From NCBI GenBank assembly GCA_051294905.1, contig CM119374.1, positions 19,654,001 to 19,718,000 of the forward strand: a stretch of 64,000 nucleotides of DNA, given 5' to 3'. The stretch's first letter is position 1, and each line of letters opens with the position of its first letter. The stretch comes from Botryllus schlosseri. Taxonomy: Eukaryota. The translations under genes were made by a program, and so were the position numbers. The notes beneath the pieces were generated by a model that was not told where the DNA came from, ran no database searches, and worked only from the letters and a program-made list of their open reading frames with translations. This document shows, one piece after another, positions 1 to 64,000 of this stretch.

Positions 1-3000
1 ACCAATACTCATGCTGAAAGCTACTGCATGAGTGGCATTCAGTACGTCTCGCAACCATGAATTACATCTACATTGAGAATTCTACAGGCCACTTATGTGG
101 TATAGAGAAATGAACCTTATTATTATTAGACTGGTGTTTAATGATACCCTTCTCTGCCAATATGTGCAATGTGCATGAGATGACATGCGATGGCTAGTTT
201 TGTTTCAACATACAGGTCAAAGCCAACCACCGATTACAAATAGGAATGCGAGACTGCTGTGCACTTACGTCTTATATTTCCAAACTGTTCAGTGAGTTTA
301 AACGGTGGTAAGAAGCGGGTTGGCTATACCAGGACCCAGTAGTATTTTGCTTCATATCTAAACGAAACTCACAGTCCATCTTGTTCCAGCCAATACTTCG
401 AATTCTTCTCACGCTGATAGTGACCGATGTCCAGGCATAATTATTTGAGGCATATGCCAAAATTGCCAAAAATAGCTTATTTTTGATATTTTTCAGATTT
501 TCTTTTTTTTTAAATTTTGGCATCTCCATGAATCACTAGTTTTATGCTGTAATTAAATAGAAAACGTTTTAATTTGGCCTTTCTTATCCAACGACAGTCA
601 TAAAACATGCAGTTTGCCATCAGTGGCAACAAACGTCAAGAGAAAACGAATTTACAACGATGTTGGAGAGCGAATTCACCCGATACAAAACCGACAGCTT
701 CTGCATAGCATCAAAGTTCAATTGTTGATTCGCTATGCGTGCAAAAATCACGGGCAGTCACGCCGGTCACAGTACTACTTATCATACCAATTCAAAAGGG
801 TTGCTGTTACTTCTTGATATCAGCCTTCACTCTATACCCTCATCACGAGTGTAACTATGAGCGGATTCAATTTTTAATATATTATTAAAAATAGACTATA
901 CCTAATTTTGCGGAAAGGATCATTTACTTTCTAATCGCTGGATTGATCAGTCCACAAATTGACCGTAATTCCAGATTAAATTACTCGACTTTTTGGCCTC
1001 GACCACTAAGATTTACATTTTCATTTCATGGACCCCTTGGAGCTAGTCCGCGAACTCCCAAAGGTCCCAGTTTAAGAATTTCTCTTTACACATTTGGTTT
1101 GTCGCTTTTTTTTGCATAGTCAAAATTTTACTTTGGGCATCTAGCTCACGAAATGCCAAATATAATTATGCAAACCTGTAATCGGTTATGGATACCTCAG
1201 TGGCAAATATAGACAAACAACACAATCCAGACGGAAAACGCTGCCTTCGTCGCGTAGGAAATAATGCACGCAATGGAGGAACTAATGATATCCTTATCGA
1301 ACCAAGATGGATGTCAAATTTGCCAATATGTGATAAAGTATTCCATGCAGTATTGTCAAGGATCTGACTAATATTTATTGCTTATAACTCATGCGGAAAT
1401 AGTCATCATAAATTCTCTTGCATTGCTGATCGCCGTTACCAAATTAGCATTTTTCCTAATCAAAGTACGCAGACGACTTCTGTCTGTCCAGACACTTACT
1501 TCTTTGGAAATCGAATTGATTTATTGCGATATGCCATATACAGTAGAGTGATTTCTTTGTTTCCAGCTCCCTAAGGATGTGTTCTTATGTGAAACGCGTC
1601 GGGTAGGCGCAATTATCAAGAAATTTTGCGGATAATATACCGGAATAGCACCTTTCAAGACCATGAATGATTGGTACTCTTTGCAGTATCAAAACGTGAC
1701 AGAATGCTATCTGCACATGATCTGCACGAACCACTTTTAAGCAAAATAAACTTGGGAGCAGGAAGATCCGAGCATACCTTGATCGGTCATGATGTCATGT
1801 TTTAGGAGTTCCCTCCGTTATTGCATGCCGAATCGCATGTTTGCGCCTCTCCGCGCAAATACATTACACGTAAGGTAGTCTTTAATCATCTCGGCATATG
1901 TATAATGCATATATACTACCTCCCCATGTGATGAGAAGCTGCTTGCATTTGTGGCGGTATACGCCATACTGCGTATAAGGTTTGTTGGAGTTTTTAATCC
2001 ACGCATGAAAGCATGAATTGGAATATACGATCGCAGGGTTGTAAGGGTGTATTAATCATCCAGATTGACAGCAAGTAGCCTATCATCCTTCGGCGCTCCA
2101 AAATTCTTCCTGGTCAACGTCTATGCACTGACATCTATTCAATAGTGAGTGCTACAAAAAGGATTAGATTATTTTCTGCGCCCAAACTTTGAATATCCAG
2201 ACTCAATGTACCAGAAAAAGCTATAGCAACTGAGTTAGGCTGCTGGCATGATTGTATCAAGGTGTACGAAGGTGCTTGACTTTATATCGTCGGTAATGCT
2301 CGCCGTGCCATACCTTGAATTCAACGTTGGCTTCGTTCCATTTTCTGATTGTCGATATTTCGTTGAGGCTTCCTACTCTAGTAGATAATGGATAGCTATA
2401 CCTGATGGCGGAAACTCGCTCACAATCGCTTCAAGTAAACCTTGTTGAGGTGTGGTTTCGGATCTTATATCTTCCTTTCAAAGTACATCGTTGGAAGTGA
2501 CCGTGCCTATCAATTATGATATTTGGGATAAATACCACGTGTATAGATCGTATGTTACACAGGGTTATGAAAATATTTTTTATTAGGCATTGCCGCAGGA
2601 ATTTTCTCTATGACCGAATCATAACCTTTATAATCGACTCATCTCGGTAACCGTAACTATTTTCTTACCGAATTACGACCTTGTGAATTTTGACCTGAAA
2701 AATGATAATTGGGTGTGATGATTTTAAAATATTTATGTTTTCACTGTGACTGACAAGGTAAAATATCCAGGCCGTTCACAAATCGAATGGATGCGTTGTG
2801 TGCATGTTTATTGAGTTGCGTATATTTTTGATGATATCATTGCACATTTTCGAACTGCGGTACACGAATTGGGCTTATTGAGGCTTAAGTCGCTTGATTT
2901 ATAAAGCACAGCTCAGAAGGACATGAAATCTCAGAATTTGGTGCTTTGTGCATTGTTCTGGCGCTGATATTACTATTGCCGATTGAATATATGATTTTCG

Positions 3001-4527
3001 ATTCCTACTGTACAGCATTCACAATTGAATTAAATTGTTATTCTTTCCGACATTTCAAATTCCGTATTGCACGGTAAAACTGGAGTCTATCGTCAATTAT
3101 CCGATAACATACCTCCAGACTGAACGCGAAAGCGATATCAGATCGAAGATTGTATCAACATTACGGAGTAACAGGGGATTAATGAGCTGTTTGAAAATAC
3201 AAACCGCGTCATGATGGTGACCTCATCCTCATCACAGAAAATGCTGTTCACCGAAATCATCTCCATATTACAGGAGACTCCCAAACGATTGTTTCATGCA
3301 AGTGGTCATATCTTTACTGTTGTCCATGCCGAGTTAAGTTTGAGATGGTTATCGTAATTTGTCAGATTTTGCTACGAAGCTTTTATTTCTTTACCATTAT
3401 GACTAACAGGATAATATGTGGCAGTTACTTTTTGTGAAGCGTGTCTACGAAACATGCTTCAACATTAAGTGTTCTTTTATCATTCCACTTACAATCATCC
3501 AGTAGGGATATGATTAACGCCGTGATCTTACAGGTAAAAAATCTCTGCACTGTGCGATAACATGCTCTGCTCACTTGCTCAGTCATCACGAATCAATTTA
3601 AAAGAGTTTAATCTGGAGATTTGCGCACGCCTTCATCCAAACACGACGCAGCCTTCACCGAGGGTTTGTTGTTTGGTATTCGTGGTGTTGTGACATCGTA
3701 AGTCTTTCCACACCGGACCGATCTCCTTTATTTTGTTTCCGAGTTGGCGACTTATATCACGGCCCGCTTTCTGTCTAGGCGTCGCTTATGCGGATCGCGT
3801 GGCGATGAGCCCAGATAAAACCTCTTCCGACACTTAGAAATATATTCTGGAGTCTACCTTTACTGAGTGTCAATATTAAGCACTTAGTTGTATACGCAAA
3901 CATTCGCGATCAGTTGGTGGGTCATACGGTGTCTCTCCCGCGTCCAATAGGATTCGCGCAACGTGGCGATACGTTATATAAGTATCCGTTGAAAATACGT
4001 ACGTTGCGTAACGTGGCCTGTCCGCTGTGATGTGGTATCGTGCGTCTAATGGATATGTCATTCCCGATAAACTGTTATATGCAAAATACAAAACAAAACG
4101 AGTTCACACTTTCTTATCGCTCATGGTTCTGGTTCTATAAGTGTATTACCTGTCGCTACTGCCTATAATAGAAATCCTTGGAATGACGACGTTTTATGTA
4201 TCTTTTGGGCAAAGTAATTGGATTGTGCTCTGCACGACTTAGCCATATGCCAGCAAAAACGATCATTATCTGGAATTATATTCAAGGATCAAGGCAAGTA
4301 CAACGAGACGGTGTGTCTGAAGATGACAGGTTTTCGCGGGAAAGTGGATCTTAAGATATCTAAACTCTAAACTGTCACGCTTACCTGTTTTCAATAAAAT
4401 CTCGCGACCGCATGTCACTGATTTCAGCCGGCACTTGACCGCCAAACCGTATAAGAGTCACATTTGGCCTAGCAGTGGTTCAAAACCGCCTCTAGATTTG
4501 GCAGTGAGAATTACTATTACTGATAAC

Positions 4528-4630
4528 TAGGGCGATTTTTTAGACATGTCAAAATAAGTAAAAATTTTGTCAAAATTATAGCGTCAAAAAATTGTCAAAA
4601 TTGTTCACAAAGTCAAAAATTTTTTACAAA
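4528..4630 (+). mobile_element. Fragment of a GGGC(G/A)ATTTTT-terminal MITE family (possibly PIF/Harbinger-like)
   Basis: Homologous to the reverse complement of 48655-48746 (GTCAAAA-rich) and shares its terminus with 47271-47549. Superfamily is inferred only from the GGGC termini and TA-containing flanks. Confidence 0.45.
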
Positions 4631-4819
4631 CTAGCATTTCGTTTGTATCGTAGATGTTTGCACTGTCGATGAACCATACCATATATAAAAGCTATGGATG
4701 AACTTATCATTTGACATTTTACAGCTTGTAGCCTACTTTACAGGCCTACCCTTGTAGACGGCCCATTGTCTGCTCATTGTGAATCATAAACGGTCAAATG
4801 AAACAAATAGGTGAACATG

Positions 4820-5151
4820 TCCTCGTCGAAATTGTTGGCACAGTGACGGAAAATGTTGATTTTGTGGAATTAATATAGCATTCTTTTGTTCCTGTTGACA
4901 CATTGACACATGTTTATAGTTTAAAAGCATGTACCTCAGCATCACGGCATAATATTGCCTGAGTCGTCGCTAGTTAACATGTACGTACACGTACAGTATA
5001 TTAATATATTACTTTACGAAAACGCAGGTTGCTAATTAGCAATATGAAGTCACGTGACGCCATAGGTGCACGTTCGCATTCACACAGAACCTTTGAAAAA
5101 GGTTCGCGTTCACACGAATCAGAATCTTTCGATGGGTTGGCACCATCCCTA
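4820..5151 (-). mobile_element. Partial copy (one end) of the TAGGGATGGTG hAT-like non-autonomous family
   Basis: The reverse complement aligns to the first ~330 bp of 43466-44448: terminus TAGGGATGGTG, GTGTGAACGCGAACC motifs, CTAGCGACGACTC and TTCGACGAGGA. The inner boundary is approximate. Confidence 0.75.
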
Positions 5152-7390
5152 AGAAATACTATTGTTTCCGTGCGAGTAGCCAACTCGTTTTCCATGATGT
5201 GCGTAAACCAACTGCCGATAAGAATCCGCTTGAGTACGTAATAATTCATCAATTTCCGGAATGTATTGTAAAAATGACAGGTCCCTGGCAATTGTTTGTG
5301 CCTGAACGTCACTTGGTTTTTGACCAAGTTTGACCAACTCTCTGAACGTGAATTTTGTTCGATAGATATGAAGACACATCATGATCGGGAGTCGCATCCC
5401 AGAAAATTGGATGCTTAATCAGTAGGTAGAAATGCAAATGTTTTCCTAACATATTCAAAGTTTACCCACAGTTTGTTTTAGTTCTGATTCATATCTTCAC
5501 GTAGCCAAATCTAAAGAAAATATTATATGTACGCACGTGGAGATATTGCGCACATGCTGCATCGGCATTTCCATTACGATATCTGATTCGCAATACACGA
5601 CAAGCTTGCAGCGTACAGAACTCACAATATAGTACGGCATATTTAAAAATTGTGACGAGCATAAGATTTGTATCATTATACCTTACATATTTCCGTGTGC
5701 AGTTCGAACCCTCCTCAATATAAACGAACATTACGCGTTGACACTCAAGTCGCGGGTGTTGCACGTTGCACAAGTTCATTTCAATGGCGAATTTGCAAGA
5801 TCAGTTTTGTTTTACACAACCTGACCTTTTTGTTTACACAATTCTGTAGGTTATCGTTGCAATCGTATTCGCATGATCGCTGCGATATGTCACGGTACCT
5901 TTTTCTACCGTACTAATGACATCAAGCATATTCGTTTACGAGTCCGTTAAGGTTTCCATGTTCTCTAGTACGATTTGGTCGAATTGTCAGATTATGATTC
6001 ACAATGGGACAGTATCCATTCGGTAGTGTAATTTGTTTGTTGACCCGCGTATAAACCCTGTGAACTGCAAAGCGTTATATTGCCTACCGAACTTTCAGCA
6101 GGATTTGTAAAATCTGAGCCACGAGCACTGGTCAGCTTTGAAACAACCGATGTCATCGGAAGACTATATTTTCTGTCAGAACGGTCATTAAGCGCAAACG
6201 TGCTACTATATCACTTACTTTGGCTTACCTTGACGATGAATAATGATATACTCGAACCCAGTGACGACCCGCGATCGTGAAAACGTTTTCCATGTCACAG
6301 CCAAATAGCTCTACACTACGTGTTGTTCGCAACTATAACGTTTTCTAAAGCGGAAATGCCGAATAATTGCACATTGCGAAGATTGAGATTAGGATTTTCA
6401 TGCGATAACTATATGTAACTCAAATAAACAGATACGACCAACATCATTTCCGATACAAAACCATTCTTCAAATCTTCCCATAAATCAGATAGCTTCAAAG
6501 GATAATCAGTATACTCGCGATTTTGATAAGCTGTCCGAATACTCGAATCATGTAGATTGTGTATCAATCAAGTTCACTAACTTGGTCGACGTGAATGACG
6601 CTTGAAATACCACAAATGCATAAAAATAAAACACGATACATATATTAACAGGATATATTTCAGAAAATTCGACTATTTTTCACCTATTTATACATTGGCC
6701 TCAAGCCGCGTAAAACTCATCAACGTTTTCGCGAATTCTCAAAACGGAATTGGTATTTCTCGCTTGATCTGTAACGTGCATGTGTCGCAGTATTTGAGCG
6801 CTAGAGTGCTAAATTTATCATTTCTCATAATTAGCCGTTCCATTTATAGGAAAGCCTTCGAATGGGTTGGGTGTTCCTCCGCGAATGTTGTATAGCTTTT
6901 TTAATAAATCACACGTTTCTGTTGTAATTAGGCTATTTAAGTTTTTAATGATCAGTTGCTCACTTTACAGTTACTTGTTTCAGTTCATCTTCACGTTTTC
7001 ATGTATAGCCAGAGTCACACTGAAGGGGCATGTCTAAAATATATGTCGTCGTCATCATTATGATATCATCCAAGATATTTAAATTCGGCGTATTAAAATT
7101 AGATTCTCCGCCGGACTCCTGTGACTGGAGGATCCTTTTCTATACATATGACGGCTAAGAACATTTATCAATACAATGGCACGCAGAGACACACATCGTA
7201 GGTAACAAGTTTGCATACTAGTACCAGAATCCTAAAAAATGAGGGGTTAACGGCATCCTTTACCCACAATGTATTGTATATGCTATATATACAGGAATAT
7301 AGCACCGTCGTATTCCCAGGGTACGATTCGTGTACAACTGTAGTGCTGTACAATGTACATTATAATAAATATTTGTTGTAATCAGAGTAT

Positions 7391-7620
7391 TTCTGCTGTT
7401 CCCATTCAGATACCAGTTCATAAATGCGAGGCTTCACCTTGAAACGTGTCATCGTATAGTTTGGTCGAATGCAACAGCGTGATACCATTTGCAATTGCTT
7501 AATTACACGAGTTTGTAAATATTGGAGATAGATTTGGCATTTCAGACGGTCTGGGTTTGAACTTCGAGCCCCATCCTCCTCTGCGCACACCACTAAACAC
7601 TATACGTGCCACCACAACAG
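7391..7620 (-). mobile_element. Dispersed repeat, possibly a tRNA-derived SINE
   Basis: 7391-7486 aligns with 51967-52063 at roughly 75-80% identity by eye. Upstream on the minus strand is a B-box-like GAAGTTCAAACCC and a weak A-box-like TAGTGTTTAGTGG. Confidence 0.5.
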
Positions 7621-7854
7621 TCACGGTTCGACTATACTGATCGGGCCGAATTGCCTGTAACCAATGATGGTCAAGACGGGCGTGTCGTCGTAAACCATCT
7701 GTAGGCCTATAAAGGGAATGTGTCTCTTGACCTCAACGGAACCCTTGAGACTGGCTCATGGAACCCCTAGTGTTCCGTGGGACACCGGCTTAGAATCGTT
7801 GCTTTAATGATTGTATTTCATACCTGTCTTATTACAGAAAGGACGACTACAGAT

Positions 7855-8056
7855 CAATGGTCCCTCTAAGCTGCGCACGTGCGCAAATGCGCAGTACTGA
7901 CATAGTCTCTGCGCACAGAAAATCTAAGTTGCGCACAAAAAATCCGATGCGATGACTCTTTTTTAGTAGGTACGCACTGTTGTCCAAGGGTCTGCGCAGT
8001 AAGTTGGTGATTGTGCGCTCTACGCATATACTCGTCAAAAATGATAGGGAACATTG
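7855..8056. mobile_element. Old ~200-bp MITE with GCGCA-rich interior
   Basis: Termini CAATGGTCCCT / AGGGAACATTG form a TIR with 1 mismatch. Flanking 8-mers ctacagat / ctatatat match at 6/8. Confidence 0.55.
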
Positions 8057-11000
8057 CTATATATAGAGTATAAGAACCTTACATATACCGTTTTTGAATA
8101 CTATAGATTTTATGTTGACACGCACAGGTGCGGCATGTTGTGACCATAGCAATGGTCATTGGTCAGTATAACTGTTATCTGAATTCAGACAATGCTCAAT
8201 GTTCTTTCTCAGGCGCGTATTCATATTCGGGAATCGTGTTCACGTTGCAAATGTGTGTTTGAACTAGCATTTTGCAGGAGATGCATTACGTCCAAACATA
8301 GTTTTTCACCTACGGACCGTTTTGCATGATATTTCTTGGGAATATGCTTTGTGACCAAGGAAGCTTAATTGTGTTGCATCATTGGTGTATTTTTGTAATG
8401 TCTAGGACTCGACGTAATCGTCATTATAGAACCGAAAACGATTTATCATAAGTCGAAATAGCTTGGGATATATCATGAGCTATCGCGGGAGACCGGCTCG
8501 TATGTTTAACCTTTTGGTTTGTGGTTTGTATGCAAAGTTGTAGATTTCCAACTCTCGTAACAAAACATATAAATTTCTATTTCTACTATGTATAGCTTGG
8601 TTGTAGCTGTATCCCCTCTGTAACCGTTTCTGAATATCCATCTTTTAAGTACGACGCATTGCGTACTGGTGGTTTCCGACATAGTCATCAACGGATAGCT
8701 GTATAATTTCCAAGCCAAGCCAATATTCAACTCCAAAATCCGGTAATCCATATTCAAACAATTAAACCGATCTTCGCAAACGCTGGTCTAACCTGCGAGA
8801 TGCAGGCGTGCGTAAAGTGTGGATATTTCGAGGTGACACGTGACATCACCAAGCCGGCGTAAACTGAGTAGTTTACGCTTCGTTGCAAAGCAATCCATTT
8901 ATGCCATAATCCCCAAATCTATCGGGTAAATGGGAAAGATAAATGTGTATATGTGCTTGTGTTTTGTTAGGGATGCCGCACGCTGAAAATCCACATTCCA
9001 TTGCAATCGAATATTTGCGTCCTTGTGTATAGTTGACTCGATTAGGTTGGGATAAGTTTGAAACGATGAAATGGATCCAGATTTTCAGAAATTTACGACT
9101 TTATAGCTGAAGAATTTAATGTTGTTAAAAAGTTGTTAACGCATGAACAGCGCCCAAGTGCCGATGGATAATTTCAATCTCGAAGTGTTTACGACACATA
9201 TAAACACGACAACCGTAATAAGTTAGAACCGCAATTTCTGAATGCGGTTCACAATGATATTACCGTTTATTGCGCATGATATTGACTGTGGAGTTAGTAA
9301 TGGCTGTCAGGAATGTTGAATCTTCGATAAAGACCCATTTAACATTGAATAAGGTCATTTATATAGCCTTTTGCGAGCTCCCATATCTACTCCGTGGTTG
9401 GCACCAGACATTTGTATCTCGTAATTGACACAGCGTACCCTTCATATCAGAAGTAAATCGAGATTGCGGAGAGATTACGGAAGACACCACTACAAAAATG
9501 GTAGCCTTTCACAATAGCATAGGAGCAGATTGAACTTGATCTGACTCTAATCAAGATAGTTTTGCGTTTCTGAAAAGGTAATTTGTTTTCTTTCAAAATG
9601 GAGATATGCCGGGCCTTTGTTGTCGATAATTATCAATGGATTCGTGGCGAAATAATCTGAACGCCATCACCAATACTGATTCATGCCTCACGTCATTGCA
9701 ACACGGTAGTATTGACTGGGGTTGCGGCAAACATGAAAATCATGAATATTTTTAACAACGAATGCTATTGTTTCAAAACTGAATCCGCGGTGTTGTGTTT
9801 GACAAGCTGTCTCCAGAAGACACCGGATTCACATTAGTGTCGAATCATGATTTTATAAATATATTTTAGCTTCTATCTGAAAATCGGAATAAATAACAGA
9901 TGGTCGATAAAGAATTCTAAAAGATGTGGGATTAGGCGTACTTCAGTTGTTGGAAAAGTACGTGTGCTGTAGATAATTATTAATGAAATTTTATCTGCAT
10001 TGATGATAGAAATTGGAACAGGACTTTTCATATTTCTCATTGATATTTTACACCGACGCATGATATAAATACACACAATTTTTGCAATGCACAGTGTGTA
10101 TATGCATACCATGAGTGCTGGATTTGGCCTCATTTTGGCGGCCGGTCAGTTATTGTAAACTATATATTGATCATCTATAACACGACTATGCAACGTTGCA
10201 ATAATACACGTTGCAGGTTAATCGGGAAGCTGGTCTGAGGTGACGCAGCGCATGGTACGGTTGATCACACACGGCCCATTAAAGGAACTTCACTAAATTC
10301 CAACTCATTTCCAGCCATCCTTAGAATTCCCTCTGGGAAACCAAAGCAACGTGATTATTAGAATAAACAAGGATGGGTTATTAAAAAAGATTACAGAATG
10401 GCCACGTGGCTTAAATACGTTGTAATAAGATTATAAAAGCAACTGGAATATTATACATAAGATGAGATCGCAAAAGCGGGGCCTACGTTACGATACGATA
10501 CGATAAGTATCGTAAACCCAGGTTAAAGCTTATATAGATTTGGTGTTAAACTATACCATTTTGCAAACGCGTTCACATATCACAACAGATATTTTGGGGT
10601 AGATCACGTAGATTTCCGCATCCCAGAAAGTTATCTGCATGTCATTTTTGTTGTCACAATTAGTATCGTCAGCTTGACCCAAAATAATACCAATAAATTG
10701 CCCACAACATATATGTTACGAAAATGTGATGTTACAAATTCGTAAATCATCCTGTATAGGTCAGCGTGGATCAATTCATTGTTGCTATATTCTACTGTAT
10801 TCAATCTGCCAAAAATCGTATTTTTGCCAATTCCGTTGTTTGCCAATGTTGCTAGAATAGAGCCCACGGGATCCATAATATTATATATGTGACTATTAGG
10901 CGCATTCTTGATAATAAACATTACAGTGAAAAACGAAGGCGTAGATATGGAGGTAATTTATTTGAAGTCATTTGACTCGTCCAGCCAGCGAGCCATCAAA

Positions 11001-14000
11001 AGGTTTGAATCCGGCCCGCTAACCCAGTCGAGTTTAACACTCCTGCCATGCAGTATACCGAGTCCCACATCGTAATATGAAAATTATGCAATAAAGTTCA
11101 TCTGTATGCTAAACGCGGTGTAACTATTATGTATGAGTTTTGTATTTGTCACGAGTTTGATTAGAGAGCCTCCGAAAATTCTATTTTCAAATTGCTAATA
11201 TCCATAGTAATGCAATCATTGCGAAATAAATGCTGCTCGTGTATTCGTTCCACATCGTTACATTATTTCAGCGGCAATTGATCTTATGCGTGAAATTTTT
11301 TATAGATATAAATCAGTTGTGGCGTATCAATAGCTGCAAGTCTCCGTCCGGCACCGCAAATTAATTTTGGCCATGCATTCGTATGCGGGTATGATTTGTT
11401 TGTTCGAGTGTCTCGACTTGTGTTGTCGTTTTACAAAATGTCATGCGTTTGTTGCTGATTCGTGTGTACTTAGCTAAGGCAGATTTTGCACTGATAATCT
11501 CAATTGCATTTTATCTGTATATTCGTACTAAAGTAAAATAGTTACGTCTAAACGTTTACATGTGCGCCGCGGTTATGAAATATCATATCCATGGGCGCTG
11601 TCATGTGATGCGAAATTTGCCGTTATATAACGCCTTTTTGTAGGTGCGGTTAGGAAGTCCATGTTTTTACTTTGATAGAATAATATAATGACTTTGGTAT
11701 CTAAATAACAGACACGTGTACGCAGCCAGTGCGTCGCTACGGCACGCGGAATGCGATTCCCTGCCCGCGAAAATGTCAGACGATTCGTCTGATACCGGTA
11801 CCTTTGCGTTGTCTTTTTCTATGTTTTTTTTTCCGTGAGCCACGGGCATGAACAGTTGAACACGTTGTGTAGTGAGGTTATAATGCTACAAGTCTTTGCC
11901 AGAAGTATAGCATTCCGCGAAAAACAAACACGATATACCTTTTTTGTGTTTGCCATTATTTTGGTTGTTTTTACGTATCTCACCATATCGTTTCAACTAC
12001 ATACACCTGTGTGACTTGTCATTATTATAGACACGATTTATTTATTCTTTTGTTAGTGCACCAAAATTGAGATGAATACAGGCAATTCAGCGACGCCAGA
12101 CATTGACTCATGGACACAGCAGCTGCAAGGGATGCAGAGAATATCTCCCTGACAATATAACGATCGTCTGTTGAGTCAGAGTCATAATGCGAACGAGCCG
12201 GCCCGTTGTAACTGAAGAAGCAGGTATTGCTCCACAAAACACTAGCTCTATTGTCGCGTACGGTTCCAATAAGGTGACGTTAACCTGCGAAGAAAAAATC
12301 AACTGGCTGAGTGCATGCATGATTCAAGAATTAGTCACGGACGCGTTGGATTCAAGTATTTCAACGCTGGATGGCGTCGATTGTTTTTGGTTCAAATCTC
12401 ATTCTTCTTTTGATTAATAATGTCCCACGTTTGTTATGCCTCAAGTATAAACTATGTATGCTGGTGTGACTCGCGCTCCGTGCAATGATCCGTGGCGTAA
12501 ACAGCCCCTAATCTGACGTTATTCTCATTCCTGGATGTTTAGTCTCGCGCTCCTTTTTTGCCAAAGTCGAATTTTTCCGACGATGATTTGAGAGATGCGT
12601 AACAGGCTGAGGCTCGAATTATGGTAACTGTGAACTCGGTCAAGTGTGTCACAATAGTGGTCGCGTATCGCAAAACAGTATTCATTTCACTTAATTTCAT
12701 TGTTTTCGCGACAATAAAAGTACCATTATGTGCGATTTGTTCTGCGAAGATGTGCAATTCTATAAACTATATGCGTGTGCACGAAAACGGCTGTGGCGTA
12801 ACGCTAGTTGTACGTTTAGTTGCATACACATTGCCGTGGCCTGTCTATGTGAATCGCATGCTCTGTTAACGGTGGCAACATAGCGCGGTGCTTTACTTTC
12901 ATCTTAAAAATCGACATCATCTGCACCCAGTTACGAGAGCGTAGAAATATCAAGTGTGAAATAATGATTGATCAGCCTTCTCTTGCTAATGAACAGCTCC
13001 GCGAATAATCTTTACTTTCCTAGTGACATAACGGTCCGCTGTGCAGTGCACGCTCCTTGCATGTTTTAGGTGAGGACAATGCGGTCATAACAGTGCGGGC
13101 CCTTAAAAGTATTCGCGATGAGCGCATCGTAGTCGTCAGCAACATTCATGTTAAGGTTATAACAGAAAACTAGTTCGGTCGTTCTTCGGAAACGTTTTCA
13201 AAAACCGCGATGTACCCTAATTCTCATGACCTTTATCGCACTGTGAATGCTTATCAAAACTTCCGCGGGAAGTGCTTATACTGTGAGGGATTGCGTAATT
13301 CTACTTTTAAAAGGAATATAGTGGTAAAAGTTGAATGCTGTATAGAAACCCCAAACAACGAAATCGACCATAACATTGTTGTGAAGCTGGTGTTCATGTC
13401 TTTGTTAGCTGTATCATGTATAGATTTTGTTACTTTACATTTGACAAAATTTTCGGTCCGGTTTGCTTTTGATTTGCAAGAGCAAGCATTCGCGGAAAAT
13501 GATATGCATCACAATACCTAAGCTCTTGCGTATAAGCTTATCATCAAGTGAATTGCGCGGTGTGACTGCAAACAAGGATTAGATATGCTCTAGTCATCTA
13601 TTGAGTACCGGAAGAATATGAAGTAATGACATCACGGTGTCGAACTTGTGAATGCTTCTCGCTCGATTATGCCATTGGTCCAGTATTCTAAATCGAACTC
13701 ATATTTTATGTAGAACACAAATAATCAAAAACCTTAGCTGGATAAAGCATTACGCGTGAACAATTGCTCGATATACGGGTAAGGTCGCACCGAAGCTTTG
13801 TGATTTGGCCAATAACGCGTCTATAAGGATAGAAGTGACGAAATACGATCAGTACCATTTGCATGTTTGCTGATAGTACAAACCATTCATAACCTCTTCT
13901 GCTAACCCGTTTAGCTTATATTCATGGGGAAATAAATTGGATCCCGCGATAACTCTCTCAATCTTAAGCTTAAAATTCCCAGTCAGTCCATATGGTGTGC

Positions 14001-17000
14001 CCCGGGTTGACCTAATATCATTTTAAGCTCTACACCGCGGATACACATACATTACCAAATTTACCATACATTAGTAGCATATCCTTCTTGGTTGCATCTT
14101 CAGAACAACTCCACTACGACGCAAGCGCTGTGCGTCCAGTAAATTCGGGGACCTTCTACGTTATGAAATGGTCCTGAGGCTACATTTGCATCGTTAAAGC
14201 TGGCATATTCATCTACTCCAGATTATGGAACTGCACTTATGCCGAAAACCTTTATCCGCTTAATCGGATGTGCGATTTGTGTGCTTAGTCATTGATAATT
14301 GCAGGTGTACCGATCATCTATACACGGCCCAGATGAATGGGCCAACCCGGATTGGACAACGACCACACATCTCGTACGAAAGCGTGAACAATAATTAAAT
14401 GTGAGCGTACTGTACATGACGCAAACTACGCTGGTATAAATAGGAAATATATTTTGCCGCTGGTCAATGCGTTTCATTGTCGCTGTAACGACATAATCTT
14501 AACACGTGACCTCATTCTATACGCACAAAACAAAACATAGCACTCAGTTAGCCACGTCCGGCCTCAGGCAAATCAAGGAAAATACGTATGGGCTGTGCCC
14601 TATCCGAAACCAATGTACTAATAGTCTCCAAATAGGTAATTACGACATCCGTGATTTATCAAAGCTATTACCAACTTTTCGCTTAGACATACGACGTTGA
14701 TTGGTGGTGCATGCGATACTGGCTTACATGGGTGTAGTCATCACATTTGATATTTCGAAAACTAGACACTAGACAGCCTATCTGGACATGACGTCATATG
14801 TTGGGTTCTATTTGGTGTATGCGATGCAAGGCGACGATGCAAACTATTTCATACTGTACGGGTCACTGAACCGCATATGCTGTAGTATTACCGGGAATCG
14901 AATACGTAATCGCAACCTCGTTTCCTTGCTTCGTTGACAATGACACCCATATTATCATGAATCTCGGTTCTGTGATTTATATTTTGTTTTGTTCAGACAA
15001 CGTTTTAATGTATTTATGCGCATTCGAAAGCAGGTATATTATTTGTCACCCCCGTTCGCGCTACCGTTTACGGCAACATATATAGATGATGCTAAGAACA
15101 ACTACTCGACTTTTGCCAGAAATATTACTTACTAAATAAAGCTTACTGTTACTTGAGGTGCCGGTAATAAAAAAATTAACAAGCCTGCTCTGCGGATTTT
15201 TCTTTTATTAATCCTCCTGTCAACACAGCACTTGGTGATCAGCAGTCGAATTTTATCGTTATGGTCGATTCTGTTCCAGCTCTCGAAGTACGGTCACGAT
15301 CACCCCGTGAACTCCTAGTTCCTGCCAGATGCACTTGGAGGGACGAATTGATTCATATTCTCTCTATTCATATCCATGGTGTTTCAACATAGGATCATTA
15401 TGCAACAGGTCGATTCATGAACTATTGTGCTACACGTCAGCAGCTACGAAATCATAATAAAGAATATCGGCCTGGTGTAAATGACCATCCCAGTCGGAAA
15501 ACGCCATGAACACCACAGACAACAACAACTGACAGCTTATTGCACGGCTCACTTTCGTTTAAGGCTTTTATAAGACATCGCTTATGCGAATCAGATGACG
15601 ATGGGGAACCTATAGTTGAACCTCCAAGACCCAGGAGTGTTTGGAGCGTTTATGGGCTGCCCTCCTTGGCTTTCACCTCTCTTCTCGTTAAATACCTCAT
15701 TATCGGGTTTACATTTGGCGTAGATATGATGTACTGTGATATAACCGAGTGGCAATATACATGTCCCGCATTGATACCGTTTCCGGCCCACACCCGGCAA
15801 GAACATGCTCTGTAGGTGATATCAATATCTTTAATTGAGTTCATAGATAGGGCAGATATCTGAAATCATAATACCGATAACGTCGCGACGTACGTTAATG
15901 ACCAGCGAATCGTAAAGTTTGGAGGACGTATTGATACGCACGTTGCTTCTAGAATATTCCGCCTGCGTAATAACATTCATAGATCGCAAACCGCGAAAGC
16001 CACATCGCAAATTCCGTACACACGGCACACTGCCCTCTTTGTGATACGCTGTATCGAAGGGGTAATTGAGTGGGTTCATAGACTTCCGATAAATAATATG
16101 TCAGCTGGTCCTATCTTCCGCGAAACGGAAAAACCTCGATGGCTTGCAACCGATCGGCCAACACATGCATTTCAGGTATGGCAGCGGTATACTTGATGCA
16201 TTGCTTAACGTAGCGTTAACGCGACATACAGCTATTATCGCGACATCCATTACAACTTTGCATTACGAAGGCCATTGGAATTGAAAGGAAACAGTATCAC
16301 CCCAAACGCCCGTGCCAACCGGCGTGTGTAGGTTATGTGTAATTGTGAATCGTGGCGTTGCCAGGCTATATGATTCGATGGCTCCAAAACACCAAGGACT
16401 AAATATAAACGTCATATTGCCATGTTTTAGATACGGCGAGTCAGTGGGAAACATATACTCAATCTCTTTTTTACACTAAGTAGAAAAAATATTCATAATT
16501 CCAGTGGAACATTCCTGAGTTGCCGAAACGAGATACCTATTTCCTGAGTAACAAACGTTACACCGGTTCGTCCCCGTCTCCGCTCGAATCTTCACGATAC
16601 ATTGAGTGCGTGCTTAAGTCTCCTTGAAAAGATTGGACAGAAAGCGTGGCAAAGCCTTTTGTTCCAGCTGAAGACATTTCCATGAAAGTTGACAGTAAGC
16701 GTCTCTCCGTATGTCAACACCGCACTGGTGATAACCATATATTGCTCCGGAATATTGAAACTGCGGTGAACCGGAAAAATTCCACGTGGCGCCGACCTCA
16801 CTTTGCTTGCTTCGGTGACAACGTGATTGCCAAGAATGCTTTCTTCGCGTTGCTCCGGTCCCACCGGAATCCTTGGCTTGTTACGGGCACCATGCCATTG
16901 TTGATGTTACACTTGTAAGGTATATCGATTGATTGTTGAGTGAACTTCTTTGAACATCTGCAACGGTCTACGTTGCTATATATCATATGACAGTGGTTAG

Positions 17001-18604
17001 TTGTTGTTATTACTCGCGGTTTATGCAAGACGTTACCGTCCTGTCAAATTATCTATTGCTCCGGTGCACTGAACGTGATCGTTATAGAAATATAGTTCAG
17101 GTTACATTAACCATGCTCCCGTGTTTCTTTGACCATCAGACGTGCATTCAAGGAATAGTGGGCGATGAGAATCCATTCTACCTTTGACTATAGTATTAAT
17201 TTGAGCTTTACGAGCGTTGGCCATTCCAACGAGCCATGCAGATTCTTTGGCATAGCCTTTCTTCTTTTATTTATTCAATTGCGATCATCATTCCCTGTAC
17301 ATTGTACAATTGTACAAGATAGTTTAAACTATATGTAAACGTTATTTTTTTTATCGTAGGAGATGTTAATCTAGTTACGTGTTTATTTACCTCCATTTGA
17401 TGCGTTGGGATTCGATGATAAATACATATAAAAGTCGTGTTCAGTTCGGCAATGGTGAACTGAGCCATAAGATGGATATCGTCTCCCAATTTAAAATAAA
17501 TTACAAGTACGATGTTGTCATCCGAGTAGCATGATTCTTTGGGAAGAAGACGGGTTAAGCACAAACAGCCGTATGTAATTGCATATGTCCGCGCATAACC
17601 TTGATGAAGCCTTTTTCTTTTCGGAATGTTCGTTCTTACTTGCCCTCTGCAATTGGAGATTGGCAGTTTCGAGGCGAAATATTTTGTTGCCCATTGTATC
17701 AGGTAACGGTTATATCTGGTTAAACAATCAGTGTAAGTTGCGAATTAGGCTGTGTCTTCCGAACTTGCGGTTGCTACACAATTGCTATAGCTCTTAAACC
17801 GTCTGGAATCCTTGTCAACGATGAGGCAGCATTGTGTAATCTAAACCTTCACGGTGGCATGCTTACCAATCCACCAATTTCGCGAATGAATGCAGCCCAA
17901 ATAACACGGTCAGGTTAGAAGCAGTGGCAAAGAAATGGAATTTGACAAAGCTTTCTCACCACACTCCCATCATCTACGGTTGCCGCCCTGATAGATCTCA
18001 GCGGATGAGTGGGCCTTTTCTTGACTGTTTTATCCGCGAAAGTTATTGCATGACATGCCGACCACGCGACATACAATTCAAATACGAACGTCACACGGCT
18101 GCAACACCGATGGGTGGCGGCCTAGCGGGTTCGAGTCAGAATCACTCCCTGACTGAATATTGAGGTCTATACAGGTTCCTCATTGTCTCACCGGGTACGC
18201 GGTGTCTTACAAACATGGACCGGGCTATAAGTCGCCAGTTTTGAAATCACAAACAATTACCATTGATCTGGTGTAAAATGACAATTGGTGTCGAAATACT
18301 AATAATACCGAAACAGAAACAGCTACGACTGCAGCAAGATATGTATTGGATATCCCTGCGTGATCTATACGTGTTTGGACGGTGGAAATGTATAGCCCCT
18401 GAAAATAATTCCTATTCCTCACATACCGCAATGTCAGTTAACATTACAGTAGCATGCAAGTTGCACCTAAAAATAATCTTTAGATTATATTTTCATTTGC
18501 CCAAGACACACACATAATGTACAATGCGATATACAAGACACACAATGATATGTAATGAACAGATAGGGGATGCCGAGCGACCAACCAGTGAGAGTCTCTG
18601 AAAC

Positions 18605-18765
18605 TGGCATCAGCCTCGACCTAAGTGCCCGATGTCACAGACTTCTTCGGTGTTATTCTTTCTTCGTCGGTCCTTTTTAGGAGCTATTTCTTGCTATTTT
18701 TCTCTCCTTATCGAGTCTTGTTTTCTGGGCTTTTTAGTCGCCGTAAGAACAGCGACACGTGGGGA
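18605..18765 (-). repeat. Decayed copy of the repeat body found at 43010-43130
   Basis: Shared blocks on the minus strand: GCTGTTCTTACGGC, AAAA(A/G)CCCAG, CTGT(G/T)ACATCGGGCA(C)TTAGG and GGCTGATGC. Confidence 0.5.
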
Positions 18766-20286
18766 CGAGGAACCCTGAATATCAGCCCAGAATACCTAGT
18801 CCGTGAAATGCATACCGCCCCACAATTGCGAATGTGGCGGCGATAGGATGTGATTAGTGAATGCGCCTGCTATGGATCAAATACACTGCACGATTTTTCC
18901 GTAACAATATCAATTTCGCTTTGTCGACAGCGTTGTTCCGAGAAACCTTAACTTTCTTGTATGACATCACGCGAGTCAGTTTGTTTAGGGTATTAAGAAC
19001 ATGATTGAATCAAAAGCCCCAATCATTTAAAATCCCAGATTAAACCAATTCCTTCGGCGATTATCTGATAATGCTGCCAAGTTAAAAAAAATTAAGTGGC
19101 ACATCTGGAATAGCGTCGGTGATACTATGCGACCGCTCAGCGAAATTGATTGGGAGCCGATTGGAAAATTTGATTAGAGTTAAAAGGAATATTCATAATT
19201 GATTCAACCTTTCAGCACGCGAGATTGGGACACGCGTGTCCGGCAAAATGTTACGAAATCACTCAAGAAAATATCTTGAAATACGGTAATCCCCGCTTCA
19301 AGGGCGTCTGACGCACGGAATTGGATCGGTAAATATTGTTACGAAACCTACCGGATGCCGATTCTACAGGTCATTTTGCAATTCGCAACTTTTGTCTATT
19401 GTAATCGTAATGCTCAACAGGATGACAAGTAGCCATTGCAGCGCGTTGCTCAGATTTTGGATTGCAGCAACGTTATGCCGACATGTGTTTGCTTTGTGAT
19501 TTTATTTATCATGCAGTCAATGGCAGGGGGTCCAAACTTATTCCGAGGCCACCTAATATTCGAAATGCCAATATTCCTAAGGGTGTATTTGAGCATTGGT
19601 GTACACTACGAAATTAGGTTATCTTGGAGCTGATGCTATAGCCTGCCTTTCGTAACCTATTCACTATGTACGCCGTTACGCTTGTTCTTCTAAAAAATAT
19701 ATCAAATTTACACTCATATGTTTTTGTAAATGGTCAAGTCGAGAGGTCAATTGCAGGACGATCTTTTGGCACCTCTGCTCAATAGCATGAATCACAATAC
19801 TTGCGCGATGTAAATAGCATAAAGTAACAGTATTTTCCATCTCTTAATCACCTCAGTTTGCAGCGGAACCTGCATAAAAATGAACACTGTTATGATCAGA
19901 CGTGACGCTATCATATATCATTAAAATGATTTTCGACAGAAGAAGGGCGGTGCTTTACTCTTGACCGCCCATTGGCTATTCACTCCTGCTACGTCCGGAA
20001 TCTCAGTCAAACATAATCATATTTTTGCGCCAGTGTTCATAGTTCGTAGAGCGAATAACAATGGTAGCGGGTAGCTCAAACGCCGCGCAACGATAGCATC
20101 ACATATCACTATGGATAATGTCGCGTTAATATTTATGAAGTGTATACAGATATCCATGTTTTATCATTTTTACTGCTTTATTCAGGCGATACTCTATTAT
20201 CTAATCACAACGACCAACATCAGACCTGAAAGTATGCTATTTTAGGTTTATATCATACGATTTTGATGTATTTGAATCGGTTGCCC

Positions 20287-20567
20287 GACATATGAGCATG
20301 CGGCACAATGGAAAACGACAGTTCAGCATGGAACACATCAGCATGCGTCACTTCAGCATGTGACTGGATAACCCAAAAACTTACCCTAACCCGAAACATA
20401 GCCTAACCTAACCTAACCTAGCCTAACCTAACCTAAAGCCTAACCCAACCATAAATCCAACCCTAACCTACCCCTAACCCGTAATTTAACCCACATGCTC
20501 ATGTGTCGCATGCCAAATTGTCGCATGCCGAAGTCTCGCATGCTGTAATGTCGCATGCTCACATGTC
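20287..20567. mobile_element. Non-autonomous element with 19-bp inverted repeats around a degenerate (CCTAA/CCCTAA)n core
   Basis: GACATATGAGCATGCGGCA (20287-20305) versus the reverse complement of 20549-20567 matches at 17/19. GCATG motifs repeat on both arms. The telomere-like array spans about 20383-20492. Confidence 0.7.
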
Positions 20568-23500
20568 CACGGACCATTTGAATCTAATAATATTTACAAT
20601 TACCCCTGCGAATTTCCAAAATTTTGAGAGTAGCCAAAACATCTCCAAAACGTTTGACAGGCGCTGATGAAATATCCCCGCACGTTTTCAAGCGCAAAGA
20701 AAAGCGATAATCGTGCTGTAATATGAGTTCAGGTGTCAAGTTGATGTAGCCGTTCGTGGTGGATACTCGGTATTAGGTATTATCTGTAATTGCAGATAAT
20801 CCTTGCAGTGCTCGGGGAATTTAATCCGTCTGTTTACGGTGATATGCGCGGGTTTCCGCTGACCGCGATTTCCTTTACTAGCTTTGGAACTCTTTTTACG
20901 GCTTGCATGCTGGTTGGGACCTGACACCGTCTGCACATATGCAAAGTATGTCGAGTATTGACGTTCTCTCATACTCCACGCTAATTGGCACTTGAGTGTC
21001 TCACCACAGAATAAACGTGTGTGTGGTATATGGTTGTGGTATATGGCTGCGGTGGCGAGGAATTTCCTGCTGATCTTGGTGTATTCTGCGAAATGTTACG
21101 AATAATCGAATTGCCATTTAATTGGTGTATTAGGCGACAAAGACGTTTTGGCGGTGCAAAGTGAAATATTGATCAAATATCGGCGAATCTACCTAAACAT
21201 GGCCACGCTCCCAATTAAGAAGAACTGTAAATGACTCCCCATCATTCTCCACTGAAACCCACACTTCTATACTCATGTCCATTGTCCAATTGTCCATACG
21301 CGATCGTTATACGCTATATTCTTCGTTTTGTAATTACGCCTCTCAACGAAGGTTTCTGCCGGAGTGGAATATTTATGCCTTGTAATTGTTGTATTAGAAT
21401 GTGACAAATAGCATTTGAATTTCGTACAGTAAAACATTTATTCATGTAGTTGCTCCTCCGTCATTAGGACTACTGTAGGCCGATATTCATGCAAGAATAT
21501 GACGCCGCTGGCGCTAACAGTGACAGCAAATGCACACGCTGCACATGGACATGGAGCCCTAAAGATTCATAACTATTAATTCCCACAATACACATTTTGA
21601 TCATCTAATGTTTATCAGTCCTCGGATCCTTCGTCATTGAGATTGCTACAGTGTGATGGCATTTTCAAAGATTTCACTATTGCAAAAACACGATGTCAGT
21701 AAATAAACGAAGTTGAGCTTCGAGGTACCCGTAAAAAGCGGATCGCCGATAGATGAAAGGTACCGTCGAGTTTCCATATCATCCCTCGGAACGTGGTCAT
21801 TATAATTTACTGTCACCTGTTTCACGGCGCTGTGGCACGTGACCTCAATCCTATCAGAAGATGTTTCATCTGATACGACGCGGTTTACTGTAAACTGTGG
21901 AAAAGATTTTTCGTTTCGAATTGCATAGGAGCGTATGGCAATAGATAAAAACCGTCGCAATTGAGTCAGCTACCTATAATTTCAAAAACAGACATGTCAC
22001 ATGACACCGCGTGCCCGGCATTCTTGAAGATGATTGTCAGAGTATAGAGCGATTTTTGTGATATTCAATATCTGCAATTCTCGGAATATCGGAAAATGGC
22101 ATTTTGGAATGCGCGATATGTCATTACTAGCAACATGGCTGATCATTAGATTTGTTTGCTCAGACCAGTGATGCATCAGTTACTGCACCCCGCCATGCCA
22201 AATATAACATTATAATAGCCTGTCGAAACCAACGTCAGCGTATACTGCGTATGATATCTCATATAAACATCAGTTTGCATAAGGATCGACCGAATGTTGC
22301 CACTAAATATATACATATGGGCGCAACTTCATTGGTAAACACGAACAAGTTGAAATGTCATGTTGTAGTCACGTGGTATCACTGATAATTATAGTAGTGA
22401 GGGTCTGAAAATCCGGCGTTTGCATCAATATGCATATTGTGTAGTATGGGCGAGCAGTGGTGGCACGTTGCGGTTCTAGGAATTATTACTCGGATTAATG
22501 GTTGTTAGAATTTGTCATGTCACTCTCACACCTTTTGTACCCGCCTCTCTCTCTCTCTCTTTAACATTAGGGTAGACTAACCAATCTACGAGCAGCGTAT
22601 TAACGTGTTGCCTTCGGCGGTTCTGCTGATCATCTTCAATCTTTCAGTGGGAATGGATTGAAAATTAGGAAAATCTATTGAAGTTTGGAGAAATCAAACT
22701 TCGTCAAGCTAATCAGATAATGCAATTTGACTATCATTTTCACCGTGAAATCATATCCGTCAATTACGAGAACAGGTAAATCACAAGAGAATACCAGGAG
22801 AGACTGTATATGTTGCTCTCAAATTGGGTCCAACCCGCTGCCAGTCGTACATGGATCTTTCGTTTTCGCACCGCGCTTCATCTCTCTTTCTAGCATCAGT
22901 TGTTTTGATGTCGTCGATTAGTACAATGGATTTGCATATTTACACGAAAACAACCTTTTCACTCTTAATGGCGCGCAAGCGTTACGTACAGATTACTTGT
23001 CACAAGTGACTCGTAAGAGCGACATAACCTTGCGCTAATTTTCGACATGTCTTTGCGACCTCGTATCTCTCCTTGTACCGATTTCTTCGTTAAATTCATT
23101 GATAACATCTCAAACAGTAGTGTTCGTGATGGCATGATTGAGTGTTCATAACGTATTTTAGATAATCAGCATCCTATCTACACCTGCATCTCAAGCACGA
23201 TTATCCGTTGTGGTCCTTTACCTATGAATTCTGCGCAGCGATTGTCTTGATAGCTTTTTCGACGAAAACTGCATTTCCCAATACTATACATTGGACAGTT
23301 AGAAACTTGCTTTCATGGTAACGTGCTTCTATCCAAAGCCCAAACTATTGAAAGAGTAAGCTAATAATGAAATAATCCACGATGCGGCTGGAGCTTACGG
23401 AAAATCGCCCGTTGTAATATTATTCGATGTTCACAATGGTAAAAAGCTTAAAAAGTTTCAAAAGGAATTAAAAAAACAAAAACACAACAAGAAAATATAA

Positions 23501-23868
23501 TTCATTCTCATTTTAAATTATATGATCTGAACTGAACGATCATATGCTATTCCTCCTGTTACACATTTTACATCATAGCATGTCACGAATGCTATTCCGG
23601 GATCCCGTATCATTCGTTGTGGAAATTTCAATGGGTAAAGAGAAAAAGATATGAAAAGGATTACAGTCACACACGAAAGACCTGGTGTGAGATGTAGACC
23701 GTAGATGTCGGAATGTCATCAGATGAGAAACAACTTTGAAATAGAATGGATGACGACCATCAGCAACTGCGTGGACAATTGACTTTCATTTTTCATTTCT
23801 AATCATTGACACATTCTGGATGGGGAATAAGATGCTGTCCAATAGAAGAGCTGTAAACCGCTATAGAT

Positions 23869-25772
23869 CAGTGCTTTTCAACCTTTTTGAGCTCCATTCG
23901 CACTTTTTTTGTAAAGTAAATTTCATTCGCATGAACTAATCAAAAACTGTTATACAAAAAGAAGATGAAGATGCTTAACAAAATTTTGTTCAGATGTGCA
24001 ACAAATTGGCAAATATGTAGCTTAAGCTGTCAAGTGTCTGATTAAAAAGGCAACTTTTTTCGCTCGTTCTGATTTCAACTATTTCACTAAAACCCTTCTC
24101 GGCAAACACTAAGTTGTTGGGTTTTGTACAAGAACGTCTACTATAGTGCTTGGATAGCCAGGTCTTAAAATCTGTTCTGCACTCCTATCCAAATACAGCG
24201 TATTTTTCGCGAGTGAAAAATGCTTGCAGGAGGAAATCGTTTTTGAGAGCTGACACAAAGGTCCCGGAGGCTCCAGTTTGTCGAAAGGGTGAAAAACCCA
24301 CATGTTTGTGTTGATGCTTTGGCTTTGGTCTTGGAACATAAGGTGCAACACGATCAAGGAGAGTAGGCACATTAGAGCTCGCTACCTTGATACGTTGCTC
24401 CAACTTCTGTCTCGCGAGTTATGACAAGAGCAAATATACTCATGATACTGTGTGTTCTGTTCTTTAGCTCAATCTAAGTTGAGAATTCATAACAGTAAAC
24501 ATAAGATAACGGTAAATCAGCTTTTAGATTACCAAGTCTTAGTTTTTGTGGCATCTCGCGACCCGAGCCTCACCCATGAAAAGGAGTTCAATTTTAATAC
24601 CACAGTTTTATGCTACGATTTTACGGACATGTATGACATACAGAACGCGCACACCACAATTCTACCCAACACAGCTCTACAAAACATATCTGACGCACGC
24701 GATTTCAAATTAGGGCAAATTAAATTCCTCTGCGTGTCGCAGTTGTATTACTGTCTATTCATATTACAAGAACGGGACTATTCCGTGCCGACAACGGAGC
24801 ACAATCAGCACATCCGTATCGCAAGGTTTGTCCATACAGCATCGGTCATTGTTAGACCTAGGTTTTGTCGCCGCTTATCAGCGGTTCGTTGGCCAAAACT
24901 TTACGTCTTCATGTGCCCGACGCAGAAGACGTTGGCCTCGAAATGAATGAACCTCATAGGCCTGAACTCGCTCGCTGCACATCTCACCCGCCTACATTAG
25001 TTCATCCCATCGGTCTTCGACCATGTTTTAAGAAAACCCAATCGGACTAATCTTATCATGAATTCTCATAAAGGCATATTTTCTGCGTGTCTCGCATATT
25101 GGGTACAGTACCCAACATAGTGCCCTTGGATATGTAAAAAGTATCGCAGAATTATTTGCAATAAATTCACAAAATATTACATACATGTTAACAAATAGCT
25201 CTGGTACCGTGTCGACCCAAAATTATACCCTTTGCGGTCCATACTTTAATAACTCTTGAAAGGGTAAAAATTTGCGTTACGGTAACTTGCAAATCTGAGT
25301 CTGTAACGATGGTATTTACTGTACTATCCTCGTGCCTCGCGCTAATCGAACAGTTATTACCAAATGTTGATGATTGTTTAGCGAAAGAAAGCAAACATAG
25401 TCAATTTGACGTAATTTTTCCAGCCTGTCGCAGGCTCAGGCAGGCTGATATACTGTACGTCTGTCATGACACCAGCTTCCAAACCAGGTTTTTGGTTACG
25501 CAATAGTTATAGTGCGAAAATATTAATTCACTACGGCTTGTGAGAGCTACGATTAGTGGTGCGTCGTAAGATAAGTTTTTACAATTGCGTCGCCACCACA
25601 AAAGTCACACTGACCTTAAATTTCCTATTAGGTTTATTCGAATTATTTCACGTCAGAAAAATAACAATTATTCACGATTCTCATTCGCACTATTCGCACC
25701 ACCTTCGTCATTCGCGCTGCAATTTTTTTCATTCACCCAAGTGCGAACCGTCACACAGGTTGAAAAGCACTG
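23869..25772. mobile_element. 1.9-kb non-autonomous element with Charlie/hAT-like CAGTG termini
   Basis: Perfect 16-bp TIR CAGTGCTTTTCAACCT. Flanked by an identical 10-bp direct repeat cgctatagat (23859-23868 and 25773-25782). Confidence 0.85.
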
Positions 25773-28700
25773 CGCTATAGATGATAACAATCCAACTAGT
25801 GATTACGATGATATAGGGTTTCAGCAGTATCTTTCTACGCTTTACTCTAGACGAAGTATCTATTTTACACGCTAATGATATTCGACCCACATATACTGAA
25901 TGTCGCATCTCTGCACGCGTTCGTATATTATACTACTGTGATTTGTCGATTTGTCACAAATCCATGCTGTACGTATGTATATGCGTGACGTGGGATCCGT
26001 TGCCATAGTTGAAAATGAATCTTGAGTTTTTGTTTAGTAATATAAACCTAATATATACACATATTTGTCGATATAATTGGCGTTTCATGCGGGAGGAGCG
26101 AAATGCTTTGCATGGTGTATATAAATTTTGTGATTCGCTTCTCATCTGCAATTACACATCACTTGTGTGAACTCTATGTTACATATAGTTTCATTGCGGA
26201 GAATTTCTCCAAATATAAAATATTGCGCAGCCTCCTTTTTTGGCGATGGCCAGCAATAATGCGAAGGGATTACCATAATCCATCAACACCGCACGGTGTT
26301 TGTAAATAATGCCTTTTTCGTTTACTCAATAAGGTGTTTCCTACTTCCGCTTTGAATATGCCTTTGGCTTGTGTAAACAAGGTGTGTTTTCAACCGATTT
26401 TGTTGATGAATCCAAAGTTTATTTCTGATGTCAATGAAACCCCGAGATGAAATGTGTATATATCCATCACTTTCACGACCACATACCTTGACAACATTGT
26501 TTATATGCAAGTGCAAAGCAGTCTATTTGCAGACTTGTGTCGTCATATTGATGAACTTTTGCAATAGTTCATCTCCTATGTATATGGCTGTAATTGATTC
26601 GTGATATATTATATGAATTAATTCTGTTTGGAATTCGGTCTGCTATACGGCATGTTTAGTCATCTTAATATAACCCCTTATCAGACAATTATGCGTTCAA
26701 ACAAGCATGAATCTATCTCTAAATCTTGTATTTTGAATAAAGTCAGACCCCAAAATATGCTCTGGTAACAATAATGCACGAATTTCACATAATCAGCAGA
26801 GAGGGCAAAGTGTCATGATGTGAAGTATTTGGTTTACTAGGTTTAAGAACTTAATTATCTTCTGTATTGGGAATTAAACTTCTCCGGAAAACCGCGTCTA
26901 GAGATTATAGAAGTACACTTCTGGCAATGACTATGACTCAAATGCTGGTTGACTTGACGCACGCCGAATTTGTCTAGTTTATGAGTCGTGTGCAAATATA
27001 TATGCATGATTAGTCGTCAGGAAATGTGCAAATTAGCAACGGATTAAGAAATGAAGTTTTCAGCAGAAAATCCTTTCCGAGAACGTTCAAAATGTCTTTG
27101 TGATATATTTTATGTCAGTGGTGATGCTCCACTTTCAATATTGTCTATATACATTTTTGTGACTCAAATCTTTATAATACAGTGTAAGTCTGTAAAATAT
27201 GACGGTCAAATATGTGTATATAATATATACTATCATATCAACAATGAATGTACGTTGTAAGATTACTGGTCTATCGGTGCGAAGAAGCCAGTAAATCGGA
27301 AATTACAGTTACAGACCAAAGATGAAATGCGTAATAGGACAAAATAAATGAGCAAGCATAAAGCATTGACATTTACTTAAACTCTATGCTCATAACTGGG
27401 TTTCACAGCATTCACTCATTCTTTCCGCCATTCGTTACTCGGAGATTTCGTTGGGTATGTGTTTCATCGATATATACAAGCCATTGCTGGATTGAGGGCT
27501 ACAATTTCGAATTTTTCGATGTTGAGAGACCGGAATGGCAGGGTTCCAGTCCATATGAATATACGAATAAGGATTGCTTGGGAACACTACAGTGATAGTT
27601 GATACGGGCTGACATGTAGATGAAATCGACTGCACCAATTTCGTGTTTTTTTTCGTCAGAGTGTAGGTATAGTATCCGTTGCCGGTAATAAGGTCCTTCG
27701 TATCACACTAAATGTCAGTTTTACATTACTTCATCCCACGCAAACTCACTATCAGCGGCTTTTCCACGTGTGAAACGCCGAACACTTATCTGCGACTCCC
27801 GCACGCCAGATGTCAATTTAGCTCGAGATTTTTTTACTATGGCAATCCATCTTGAAAATAGTCGTCGCTTCCCGAAACACTTCAAATGTCTGACATGTTT
27901 TCCCAGCAATTGCTCATCTGATTTATCCACGTATGATGGGTGCCATCTTTATGTATTTTTATTGCAACTATGCTCTGTATATCTACAAATTTCTGATAAA
28001 ATCATGCCCGAATATACGAATATCCATAAAGTATTTGGCACTCCACTACCGTAGATGTCGTTCTATCCTTGGTAACACACACGGAAAGAATAGGCACATG
28101 CAATGAAATGGTAATGTGTATTGTTGTTTGATAAAGACACATGCAACGTGAGTAAAATTATGATCACCAGGCCCTTATTTACTTCGCAATTTCGCAATTG
28201 TTGGAATTGATTAGTTACAATTGGCGCACCTTGATACCTTCAAGCACTTTTTCGTTATCAGAATGTAAGGAAACATTGAATGAAGCTCTGTTTTGGCCAA
28301 CCAATTCGTACGAAGAAGGTATCACGATAATATAGAAAAACACTCATTGATATGAGCATGATGAGTTGTTAATATATTTTTTGCGGTTGCTCGGTAGTTT
28401 GTGTGACTTTGTGTGCGCGGTTCGGGGTTACTAAGCAGTTCTCAGTAGGCGTATATTTTGCTCCTACGTAAGACTGAGCTTAATTAATCTTGCCGTTAGC
28501 AATTCTTATTGTGTGGAAGGTTTGTGTTATTTTACACTTATCAAAGTTTTCCCCTTTTGATAACGGGTAAAATTCCTCAATATATTTGAATTGCGTGGAT
28601 TAGTACGTATATCGAACATTCCATCTACACTTATAACGCATCCAAACCAAGTAAGCGCAACAAGATCTCAACAACGAGATGTATTGATAGTACAGGGTGC

Positions 28701-30789
28701 TTTCATCTTCTAAATCGTCACATCAGGCTTTCCCCAACGTTGTCTTCAGACGCTAGTTCTGCTGATCTTTCCCGGCGATCGGTGTCGCAAAGTACCAGCC
28801 TGCCGAATTGCGAAACGACGGGAATATGGTTTCAATGTTGCAAGACCTTCCCGCCTGCAAATGTGTACGTAGCACCTCTTGTGCCGACAGATAAGGTTCA
28901 AGACGTAATAGGTGTCACGTACTACACAGGATATCCCACCGATACACGTTTGAAACGGCGCGTTATGATTAAATCAAAACGAGTGAGTTATTAGTAGCAA
29001 AGTTCGCTCGGAGCCATCACTGCTCGTTTTGTGGAAAAACGTGATGTTTTGCTGGATTCTAAAAATGTGACACGAATTCTATACGCAGAGGTCGACGGGT
29101 CATTTAATACTAAATGAAGCTGTTTTGTGAAATGAACTAAATCCACAGAAGCATAACAAACAATAACGAATCCTCATGTACCAGAGTTGTTGGAGTCACG
29201 TCTGAACCAATAGCACACACATTTGAACTTGACAGACCGTGGTATCTCGAGTACAACAAACTTCACATAACATATATTCGTGGTGTGGCTAATGTCCGTA
29301 GCTTCTGAATGTACTGTACATATGATTGATTTTAGAGGAGATTGCGGATTAACAGATTTTGTGATCTGATGTCTCGCTAGCAAATGTACCATGTAATCGG
29401 ATCTAAAATCATTCTAACTAGAATATATCATGATATATATCAAAAGTACGCTCTTACGATATGCTGATTTGTATTTCCTCCGTTTTCCCGTGACCTATTT
29501 CTGGAAGTAAGCAAAATGTCGAAAATTTCAATACCCGACTCTGTACAGCTATCCGGTTACCCATTTTAATATGCAGAAATTTAAATTGTTAAGCGCCGGA
29601 TTTATGAAAAAACGATCAGTACGCCGATCTATTTCTGTCATCCGCAAAGGAATTTTAGAGTCAAAATATATCTTTAATTCTATATTGGTGTTGTCGGCGC
29701 TGGGCGGTATCAGGCAGAACTATAATATACCTACTCATAATTACGAAGGATTGACGTATGCCAATTGAAATTCGAGTTGCTATAACATACCGACGAATGT
29801 GAAATTCAAGCAACGCGAGATTTTTAGAAGATGATACGCGAGATTGCAACGAGCCTACGACAGATGTCCTATTTCTCGATTGGAATTTCCGAGGATGATA
29901 TTGTCAATCCGCTTTTACGTCTACGGATTTGCACGCAATTGACGCGTCGCGACGTCGCAACGAACGAGGTGCGTCACCCTACTCACGTTCGTTACCGCGT
30001 CGTAATAAGGTTAAGTCAATTTGCATTCTTTCCTTCAATTTTACACTTTCCGCCGCGGAACGTTATTGGATGATAGAGAAAATGTCATGAGACTTTTGTC
30101 GATTCGATTACACTAATTTCGCCAACCATCAGTCTCGCGCGAAATTTAGTCCGGTGACATTTCGACATCTCTTCCCTTTCTCAATTTTCCCGGTCCGCAT
30201 GGGATTGATTTTAATATCGCGTGCCAAATATGAGCGGAAGCCCACTGGTAGCATATTGGCTTTCATGCAAAGTTTCTCCTGAGCCGTACGTCAATGCGTG
30301 CGCCGATTATATGTATTATTTTAACCCAATTTTGCGATTGCCGTCTACAGACGATCAAAGGCCAACGTAAGGAACGTAATTGCGTCATTTCCGATTCATA
30401 GCGTCCGTGTCGACTATCCGTTTACGATGCGGAAAAGTCAATATGTATGTGATTAAATTTGCTCTATTGCTCTACTTGCAAGGATATAATTGTACTTTTC
30501 GTACGGCATTGCTCAAGTCGCGACCGCAAACTACTTATTGGTAGCATGATTATTTCCTCAAAGATTATTAGTAGGCCTAGAGCAGTGGTTCTCAACCGCC
30601 GGTCCGCGACGACTTTCCAGCCGGTCCGTGAGGTATTTTGCAATTTTATACCTAATTTTGCGCCGTTCAGCGCCACTGAATGTCTTGAAAGTCTTGATTA
30701 TTAGGCGTCCTTCCACCCAAGAAATACTCATGAATTATTGAAATAAGCATTTCGGCGTCAGGCCATACCCCATCACCCTCACCCCACCA

Positions 30790-32696
30790 CATTATGCCAC
30801 AATGCTGAAGTACATGCTGACTTTTTAGTCACCAAATGTATCAACTGGAGCAATCAAATGATATAATATTCCCATAAAATCAATCTTCAATCACTTTGCC
30901 AACAATTTCGACGAGGTCTAGCATAGGGTTGCCATTTCCCGGACATGTCCGGAATTTCACTGTAAAAACTGCGTCCGGGAGGAAATTCTAAAATATGCCT
31001 AAAGGTCCGGAATTTTGAAGGTTTGATGTAGGCTCAAAATTTTTTCGTAAATCAACATGAATAATATTATTTTCAAGCAGATTTATGCCAACGCCATGCG
31101 CGCGATTTAATACAACGTACATTATTAATATTAATATGGTCACCACGCACAGCCCTCGCAAACATGCAATCGAAAATAAATATAAAATAACCATCATTTA
31201 CTGAAATAAGTGTAATTGTATTAGCAATTATAAGATAACGGTAGGTTCCTGGAGTTGGTCAAGGACGTTTGGGGCTTTAGTCAAGGACAATTGTTCTAAA
31301 CCTGGGGGTCGTTTGCTTTTATTCTGGGGCTAGAAGATGTTGGACGTCATCCGCTTCCTAAATAGGCCTTGAATAAGTCTGGGCAAGCTGACTTATTTTA
31401 TTTATCAGCCTATAATTTCTTGAACTGAACCACGGAACATTTTTAAATTGGAAATGAATTCGCGGCCATAAAAGGTTGGAAATCACCGGATGTCAAATCT
31501 ACTGTTGTATTTTATCGTAATATATGGAAGAGCCAATATTATTAACAGAATTCGTTCACAAATTTTAACAAGCAGATGAACATAGTAAAGACCGCAAGAA
31601 GTTGCGTCGATTACCCTATGTTGCTGGGCCCAAGATTTGTGCGGAAGGGGACTGAAAAAATGTTGTTTCGGACCATGGTTACAACACACAGCCAGATAAC
31701 CGCATCGACCAAACAGTATATAGTGGGGATGTCAAGCACATAACCGGCGGACTGGATAAGGTCCACAGACGATTTCATCTAGCCCGTGAATTTATTGCAG
31801 ACCAAAGCAATCACCAGAGCTCATATTAGAGATAGCCCAATTCAAAACCTATGTTCTTCTCAACTCCTGTATACATTCGATAGGCGAAGCTTTTCTAGTG
31901 TGACGTCATAATAACTGACAATGCATTTACGCCTCACTGTACTCTCTGCTAGTGGGCGCTAAAGAGTGTCCGGAATTTACTTCATCAAAATATGGTAACT
32001 CTAGTCTAGCACGGGAATACAAGCTTACGCCTTAACGATATGTGCCAGACTGGACAATGTATTCGGCGTCTGACTATTGTTATATTGATATTGAGCTGAA
32101 TGTAAAACGGGTTTGTATACTTGCTTCCGACACTACCCCCATCAACACGTTATGCAGTGGCCAGCACCCCAATCGCACGGATTTGGTTTTTATGATACAA
32201 TAAACATATAAAATCAAGATGGATCCCGAACGCTTGTTAGATTTTTTACAGCAGACAGCGATGTATTCTTTATATCAATTTTATTGACTGGTGGAATGAA
32301 GCATGATTCGCTATCCACCTATATAGCGTATTTCGCTCTTGATGTTGTGCAATTGCGGGTCAAGCTCAAAGTAGAGAGTCAGTAATATCCACAAACGGAA
32401 AGCTGGATATTTCGAGTAAGTTATTGTAACAAAGCAAGTAAAATATTTGAAATTGGCAAAGGTGCATGTTCGATTAGTGTTGATTTTTTTAAATATTACC
32501 AGCGTCATGCATAGTGACCCGAAGTTGAAAAGCAAAGAATTTCAACCAATGACGTTAAAGATGTGAAAAATTGTAATATATGAAAAAGGTTGACAGTGCA
32601 GAACCTACGAAGGTTCGTTTGTGAACGTGAACCTCTAAATTTCTGAGGTGGACACACAGACCGCGAACGTTAATCTTACCGTTCACACCATCCCTA
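30790..32696 (+). mobile_element. Left-truncated copy of the TAGGGATGGTG family, split by an insertion
   Basis: 30790-30923 plus 32004-32696 align collinearly with about 43650-44448, ending in GTTCACACCATCCCTA. Confidence 0.85.
30924..32003. mobile_element. hAT-like non-autonomous element (innermost insertion)
   Basis: Termini TAGGGTTGCCA / TGGTAACTCTA (9/11). Perfect 8-bp TSD gtctagca (30916-30923 and 32004-32011). The empty site is visible in the sister copy at 43784-43791. Confidence 0.9.
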
Positions 32697-35600
32697 ATTC
32701 ATAGAATATATCCAGAGTAACCAACGACTGATGGTATTGGGCAATGAGCAAGGTAGCACAAGGTGCTTGGTTTGACTCCGAAACGCTTGTTCTCTCGATA
32801 TTGTTGAAGAGAATATTAATATTCGAGTTAGCGTGGTCGGTTAAATCCATGACCTTCGGTGCGAAAAAACTGTAAACGACTCTCGGCGTTAGCACGTTTA
32901 TCTTGGCAAGGCAATTTTACCTCGACTCAACAGTCTCACCACGGTAAAATCTCATGGATGCCATCATGAACATAATTAATTACGATCAAAACCCTCAAAA
33001 TTTCACTCTCTAGCACAGAGGTCTCAAACACGCTGCCCGCGGGCCGCATGCTCCATATACCTGCATAAAACAGTTGCATACGGCACGCTTTGAGTTGATT
33101 TCCATTTTTGAAAGTCCACCGGTCCGCCGAATATTTTTTGAAATTTTACCGGTCCGCGAGGTGAAAAAGGATGAGAACCACTGGCCTAGAGTCTAAAAAT
33201 GAATATTCAAGTAAATGTCTCTTCTTTCTCTATACTACTTATAAAGCCCGTCCATTACGAATGTACTATATCGATAGAGTTTAATGGTGGTGATGAGAGA
33301 AACTGTCCCATTCCTGTCTCTAAAGACAGTGTCTGGCAAGTTTTATGGCGGACCGATGCCGTTCCGCGAGAGGTATACGTATATACTTTTGGGGATTAAG
33401 TAAAGGCCCAATTATAGTGATCAAGATCAGATCGAATCCATACAGAAGATCCATGATCGAATATCCCTCATTTTTTGAGTCCATAGCAGCCTGTAGTTAA
33501 TTTTAAATACAATGATTATACCCCGGTTCGGATGTAAGACTTGCTGGAATACCAAGACCTTGCCGTAAAAGCATAAACAACCTTGCTGCCGTTTGCGACA
33601 CCCTACTATGTGGGTCCAGATTTTATGTCATGACAGCAACACAGACGACACCGCGAAACAAATTCGACGTGAAAGATACATTGCGCGTGTCATTGATTTT
33701 TATAATTCGGAGCGTCTATGGTGCAGTCCCATCAAAGTAAGCTCAAGTCCTGCAACAAATTTTTATTGTTGAACATTTGTGATTGTTAAAGACCGGTAAG
33801 CGAGAGATATTTCATTTTGAGGACGGTCCGCAGACCGAAAAAAGGTGACGGACGTCCGTCTAAAGATATCACAGCTATAGCCAAACTAATTTCTAAATTA
33901 CACCTTTTCTCCTGTGTATTGACTTATGGTATGTACCCGGACATCCACATCCCAGTTTTGTAAGCGCTATTCGATACAACCAGGTACTTTTGAAACCAGT
34001 CATCATGTAGTTCTCGACTCAAAATAAATTTTTCGTCTTCACTAATCACTACTTTTACGTATATACTATGCGTACATATCAGGGTATGCGTCTACACGAG
34101 TCACGCCATCAACTAGTTAATTACTTCCGAAGGTAATTATCATATACAGTACACTTCGCTCTCTCAACAGGCCAATTTCAGGACTCATTCACGTGCGTCA
34201 AGCAACACTCCTTTGCGTAATATCTAAATTTTGCGGTCGAAGTATAATAAGATACTTGGTTATGTTATAGATGTGTCTGCTACGTAAGACTCATCTAACG
34301 TAGTGCTACTTGGTGTTGTGTAGTCGCATTGCGATACCTAACCCTGACATTAAGGTACGAAAGTCGTGTATCCGTTCCTAGACTCTAGTTACCCGAGTCT
34401 ACTAGACAAGCACCAGGTCATCTCATTGCAATATAAGTAGCTGTCGATTGTAGAAATATACAGACATCTGAATAGAATATAATTTGTGCAGTTGTTATGG
34501 GGCTCGATTTTGAATGTACAACCAGTGTACCGATCAAGTGATCAAGTATTTTCAATGTAACTGATGGTATTCAATTGTCAATGTCAGTTCATTATGACGT
34601 CACAATTGAATATTCGTGACGTCATGGCTTGAAAAAAAACAATAAAAAACATGTTTTTAATTAGGGCCTTTTTTTAAACATGTTTGTTTTTAATTGATTT
34701 TTGTTTTAAATGCTACCCTAACTAGCATGTATTGATAGAAACCGCGCAAGGTTCAATTCCTTAGTGTGAGCAGACTGTGAGGTTATGGAATAGCATTTTA
34801 ATGGTGATTTAAAGCATGACAGGTGACAGCACCTTGACTTCTACGAAAATCGGTGATTCTTTTGAAAAGCTCAAGAAATATACGGTGTGCGCGGTGTTTG
34901 ACCATTACACTAGTTCCGGCGGCTATCTTACATTCACAGTCGACCCCCACAACGACTGTAAGAATTGTAACCTATACTGCTACAATCCACAGCTAGTAAC
35001 AACTGCAATGAAATGATCCGGTACTAGTCCACTAGACGAATTTATTACCTTGATATTGGCGCTCACTCACGCAATACGGCTATACAATATCAAGTATTTC
35101 TACGTAATTTTGTTCTAAAAAGTCCCAACCAATTACGGGTCAGGTGCATTTAACATGCAGCCAAGTTTGAAATTAGTTTCCCGCATTATTTTGATACGTT
35201 TACAAATTACGACCCTGAAGCGAAAATTTAAAATGAGAGCTTCACCATAAACACAGACGCAGAAGAATCGGTCGTCGGTATGTGCAAATCACGTGACCGA
35301 AGTCCTTCAAATAGCATATTGCAGGCAGTAATTCCCGGGTCTTTAAGGTCAGGCGGATTGTTTCGCATATGGTGATTGTCATTTGGTTGTTCCTATTAGC
35401 GTGGATCTCTTTAAACTTTTAAACTTTCTCTTCAACAGTTTTTAGTCAATGCATCCAGTTTTCTCGAGTATAAAGTATCTTCTTTATTGAGGTGCATAAT
35501 ACGTCATAACGTGCATAGATCAGTGATATCGTCATAAACCACTGTTAATTGTGTACAAGATATCCGTGGAATTTCGGTCACGGAACGTAGTATCGAAATA

Positions 35601-38600
35601 ACATTTTTTCATCGTGTGGAAAATGTAACGAGCTATGAGTTAAAGAGTAGGCGTAAACAAATATCTTCATATTATTTTTGCTCGGAGTATCGTGAATGTG
35701 ACGTACCTACGCCACACAAAACTATTGACATGAACTTGAAAGTCTGTATCTAACTTGAAATCCAGCCAATTTAAGAGATATCTAACGCTTCATATCATTC
35801 GGGGACAGATTTTTTCACATTTTGCGACGTTAGCAGCATCAGCACTCTCGTCGCTATCTAATTATCAGGGTTTAAGCGAATGACGTTCATACAAGTTAGA
35901 CGTATTTGCCCATTAAGATGAGTATCACGGATACTGCAGCAATTACAAATTATAGGCACCCTCTGGAACAATCGTTGTGGTTAGAATCATTTTATCATTT
36001 TCGCCGGCGATACGATCCAGCGTCGCGCATATATAGTTACCATCTCAACAATTCAGAACAATTTTCCGCTTCTACATTTTTTCATATAATGAGTCTTAAG
36101 ATTCCAGTTTAATATACGTGATATTATAATCTGCAGTTTATAGATTTAACTATGGCTACACATTAAGGATGTGACTCAATCATTCAGTAGTTCAGCGTGA
36201 CTGTCGCCAGTAGGTTCTCGAAACGTAGGTAAGTGATTATATCGACGTCCCATCGTCATCGTTCTATCAGGGCGTGTATCTGATATTTATGCGTCATATA
36301 GAAAGAGTTCATATTAAATGGTAACTCTAATTCCGGATATTACTACTTTTATAGCCCTTTCACTGAGGACTACGAAAAAATAGTTTCCATGATGCATTGT
36401 TCTACGTTCTGATAAATATGTTAATAATAGAGAATTAAACTGTCCGAAAATTGGTCTATAATACATCTGACTCGTGCGTGTTATAATTCTTTGTTACAAA
36501 CTTAGACATACAATTCCATAACGTTATAAGATACTTTACCTAAAACTATTCCGATGGAAATTACAGCAGTCGCGCTGTTTTAACCAATGTGCATAAAACA
36601 ATTGCGGAACGGAGATACAAAAGCCAAACATCAAATGTATATATGTCTGGTGATTATTCGAATTGGTTGACATGCATCTATTCCAAACTTTAAGGTTTTC
36701 TACAACTTTATTTTCTATCGCCATCCCTTTTTGCCGGTTGGTTACGTAAATTTATTCGAAAAATCATTGTCTGTGTTAGGGAATTCCCTGTTACCATATA
36801 CCGTTTGTGTTTTTTGAGTGAAATATTCTCTTTCTCTCTTACCGAAGTTGCGAATTATGTCTATGATAACCTACGTGGGCCATTACGAAATATCCATACT
36901 TTTAAACAAACCAATAAATCTGAGAGATATACCGCTTTGTACGAAATATGTTGCAAACACGGAGTCACTGCTAATTTACATATCCAAATCTGTTTTGCGT
37001 TTCCATCAAGTTGGACGGCGCAACTACTCAATGCTCCGGTTTAGACCCCATCGTTTCGTTGAGTGCTGAGAATGTGAAGAGCAATCGACGTTGAAAGAAG
37101 AACGCATAAGTTGTGAAATTGAAAATTCCCGTTTGCTTAAATGTCATGACGGAAAGCACCAGTGCGAGAACAGATTGTTTCTATCTCCCTCGAAATATTC
37201 CGCCTATTATTGTACCAGTATGAGGCAGAGCATGCAGTAACCTGTTGACTTTCAGTACAACCGGACTCGCCAAGAGCATTCAATATTTACTATTATCCTA
37301 ATTTCAGAGCCGATTTGTTAAATGATCGGGAGAAAGTCACCTATGTTCTCCCGAGAGTGTTGCCCGAAAGTATTTCATTACCGAACGCTTACGTAATCGT
37401 TTAATTTACTGCTAGGGGTCGATGAGAATAACTTTTATTAGCTTTCGTAATGGCTTCTTTGAAGTCAAGTCACGATGGTTTTGCAAGTAATGGATCTTCA
37501 ATGAGGGAGAAGGACCCGTGAAATTACTTGTACGTCACTGAAACAATGTTTTCGGTGATCAAGATTGTGATGCGATTCCCTAACAGAGAAGCTTACTCCA
37601 CACATAAGCATTTGATTATGGTCGCCGTTATGATGTAAGTATATGTTAGTGGATTTATATTTTGCTCACTGAATCATCACGAAAAGCCGGCCAGTTTTGA
37701 TATTTCATGCTCTAATTCGGGTTACGTCACACACAATGCCCGCGTATGACGTTGTAATTTGATGTATTTAGGGAATGTCCAGACACTTTGGACCCTTACG
37801 GTTGCCTAGGTTTCATGGGTACTGTTTTAGCGACCGCCGAAAATAGTAAGATATAGAGAATTCCGGTTTCGAAGGATGTAATCATCGTAAAGGATTTGTC
37901 ATCCATTTGTAACTACACACTTAAGCTTCGTGTCCTGTTGATGTTGTCCCATGCTCACACCCTGATACATCATAACGGATGCCGTCTGTTGTTGAATTGA
38001 AATACGCTTTCATCGCAGTTTTAAGTGTTGTGTTTGCTTTTGAGGTTTTATAGTTAAGTTTTCCGTGGAATATGGGGTTCCTGTGACTTTGATTCTTCTT
38101 ATACCAAAAGATACTGATTTAAAAATCACAGCGATCAACTAAACGCATAATCCAGCGAGGAAACGTGGCTCTCGCATAACTTGTGACACACTTACGAAAT
38201 ATTTTCAATGTGGAATTCCGCCGTGCCAATCTGCGCGCGGATTCTTTCGCGATACAGAACTTTCGATAACCATCACCACCGATCATCTGTCATTATGGGT
38301 ATTTGTTCGATTTTCTATCATAGCCGTGTCGTGATGTCATGCAACTGATACGCTGGGTTTATCGTAGTAAATTTTCGTTTTCGATAGATTCTTTCTCCCA
38401 TACGAGGCGTGTCGGGATATATCTGGCCACTATATTAGATTGCTGCAAAATTTTTACTCTTTCCGGGGATATGACCCTTGTCCAGAGCATGGTCAACCTA
38501 CAAGTAGTATATACATTTGTGAAGCACACCCTATAGATATGGGTACACACACGGAGCAAAAACTGTATATTAACTTTGTCAACGTTCTTGAAGATTCCCG

Positions 38601-41600
38601 ATTTTTAAGAGGTGGAAAGATATTGTTGCTTCATCGAATTTTATAATTTTCAAAATCCCGTTGTCATCATGGTTGCTTGTAAGGTCGCTACACTGGTTTT
38701 CAGATTTGTTTCTATCCCTGAACCGCAACAACACAGCTTGCAGGACGTAGCCAGCTAGGACTATACGCGTAAAGGATGCCGAGACGACATCTGCCGGACA
38801 GTGGTAGACTGAACTCTTCCCGAGATGAAATTCCACTCCGACAAAGCCGAGATAATCCGACACTTCATGCGCCTGCTGGAGTGACTAATCCCAAGTGCAA
38901 TCCCCTATCAGAATACTGTGTAGCTTTAAATCCATATTTAACCATAGAAAATCCAAACATTTGTATGAAGCAACTGTTTTCCAGGTTCAATTCTTGGAAA
39001 TATCCATGAATGTGCCGGTGTTTACACCATGGCGATAATTCACTAAAATCCAAAACTTCCTCAGAGGATCCTAAGACAACCGCAAAACAGTAGTTTGGAC
39101 ATTAAATAGCAGTGTCAACGGCAAGATTGGGAAGGTTCCAAGTGCACGCCGGATATAGTGCTCTATTCAGAGAAAGAAAGTATGAAATAGTAATAGCTTA
39201 CCGATATGATCCATTCCAAATATAGAACATGCTTGCAAACTCGAACAACAGCATATCGGAATAATTACAGTTCTTTCCATCTTAGCGGGGCTGTCGCGTT
39301 CGAAAACATCTCAGTGACATTAATACGAGGCGGGTTGTACTCACGCGACTCGGCGCTGCGAGTTCAACAGGGAGGTTTAACGCAGATCAAAGTAATGATC
39401 GGTTTTGTCTTCTGAGGTTTACGATGACTCAATTCTGTTGTTACACTCACATGGCGAGCGGCACGCATACGCGTGATCGGGGCTCACATCGGAGGAAATA
39501 CGTGAACGACAGAAATCGTTAGTATCAACCGCTGACAGCGACGCGAGCTGGATACCATCTACAAGTCTCCTGGTCATTATAACGCAATCAATATCATTCC
39601 GATGGCCGGTGTACGTGAGGGAATCGTGGGATGTGTCACATGCACAAACACGTTCAACTGTGCACTTGGTGGTGTAGTCTCGAAAACGCTTCTGGTATAA
39701 GCTGATCAACGTCGTTACATTACATTTATCGGGAGAGAGATGTTTGATTTAATTGCCACTGACCAGTGCGACGAGGATGCAGAAACCTATGTTATTACTA
39801 CTTCAAGATGCATATACAATACATCTATAATATGTGACATCTGTAGGATTGAGTTGTAGATAACAAACAGTTGTATGCAAATCATTTTCCTGATTTCCGT
39901 TGCTGTGTATCAGTAGAAGTAAATAGCATTGCTGCCACTCACGTGCAAGCCGAGTTCCTACTTCGGGTACCGTTCTTGCAAGTATTCAACTAAATCGTTT
40001 TCAAAGTAGCGTGGGACCGTTTGCCCAGACGAGCTTTTTTTCCAAACGCTCTCGAATTCTCTCATAATAACAAAGCGGTCCCATGCCTATATAGCACTGC
40101 AGAGGGGTGCAATTTGGGAGTATACTCTAAAAATATATTTTTTGAGGTCGTGAGGCACGGCCAGGTCTTAAATCCACATTCAGAAAATCCTTGATATAAA
40201 ATCTAAAAGTTTTACGGCACCGAATCATTTGCTGAACTTTGAAAATGTCATTGATTACTCTTTATTCCACTTTCGAAACCTACAGATCCGAATTAATCAA
40301 GTCCAAATTAGAATTTATGCTCAATTTCTCATATCTCTCCAGGATGGACCTAAGATGAACTTTCTCTTGAACTCGGGCTACTTTTCTTTAAATATCATTT
40401 CTGTCACATCTGCTGGAGCATCATAGTAATTTAAAGCTGATCTCCATAAAATGAGTAAGCAGCCATGTAAATGTCAGGTATGTGGTGGGTGGTAAATTAG
40501 AGGGTTGGACGTAACTTAGGGTATGTATGCAATAATACATGTTTGAAAAAGTTATCCTCGAAATCAGGGGTGCTACCTGCGACCTACTTTTCGCATGCCA
40601 ACGGTACCGATATCTATACAGATACGTACTGTCAGCGAAAGATTTTGGAATTGCCATCCTGCTGAGTAAAAAAACTATCGATTTTGCTCTGCTCTAATTT
40701 CGGGTTCGGTGCCATCAAATTGTAGTGATATTTTCTCAAAATTCGATGGATTGATGTTTATGTCGCCGGTTTCACCTGACTTATTACAAAGAAGGACTGC
40801 TTCGCGGACGACTGTAAATAGTTATCAGTATCATATGTGTACACTGTGCACTGTGAACTGTGCTACTATACTAAAAATCTATACAATATGCTTTAATGAA
40901 TGAAAGGCATATGTATATGTGACAAATGCGTTGTACAAAGAAAATATGCGGGATTTCACGCTAGTCTATTTAAATCTTTTTATGTTGATTTAATAATAAA
41001 AAGCTTTTTACTGACACTGGAATTACTCTGCCAGAGGTGACTATTTTTTCAACTAATCTAACGCGAAGGAATGAGTTGCATGTGGGCTGGTTGGGTAAAA
41101 TTTTCAAACCACTTTGTGAAAAACATTAAAAACAACAACAAAATACATGTTGCACACAAAAGCCTTGATTTCTCATTTAACGACAATCGTACATAAAAGC
41201 GTTACCGTTTGATCAACTTTCTTTAAAGCAATCATTTTCCACTTGAGAATTGAAAGTGTCGGTTGCCAGCAAAACCGCACGCGTAACGCATAATCATGAT
41301 CCGGCCAGGTGCTGTCGGCGATGTGTACATCGACACCATGATTTTGTATAAGCATTCGTTACCATCTTGATTAACGGTGATCACTCGAGTTTATGGGAAG
41401 TATGGAGAATGCAGAAATACCATCGAACAGTCCAGAACTCTGCTAGCTCATTATGTGACGTAAGTAGCAATGCCTCTACCGGTAGTATGACTATTCGAAT
41501 ATACTTGAATGAGGCACCGAAACATGCGAAATATGTCCCTGTCATAACTGTTCACTGAGGCAACACGCCCAAGCAAAATATCTGTCCGTAAATCCTTTGA

Positions 41601-42223
41601 TATTAATTCCAGTTAACGTATCGGCTCCTACGCAGAGTCACTTGTGTTTGAAGTGTATGTTGGTTTATCGGTGATGTGAAATAACTGATTTTAATTCGGA
41701 GTCACCGTGTGATTGCCGATATGACAATAATATCAACAATTCGAGTGTCCTATTTAATTCTTTACGGCTGTGTGATTCTTCCATGTTGCTGTGTTTGACG
41801 TACTGACGCATGCGGCAGGTTAACGCAAGCACAGTGCATAAGCGAGTAACAAATGACGCATTGTCAGTGCAAAGTCAGGCCCAATATTATGTTATGGGGC
41901 TATGACGCGCGTATTTGAGAGGTTAATAATCATATATCGAGATGTGTCAGCATGAATGTCCAAAACGCTCTACGCCATGCATTCCAGAACGTCCCAATGA
42001 TAAATGATGACCGACAGGTCTTGTGACTGTGACATGCTGTCTCCAATGACCAAGAGAGGTCGTGAAAGTAATGTCGAGGTGTGAACATCAATCGCTATAA
42101 TTATGGCACGTGCTTCGAGCTATTACGCTAATTCGGGCAATTGATTGGTAGCCACCGCAGGCGGCAGTAAAACTATAATTTTTCAATCTGGACTCGTACA
42201 TTAGTGGGTGGGTGGGTGTTAGA

Positions 42224-42656
42224 TAGGCTTACCATACGTCCTCTTTTAAGAGGATTTGTCCTCTTTTTTGACTTTTTTGAAAGTGTCCTCGGAGGACGCC
42301 CTTTTGTCCTCTTTTTTGAGATTTTGTCCTCTTTTTTAAAAATGTAGGTCAGATTTAGAGGAAATTGCGAGTGATATGCCGCAAATTAACGCAGAAGTGA
42401 AGCTCCGGCGGGTATTTCGGAGGGAAAAGCGGTGATTTTAGCTCTGAGCGAAAAGAAGACCTTTTTTTTTTTTTTAGTTATCCACCTGGCAATGTGAAGA
42501 GAAAAACGTTATTTTGAGCTCTGAGCGGAAGTGATGACCTTTTTTTTTCAGTGAACCGATCACGAAGTGGGAAAAATTTACCGGTTTTTGAGAATTCTTC
42601 TCAGAAATTTCTGAAAAAGTGTCCTCTTTTTACATTTCCAAAATATGGTAAGCCTA
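42224..42656. mobile_element. 433-bp hAT-like MITE with GTCCTC subterminal motifs
   Basis: Perfect 13-bp TIR TAGGCTTACCATA. Perfect 8-bp TSD gtgttaga. Confidence 0.92.
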
Positions 42657-43009
42657 GTGTTAGACAGATATCTATAGCCGATAATGACTCGCTCATTGAA
42701 ATAAATAATTTCCAGATCATTGACTGGATTTTTACAAAACGATGAAGCACAGTAAAGGGATAAAATACGAAGGGATAACCGAACTTACCTGACGGAGAAT
42801 TGTCGTGTTAGTAGACTCGCTTTTTCACGGTAAAGGCAAATTCTCGTGTGTTCCTCATGTAACAAATTGGGTTTTTCATACTTTATGGCACCGTATAGTC
42901 ATAATCGGCGGTTCTATTATGTGCATCCGCTCGAGACACGCAATATGAATGTGATGCAATCAGCACTTGAGAGGATTTCGAAACGATCCAGTATGGTCTC
43001 TCAATCCAA

Positions 43010-43245
43010 CATCCGCATCAGCCTAATGCCCGATGTAACAGTGTTCGATATTGTTTTTTAGTCGCCTTGCTGGATCTTTTCACCCGTCCTTCACTGGGTT
43101 TTTCTGATGGCTAAAGATGCCGTAAGAACAGCGGCGTGTAGGTGGGAGGGATAGCTAAACATTCGAGACTTCGATACGTGCTACTGCCGAGACTTAAACC
43201 CGGGTCTCTCTGGTCGACGGCTGTTCACAAACTGCGCCACCTCCC
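43010..43245 (-). mobile_element. Decayed tRNA-headed SINE-like element
   Basis: Minus-strand A-box-like TGGCGCAGTTTG (43239-43228) and decayed B-box GGTTTAAGTCT (43200-43190). The body is homologous to 18605-18765. Confidence 0.5.
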
Positions 43246-43465
43246 CCATGAGCACTGAGCAGCTTTTCGTTCTTCTTTTGTCTGTTAAAGTCAATGGGAC
43301 CTTCAGCCCGTTTTCCTTGTTCGTAATATGCCATATATTAAGAATACCACATCGCAGAATACACTTCATGTTTGTCGCTGTGTGGCATTACTCTTGTCCA
43401 GAGTTCAATTGTCATTTTCATTTCACTTTCGCACAAAACCGATACGACTGAAATAATATATTTTG

Positions 43466-44448
43466 TAGGGATGGTGTGGACCTCTGAAAGGTTCAGGTTC
43501 GTGTGAACGCGAACCTTTTTGAAAGGTTTTGTGTGAACCAGAACGCGAACCTCATGACGTCACGTGACGTCATATTGCTAATTCCAACCCTAAATTTCAG
43601 TGAAGTGATAGCCTATATTAATGTACACTATACCTAGCGACGACTCGGGCCACATAATGCCACAATGCTGAAGTACATATTGACGTTTTAAACGTCGCCA
43701 GATGTATCAACTGGGGCAATTAATTTATATAATCATCCCGGAAAATCAATGTCTTCCATCGCTTTGCCAGCACTTTCGACGAGGACTTGCAAGGGAATAT
43801 ATGCTTACGCCTTAACGGTCAAGGCCTGGCCGTACAATGTATTCGGAATTTGAGTATTGCTACGTTGATAGTGAAGCAGAGGGTTTCTATACTTGCTACC
43901 GGTATTACCCCATTAACAAGTTATACAGCAGTAGCCAACACCCCAATCGCACGGATTTGGATTTAAATTAAGATTGACCCCGTACGCCTGCTAGATTTTT
44001 TACATCAGACAACGACATCAATTTCGTTAATTGGTTGAATAAGCATCATTCGCTGACTATCGATACACGTAGTGTATTTCGCCCTTGATTTTGTGATATT
44101 GCGGGTCAAGCTCACAGCAGAGAGTCACTAAATATTCACAAACGGAAAGCTGGATAATTCGAGCAAACGTTTGTAACAAAGCAAGTAAAATGTTTGAGAT
44201 GGTCAAGGTGCATGCTCGTTTAGCGTTGATTTTTTTATGCTGCCAACGCCATGCATAGAATTGCCCGCAGTTGAAATGCAATAAATTTCAACCAAGGATG
44301 TGATGATGAAGTGAAAATCGTAATATATGAAAAAGGTTCACGGTGCAGAACCTACCGAGGTTCGTTTGTGAACGCGAAGCTCTAAATATCGGAGGTTCAC
44401 ACACAGAACGCGAACGCGAACGTGAACCTCACGTTCACACCATCCCTA
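43466..44448 (+). mobile_element. Full-length 983-bp hAT-like non-autonomous element (TAGGGATGGTG family)
   Basis: TIR TAGGGATGGTGTG. Perfect 8-bp TSD atattttg (43458-43465 and 44449-44456). Subterminal GTGAAC/GCGAAC repeats. Two further partial copies occur in the window. Confidence 0.93.
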
Positions 44449-44969
44449 ATATTTTGTTTCGTTTTTCTCTGTATTTCACTGTAATACCATATACATATTA
44501 GAATCATTTTGTAATAGCGGTTTGAAGAACTGGTTTGGTACATATTCCGTATTAAAATAGTCTGCAGTCATATGAAGAGGTTTGTTGCTTTTGGAGAGCC
44601 GTATTAGCTCAATAAGAGTAAATCACATTGTCCTGTGTTGACACCTAGCGGTGATTTACCGTATTTGTCGATCTGTATACAATGTTTGTAATTGTCCGTT
44701 TGGGCGTTCAGCACTTCGGTACATTTCTGATCGCTTTCAGTCTGGCGTGTCCCATCTCCTCACACTCGCCCTCCAACCTCCGTGTCGTGGTCTTCAATCA
44801 GCTCACTTTTGCTCATGGCTTTTGAATACACTGTCATTAAAGGTAAGGTTGGCGACTAAGGTAGAACTTGTGTCGCCAGAAATCATACTGATACCCAGGA
44901 ATTTTGCTGGAAATATCACGGACCGAGGTCGCATGAATATGCTCTCCTCCTTTACTGATACTTTCTTAA

Positions 44970-45107
44970 GCCTGATGGGTGCAGCGGTGCAAGATATTTC
45001 CTGGACTGTCAAGATTCATTGAGTGTCCGCGCTGTGTCAGGGTTAGCTATCTGCCTGATGGGTGCAGTGGTGCAAGATATTTCCTGGACTGTGAAGATTT
45101 ATTGAGT
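44970..45107 (+). repeat. Direct duplication of ~54 bp with an 83-bp period
   Basis: GCCTGATGGGTGCAG(C/T)GGTGCAAGATATTTCCTGGACTGT(C/G)AAGATT(C/T)ATTGAGT occurs at about 44970 and 45053. Confidence 0.85.
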
Positions 45108-45489
45108 ACGGTTACCATATTTTGTGATCCGAAAATGAGGACCCTTTTGCAAGTTGCATAAGATATAATAGCGGACGAGAAAACGGGTAATTTATACGGA
45201 AATATTATTGGGTTGACTATGAAAAAAATTCATCTTCCACACGCGACCCCCGACCTCCCCCAAGAAATCTGATGGGGTTGATCTTCTTTTAGTCAACATT
45301 TTTAGTCAATCCTGATTTCGCGTCATTTATGGCATATTTTAGTTGTCCGTGTAAAATCGCCTGGCTCTCAAAGCTATAAAGGAGGAAGAATTGTCAACAA
45401 GGAGGACATATGGGCGTGCTCGGAGGAAATTTATAATTTCTTGCAAAAGGAGGACAAGTCTTCATAATGGAGGACCTATGGTAACCCTA
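45107..45489 (-). mobile_element. 383-bp hAT-like MITE, inverted relative of 42224-42656
   Basis: Termini TACGGTTACCATA / TATGGTAACCCTA (12/13). TSD ttattgag / tcattgag (7/8). GAGGAC motifs. The reverse complement of its right end aligns to the left end of 42224. Confidence 0.8.
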
Positions 45490-45612
45490 TCATTGAGCAT
45501 ATGGGCATTGAGGACATTTCTCTCCAACCACGTCGTCTTGAAGGACATCTTACCGGTGGGAGTGGCACCAAGCGTATTCTATGACGACTAGGCAATATCG
45601 TATCATTATATT

Positions 45613-45925
45613 CAGGGCCGTAACTGCCGCATCCCAAACGTCCCGATTGGGAGGAGGGCGAGCTCGAAGGAGGCCAAAAATTATTTCGTAAATTAACGTA
45701 AATTATTGAGTATTTTTAGGATTGTCGCTAGCTGTGTTGATATTTTTCCTCAAGAAAGAAACACATCATTTATAGAGATAGGCATTTCGACGTCGGCCAT
45801 TACCGCGACACGACACACCAAGACTTTGACAGTGGCGTTTCGGCTAACATGAGACTCTTCGAAGTGTGCTGCCAAAAAGGTGAGAAAAACTTGACCCAAA
45901 AGGGCTGCCTTATGTTGGCCGAACC
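45613..45925 (+). mobile_element. Partial copy of the CAGGGCCG-terminal family also found at 55473
   Basis: Shares GTAACTGCCGCA, GAGGGCGAGCTCGAAGG, GGCATTTCG.CGTCGGCCATTACCGCG.CACGAC and AAGTGTG blocks with 55473-55850. Confidence 0.75.
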
Positions 45926-47270
45926 CTATATATATTTGTCGATATTTCCCTTGTCCATTAGGGCTCTTCAAAAATGACTTTTTTTCTCAAATCGTACTGG
46001 CCACTTGATAAAATTGTTAGGTTACCTAATTTCAGCCTACACACAAAATGTGGTTCAATTCCAGCCAGTAACCGCTTTGCTACAGGAGAAGAAAGTTTCT
46101 AATTATTATATAAAAATAAATAATAAAAAACTTGAAAATTTTCTGTTCACCCCATGAAAGTGTTAGGCTGTCTATAGAAACTATGCTCACCCAATTTGGT
46201 TCAATTCCAACCAGTGGAAGCGGAGTTATTGCCGTCGAAAATTTTTGATTTGAATAAAATAGTATTTACGGTGAGCAGAACTATAATAAATAAACAAAGA
46301 ATCGGTCACCGTAAATACTATTTTATTCAAATCCAAATGCCTTAGGGCTGCTACCGCACAAATTCCGGATTTACTAACTAAAACCGATCGTGATCGCCAG
46401 GCAGAATACAACTCGTTACCGTTCTTACTGCCATACACCCTGAACCCGCTTATGATACAATCATATTATATTTCTAATACGGGATGTATTGTGCTAAAAC
46501 GATATGTCTGGTTATTTCCTATCATGCGAGATGCATTGATGCAAATGCCAGCGAATGAGGCAGAATAGAAGAAATTTCACGCCATGAAATTCTCGATAGA
46601 CTTGGACTGATCCTTCCATCAACTATACTTTACTTGCTTGATTTCACTTACAATTGATCTTACTGCACACTGAAGTAATTTTAAGATCTTACGATCAATA
46701 TCTACTTCAAATAGTCATGACATATTTTGAGAATCGCTGCCCCTACGATTGAAAAGACTCTTAGAGGTACAGATCTTCGGCAGTGGCATGATATATTCAT
46801 ATTGAAACAAAAACGAATAGTTTCGGCGGATACTCGTCAGTCATTATAATCGTCAGCAACCAGTCGAGGATATAATGTTCTTCTCAATTCTTTACTAGTT
46901 GCACCCACGACGAGTGTCAACCGAAAATATTAGAGTCTCTTTTAACTTTATCTATAAATAAGTATATAATTATGATGTTACCGCTACTTGCATTTGAGTG
47001 TGATCAAGTCAGTTTGTAAATCCGGGAGGGACGATACGAAATAATTTTTCAGTCAATCCCATCCATTGATTAAAATATTTCACCGCTACAGTGAAACGAT
47101 CGAATAGCACTGAATTTGGATTCTAATTGTCAAACGCGCATAACACAGGCCGAAATATTAGAATAGCTTCATTATCTATGAATATTTATGAATTATTATT
47201 ATTATTATTATTTGGAAAGTCGCCCTTACTATGAGTGAGTAGGTCTTTTGCATCACATGTATGATAACAA

Positions 47271-47549
47271 GGGCGATTTTTTTTTACCTAAAAAACGGAA
47301 GATTTTGACCTACAAAATCAAAATTTGGACATTCTTTTGCCTTAAAAAACTTAATATTGACCAAATTTTTACCTAACGTATCCAAATTAGATGTTTTACC
47401 ACATAATGTCATAATTGTTTTACTTATCTTCATTTCTGGTTGGAGCTGTCTGTCCTTACGAAGTAGTTCGGCCTGAAAAAAACTTTTTTGACTCAAAAAC
47501 TGACAATTTTTTACATGAAAAAACTTTATTTTATCGAAATATGGCCCTA
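47271..47549. mobile_element. AT-rich MITE with AGGGCG/AGGGCC termini
   Basis: Imperfect TIR AGGGCGATTTT / AAATATGGCCCT. No clear TSD. Confidence 0.45.
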
Positions 47550-47753
47550 TGAAGAATTCCAGTAGTTGCATTACATAACCGAAGTTGTGCGTACACTGCT
47601 GGCGACACACCGTTTTGCTTCATTCTGACAATGGTGTCTACATCACAAGTTTCATTATGAGCTTCTTGATATAAGAACCATGCAACGCCCACGCAGTCTT
47701 GCTTCAGTTAGAATGTTGCGGTACGTTGAGCATAACACCATGTCAACCTATTT

Positions 47754-48508
47754 TAGTGGTTCTCAACCTTTTTGTCTTCGCGGACCGCTTTTGAACCGTC
47801 ACAGACCTCCGAGGACCCCCTAAGTTTTAGAGGAAATCTAGCTCAATTATGGTGCAACCGTCATATGTCTTGTGCAAATATTAATTGTAGGCTAGTGAAA
47901 AACAGCAGCAAAATGTCTTTTTTTTCAAATTAAGATCAGACTATTTATGTAGAAGTTGGGTAGACTTTGATTTGAAAGCGGTTTCTGTAACAGTGTAGCT
48001 GCATTTCTTGCAATACGTGATAGTATCTCGAAAATACGCGTCTTCGATTTGATATGAACGAGTGCCGAAACTCCATTTCGCCAATAAATGTGATGGCCAA
48101 TATATTAATAACGCGGAACGCTTGCGACGAGACATTTCGGCATGATCGCAACATATATGGCAACAAAATTGAGAAACATATTTTTCAATGAACATGCAAG
48201 GTCCAGCCTAGTCGTTTCTATCAAGCAACACATCTTTATAAGTTATACCGGAATATTGGTTATGTATATCACAGGAGAAAATGGGTTTTGCAAACATTTC
48301 GAAGTCACCCGGATTGACCTTCACGACTAGGACTTTTATATTTTACCACATACCCCAACAAAAAGTGCATTCTGTTGTGAGTACTGAAGTTTTAGCAGCG
48401 ATGTAGTGAAACTGCCTCGTGATTTTCCTAATTTAAAGAAATACAAATTAGGTTATTAACCATTTTGCAAATTTAGAGACTTCGTGGGCCCCCGGTTGAT
48501 AACCGCTG
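47754..48508. mobile_element. 755-bp Charlie-type hAT deletion derivative
   Basis: Termini TAGTGGTTCTCAACC / GGTTGATAACCGCTG (decayed CAGTGGTTCTCAACC). TSD acctattt / atctattt (7/8). Confidence 0.8.
47990..48200 (-). pseudogene. Decayed C-terminal fragment of a Charlie/Buster-type hAT transposase
   Basis: Frameshifted read NVSSQAFRV...ITFIGEMEF/ALVHIKSKTR resembles the family motif YP.LS..A..VL.PF.TTYLCE.GFS.L..IK.K.R (recalled, not searched). Confidence 0.5.
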
Positions 48509-48518
48509 ATCTATTTGT

Positions 48519-48529
48519 TTTATTTTAAT
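48519..48529 (-). terminator. Candidate polyadenylation signal (overlapping ATTAAA/AATAAA) of the Kunitz-MAM gene
   Basis: First AATAAA/ATTAAA found downstream of the stop codon on the minus strand, about 630 nt after it. No transcript evidence. Confidence 0.4.
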
Positions 48530-48654
48530 GTTTATGATTCCCAATGAGCAGACAACGGGCCGGCTGCAGCGGTAGGCCTATGGAGTAGGCTACAAGCTGT
48601 AAAATATCAAATGATAAGTTCACAGACAGTGCAAAATCTACGATACAAACGAAA

Positions 48655-48746
48655 TGCAGGGGTCAAGACAATTTTGACATTTTTTAAACTAACGCTTCAA
48701 TTTGACTACATTTTGACCTATTTTGTCACGTCAAAAAATTGCCCTA
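48655..48746 (-). mobile_element. Fragment of the GGGC(G/A)ATTTTT MITE family inside the putative 3' UTR
   Basis: Reverse complement AGGGCAATTTTTTGACGTGACAAAATAGGTCAAAAT aligns with 4528-4600. Confidence 0.5.
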
Positions 48747-49153
48747 ATGATAAACAACAAAGACCGCAGTTCACAGGTATTTCCAGCACTACAATACTAA
48801 TTCCACGACGAATGTTGATAATATTTGGGGAGATGTGAGAATGTTTTCAACTGAAAGCACGATACCACAACAATTGCACGATTCAACGAGAAATCTAAGT
48901 TGAACATCAAATCGAGAACAATATAGTATAAGATACGATAGTACTTCTGGAGTGCCGAATGTTTCGAAATTCATTTTGGATAACGTCTATACCTTAATAG
49001 TCAGCATTTGCATGGTGAAATATGTTCGATGCTCTTGCATAAACCACATCAGCTCAATATGAGTTGACTGCATGAGCAGTAAGCAGACTTCATGCACTGG
49101 TCGCGTGTCGACACCCAGTTGTGTTATAGCACGTCATCCAGTAATTACACAAG

Positions 49154-49908
49154 CTACGTTAATTTATAATAGTGCATATCGGGCTCTCCATCCGGTGCGT
49201 CGGATGCTATTCGCGTCATGTGCACGGTGCTGTTGTCGTAATATTGAAACCTTCGTTTCTTCCGAATTCGATAAACGATAGTTCCGATCACGCATATTAT
49301 TATGATCGCTGCTCCTATACATGCTATTATCCATATCAACATACTATTGTCCTTCTCCACACTGTCCGTGACTCCGTCTTCAAGCATTGGAGTGTTTTGA
49401 ACAGCTGTTGTGAGCTGGATCGTTCGTTTGGTTATCATCTCTGTGATTTGGCGCACTCGCGTGGCCGTGGATGATAGATCCATGTTGTCGGTTGCGCTCG
49501 CTATTCTTGGTTTAGGAGTGGGCATATCGGATTCCGCAGGATATCCGATAGTTGTCGATATCGACATAACGAGATACTGTTTTGATGTTCCCAATCGCGC
49601 GGTGTCGTCGGTATAGAGAGTTCGCGTTGGTTGTGAAACACCAAAAATTGTACCATTATCAATATTATTAGCATTCCATCTTGTGGAAACTGTTTCGTTG
49701 AACATAATCAATGCCTTTGTGGTGGACTTCGGCCTGTAGGATGACGTAGTTTCAGTCTGTGTCGTTTGCGCCTCTGTGGTAGACTGTGGCCTGTGGGATG
49801 AAGTGGTTTGAGTCTGTTTCGTTTGCGCCTCTGTTGTGAGTTGATTCGAGACTGCCGTGGATTGGTAGGTAGCGGTTGTTTTTGGAGGCGCCGCCCACGT
49901 AGGAGTGA
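49154..49908 (-). CDS. Terminal exon: Ser/Thr-rich stalk, transmembrane helix and 38-aa cytoplasmic tail
   Basis: Acceptor atttcattttag| in phase 1, within the longest ORF of the window. Thr/Ser-rich region, then hydrophobic MLIWIIACIGAAIIIICVIGTIVY (about 49342-49271), then basic RIRKKRR, ending ...DMHYYKLT*. Confidence 0.92.
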
Positions 49909-52900
49909 CTAAAATGAAATTGTGTGACATTATTGCAGTTAACTACTGCCAGGACATGCTAATACGAATTGAAGTAGTAGTAAAAAAGTTTGAAAATCTC
50001 TAGTTCAAAATTGTTTCTACGTGTCAGAATTTTTAAGAGGCAATATTGTGACTTCAAAAATGCAGACGTGGAAGTAATCTGAAGTTTGAACGCAGCGAAT
50101 GGCGCAAGTAGACAAACTTACTTTGAGTACTCCGAAAAATAGAAGTAGCCTACTCTGCTATTAACTGTTTCTGCTATTTTGTTACAGTGGGGATAATATT
50201 AGCATACATGGCTTACATAAACACGACGACCCCGTCTTCGAGTATTGAAGCTCATCCAGAACTATGTTTCCTGCTCTGCCTCTCTCCCAATCAAAACCCG
50301 CAAACATTAGTCGTCTGATTGTGGTTGGATTCGTAGGAGGCAATTCAACCTGTTAATGCAACAGCATATAGCCTACTTATACAACTTATATTTGTGACCT
50401 TGTTGTTATTATTATGTCATCAATATCATAAGCATGCATCCATGATATCTATACGACTTATATAGCCTATGCAATGAGTTTCCATTCTACAGTCATTAAA
50501 TATGTTGCAAATTAACGTATTTCTTGCCGAGCAGCTCCGCTAAAAGTACTATAGACTGCGATCACGCGGTCATCACTTCTCAGCTCACTCATCACGCACT
50601 CACAACCCACATACGTTGAGCAGTGACGTGATTGGTGAGGCACAGAGTCAGGGTTGTAAATGACTCGACTCGAGTCATCATCTTCTGATGACTCGACTTG
50701 GCTTGAGTCATTTTCGCAAAATTCAGAAATGAGTCGACTCGAGTCATTGCGCATGACTCGGACCAAGTCGTATGACTCGAAACTCAGACAGCCAAGACCG
50801 ACATTTTATCGCAATTTCGAAGAATAGTAAAGTTACCACACTATTGGGACTTCATCTATTGGTACTGGAACTTGAAAATGCGACAATAAACTGCTAAAAG
50901 TGAGGAAAATTAGTATATTATAAATGCGAACCATTCGATATCACCAAACAGAGGTATAAAAAGTGGGCATGGACAAGACTTTAACTGGTAACTGAGCAGT
51001 CAACACAATGACTTGGACTCGGACTCGAGTCATAATACCATGACTCGGACTCGACCCTCTGATATCTGACTTGGACTCGGACTTGACTCGGTGGTGAATT
51101 GGAAATGACTCGACTTGACTCGGGTCAAAACTATAAAATGAGATTGACTTGTGACTCGGAGACTTGTGACTTGATTACAACCCTGCACAGAGTACTGACC
51201 TCTGAGAGTCACCAGATTTACAAATATATAAACCCAAAAGGTTAGCTTATTTAATTGACTGCTTGTTATTTCATATATATTTTCCTTACACGCAGCAGGA
51301 TATACGTACGAAGGCAGCCTACTACGTTACATTTTCACAATTGAATGCAGGTCTGGAGAATACGTGTTGCTGTTCGTATTTGACTGCGGTCCGGCATAAG
51401 ATGGTTGTGTCACAGGGTGAAATAGGCAGCTTGTGCGACATTTGCATTTCTACATCGACAACGGCAAAAACTACCTTAAATTGTTTAGTAGCGATACAAG
51501 GGTGATCTTCATTGGAATTTGATCAAGTTGTCGCATTTTATGTGGCTCACATATCAATTGGGTCCTATATGTTTATTCACCGATTGTCTGTGTCCCATTT
51601 TCGTGAAATAATTCAACATATTAGATCTACTTGATATTTCTTTCTTAAAATAAATTGTGTCCAGGTTATAGAATCTGATAATTGGGATACATTTAACCAG
51701 GTGCTTCCAGCCTGAAACGACGATGTCGCCCATTTAAATGACTTAATAATGACCACAAGCAGTGGTTCCTAACGTTTACTAACCTGGGAATGGCTTACGT
51801 TAATCTGCAAGCCTTCGGGAACCCCAATTTTTCGCTGAGTCTAAAACAATCCAACGCAACACACATCTAACCACAAAATTAACTGTGTGGAGTATTACAA
51901 GAACAAAGCCAGTGCATTATGGTTTTCACACAAAACGAAAACATTAAAATAAATATTTAGTGCAAATTCTGCTGTTCCCTGTCGGATATCGGTTCGGAAA
52001 AGCGAGGCTTCACCTTGGGAAGTGTCATCATATTGTTTGGTCGAAACACAACAGCGTAATACCCAAAATTATTATTTTTAAATGTAAAAACAAGTTGAGA
52101 GATGCATATCACAGCAATGGTTATTTACGCCACCACTGTACTGTGTACAAGAGATGCTACCAATCGATTGATTTCTAACGATCTTATAAATATTGGATAT
52201 AGAAGCGGCATTTCAGTATGACGTGTTGTAAATTTCGAAACCCTATCTCCCCTGCTCACGCCACGGCTCATGATAAATACCACCGCTCTTGGGCAACAAA
52301 CGCGTGCATTGCAATTATTGTAATAAAGGTAAGAAATTATAAGGTATAATATTTTATACGAAAAAATGTCGTGGCACAAATCACGATAAGTGTTATCGTA
52401 CCGTACCAAACCATCGCAGTGCTCCTTAATAGTCAATACAACACGAGAAGAAAATTAAAACAAGGTGACAGCTTACCTGCCCTCTTTGCCATAGATTTCC
52501 TTGCTGGCCGTAAACCGCCCACACCAAGTTCGACAGATCATGTTTATAAACTGTCGAACTCGCATTGATTCTCGAATACAAGACGTCGAACAACTTTAAA
52601 TGCCCCATATGTCTTCCTGCGTTAACGGAAACATATATAGTTGAAAAGATGCAAGCAGGACCTTCACCACCGGGAGAAGTGGTCAGTAGGAAATAGGCCT
52701 ATACTTCTACTTTTCCAGAGTATTCACGTGGATTTTGTCTGGTTCCGCGCGATTTCTAACGTTATTAGACCACTTCCATGTCTACCTTCACAATTCTTGA
52801 AGCCAAACTACATGCCTTTTACAGTTTAGAATTTGCCGAGTATGCTGTATTAAGACATATTCGGATCACTGTCACGGTTGCAGTGACAACTGATGCAAAA

Positions 52901-55900
52901 TTGCCCCTTATTTTATCGCCATTAGTCGAAGTCTATAGTCGCAACGATGTAATCTTGGAAAACCCTCACCAATGGTTGACTAATAAATCTGCCTCGTCCC
53001 AATCTACTACTTCAGAGTACTTACTTAAGTAGTTCTCCAAATTTTCGCTTTGTTACTTCTACTTGAAAGTTTTGCCGTATCTTGGGAATCCTTTAATTAT
53101 ATGGGTAATTGAGTTACGGCATTATTTCAGTTCGAGTTTTGTGTGGCAATGCGGAATGCTTCATCATTTCTATACAAGGCTTACACATTTCTGTATTATG
53201 CCATGATATACACATTCAAGCAATCTTTAACTGTGACCGCAGACATTAAATATCGCATGTTTCTAATCCTAGGTCCAAATTAACAGATCATACTCTAAAA
53301 GTCTGAATTGCACATATGTGGGTTGGAATGAGCTTGTGGCCTATTTTAAGTGCCGAGTCCGAATGAGGCAAAGTAGTGACCAATCGTCATATCACTGGTC
53401 AACAAAATGAAAAAAATTAATAGGAATAAGATCTTCAGGGGTGTTTTCTGGGGTTTTACGGTTGCTATGATTACGAATATGACATTAGTTTTGCAAGATT
53501 GACTACAGTTTACAATTTGCAAATACCCCTAAAATAATCACTGTATTTACCCTCAAAATATTTTTCTTGGTACGCAGTAAGCCGTAGCTTTCTCTACCTT
53601 TATAATGTGCAGAAATAGATAATTGACTATGAAGAACTCTCAGTTACTTAATCATTAACTTGACCAGATGCTAGATCTTTGTTGTCTAAAGAGCATTCTG
53701 TCAAGCCTAACAATTTTAGCCTACTTTTGCACAACGGAAATATATTTTCTCCTGTAAAAAAAATTGGTTATTCTACCAAGATGGAAGAGGAGTAGGCCTA
53801 TAAAGCTATCAATTGTTTTCTTTGAAAATCTTAACAACAATACTCATATGCGTCTCGTCTGTATTGACTTTTAGATGAGCAATTTTCTGCTAAGTCAACG
53901 AAGTGGGTATACAAAGTATCCCTATCAAACGAGAAGCTTAAAGCTGGTGTCTTTAATGGACCTCACGTTCGAACACGGATGAAATATTCTAATTTCATAT
54001 GAGGAAAGGACCTCACTGCACGGAATTCTTTCAATGATGTAGTTAAAATAATTTTGGAAAATCACAAAGTACCCAACTACATTATAGTTATCCTGAAAAT
54101 TGGTAGCCTATCTGCATGTGGAAAACTTGAAGGAGCAGCAAACATGAGCATTAAAGTTCACTCCCTGTTGATAATCTTGGAGACAGAGTGACGAGCAAGG
54201 GGAAAGGTTCCACCAAGACATCATAACTACAAAAGAAAGATACTGGGTGGATGAGATGATTATATTATGGAAGCCTATTTCTGAAATCTTTCGAGAGACA
54301 GCCTAAATTGCTTACAAGCGAAAATCGTACAAAAACGATTTTGTTTTAAGATAAATTAATATATTATATTACAAGTGATTATTTTGAGTTTACAATAGGT
54401 GACTATTGACATTAAACTGATGAAGATGTAGGTGAACAGATAGAAAAGTAATACCTATTTCGAATTTTTTTGCAAGATGACTCGCGTATCTCACCACCAC
54501 CAGCGATGACTCACAGATATAACACAATTGGTTGTTGTTATTAGTCACTCCGACAGGCTTATGGGCCTACCCTACATGCAAAATATATCAATTAATGAAG
54601 TAGACCAGTGGTTCCTAACCTGGAGAACCAATACGCTAAGCAGCAAGCCATACCTCTCATATGATACATGAAGCTGAAGCAACCCGACTCAGACTGCTTG
54701 AGTGCCGGAGATACCAAAAATGCAGTGCGGTTTTCTCCTCTATCGGCAAGCATGTAGACGTATTTCCCTGTCGTAAGAACAGAATATAGGACATTGAAAT
54801 CTCAAACGACATCTCAAACGCCGCTGTCGGACCGAGATTTGAGTTTGCGAGATTCTGCAGAAGACTACTGACATTTCGCTGAAAAACCAGTTTCCGTACA
54901 GCTACTTTTTACTAACCGGCAACTATTTAATTATTAAAACAAAGTTACAGTCGGATTGTCCAAATTAAGTATGAAAAAGGAAAAAATTTTAAATCGGTGG
55001 AATTTGCTACGACATCAAACTAAGCGTTTGAATTACAGCATATATGCCGGTGTATACATGTAGGCCAAGGGTCGCCAACTCAAAACTGGTCGTTTCAAGT
55101 TTCGGAGAGGCCGCGACCGCATATGAATTCAATATCGAGGTAAAATAGGCCACATAGTTTAACAACCACGTTTCTAAAACTTTACGTCAGTAAAACAGCA
55201 TGGGCGACGGGCATATTTACCAGTCCACAAAAGGAATAATATTATATTTAAATTACCATCGCCAAAGCCGTATCAGCTAGTGAGGAATAGTGACGTTGGG
55301 CACAGGAGAATAGCTTATTTTGAACAACAACAGCAATATTTTTAAACTGAAATAAATTTCAGCATTTCTAAATGCTTTACTAATCGTTCTTCTGAAATCT
55401 CAAATCAGATCACGGGCAGTAAAATATGACCTCACGGGCCGCGTGTTAGTGACGTCTGACGAAGGCTATACTCAGGACTGTAACTGCCGCACCACAAACC
55501 CCCCAATAGGAGGGCGAGCTCGAAGGGGGCCCCAAATTATTTTGTGAATGAAATCTTCAACATAAATTATTTTTTGAAAATTCTTGCAACAACATTCACA
55601 TTTTTTTCGCGCAAGGCTTGATTCAATGTTGCCAAATATCTTGATTGTTGGGTACACTTCCCCCAGGAAAAAACACGCATGATTTATATAAATGGGCATT
55701 TCGGCGTCGGCCATTACCGCGCCACGACATAGGCCTACTAAGACATATGGAGCTTTAAGCCATGTAACATGCGATTCCGAGAAGTGTGCCAGGACGATCG
55801 GCAGCTAGAAAATCTTGGCCGAAAAGGACTGCCCATATGCTGACCAATAACTTCGCTATATGACTGGCGCCGAATGTTCCTGTTCTGGCAATCTGAACGT

Positions 55901-58545
55901 CACAAGACAAATACCAACCCGCAGAGAAAAATTATTTGCCAGTGATGAAATACCAAATTGAAATCTTGTGCGTCTTTTAATTTATAGCAATCTATATGCA
56001 ATTCCCGATATTATCGATCGATTCAATCATGAATTCTAGAAAATTTCCGCGCTTGGCGCGATTAAGCGATATTTACTGATTCACTATCACTAATGAGAAT
56101 AGCAAATCTAGCTCACAAAGTAGCGGTGAAGATGGCGGTCAGGGAAAGAATATGACCAACGTCTTGGGGGGTCTGACGAAGTGCTGCTTCGGCCCTGGCC
56201 ACACTATTGGTATGGGGAATTCAATATCACTTTATAATCGGCTCCTAACGTTCACCGGATCCAAATAATGTCACCGGAATAGGATGTATTTTAAAAATTT
56301 GCTCAAGTTAGGTCCTGGTTAGCGTTAGCTTGGATACGATTAGGTTGACGTTTGCTTGGACTAGTGTTCGGGTTAGCAACAGCTTGGATTTGGAAATGAC
56401 TATTTTACTCGTTTGAGTAACAAATAATTTGAGTGACATTGAAAAATTTCGTACCAATCGTTTGAGGGACAGAGAAGTTGTCTCGAGAAATGCATTTAAT
56501 ATGAATCAATCGAGTCCAACCCTAAACGTAACTATCGCTATAACCCTAATTATGAGAATTCTAGCCCAGGCCTGGTTCGCCGACGAGACTTCAATACAAA
56601 TATATAAATATTTCAATGTGAAATTCCTCCCTCGAACTCATCAAACTCCCGCTGCTGGAGGCCGACGTAAAGTATTCAGATTGGCATCAATTGTACGAAC
56701 ATATCCATGTTTTCACCCGATTATAAAACTGCCGTGGCGATTGATAGGTGGATGTAGCGGAATTTACGCACTAGCTTACCAGTTCGTGAACCCCTGGCAT
56801 CGCTCTTGACTCCTGTTTTTCCTCTTCTCCTCCATGACATTTTCGCAACGCCAAGCATCCAGCGGAAATCTGTATTTACGTTCACCCAACCGCACATGTC
56901 CCCACCATCGAAATTGCAACTCGCCGCACTCCACGGATCTACAGTTTAGGCAAAGTCAAAGTTTACCAATGGGCAACACCGAACCCTGTTTTGACAGCAA
57001 TCCAAGTCGTTATAGATGAAATCCTATTCGCATCGAGTCCGATCGGCTGTTTCGAATGTATCGAAACATATGTCTCAGACTGAATTAACAGAAGTGATTA
57101 CATCCCGGGCCCGGCTCTTCGTATTTTCTCACTAGGCAGAGCGGTATTGGATAACAGAGCACGTTAGCTGGTATATACGCCGAACAGGAGCTTTCGATAG
57201 TCGCAAACCCTGTCGTTTTAAAAATATTCCATGGCCTCTTATCGAAGTGCGCTCATAAAATAAAGATCGTTCTAAGTCTATGATGTAATAATCACATGTA
57301 AACACTTGTAAATGACATGTCGGGTATATGACCCCGGGAAGACTTGCTTATGCTGTACTGGTATCAAGTAATTTTATGATTGTTTTCTGCCCGTTACCAT
57401 TATCTCTATATCTGACCTATGATGTTCACTTGCGATAATTACGTCGCATCGAAAGAAATGTTCCAAGCTCACTAAGACACCGATATTTCTAGACAGATAA
57501 CTGAAATTTCATTTCAACTTTTTTTAATATATAAAAAACGCTGCTCACCAATTTTGATCCAATTCCAGCCTATGGAAGCATTGATATATAAGAAAAAAGT
57601 ATTGGATTAATTAAATAAAAATAAATGTAAGAATCTTTCAAATTTTACTGATTACCCCGCGAAATTGTTAACACGATATACAGCAAATTTGGCTCCATTA
57701 CAACCCATAAAAGCGAAGTTATTGGTGTTCAGAATTTAGGATTTTTAATCATATTATTTACGCTAGGTAGATTTATAGTCACTAATTCTATAATTTGCCA
57801 TCGTAAATACTATTTTTTTGAAATCCCAAATTTTGTACTTCAATAACTTCGTTTCAACTGGTTGGAATTGAGTCAAATTTGTTGAAGGCTACATCGTGTC
57901 ATCAGACAACCTAACAGTTCCATGGGATAACCAGTACAATCTGTTAGCTGCACAGACATTTGCCGTTCTCACTGATCTTATATGAAGTGTACTTGATTCA
58001 ATTTTGAAATTTTCGCGAATTCAGTATTTCTAATTCTAATCTAATCTGGAAAAACTGTGTAGATATCATTCTAATTCTAATGTAATCGGGAAATAACGGT
58101 ATATCTATAATTCTAATTCTAGGCTATTTGGGAATAAAAATGTGTAGATATCATTCTAATTCCAATGTAATTGGGCAATAACTGTATATCTATAATTCTA
58201 ATTCTAGTCCATCTTGGAAAAAACTGTGTAGCTATAATTCTAATTCTATGCTGAAATTTTTCTTAGGTTTCCAACTCTGCATTCAGACTCCGTATCCAGG
58301 CGGTGCAGGACTCAAGTCAATACCAAAAGTGCCTGCCAAATAGTACGCACCGTTTCCTTCGCACGTTTCACGACATTCCGACATCGTCACGAAATTGTTA
58401 TCGTTGCCACCGCAGCCTCCGTACACAAACGATTTGCATTGATTTTCAGCGGCGTCGAAATAAAAACTTACAAAACTGCCTCTGCAACCGCCGCTTTCTT
58501 TCGGAGCGTGGCAACGTTGCGTTCCCGTCGAATGGGGGCTGTCGG
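49154..58545 (-). CDS. 5'-partial spliced gene: Kunitz/BPTI + MAM + mucin-like stalk + TM + short Tyr-containing tail (type I membrane protein). Exons 58545-58351, 56938-56780, 54767-54654, 52616-52477, 50349-50217, 49908-49154
   Basis: Manually assembled. All introns are GT..AG. Phases chain as 1-1-1-1-0-1 with no stop until TAG at 49156-49154. Exon lengths are 195, 159, 114, 140, 133 and 755 nt. Domain motifs are listed under the individual exons. Confidence 0.9.
49719..49832 (-). repeat. Coding tandem repeat, 2 x 57 bp (19 aa) in the mucin-like stalk
   Basis: TTEAQTKQTQTTSSHRPQS / TTEAQTTQTETTSSYRPKS. The units are 49776-49832 and 49719-49775. Confidence 0.85.
50217..50349 (-). CDS. Exon: MAM domain part 4
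   Basis: Acceptor gttgcattaacag|, donor t|gtaagc, phase 0-1. VELPPTNPTTIRRLMFAGFDWERGRAGNIVLDELQYSKTGSSCL corresponds to the MAM end (F.G...G.I.lD.l...C). Confidence 0.87.
50649..51185. mobile_element. 537-bp intronic hAT-like MITE with GACTC/GAGTC subterminal arrays
   Basis: Perfect 11-bp TIR CAGGGTTGTAA. Perfect 8-bp TSD cacagagt. About 20 GACTC/GAGTC pentamers, roughly 10 per end. Confidence 0.92.
51967..52063 (-). repeat. Second copy of the 7391-7486 repeat (intronic)
   Basis: TTCTGCTGTTCCC...GCGAGGCTTCACCTTG...GTGTCATC.TA..GTTTGGTCGAA...AACAGCGT.ATACC is shared between the two copies. Confidence 0.8.
52477..52616 (-). CDS. Exon: MAM domain part 3
   Basis: Acceptor gtttccgttaacgcag|, donor cag|gtaagc, phase 1-0. 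GRHMGHLKLFDVLYSRINASSTVYKHDLSNLVWAVYGQQGNLWQRGQ contains the MAM G.L...W...GQQG..W motif. Confidence 0.9.
53393..54340 (+). pseudogene. Internally deleted, decayed DNA transposon (probable CMC-Chapaev3-like transposase remnant) in an intron
   Basis: Plus-strand fragments NFLLSQRSGYTKYP (53881-53922), EKLKAGVFNGPHVR (about 53931-53972) and SDEQGERFHQDI (54187-54222) match motifs of a widespread transposase. A CACTGGTC terminus-like start lies at 53393. The superfamily name is recalled and unverified, and the right end is unresolved. Confidence 0.75.
54654..54767 (-). CDS. Exon: MAM domain part 2
   Basis: Acceptor ttctgttcttacgacag|, donor g|gtatgg, phase 1-1. GKYVYMLADRGENRTAFLVSPALKQSESGCFSFMYHMR matches MAM G.Y.Y....A.L.SP....C.SF.YHM.G. 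Confidence 0.9.
55473..56197 (+). mobile_element. Old 725-bp CAGGGCCG-family non-autonomous element (intronic)
   Basis: Left end is homologous to 45613. Right end is CGGCCCTG. Flanking 8-mers gctatact / gccacact match at 6/8. Confidence 0.6.
56780..56938 (-). CDS. Exon: MAM domain part 1
   Basis: Acceptor ctttgcctaaactgtag|, donor g|gtaagc, phase 1-1. DPWSAASCNFDGGDMCGWVNVNTDFRWMLGVAKMSWRRRGKTGVKSDARGSRT matches the MAM start C-x-F-D/E...C-G-W...W...TG..D. Confidence 0.88.
58029..58250. repeat. Minisatellite of five ~41-43-bp units in A-B-A-B-A order (intron between the Kunitz and MAM exons)
   Basis: Units start with TTCTAATTC. A units carry AA(C/A)TGTGTAG. B units read AATGTAAT.GGG.AATAAC.GTATATCTATAA. 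Confidence 0.88.
58351..58545 (-). CDS. Exon: BPTI/Kunitz domain
   Basis: Acceptor tattttcag|, donor g|gtgcgt, phase 1-1. CHAPKESGGCRGSFVSFYFDAAENQCKSFVYGGCGGNDNNFVTMSEC..TC has the canonical C-x8-C-x15-C-x7-C-x12-C-x3-C spacing and the FxYGGCxGNxNNF motif. Confidence 0.93.
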
Positions 58546-58814
58546 CTGAAAATATAGGCAGCATGTCACAGAAAGACGCTGTAACAAATTAAATTTTGGC
58601 ATTGAAATGCCCAGAAAGGGAAAAAATGATGCCGTGATATTCTCACTAATGATAAGTAACTCAGGATATTCTTGGAGGCACAGAACTTCAACATACAATT
58701 GGATAATATATTCATATTGAAATGAACCCAAAAATCTACTTGAGTACTCCTAAATGTATAAGTACATCGCTATCGACCCCCTCCGCGTAAAAAGTGACTA
58801 CGGTTTCAGACTTC

Positions 58815-59000
58815 TACTAGTACTTGACAGTTTCAATAATTTGATAAAACTTGGACTAAAATACATCAATCACCTACTTGGATATCTATCCTTGAGTCGA
58901 TCAAGTAAATCAGATTTTTCAATACTTCCACTTGTATACTGGACCATATTTTGTGAAGTAATTACTTTCCACTATATTTGAAGTCTGTCAAGTAGCAGTA
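58815..59000. mobile_element. Possible old ~185-bp MITE
   Basis: Inverted repeat with perfect core TACTTGACAG (58821-58830) / CTGTCAAGTA (58985-58994) and imperfect flanks. No TSD verified. Confidence 0.35.
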
Positions 59001-59080
59001 TACGTTACGGTGACCTCATTTTCTGTACGTCGAGCTCGCGCTGTTTGATCATCTTGACTAACGATATTCGTTGGGCTACT

Positions 59081-60305
59081 CAGTGGTTCTCAACCTTTTT
59101 GACCGCGCGGCACCCATTGGAGATGAAAAATAGTTCGCGGCATACCATCTGAACTTTTTTGGCTTACGGCATCTGTAAACTACCAGAATACTTATTAGTA
59201 CCCAGTAGTAACGCTTACTAATGTGACCTCCTCTGCAGTCAATCAAAAAATGTCTCTGTACTTCCTTTCTTTTGAAATAAACTTCTCAATTTTAATATTT
59301 TTATAAGTAAACTTTTGTACGTAAAGCGTCCCTAGCTTACGAAGCCGGGATAGAATGTCGTCGTTTTCCTCGGGCCAGAATATCGTTCCTTCGTGATTAC
59401 AACAAATAGTACGTATTCAGACGAAAGTGAAAGTGGTCATTTTGATATACGACTCCACAGAAACTTTAAGCAGCCCTTATTTAGATACTATTTCATAAGA
59501 TTTGTTTGACAATAAATCTGCCCACTGCCGCATTGGGTCGAAGAGGTCAAGCACGATCGCCGCTAAGGAATACGGAGGCATAGTGGTGTAGGCTATACCA
59601 GGCTATACAATGCATTTCCACGCAGATCGTGCAGCACGCATAAGGATACGATAGCCATTCCTCAATAGCTCTACTGGCACTCACCCGCAGTTCAATTATA
59701 CTTCCAACAAACCAAGCTTATAACCTCAGCGGCGAAGAGGTTTGTTGAATGATAAAATTTTGTCTACCTCAGCACTTCTCAATTCTCATATTCGTCGACA
59801 GTAACACAACGTTGTGCTACAAGCCTATCTTTTAACGGAACTTCCGGCACGATACCTAACAATCGCAATGTGGATTGTCATGTTTGTAATTCGAATTTGT
59901 AAACGCGAACGTCAATTCCAAAGCAGTTCCCTTCTCGCTGGTGATTGGGGAGACGATGAGGATTATAAAACTGCATTGTCAATGTCATACAGGCGTCGCC
60001 ATGTCTGCTCTTCTCGGTGATCAATCGAAATAGTGTGGAAAACTGAATGCAGCCTTCAAGGCACGCGGTATGTCCGGTAAAGCGAATTCGAGGGGGCTAT
60101 TGATTACGTTTACGGGCATAGCATGAATTTATAATTGTCAAATGTACAAACTTCACATCAAGCTCGATTTAAATTATTGATCGTTTGCTATAGACTAGAA
60201 TTATTTTGCGCATAATTTCAAAATTCCGAACAAATCGCTCGCGGCACACTCTCGAAACGTAAATGACACACTAGTGTGCCGCGGCACACCGGTTGAGAAC
60301 CACTG
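59081..60305. mobile_element. 1225-bp Charlie-type hAT non-autonomous element
   Basis: Perfect 15-bp TIR CAGTGGTTCTCAACC. GCGGCAC subterminal motifs. TSD ggctac-t / ggctacat differs by a 1-nt indel. Confidence 0.85.
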
Positions 60306-60390
60306 GGCTACATCATGAGTAGAGCCCGACCGATATTGGATTCCTGAGCCGATACCGATAAGACCGATATCCAGTACCTGCACCGATAAC

Positions 60391-61612
60391 CAGGGCTTTG
60401 GAGCCGGAGCCGGAGCCCGGAGCCGGAGCCCCGGAGCCATGCATTTTCACCGGAGCTGGAGCCGGAGCCGGAGCTCTACATAAAATTCAGCCGGAGCCGG
60501 AGCCGGAGCTGGAGCTCGTTGTTTGAGGAGTAGCTCCGGCTCCGACCTATTTCATAAGATGCTATTATATATGCAACAACCACATCTGCTGATTTATCAT
60601 AATTGAATAGCAGGCCTGAATTTTAATGCTGTGCACAGCAATGGCATATAGTAAAGTGCGTTCTACTGCAACTATGATGTTGTCGACAATTGACAAGTAT
60701 TCAGCATGAAGTCACAAGCCGGCACGGCGGCACCTATATGTCTTCGTTGCTACATCGGATGTTACTGACGCCTGAAAGACTCTAGATTACTATGGGTAGA
60801 TTAGTAATCTATATAGACCAGGAATGGTCAAACTCTTCGGCTAAAGGGGCAAATGCAATTGACGAACGAGTGCGCGGTCCACTAGCCGCGCCAAGCGGGT
60901 AAGATTTTCTAAGTTTATAAATAAACTAGGTGAGTATTGCGGGTCTATTGTATACCACCCGCTAGGCTCAGTTTGCAAGGACACGACTATTCGGCGTCGG
61001 GACACATCGATATCGAAGGTCTCCGAAAATATGCGACAATCATATGTTGCCTCCATTTCACCGTCGACGATTTTTATCCGAGCGCAAACGCGAAAAGACT
61101 TTCTCCCGTAATTGCGAATACAGTTAAACTCAATCGGGTAAATTAGGCGTTTTTTTCATTTTCAGTAGGGGGTAGGCTACCAACCAAGAAATCGTGTGAC
61201 AATTAAACACGCGAAGCGTGAAGAAGAATTTCGCTACTATTTTAGTTTATTGTAATATACGACGATTTACGGAAAATGTGACTGGACCCTGGATCTGCCA
61301 CTGCGTCGGAACTGATATTTTAGTCATCAACATCCCAAGTGTCGCAGCAAGAATTGTAATTTTTGTTTGGCATTGCAAGTTCACAATCTGAGCAATGCAT
61401 TTTCGATAATATAATTGGAAATTACCTCGCGGGCCACGCAAAACCCTCTCGCGACAGGACCATTTGATAATTTCAGAGCCGGAGCCGGAGCTGGAGCCGG
61501 AGCAGTGGTAATAATGCGGCTCCGGAGCTGGAGCCGGAGCTAATGTATGATAGAAGAGAGCTCCGGAGCCGGAGCTGGAGCAGTTTAAATTTACGGCTGC
61601 TCCAAAGCCCTG
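60391..61612. mobile_element. 1222-bp hAT-like element with (GGAGCC)n subterminal arrays, nested in 60320-62820
   Basis: Perfect 14-bp TIR CAGGGCTTTGGAGC. Perfect 8-bp TSD ccgataac (60383-60390 and 61613-61620). Confidence 0.93.
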
Positions 61613-61792
61613 CCGATAACCCCGATATATTCAGCCGATATTCAAAATATATGGAATCTAGCTCAAGGCCCATATTTAACACCTAAGAGCATTTATTTCA
61701 ACAACTTTACAGCCATTGATATGCTAGATTATGAAATACATGATCTAGGAGCTATAAAAAGATATCAAAAGCACCAATCCAGCAGTTGCAGA

Positions 61793-61990
61793 TTACAGTT
61801 CACGAAGCACAATTTCTTGGCCCTTTCTCCAAGGAGTCAACTTTTGTGGTCTTCCATAAATGATGTATATAGTACTAAACACAGTGAGCAGTCTTTCACT
61901 CGGTACCATAGTTAGTGGCACAGCAAGAATTGGAAATCTTTCTTCATTTCGATTCCACCGCTCCCTTGGAGGGGATCTTTCCCTCAATGG
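61793..61990 (-). pseudogene. Decayed hAT transposase C-terminal dimerization-domain fragment
   Basis: RWNRNEERFPILA...VPSERL..FS.....RPQKLTP resembles the hAT dimerization consensus WW...rfP.La...p.ts..sER.FS...R.rL.p. Confidence 0.7.
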
Positions 61991-63093
61991 TTTCACCAAA
62001 TATTAATATTGATATTCTTCCGGCAGTGTACCTGGAGCCTTCAGCACATCATTAACAAATAACTAAAGAGAATGTGCAAAGCAGCTGAAATTGTCCACGT
62101 CTGCAACTGCTCCACCCATCCCCCTCGGGCCTTGACCATGACCAGCATTTCAACAATCAATTGATCAATATTTTACGCTCGTTTGTCAGAATTGGCCAAT
62201 GTCATCGTGGAATCCAAAATTTTCGTATCAATTATTGGCTTTATTCCACGTTTGCTTGATTTTCTTGCCCTCTGTGCTCGCATATTTCCTATCATGGTGG
62301 CCCCGCAGGCCTCAGTCAGACGACTTCATATATTACTGGTATAATTAGCTCTGTTGGTACCGAACCAATAGCCCCATCTTCCCAGAAATGTTTCGACGCG
62401 ACGCTTTTCTCTATCATCACGAGGGTCAGTCCAGCATGATTGAAGTTCTCATTTCTCTTACTGATTGAAATCTTCAGCAGAAAACTATCAATCCACCTGC
62501 TCTCTGACTTTAGTGATCGATTACTGCTGGAGGATTCCCACGAAGTCAGTGGGGCATAACGGTGGTTAGTTATCTAATATTTTTTCAGATAGGCACGCCT
62601 ACTGCCTGTATGCAGTATGCACTATATGCAGCTTGGCCATTTATTTTTATAATTTACCGCCCTCACGTCTTCTATCGACTTCTCCGACTCCCTGCCACCA
62701 TGTTGTGACGTCACGAAAATGGCCGATATTTTTTTACCTTCAATGGCCGATACCGATATTTCTCTCCAAGCGTGATATCGACTCGATATTATCGGCGAGC
62801 CGATAATCGGTCGGGCTCTAATCATGAGTGATAGCCTCGAAACTTGGAACAGTGTTAGATGACGTTATCCAGATATGTCATGCGAAATCCTGTATCGTGA
62901 CTCGGTATAGAACATCATTAAAATCAACACAAACCATACCGACTTATAAGTAAATTATGTTATGTGGTTGGCTCCATTTCAGATCCCACTCGCCGTATCG
63001 ATATATCAATTACACTCAAGTGGTTACGATTTTAGATTATACTCCTTTTCGTTTTAGAGAGAACTCATCTTAAAATACTATCTGATTACTTAC

Positions 63094-63185
63094 TTCGAAA
63101 ACGTTCTTTCGCAAATCGACATGGAAAATAATTTCGAAGTCCCGCTATTACGAGGTATATAAATTTCAAAAATAGTCCCGAACAT
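63094..63185 (-). other. Candidate signal-peptide exon of the Kunitz-MAM gene (requires a 1-nt deletion)
   Basis: ATG at 63185 and strong donor a|gtaagt at 63093. Removing one G from the GGG run (plus-strand CCC 63177-63179) gives MFGLFLKFIYLVIAGLRNYFPCRFAKERFR ending in phase 1, which matches the Kunitz exon. As written it is out of frame. Confidence 0.3.
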
Positions 63186-63212
63186 GGCCTACTAGTTTTT
63201 AGTAGGCCATGT
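63182..63212. other. Perfect 13-bp stem / 5-nt loop hairpin
   Basis: ACATGGCCTACTA-gtttt-TAGTAGGCCATGT. Confidence 0.85.
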
Positions 63213-64000
63213 ACCGACTTAATGCAAAGCCGTTATTGGCCTGTGTTGATTTCAACGATGTTCTGTACGGAGTTAGGAAAAGAGAATGCGCATGTCATAT
63301 TATGATTATGACATCTAACGCCGTAGAAAGTCTCAAAGCTGTCATCCGATGATAAGAGTAGTAATTTTTGTTTTCAAAGTCTCGCGTTTATACTATATGC
63401 GCTCGCTGAACTGATACTATAGCCGGGCTCAGGGCAGATTTATGCAAAAGTCAGTACTGGTCTGTGTGAATTTTTGACAGTGTCAATCAGTGACCTGAGG
63501 GTCGGGGCATAATATTCGGTGTGGTACGTATTCACGATATGATCTAACACTGTGCAAAGTGACAAATTTGTGATTGCGTGATTACGGTAGCAGTTAGCAA
63601 GTTAACGTCTCTCCAGTAGACGTATATGTGACGCTAAGTTCATTCATCACTATACGCTAAGTCCAGACAATTTGATCGCGACTAATGATAATAATAATCA
63701 TTCTTCAACTAAAAAGCCTAAACCTAAAGTTATGTCCTCTATCATAGAACTTCGCGGCGCTAGCCGTCAAAAGGTTGAGAAACACTGCTTTATGTCATAC
63801 GGGCATACTTTACGCTCGATCCGACTACCACACATTCCATATAATTACTAACAGAATCTTTGCGTAAAAACCTTGCAATTTTGCGTAGTTCTAGATGGTA
63901 TCTATACAATTTAATGACATCCGACAGAATGATGGAGGCTATCATACTTTCGAAAGAAGTGAGTTTTCTATTCTATTCTGAAATAATCAAGGTTATAACA

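What the first reader, a model, noticed from the sequence alone, without database searches (positions are those of the whole stretch)
49154..58545. Type I membrane protein with an unusual Kunitz-MAM-mucin-TM architecture
Seen: six phase-compatible exons encode an intact Kunitz domain directly followed by a four-cysteine MAM domain, a mucin-like stalk, one TM helix and a short tail. The ORF track shows only pieces of it and misses most of the MAM domain. Established: membrane Kunitz proteins (HAI-1/SPINT1, HAI-2/SPINT2, APP family) and membrane MAM proteins (meprins, RPTP mu/kappa, neuropilins, ALK, zonadhesin, MDGA) do not, to my knowledge, pair these two domains in this way. Inference: a cell-surface protease inhibitor raised on a stalk and joined to an adhesion/dimerisation module, possibly a protease-sensing receptor. 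Novelty is unverified.
Basis: partly seen in the sequence, partly recalled or inferred. Interest (0 to 1): 0.72.

Follow-up and report, generated by a model that had tools for sequence, protein, structure and literature searches.

The report
Sea-squirt MAM receptor captured Kunitz exon
A sea-squirt gene for a conserved cell-surface protein has picked up a copied protease-inhibitor (Kunitz) exon from a gene on another chromosome and really splices it into its mRNA, a clean natural case of exon shuffling that probably makes a membrane-tethered protease inhibitor.

Summary
Six minus-strand exons (58545-49154), all GT..AG and phase-compatible, encode a canonical six-cysteine Kunitz domain (Pfam 3e-19), a four-cysteine MAM domain, a 190-residue Ser/Thr-rich stalk, one TM helix and a 38-residue tail. 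Assembled RNA contigs from three public runs join the Kunitz exon to the first MAM exon at exactly the predicted sites.

The model is 5'-incomplete. The Kunitz exon starts in phase 1, and I could not place a start codon or signal-peptide exon.

The MAM-stalk-TM-tail body belongs to an uncharacterised ascidian gene family (Styela clava LOC120328929, Ciona savignyi H2ZKN6). These relatives share its intron positions but have no Kunitz domain; in them the signal-peptide exon splices straight to the MAM exon across a phase-1 intron.

The Kunitz exon and about 240 bp of flanking intron are a copy (91% identical in the exon, 76-81% in the flanks) of one exon of a multi-Kunitz matrix-type locus on another chromosome.

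The architecture is therefore a lineage-specific exon-shuffling product. Its reactive loop (Cys-Arg-Gly-Ser-Phe) matches HAI-1 Kunitz domain 1, so a membrane-tethered trypsin-type inhibitor is the likeliest function, but this is inferred. The scan holds no other note on this gene.

The parts
58351..58545 (-). Kunitz exon, 195 nt, phase 1-1. Cys1-Cys6 lie at 58513-58361 and the P1 Arg codon at 58483-58481.
   Evidence: Pfam PF00014 E 3.2e-19. Splice sites. Joint to 56938 seen in three runs. Reactive loop C-R-G-S-F aligned to HAI-1 KD1.
56780..56938 (-). MAM exon 1, carrying Cys1 and Cys2. Phase 1-1.
   Evidence: Pfam MAM positions 1-31, E 0.01. Aligned to the Styela, Ciona and L005 orthologues. 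RNA contigs cover 56779-56938.
54654..54767 (-). MAM exon 2, carrying Cys3. Phase 1-1.
   Evidence: Pfam MAM positions 45-82, E 8e-5. Colinear with the relative's mRNA contig L004.
52477..52616 (-). MAM exon 3. Enters in phase 1 and ends in phase 0.
   Evidence: Aligned to P0003, P0001 and L005. Junction position is shared with the Styela gene.
50217..50349 (-). MAM exon 4, carrying Cys4 at 50223-50221. Enters in phase 0 and ends in phase 1.
   Evidence: Conserved FDW..G.AGNIVLD block aligned to the orthologues.
49154..49908 (-). Last exon. Ser/Thr-rich stalk (50220-49343, starting in the previous exon), TM helix 49342-49271, cytoplasmic tail 49270-49157 and stop codon 49156-49154. Tail motifs: YYDNSTVHMTR at 49243-49211 and C-terminal YYKL at 49171-49160.
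   Evidence: Composition and coordinates. Tail homology to P0001-P0004 and to Ciona savignyi P0008.
58309..58739 (-). The 431-bp segment (Kunitz exon plus flanking intron) that is duplicated from, or shared with, G000:C9:26136981-26137419.
   Evidence: blastn gives 82.9% identity over 439 columns. The exon is 91.3% identical without gaps; the flanks are 76-81% identical with gaps. Whole-genome hit.
58728..58945 (.). Terminal fragment of a high-copy transposon. It abuts the upstream edge of the duplicated segment and lies in the intron 5' of the Kunitz exon.
   Evidence: 1761 first-look candidates genome-wide, many as inverted pairs 2.4-3.5 kb apart. RNA reads show loose ends at 58728/58729.

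Best explanation
This is a single-copy, transcribed gene of a stolidobranch (probably colonial) ascidian. It encodes a type I surface glycoprotein with these parts in order: an N-terminal exon not yet located, a Kunitz domain, a 10-residue linker, a MAM domain, an O-glycan-type stalk, a TM helix and a 38-aa tail.

The MAM-stalk-TM-tail body is an old ascidian gene. The Kunitz exon is a symmetric phase 1-1 exon. It was copied at the DNA level, with about 240 bp of intron, from a multi-Kunitz matrix-type locus on contig C9 into the phase-1 intron that follows the signal-peptide exon, so it is read in frame.

Likely working (inferred): the Kunitz domain sits at the membrane-distal tip and has a canonical P1-Arg loop. 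It binds and blocks trypsin-like serine proteases at the cell surface. The MAM domain supplies lateral oligomerisation or ligand contact. The conserved C-terminal Tyr-x-Lys-Leu motif drives endocytic sorting, so bound protease could be removed from the surface.

Shown: the exon structure, the domains, the Kunitz-to-MAM splice, the orthologues without Kunitz, and the paralogous donor exon. Inferred: signal peptide and topology, protease inhibition, oligomerisation and endocytosis.
For: Exons, phases and the spliced ORF.

Kunitz 69.3 bits with canonical cysteine spacing. MAM.

RNA: the joint 56938|58351 occurs in X1, X2 and X3. X3 record 17 (748 nt) carries window-specific bases at all 13 positions it covers (of 17 in the exon) that distinguish this Kunitz exon from its C9 paralogue. 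That contig passes the junction without a break. These runs give zero depth over the unique intron stretch 57100-57499, so what they hold is spliced RNA. They hold 0.09-0.12 of the stretch's words, against an exon share of 0.16.

The gene is single copy.

Orthologues without Kunitz: Styela clava P0003, which has no Kunitz match in its introns or in 10 kb upstream and whose intron 1 is phase 1; and Ciona savignyi P0008, which is full length. The Ciona intestinalis entry P0006 is an N-terminally truncated MAM fragment and cannot show presence or absence. A relative's mRNA contig, L004, is colinear with the spliced model from MAM exon 2 to the stop codon.

Donor: C9:26137183-26137377 is 91% identical over exactly the 195-nt exon, and homology extends 42 nt downstream and 194 nt upstream. 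The C9 locus carries five Kunitz exons.

The reactive loop C-R-G-S-F is identical to that of HAI-1 Kunitz domain 1, which is among the top PDB hits.

The tail motif is conserved from Ciona to this species.
Against: No start codon or signal-peptide exon was found, so the N-terminus and topology are inferred from orthologues.

dN/dS between the two Kunitz copies is 0.6, from 12 non-synonymous and 5 synonymous changes. The exon's 8.7% divergence, against 23% in the flanks, could arise from constraint on the donor copy alone. Selection on this copy is therefore not shown.

A bulk RNA-seq run (X10) had no reads on the MAM exon 1 and almost none on the Kunitz exon, so expression is low or restricted.

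No biochemical evidence exists for inhibition, oligomerisation or endocytosis.

A Kunitz-skipping isoform (also in frame) cannot be excluded.
Confidence: 0.6

Rival explanations
1. Young, effectively neutral chimera. The Kunitz exon landed in the intron by chance and is spliced in because it brought good splice sites and keeps the frame. It adds no selected function, and the protein works as its Kunitz-less orthologues do.
For: dN/dS is 0.6 on only 17 differences. Exon-versus-flank conservation can be explained by constraint on the donor copy alone. All full-length orthologues seen lack the domain. Expression is low.
Against: All six cysteines, the P1 Arg, the FVYGGCGGN core and both splice sites are intact. 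Kunitz inclusion is the assembled path in three runs, with no graph break at the junction. The flanks have diverged about 20-24%, so the copy is not brand new and yet remains intact.
Confidence: 0.25
2. The Kunitz domain acts as a non-inhibitory binding module, as in the collagen VI alpha3 C5 domain or the channel-binding toxins. It gives the MAM receptor a new ligand rather than protease control.
For: The donor locus looks like a matrix protein (collagen, VWC and several Kunitz exons), and matrix Kunitz domains are often poor inhibitors (established knowledge). Collagen VI alpha3 Kunitz is among the PDB hits.
Against: The P1 Arg, P1' Gly and the full C-R-G-S-F loop equal the active HAI-1 KD1 loop. 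Nothing in the sequence suggests loss of the canonical loop.
Confidence: 0.1
3. Artefact: the Kunitz exon and the MAM exons belong to different genes, or the RNA join is an assembly chimera with the C9 paralogue's transcripts.
For: A 91%-identical, more highly expressed paralogous exon exists (depth 66). One contig (X2 record 9) stops matching after 88 nt of the Kunitz exon and may be chimeric.
Against: X3 record 17 and X1 record 2 carry only window-specific bases at 13 and 8 discriminating positions respectively, and both cross the exact GT..AG junction. Three runs from two studies agree.
Confidence: 0.03

Closest known systems
Ascidian MAM-stalk-TM family (Styela clava LOC120328929 'uncharacterized protein'; Ciona savignyi H2ZKN6; Ciona intestinalis H2Y1P3 fragment)
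   Same: One MAM domain with the same four exons and intron positions and phases. A Pro-Ser/Thr-x-Ala-Ala-Pro-Pro motif after the last MAM cysteine. A Ser/Thr-rich stalk, a TM helix, and a tail with YYDNxTVHMTR (stolidobranchs) and a C-terminal Tyr-x-Lys-Leu/Phe. 34% identity over 427 aa to the Styela protein.
   Different: In the full-length relatives (Styela clava, Ciona savignyi) the signal-peptide exon joins the MAM exon directly. Only the window gene has a Kunitz exon between them.
HAI-1/SPINT1 and HAI-2/SPINT2 (membrane-anchored Kunitz inhibitors of matriptase, hepsin and HGFA)
   Same: A type I membrane protein that presents a Kunitz domain with P1 Arg. The reactive loop Cys-Arg-Gly-Ser-Phe is identical to HAI-1 KD1.
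   Different: Here there is one Kunitz domain, not two. There is no MANSC, internal/PKD-like or LDLa domain. MAM and mucin stalk take their place. The origin is independent, by exon capture within ascidians.
APP/APLP2 KPI isoforms
   Same: A single Kunitz domain, encoded by one symmetric exon, inserted into the ectodomain of a type I membrane protein. Because the exon is symmetric it could be optional.
   Different: The rest of the protein is unrelated. Alternative use of the exon is not shown here.
Membrane-proximal MAM proteins (neuropilin-1/2, MDGA1, RPTP mu/kappa; insect SR-C-like)
   Same: These are the best solved-structure matches of the family's MAM profile, with E from 5e-20 to 2e-8 over the whole domain.
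   Different: None of them carries a Kunitz domain. Their other domains (CUB, F5/8C, Ig, FN3, phosphatase) are absent here.
Donor locus G000:C9:26.122-26.140 Mb (collagen repeats, a MAM-containing 431-aa open frame, VWC, five Kunitz exons)
   Same: Its third clear Kunitz exon (fourth of the five Kunitz-type exons) is 91% identical in DNA and 83% in protein to the window's exon, with the same 195-nt length and homologous intron flanks.
   Different: It is a secreted matrix-type array on another chromosome. Whether all of these exons form one gene was not tested.

Membership tests
Kunitz/BPTI (Pfam PF00014, MEROPS I2) | Profile match above the curated cut-off over the whole domain | tested here: met
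   69.3 bits against a cut-off of 21, model positions 1-53 of 53.
Kunitz/BPTI (Pfam PF00014, MEROPS I2) | Six cysteines spaced C-8-C-15-C-7-C-12-C-3-C | tested here: met
   Cysteines at residues 11, 20, 36, 44, 57 and 61 of the spliced product.
Kunitz/BPTI (Pfam PF00014, MEROPS I2) | Canonical inhibitory loop with a basic P1 and a small P1' | tested here: met
   P1 Arg and P1' Gly. The loop CRGSF aligns to HAI-1 KD1.
Kunitz/BPTI (Pfam PF00014, MEROPS I2) | Actual protease inhibition | not testable with these tools
   Needs a biochemical assay.
MAM domain (Pfam PF00629) | Profile match over about 160 residues | tested here: met
   Single exons score 16.2 and 23 bits, below the cut-off. The spliced domain aligns to a Pfam-positive MAM (P0003, 80.5 bits) at E 3e-57. 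The family profile hits solved MAM domains at up to 5e-20. The spliced sequence itself could not be submitted to Pfam.
MAM domain (Pfam PF00629) | Four conserved cysteines | tested here: met
   Cys 72, 80, 147 and 245, aligned with those of P0003, P0006 and P0008.
Ascidian MAM-stalk-TM family (Styela LOC120328929 type) | Same exon-intron layout, MAM, stalk, TM and conserved tail motifs | tested here: met
   Intron positions and phases match. Tail and post-MAM motifs are conserved. The only copy in this genome.
Ascidian MAM-stalk-TM family (Styela LOC120328929 type) | Signal peptide directly before the MAM domain | tested here: not met
   A Kunitz exon precedes the MAM exon. The signal-peptide exon was not located.
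HAI-1/HAI-2 (SPINT1/2) | Two Kunitz domains, plus MANSC and LDLa in HAI-1, on a type I anchor | tested here: not met
   Only one Kunitz domain. No LDLa or MANSC hit on any exon. The gene works like them at most; it is not a member.
Type I membrane protein | Cleavable N-terminal signal peptide plus one TM helix with a positive-inside flank | tested here: inconclusive
   TM helix followed by RIRKKRR is present. The signal peptide is unresolved. Three candidates were found: 67209-67089 beyond the window, in unique DNA; 65951-65840 beyond the window, overlapping a repeat; and a short one inside the window at 59658-59622. None is verified.

The most novel reading that the evidence does not exclude
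A recently assembled 'protease trap' receptor. By capturing one Kunitz exon, a conserved endocytic MAM surface protein was converted into a receptor that binds active trypsin-like proteases at the cell surface and internalises them through its conserved Tyr-x-Lys-Leu tail. In a colonial ascidian this could regulate the protease cascades of tunic, vasculature or allorecognition. It would be an HAI-1-like solution that evolved independently and recently, with donor and recipient genes both still identifiable.
Probability: 0.2. Interest if true: 0.65.

Novelty: new variant of a known kind. Interest (0 to 1): 0.45.

Why it matters
Exon shuffling is usually inferred from old, eroded cases. Here every element of the classic model can be seen in one genome and in its RNA:

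- the donor exon, in a multi-Kunitz locus on another chromosome;
- the recipient gene, with orthologues that lack the exon;
- the matching intron phase (a 1-1 exon placed in a phase-1 intron);
- the copied intron flanks;
- the spliced chimeric mRNA.

The case also gives a second, independent way of building a membrane-anchored Kunitz inhibitor, which is testable in a laboratory ascidian. It draws attention to an uncharacterised ascidian surface-protein family with a strongly conserved cytoplasmic tail. Both domains are known 'hub' domains that recombine freely in deuterostomes (PMC2394772), so the pairing itself is not a great surprise.

Tried and rejected
1. Signal-peptide exon. I scanned the minus strand from 56939 to 20 kb beyond the window for an ATG, a hydrophobic core and a phase-1 GT donor.
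- Two candidates lie beyond the window. One, at extended coordinates 67209-67089 (L002:3089-3209), is in unique DNA. The other, at 65951-65840, overlaps a repeat.
- A short candidate lies inside the window at 59658-59622.
- Neither candidate beyond the window resembles the Styela exon 1 (the short in-window one was not compared), and none could be checked with reads.

2. The 1938-nt contig X2 record 9 seemed to offer about 900 nt of mRNA upstream of the Kunitz exon. It stops matching exactly where the C9 paralogue starts to differ, so it may be a chimera. I did not use it.

3. Synteny with the Styela locus. tblastx of both 10-kb flanks against the window plus 20 kb found nothing.

4. The window's own protein is absent from both protein libraries, so no annotated model could be used. 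The spliced protein could not be submitted by reference, so Pfam, structure prediction and complex prediction were not run on the joined sequence.

5. Search for any Kunitz+MAM protein.
- The family-profile searches returned only Kunitz-less relatives.
- 100 nearest named Atlas clusters of the Styela homologue show no Kunitz partner.
- Literature searches gave no description.
- These searches are word-limited and length-limited, so this is a weak negative.

6. Continuation of donor homology beyond the transposon fragment upstream: none found.

7. Rfam on the whole window: no hit.
Full report
**What is there.** The window is animal DNA of about 40% GC. It lies at C4:19654001-19718000 of a 495.5-Mb assembly. 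On the minus strand, six open segments carry AG acceptors and GT donors with compatible phases:
- 58545-58351, phase 1-1
- 56938-56780, phase 1-1
- 54767-54654, phase 1-1
- 52616-52477, phase 1-0
- 50349-50217, phase 0-1
- 49908-49154, ending at a stop codon

The spliced product is 497 aa.

**Domains.**
- Exon 1 is a full Kunitz domain. Pfam gives 69.3 bits, E 3.2e-19, over model positions 1-53 of 53. The cysteine spacing is the canonical C-8-C-15-C-7-C-12-C-3-C.
- Exons 2-5 together make one MAM domain with four cysteines. On their own the exons score weakly or not at all.
- The joined domain aligns to a Pfam-positive MAM protein of Styela clava at E 3e-57.
- A family profile that contains the window's exons matches solved MAM domains over their whole length: SR-C-like 5e-20, MDGA1 7e-19, neuropilin-1 1e-17, then RPTP kappa and mu, enteropeptidase and meprin.
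- The last exon gives a 190-aa stalk (32% Ser+Thr), a 24-aa TM helix followed by RIRKKRR, and a 38-aa tail.

**RNA evidence.** Runs X1-X3 hold 0.09-0.12 of the stretch's words, while the exons make up 0.16 of the stretch. Laid on 56700-62699, contigs from all three runs (two studies) skip 56938|58351 with CT..AC ends on the plus strand, which is GT..AG for this gene. The unique part of that intron (57100-57499) has zero depth in these runs, so they hold spliced RNA and not DNA.

There is a complication. A more abundant set of contigs covers the Kunitz exon with 9-19 mismatches. Those mismatches fall exactly at the positions where a paralogous exon on contig C9 differs, so those contigs come from the paralogue.
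- X3 record 17 (748 nt) carries the window's own base at all 13 discriminating positions it covers. It runs from the Kunitz exon into MAM exon 1 without a break and leaves the genome at that exon's donor site.
- X1 record 2 does the same over 8 discriminating positions.

The join therefore belongs to this gene, and in these runs it is the assembled main path.

The remaining junctions are supported in three ways. A relative's mRNA contig (L004) is colinear with the model from MAM exon 2 to the stop codon. The intron positions are identical in the annotated Styela gene. The length of X3 record 17 fits the spliced model.

Bulk run X10 showed essentially no reads on the two exons that lie in the laid stretch, so expression is low or restricted.

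**What is missing.** The Kunitz exon begins in phase 1 and has no usable start codon, so at least one 5' exon is needed. Simple scans found no convincing signal-peptide exon between the Kunitz and MAM exons, or within the window upstream.

The DNA upstream is packed with repeats. A transposon terminal fragment lies at 58728-58945, with at least 1761 candidate copies. A young family lies at 61700-62500, with copies up to 98% identical.

Beyond the window there are two candidates:
- 67209-67089 in extended coordinates (L002:3089-3209). It lies in unique DNA and has a strong donor and an Ala-x-Ala-type cleavage site.
- 65951-65840, which overlaps a repeat.

Neither could be verified. The signal peptide and the type I topology therefore rest on the orthologues.

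**Relatives.** An exhaustive HMMER scan with the last exon found only four relatives. Word-based searches added others.
- Styela clava LOC120328929 (434 aa) and Ciona savignyi H2ZKN6 (339 aa) are full length. Each has a signal peptide, then MAM, stalk, TM helix and tail. Neither has a Kunitz domain.
- The Ciona intestinalis entry (171 aa) is a MAM fragment.
- In the Styela locus, the signal-peptide exon ends in phase 1 and joins the MAM exon directly. No Kunitz-like sequence exists in its introns or in 10 kb upstream.
- Shared features include a Pro-Ser/Thr-x-Ala-Ala-Pro-Pro motif after the last MAM cysteine. The tail has YYDNxTVHMTR in stolidobranchs and a C-terminal Tyr-x-Lys-Leu/Phe followed by one or two residues in all species, Ciona included.
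- The family is single copy in this genome.
- A Branchiostoma belcheri MAM-MAM-EGF-mucin-TM protein is a more distant relative, without the tail.
- The Styela and Ciona affinities fit earlier notes of this scan that call the genome a stolidobranch, colonial ascidian.

**Origin of the Kunitz exon.** A whole-genome DNA search finds one close copy, C9:26137183-26137377. It is 91% identical over exactly the 195-nt exon and 83% identical in protein.
- Homology continues 42 nt downstream and 194 nt upstream into the introns at 76-81% identity with gaps, then stops.
- The upstream limit abuts the transposon fragment.
- The exon is significantly better conserved than its flanks: 17 differences in 195 positions against 57 in 245, Fisher p = 6e-5.
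- The C9 locus carries, on one strand, collagen repeats, a 431-aa open frame with a MAM domain, a VWC domain and five Kunitz exons.

The multi-Kunitz C9 locus is therefore the likely donor and the window gene the recipient. A symmetric 1-1 exon dropped into a phase-1 intron stays in frame, as the classical exon-shuffling model requires.

dN/dS between the two copies is 0.6, from 12 non-synonymous and 5 synonymous changes. This value, and the exon-versus-flank contrast, could both reflect constraint on the donor copy alone. Selection on the captured copy is therefore not demonstrated.

**Likely function (inference).** The reactive loop is Cys-Arg-Gly-Ser-Phe, with P1 Arg and P1' Gly. It is identical to Kunitz domain 1 of HAI-1, the domain that inhibits matriptase-type proteases. 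The secondary loop FVYGGCGGN is canonical. Only ten residues separate the last Kunitz cysteine from the first MAM cysteine.

The simplest reading is a membrane-tethered inhibitor of trypsin-like serine proteases held away from the membrane by a glycosylated stalk. MAM domains mediate oligomerisation or adhesion in meprins and RPTPs (established knowledge). The conserved C-terminal Tyr-x-x-hydrophobic motif is of the AP-2 endocytic or lysosomal sorting type (established knowledge). The tail contains no signalling domain, so 'sensing' is unsupported.

The main rival is that the exon is a tolerated passenger in a young chimera.

**Novelty.**
- No protein combining Kunitz and MAM appeared among the family's relatives.
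- None appeared among 100 nearest named Atlas clusters of the Styela homologue.
- None appeared in the literature searches.
- These are limited searches.

I rate the finding a new variant of a known kind, namely a membrane-anchored Kunitz inhibitor built on an ascidian-specific MAM receptor. Its main value is as an unusually complete, RNA-supported example of exon shuffling.

Noticed in passing
G000:C9:26122738-26139674 (loci L009-L011): On one strand within about 17 kb lie collagen triple-helix exons, a 431-aa open frame ending in a MAM domain (Pfam 3.7e-9), a VWC domain and five Kunitz exons. If these form one gene, it is an unusual collagen-MAM-VWC-multi-Kunitz matrix protein, and MAM and Kunitz would then co-occur in the donor too. 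Its Kunitz exon is transcribed at higher depth than the window gene.
   Followed up: partly
window 58728-58945: A terminal fragment of a very abundant element, with at least 1761 candidate copies, many as inverted pairs 2.4-3.5 kb apart, which suggests a DNA transposon with terminal inverted repeats. It ends within about 10 nt of the upstream limit of the duplicated Kunitz segment. Whether it played a part in the capture or inserted later is unknown.
   Followed up: partly
window 61700-62500: A young, high-copy repeat, with at least 435 candidate copies and full-length copies up to 98% identical. It is strongly transcribed on both strands in bulk RNA-seq run X10 (depth about 70). It has no Rfam match and looks like an active transposon family.
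   Followed up: partly
window 60300-61650: Hexanucleotide-type simple repeats that read as (Ala-Pro)n, (Ser-Gly)n or (Leu-Arg)n in different frames. RNA depth is very high and many spurious joints occur there. Reads are unreliable in this stretch.
   Followed up: no
L001:9983-10003 (Styela clava locus): In the Styela orthologue a long T-run followed by 'gtag' lies 17 nt before the start codon. It looks like a spliced-leader trans-splice acceptor. The window gene's missing first exon may start in the same way.
   Followed up: no
P0010 (Logan contig of SRR25569784, 1940 nt): A 72-aa open frame about 88% identical to the window's MAM exon 1, reading on into the intron. It probably comes from a close relative or a divergent haplotype. 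No DNA could be fetched, so whether it has the Kunitz exon is unknown. The same sample also yields P0004, a more distant family member.
   Followed up: partly
G000:C9:5.76-5.98 Mb: About 220 kb with dozens of MAM-domain exons on one strand, which dominate the genome-wide MAM hits. This is a giant multi-MAM gene or gene cluster.
   Followed up: no
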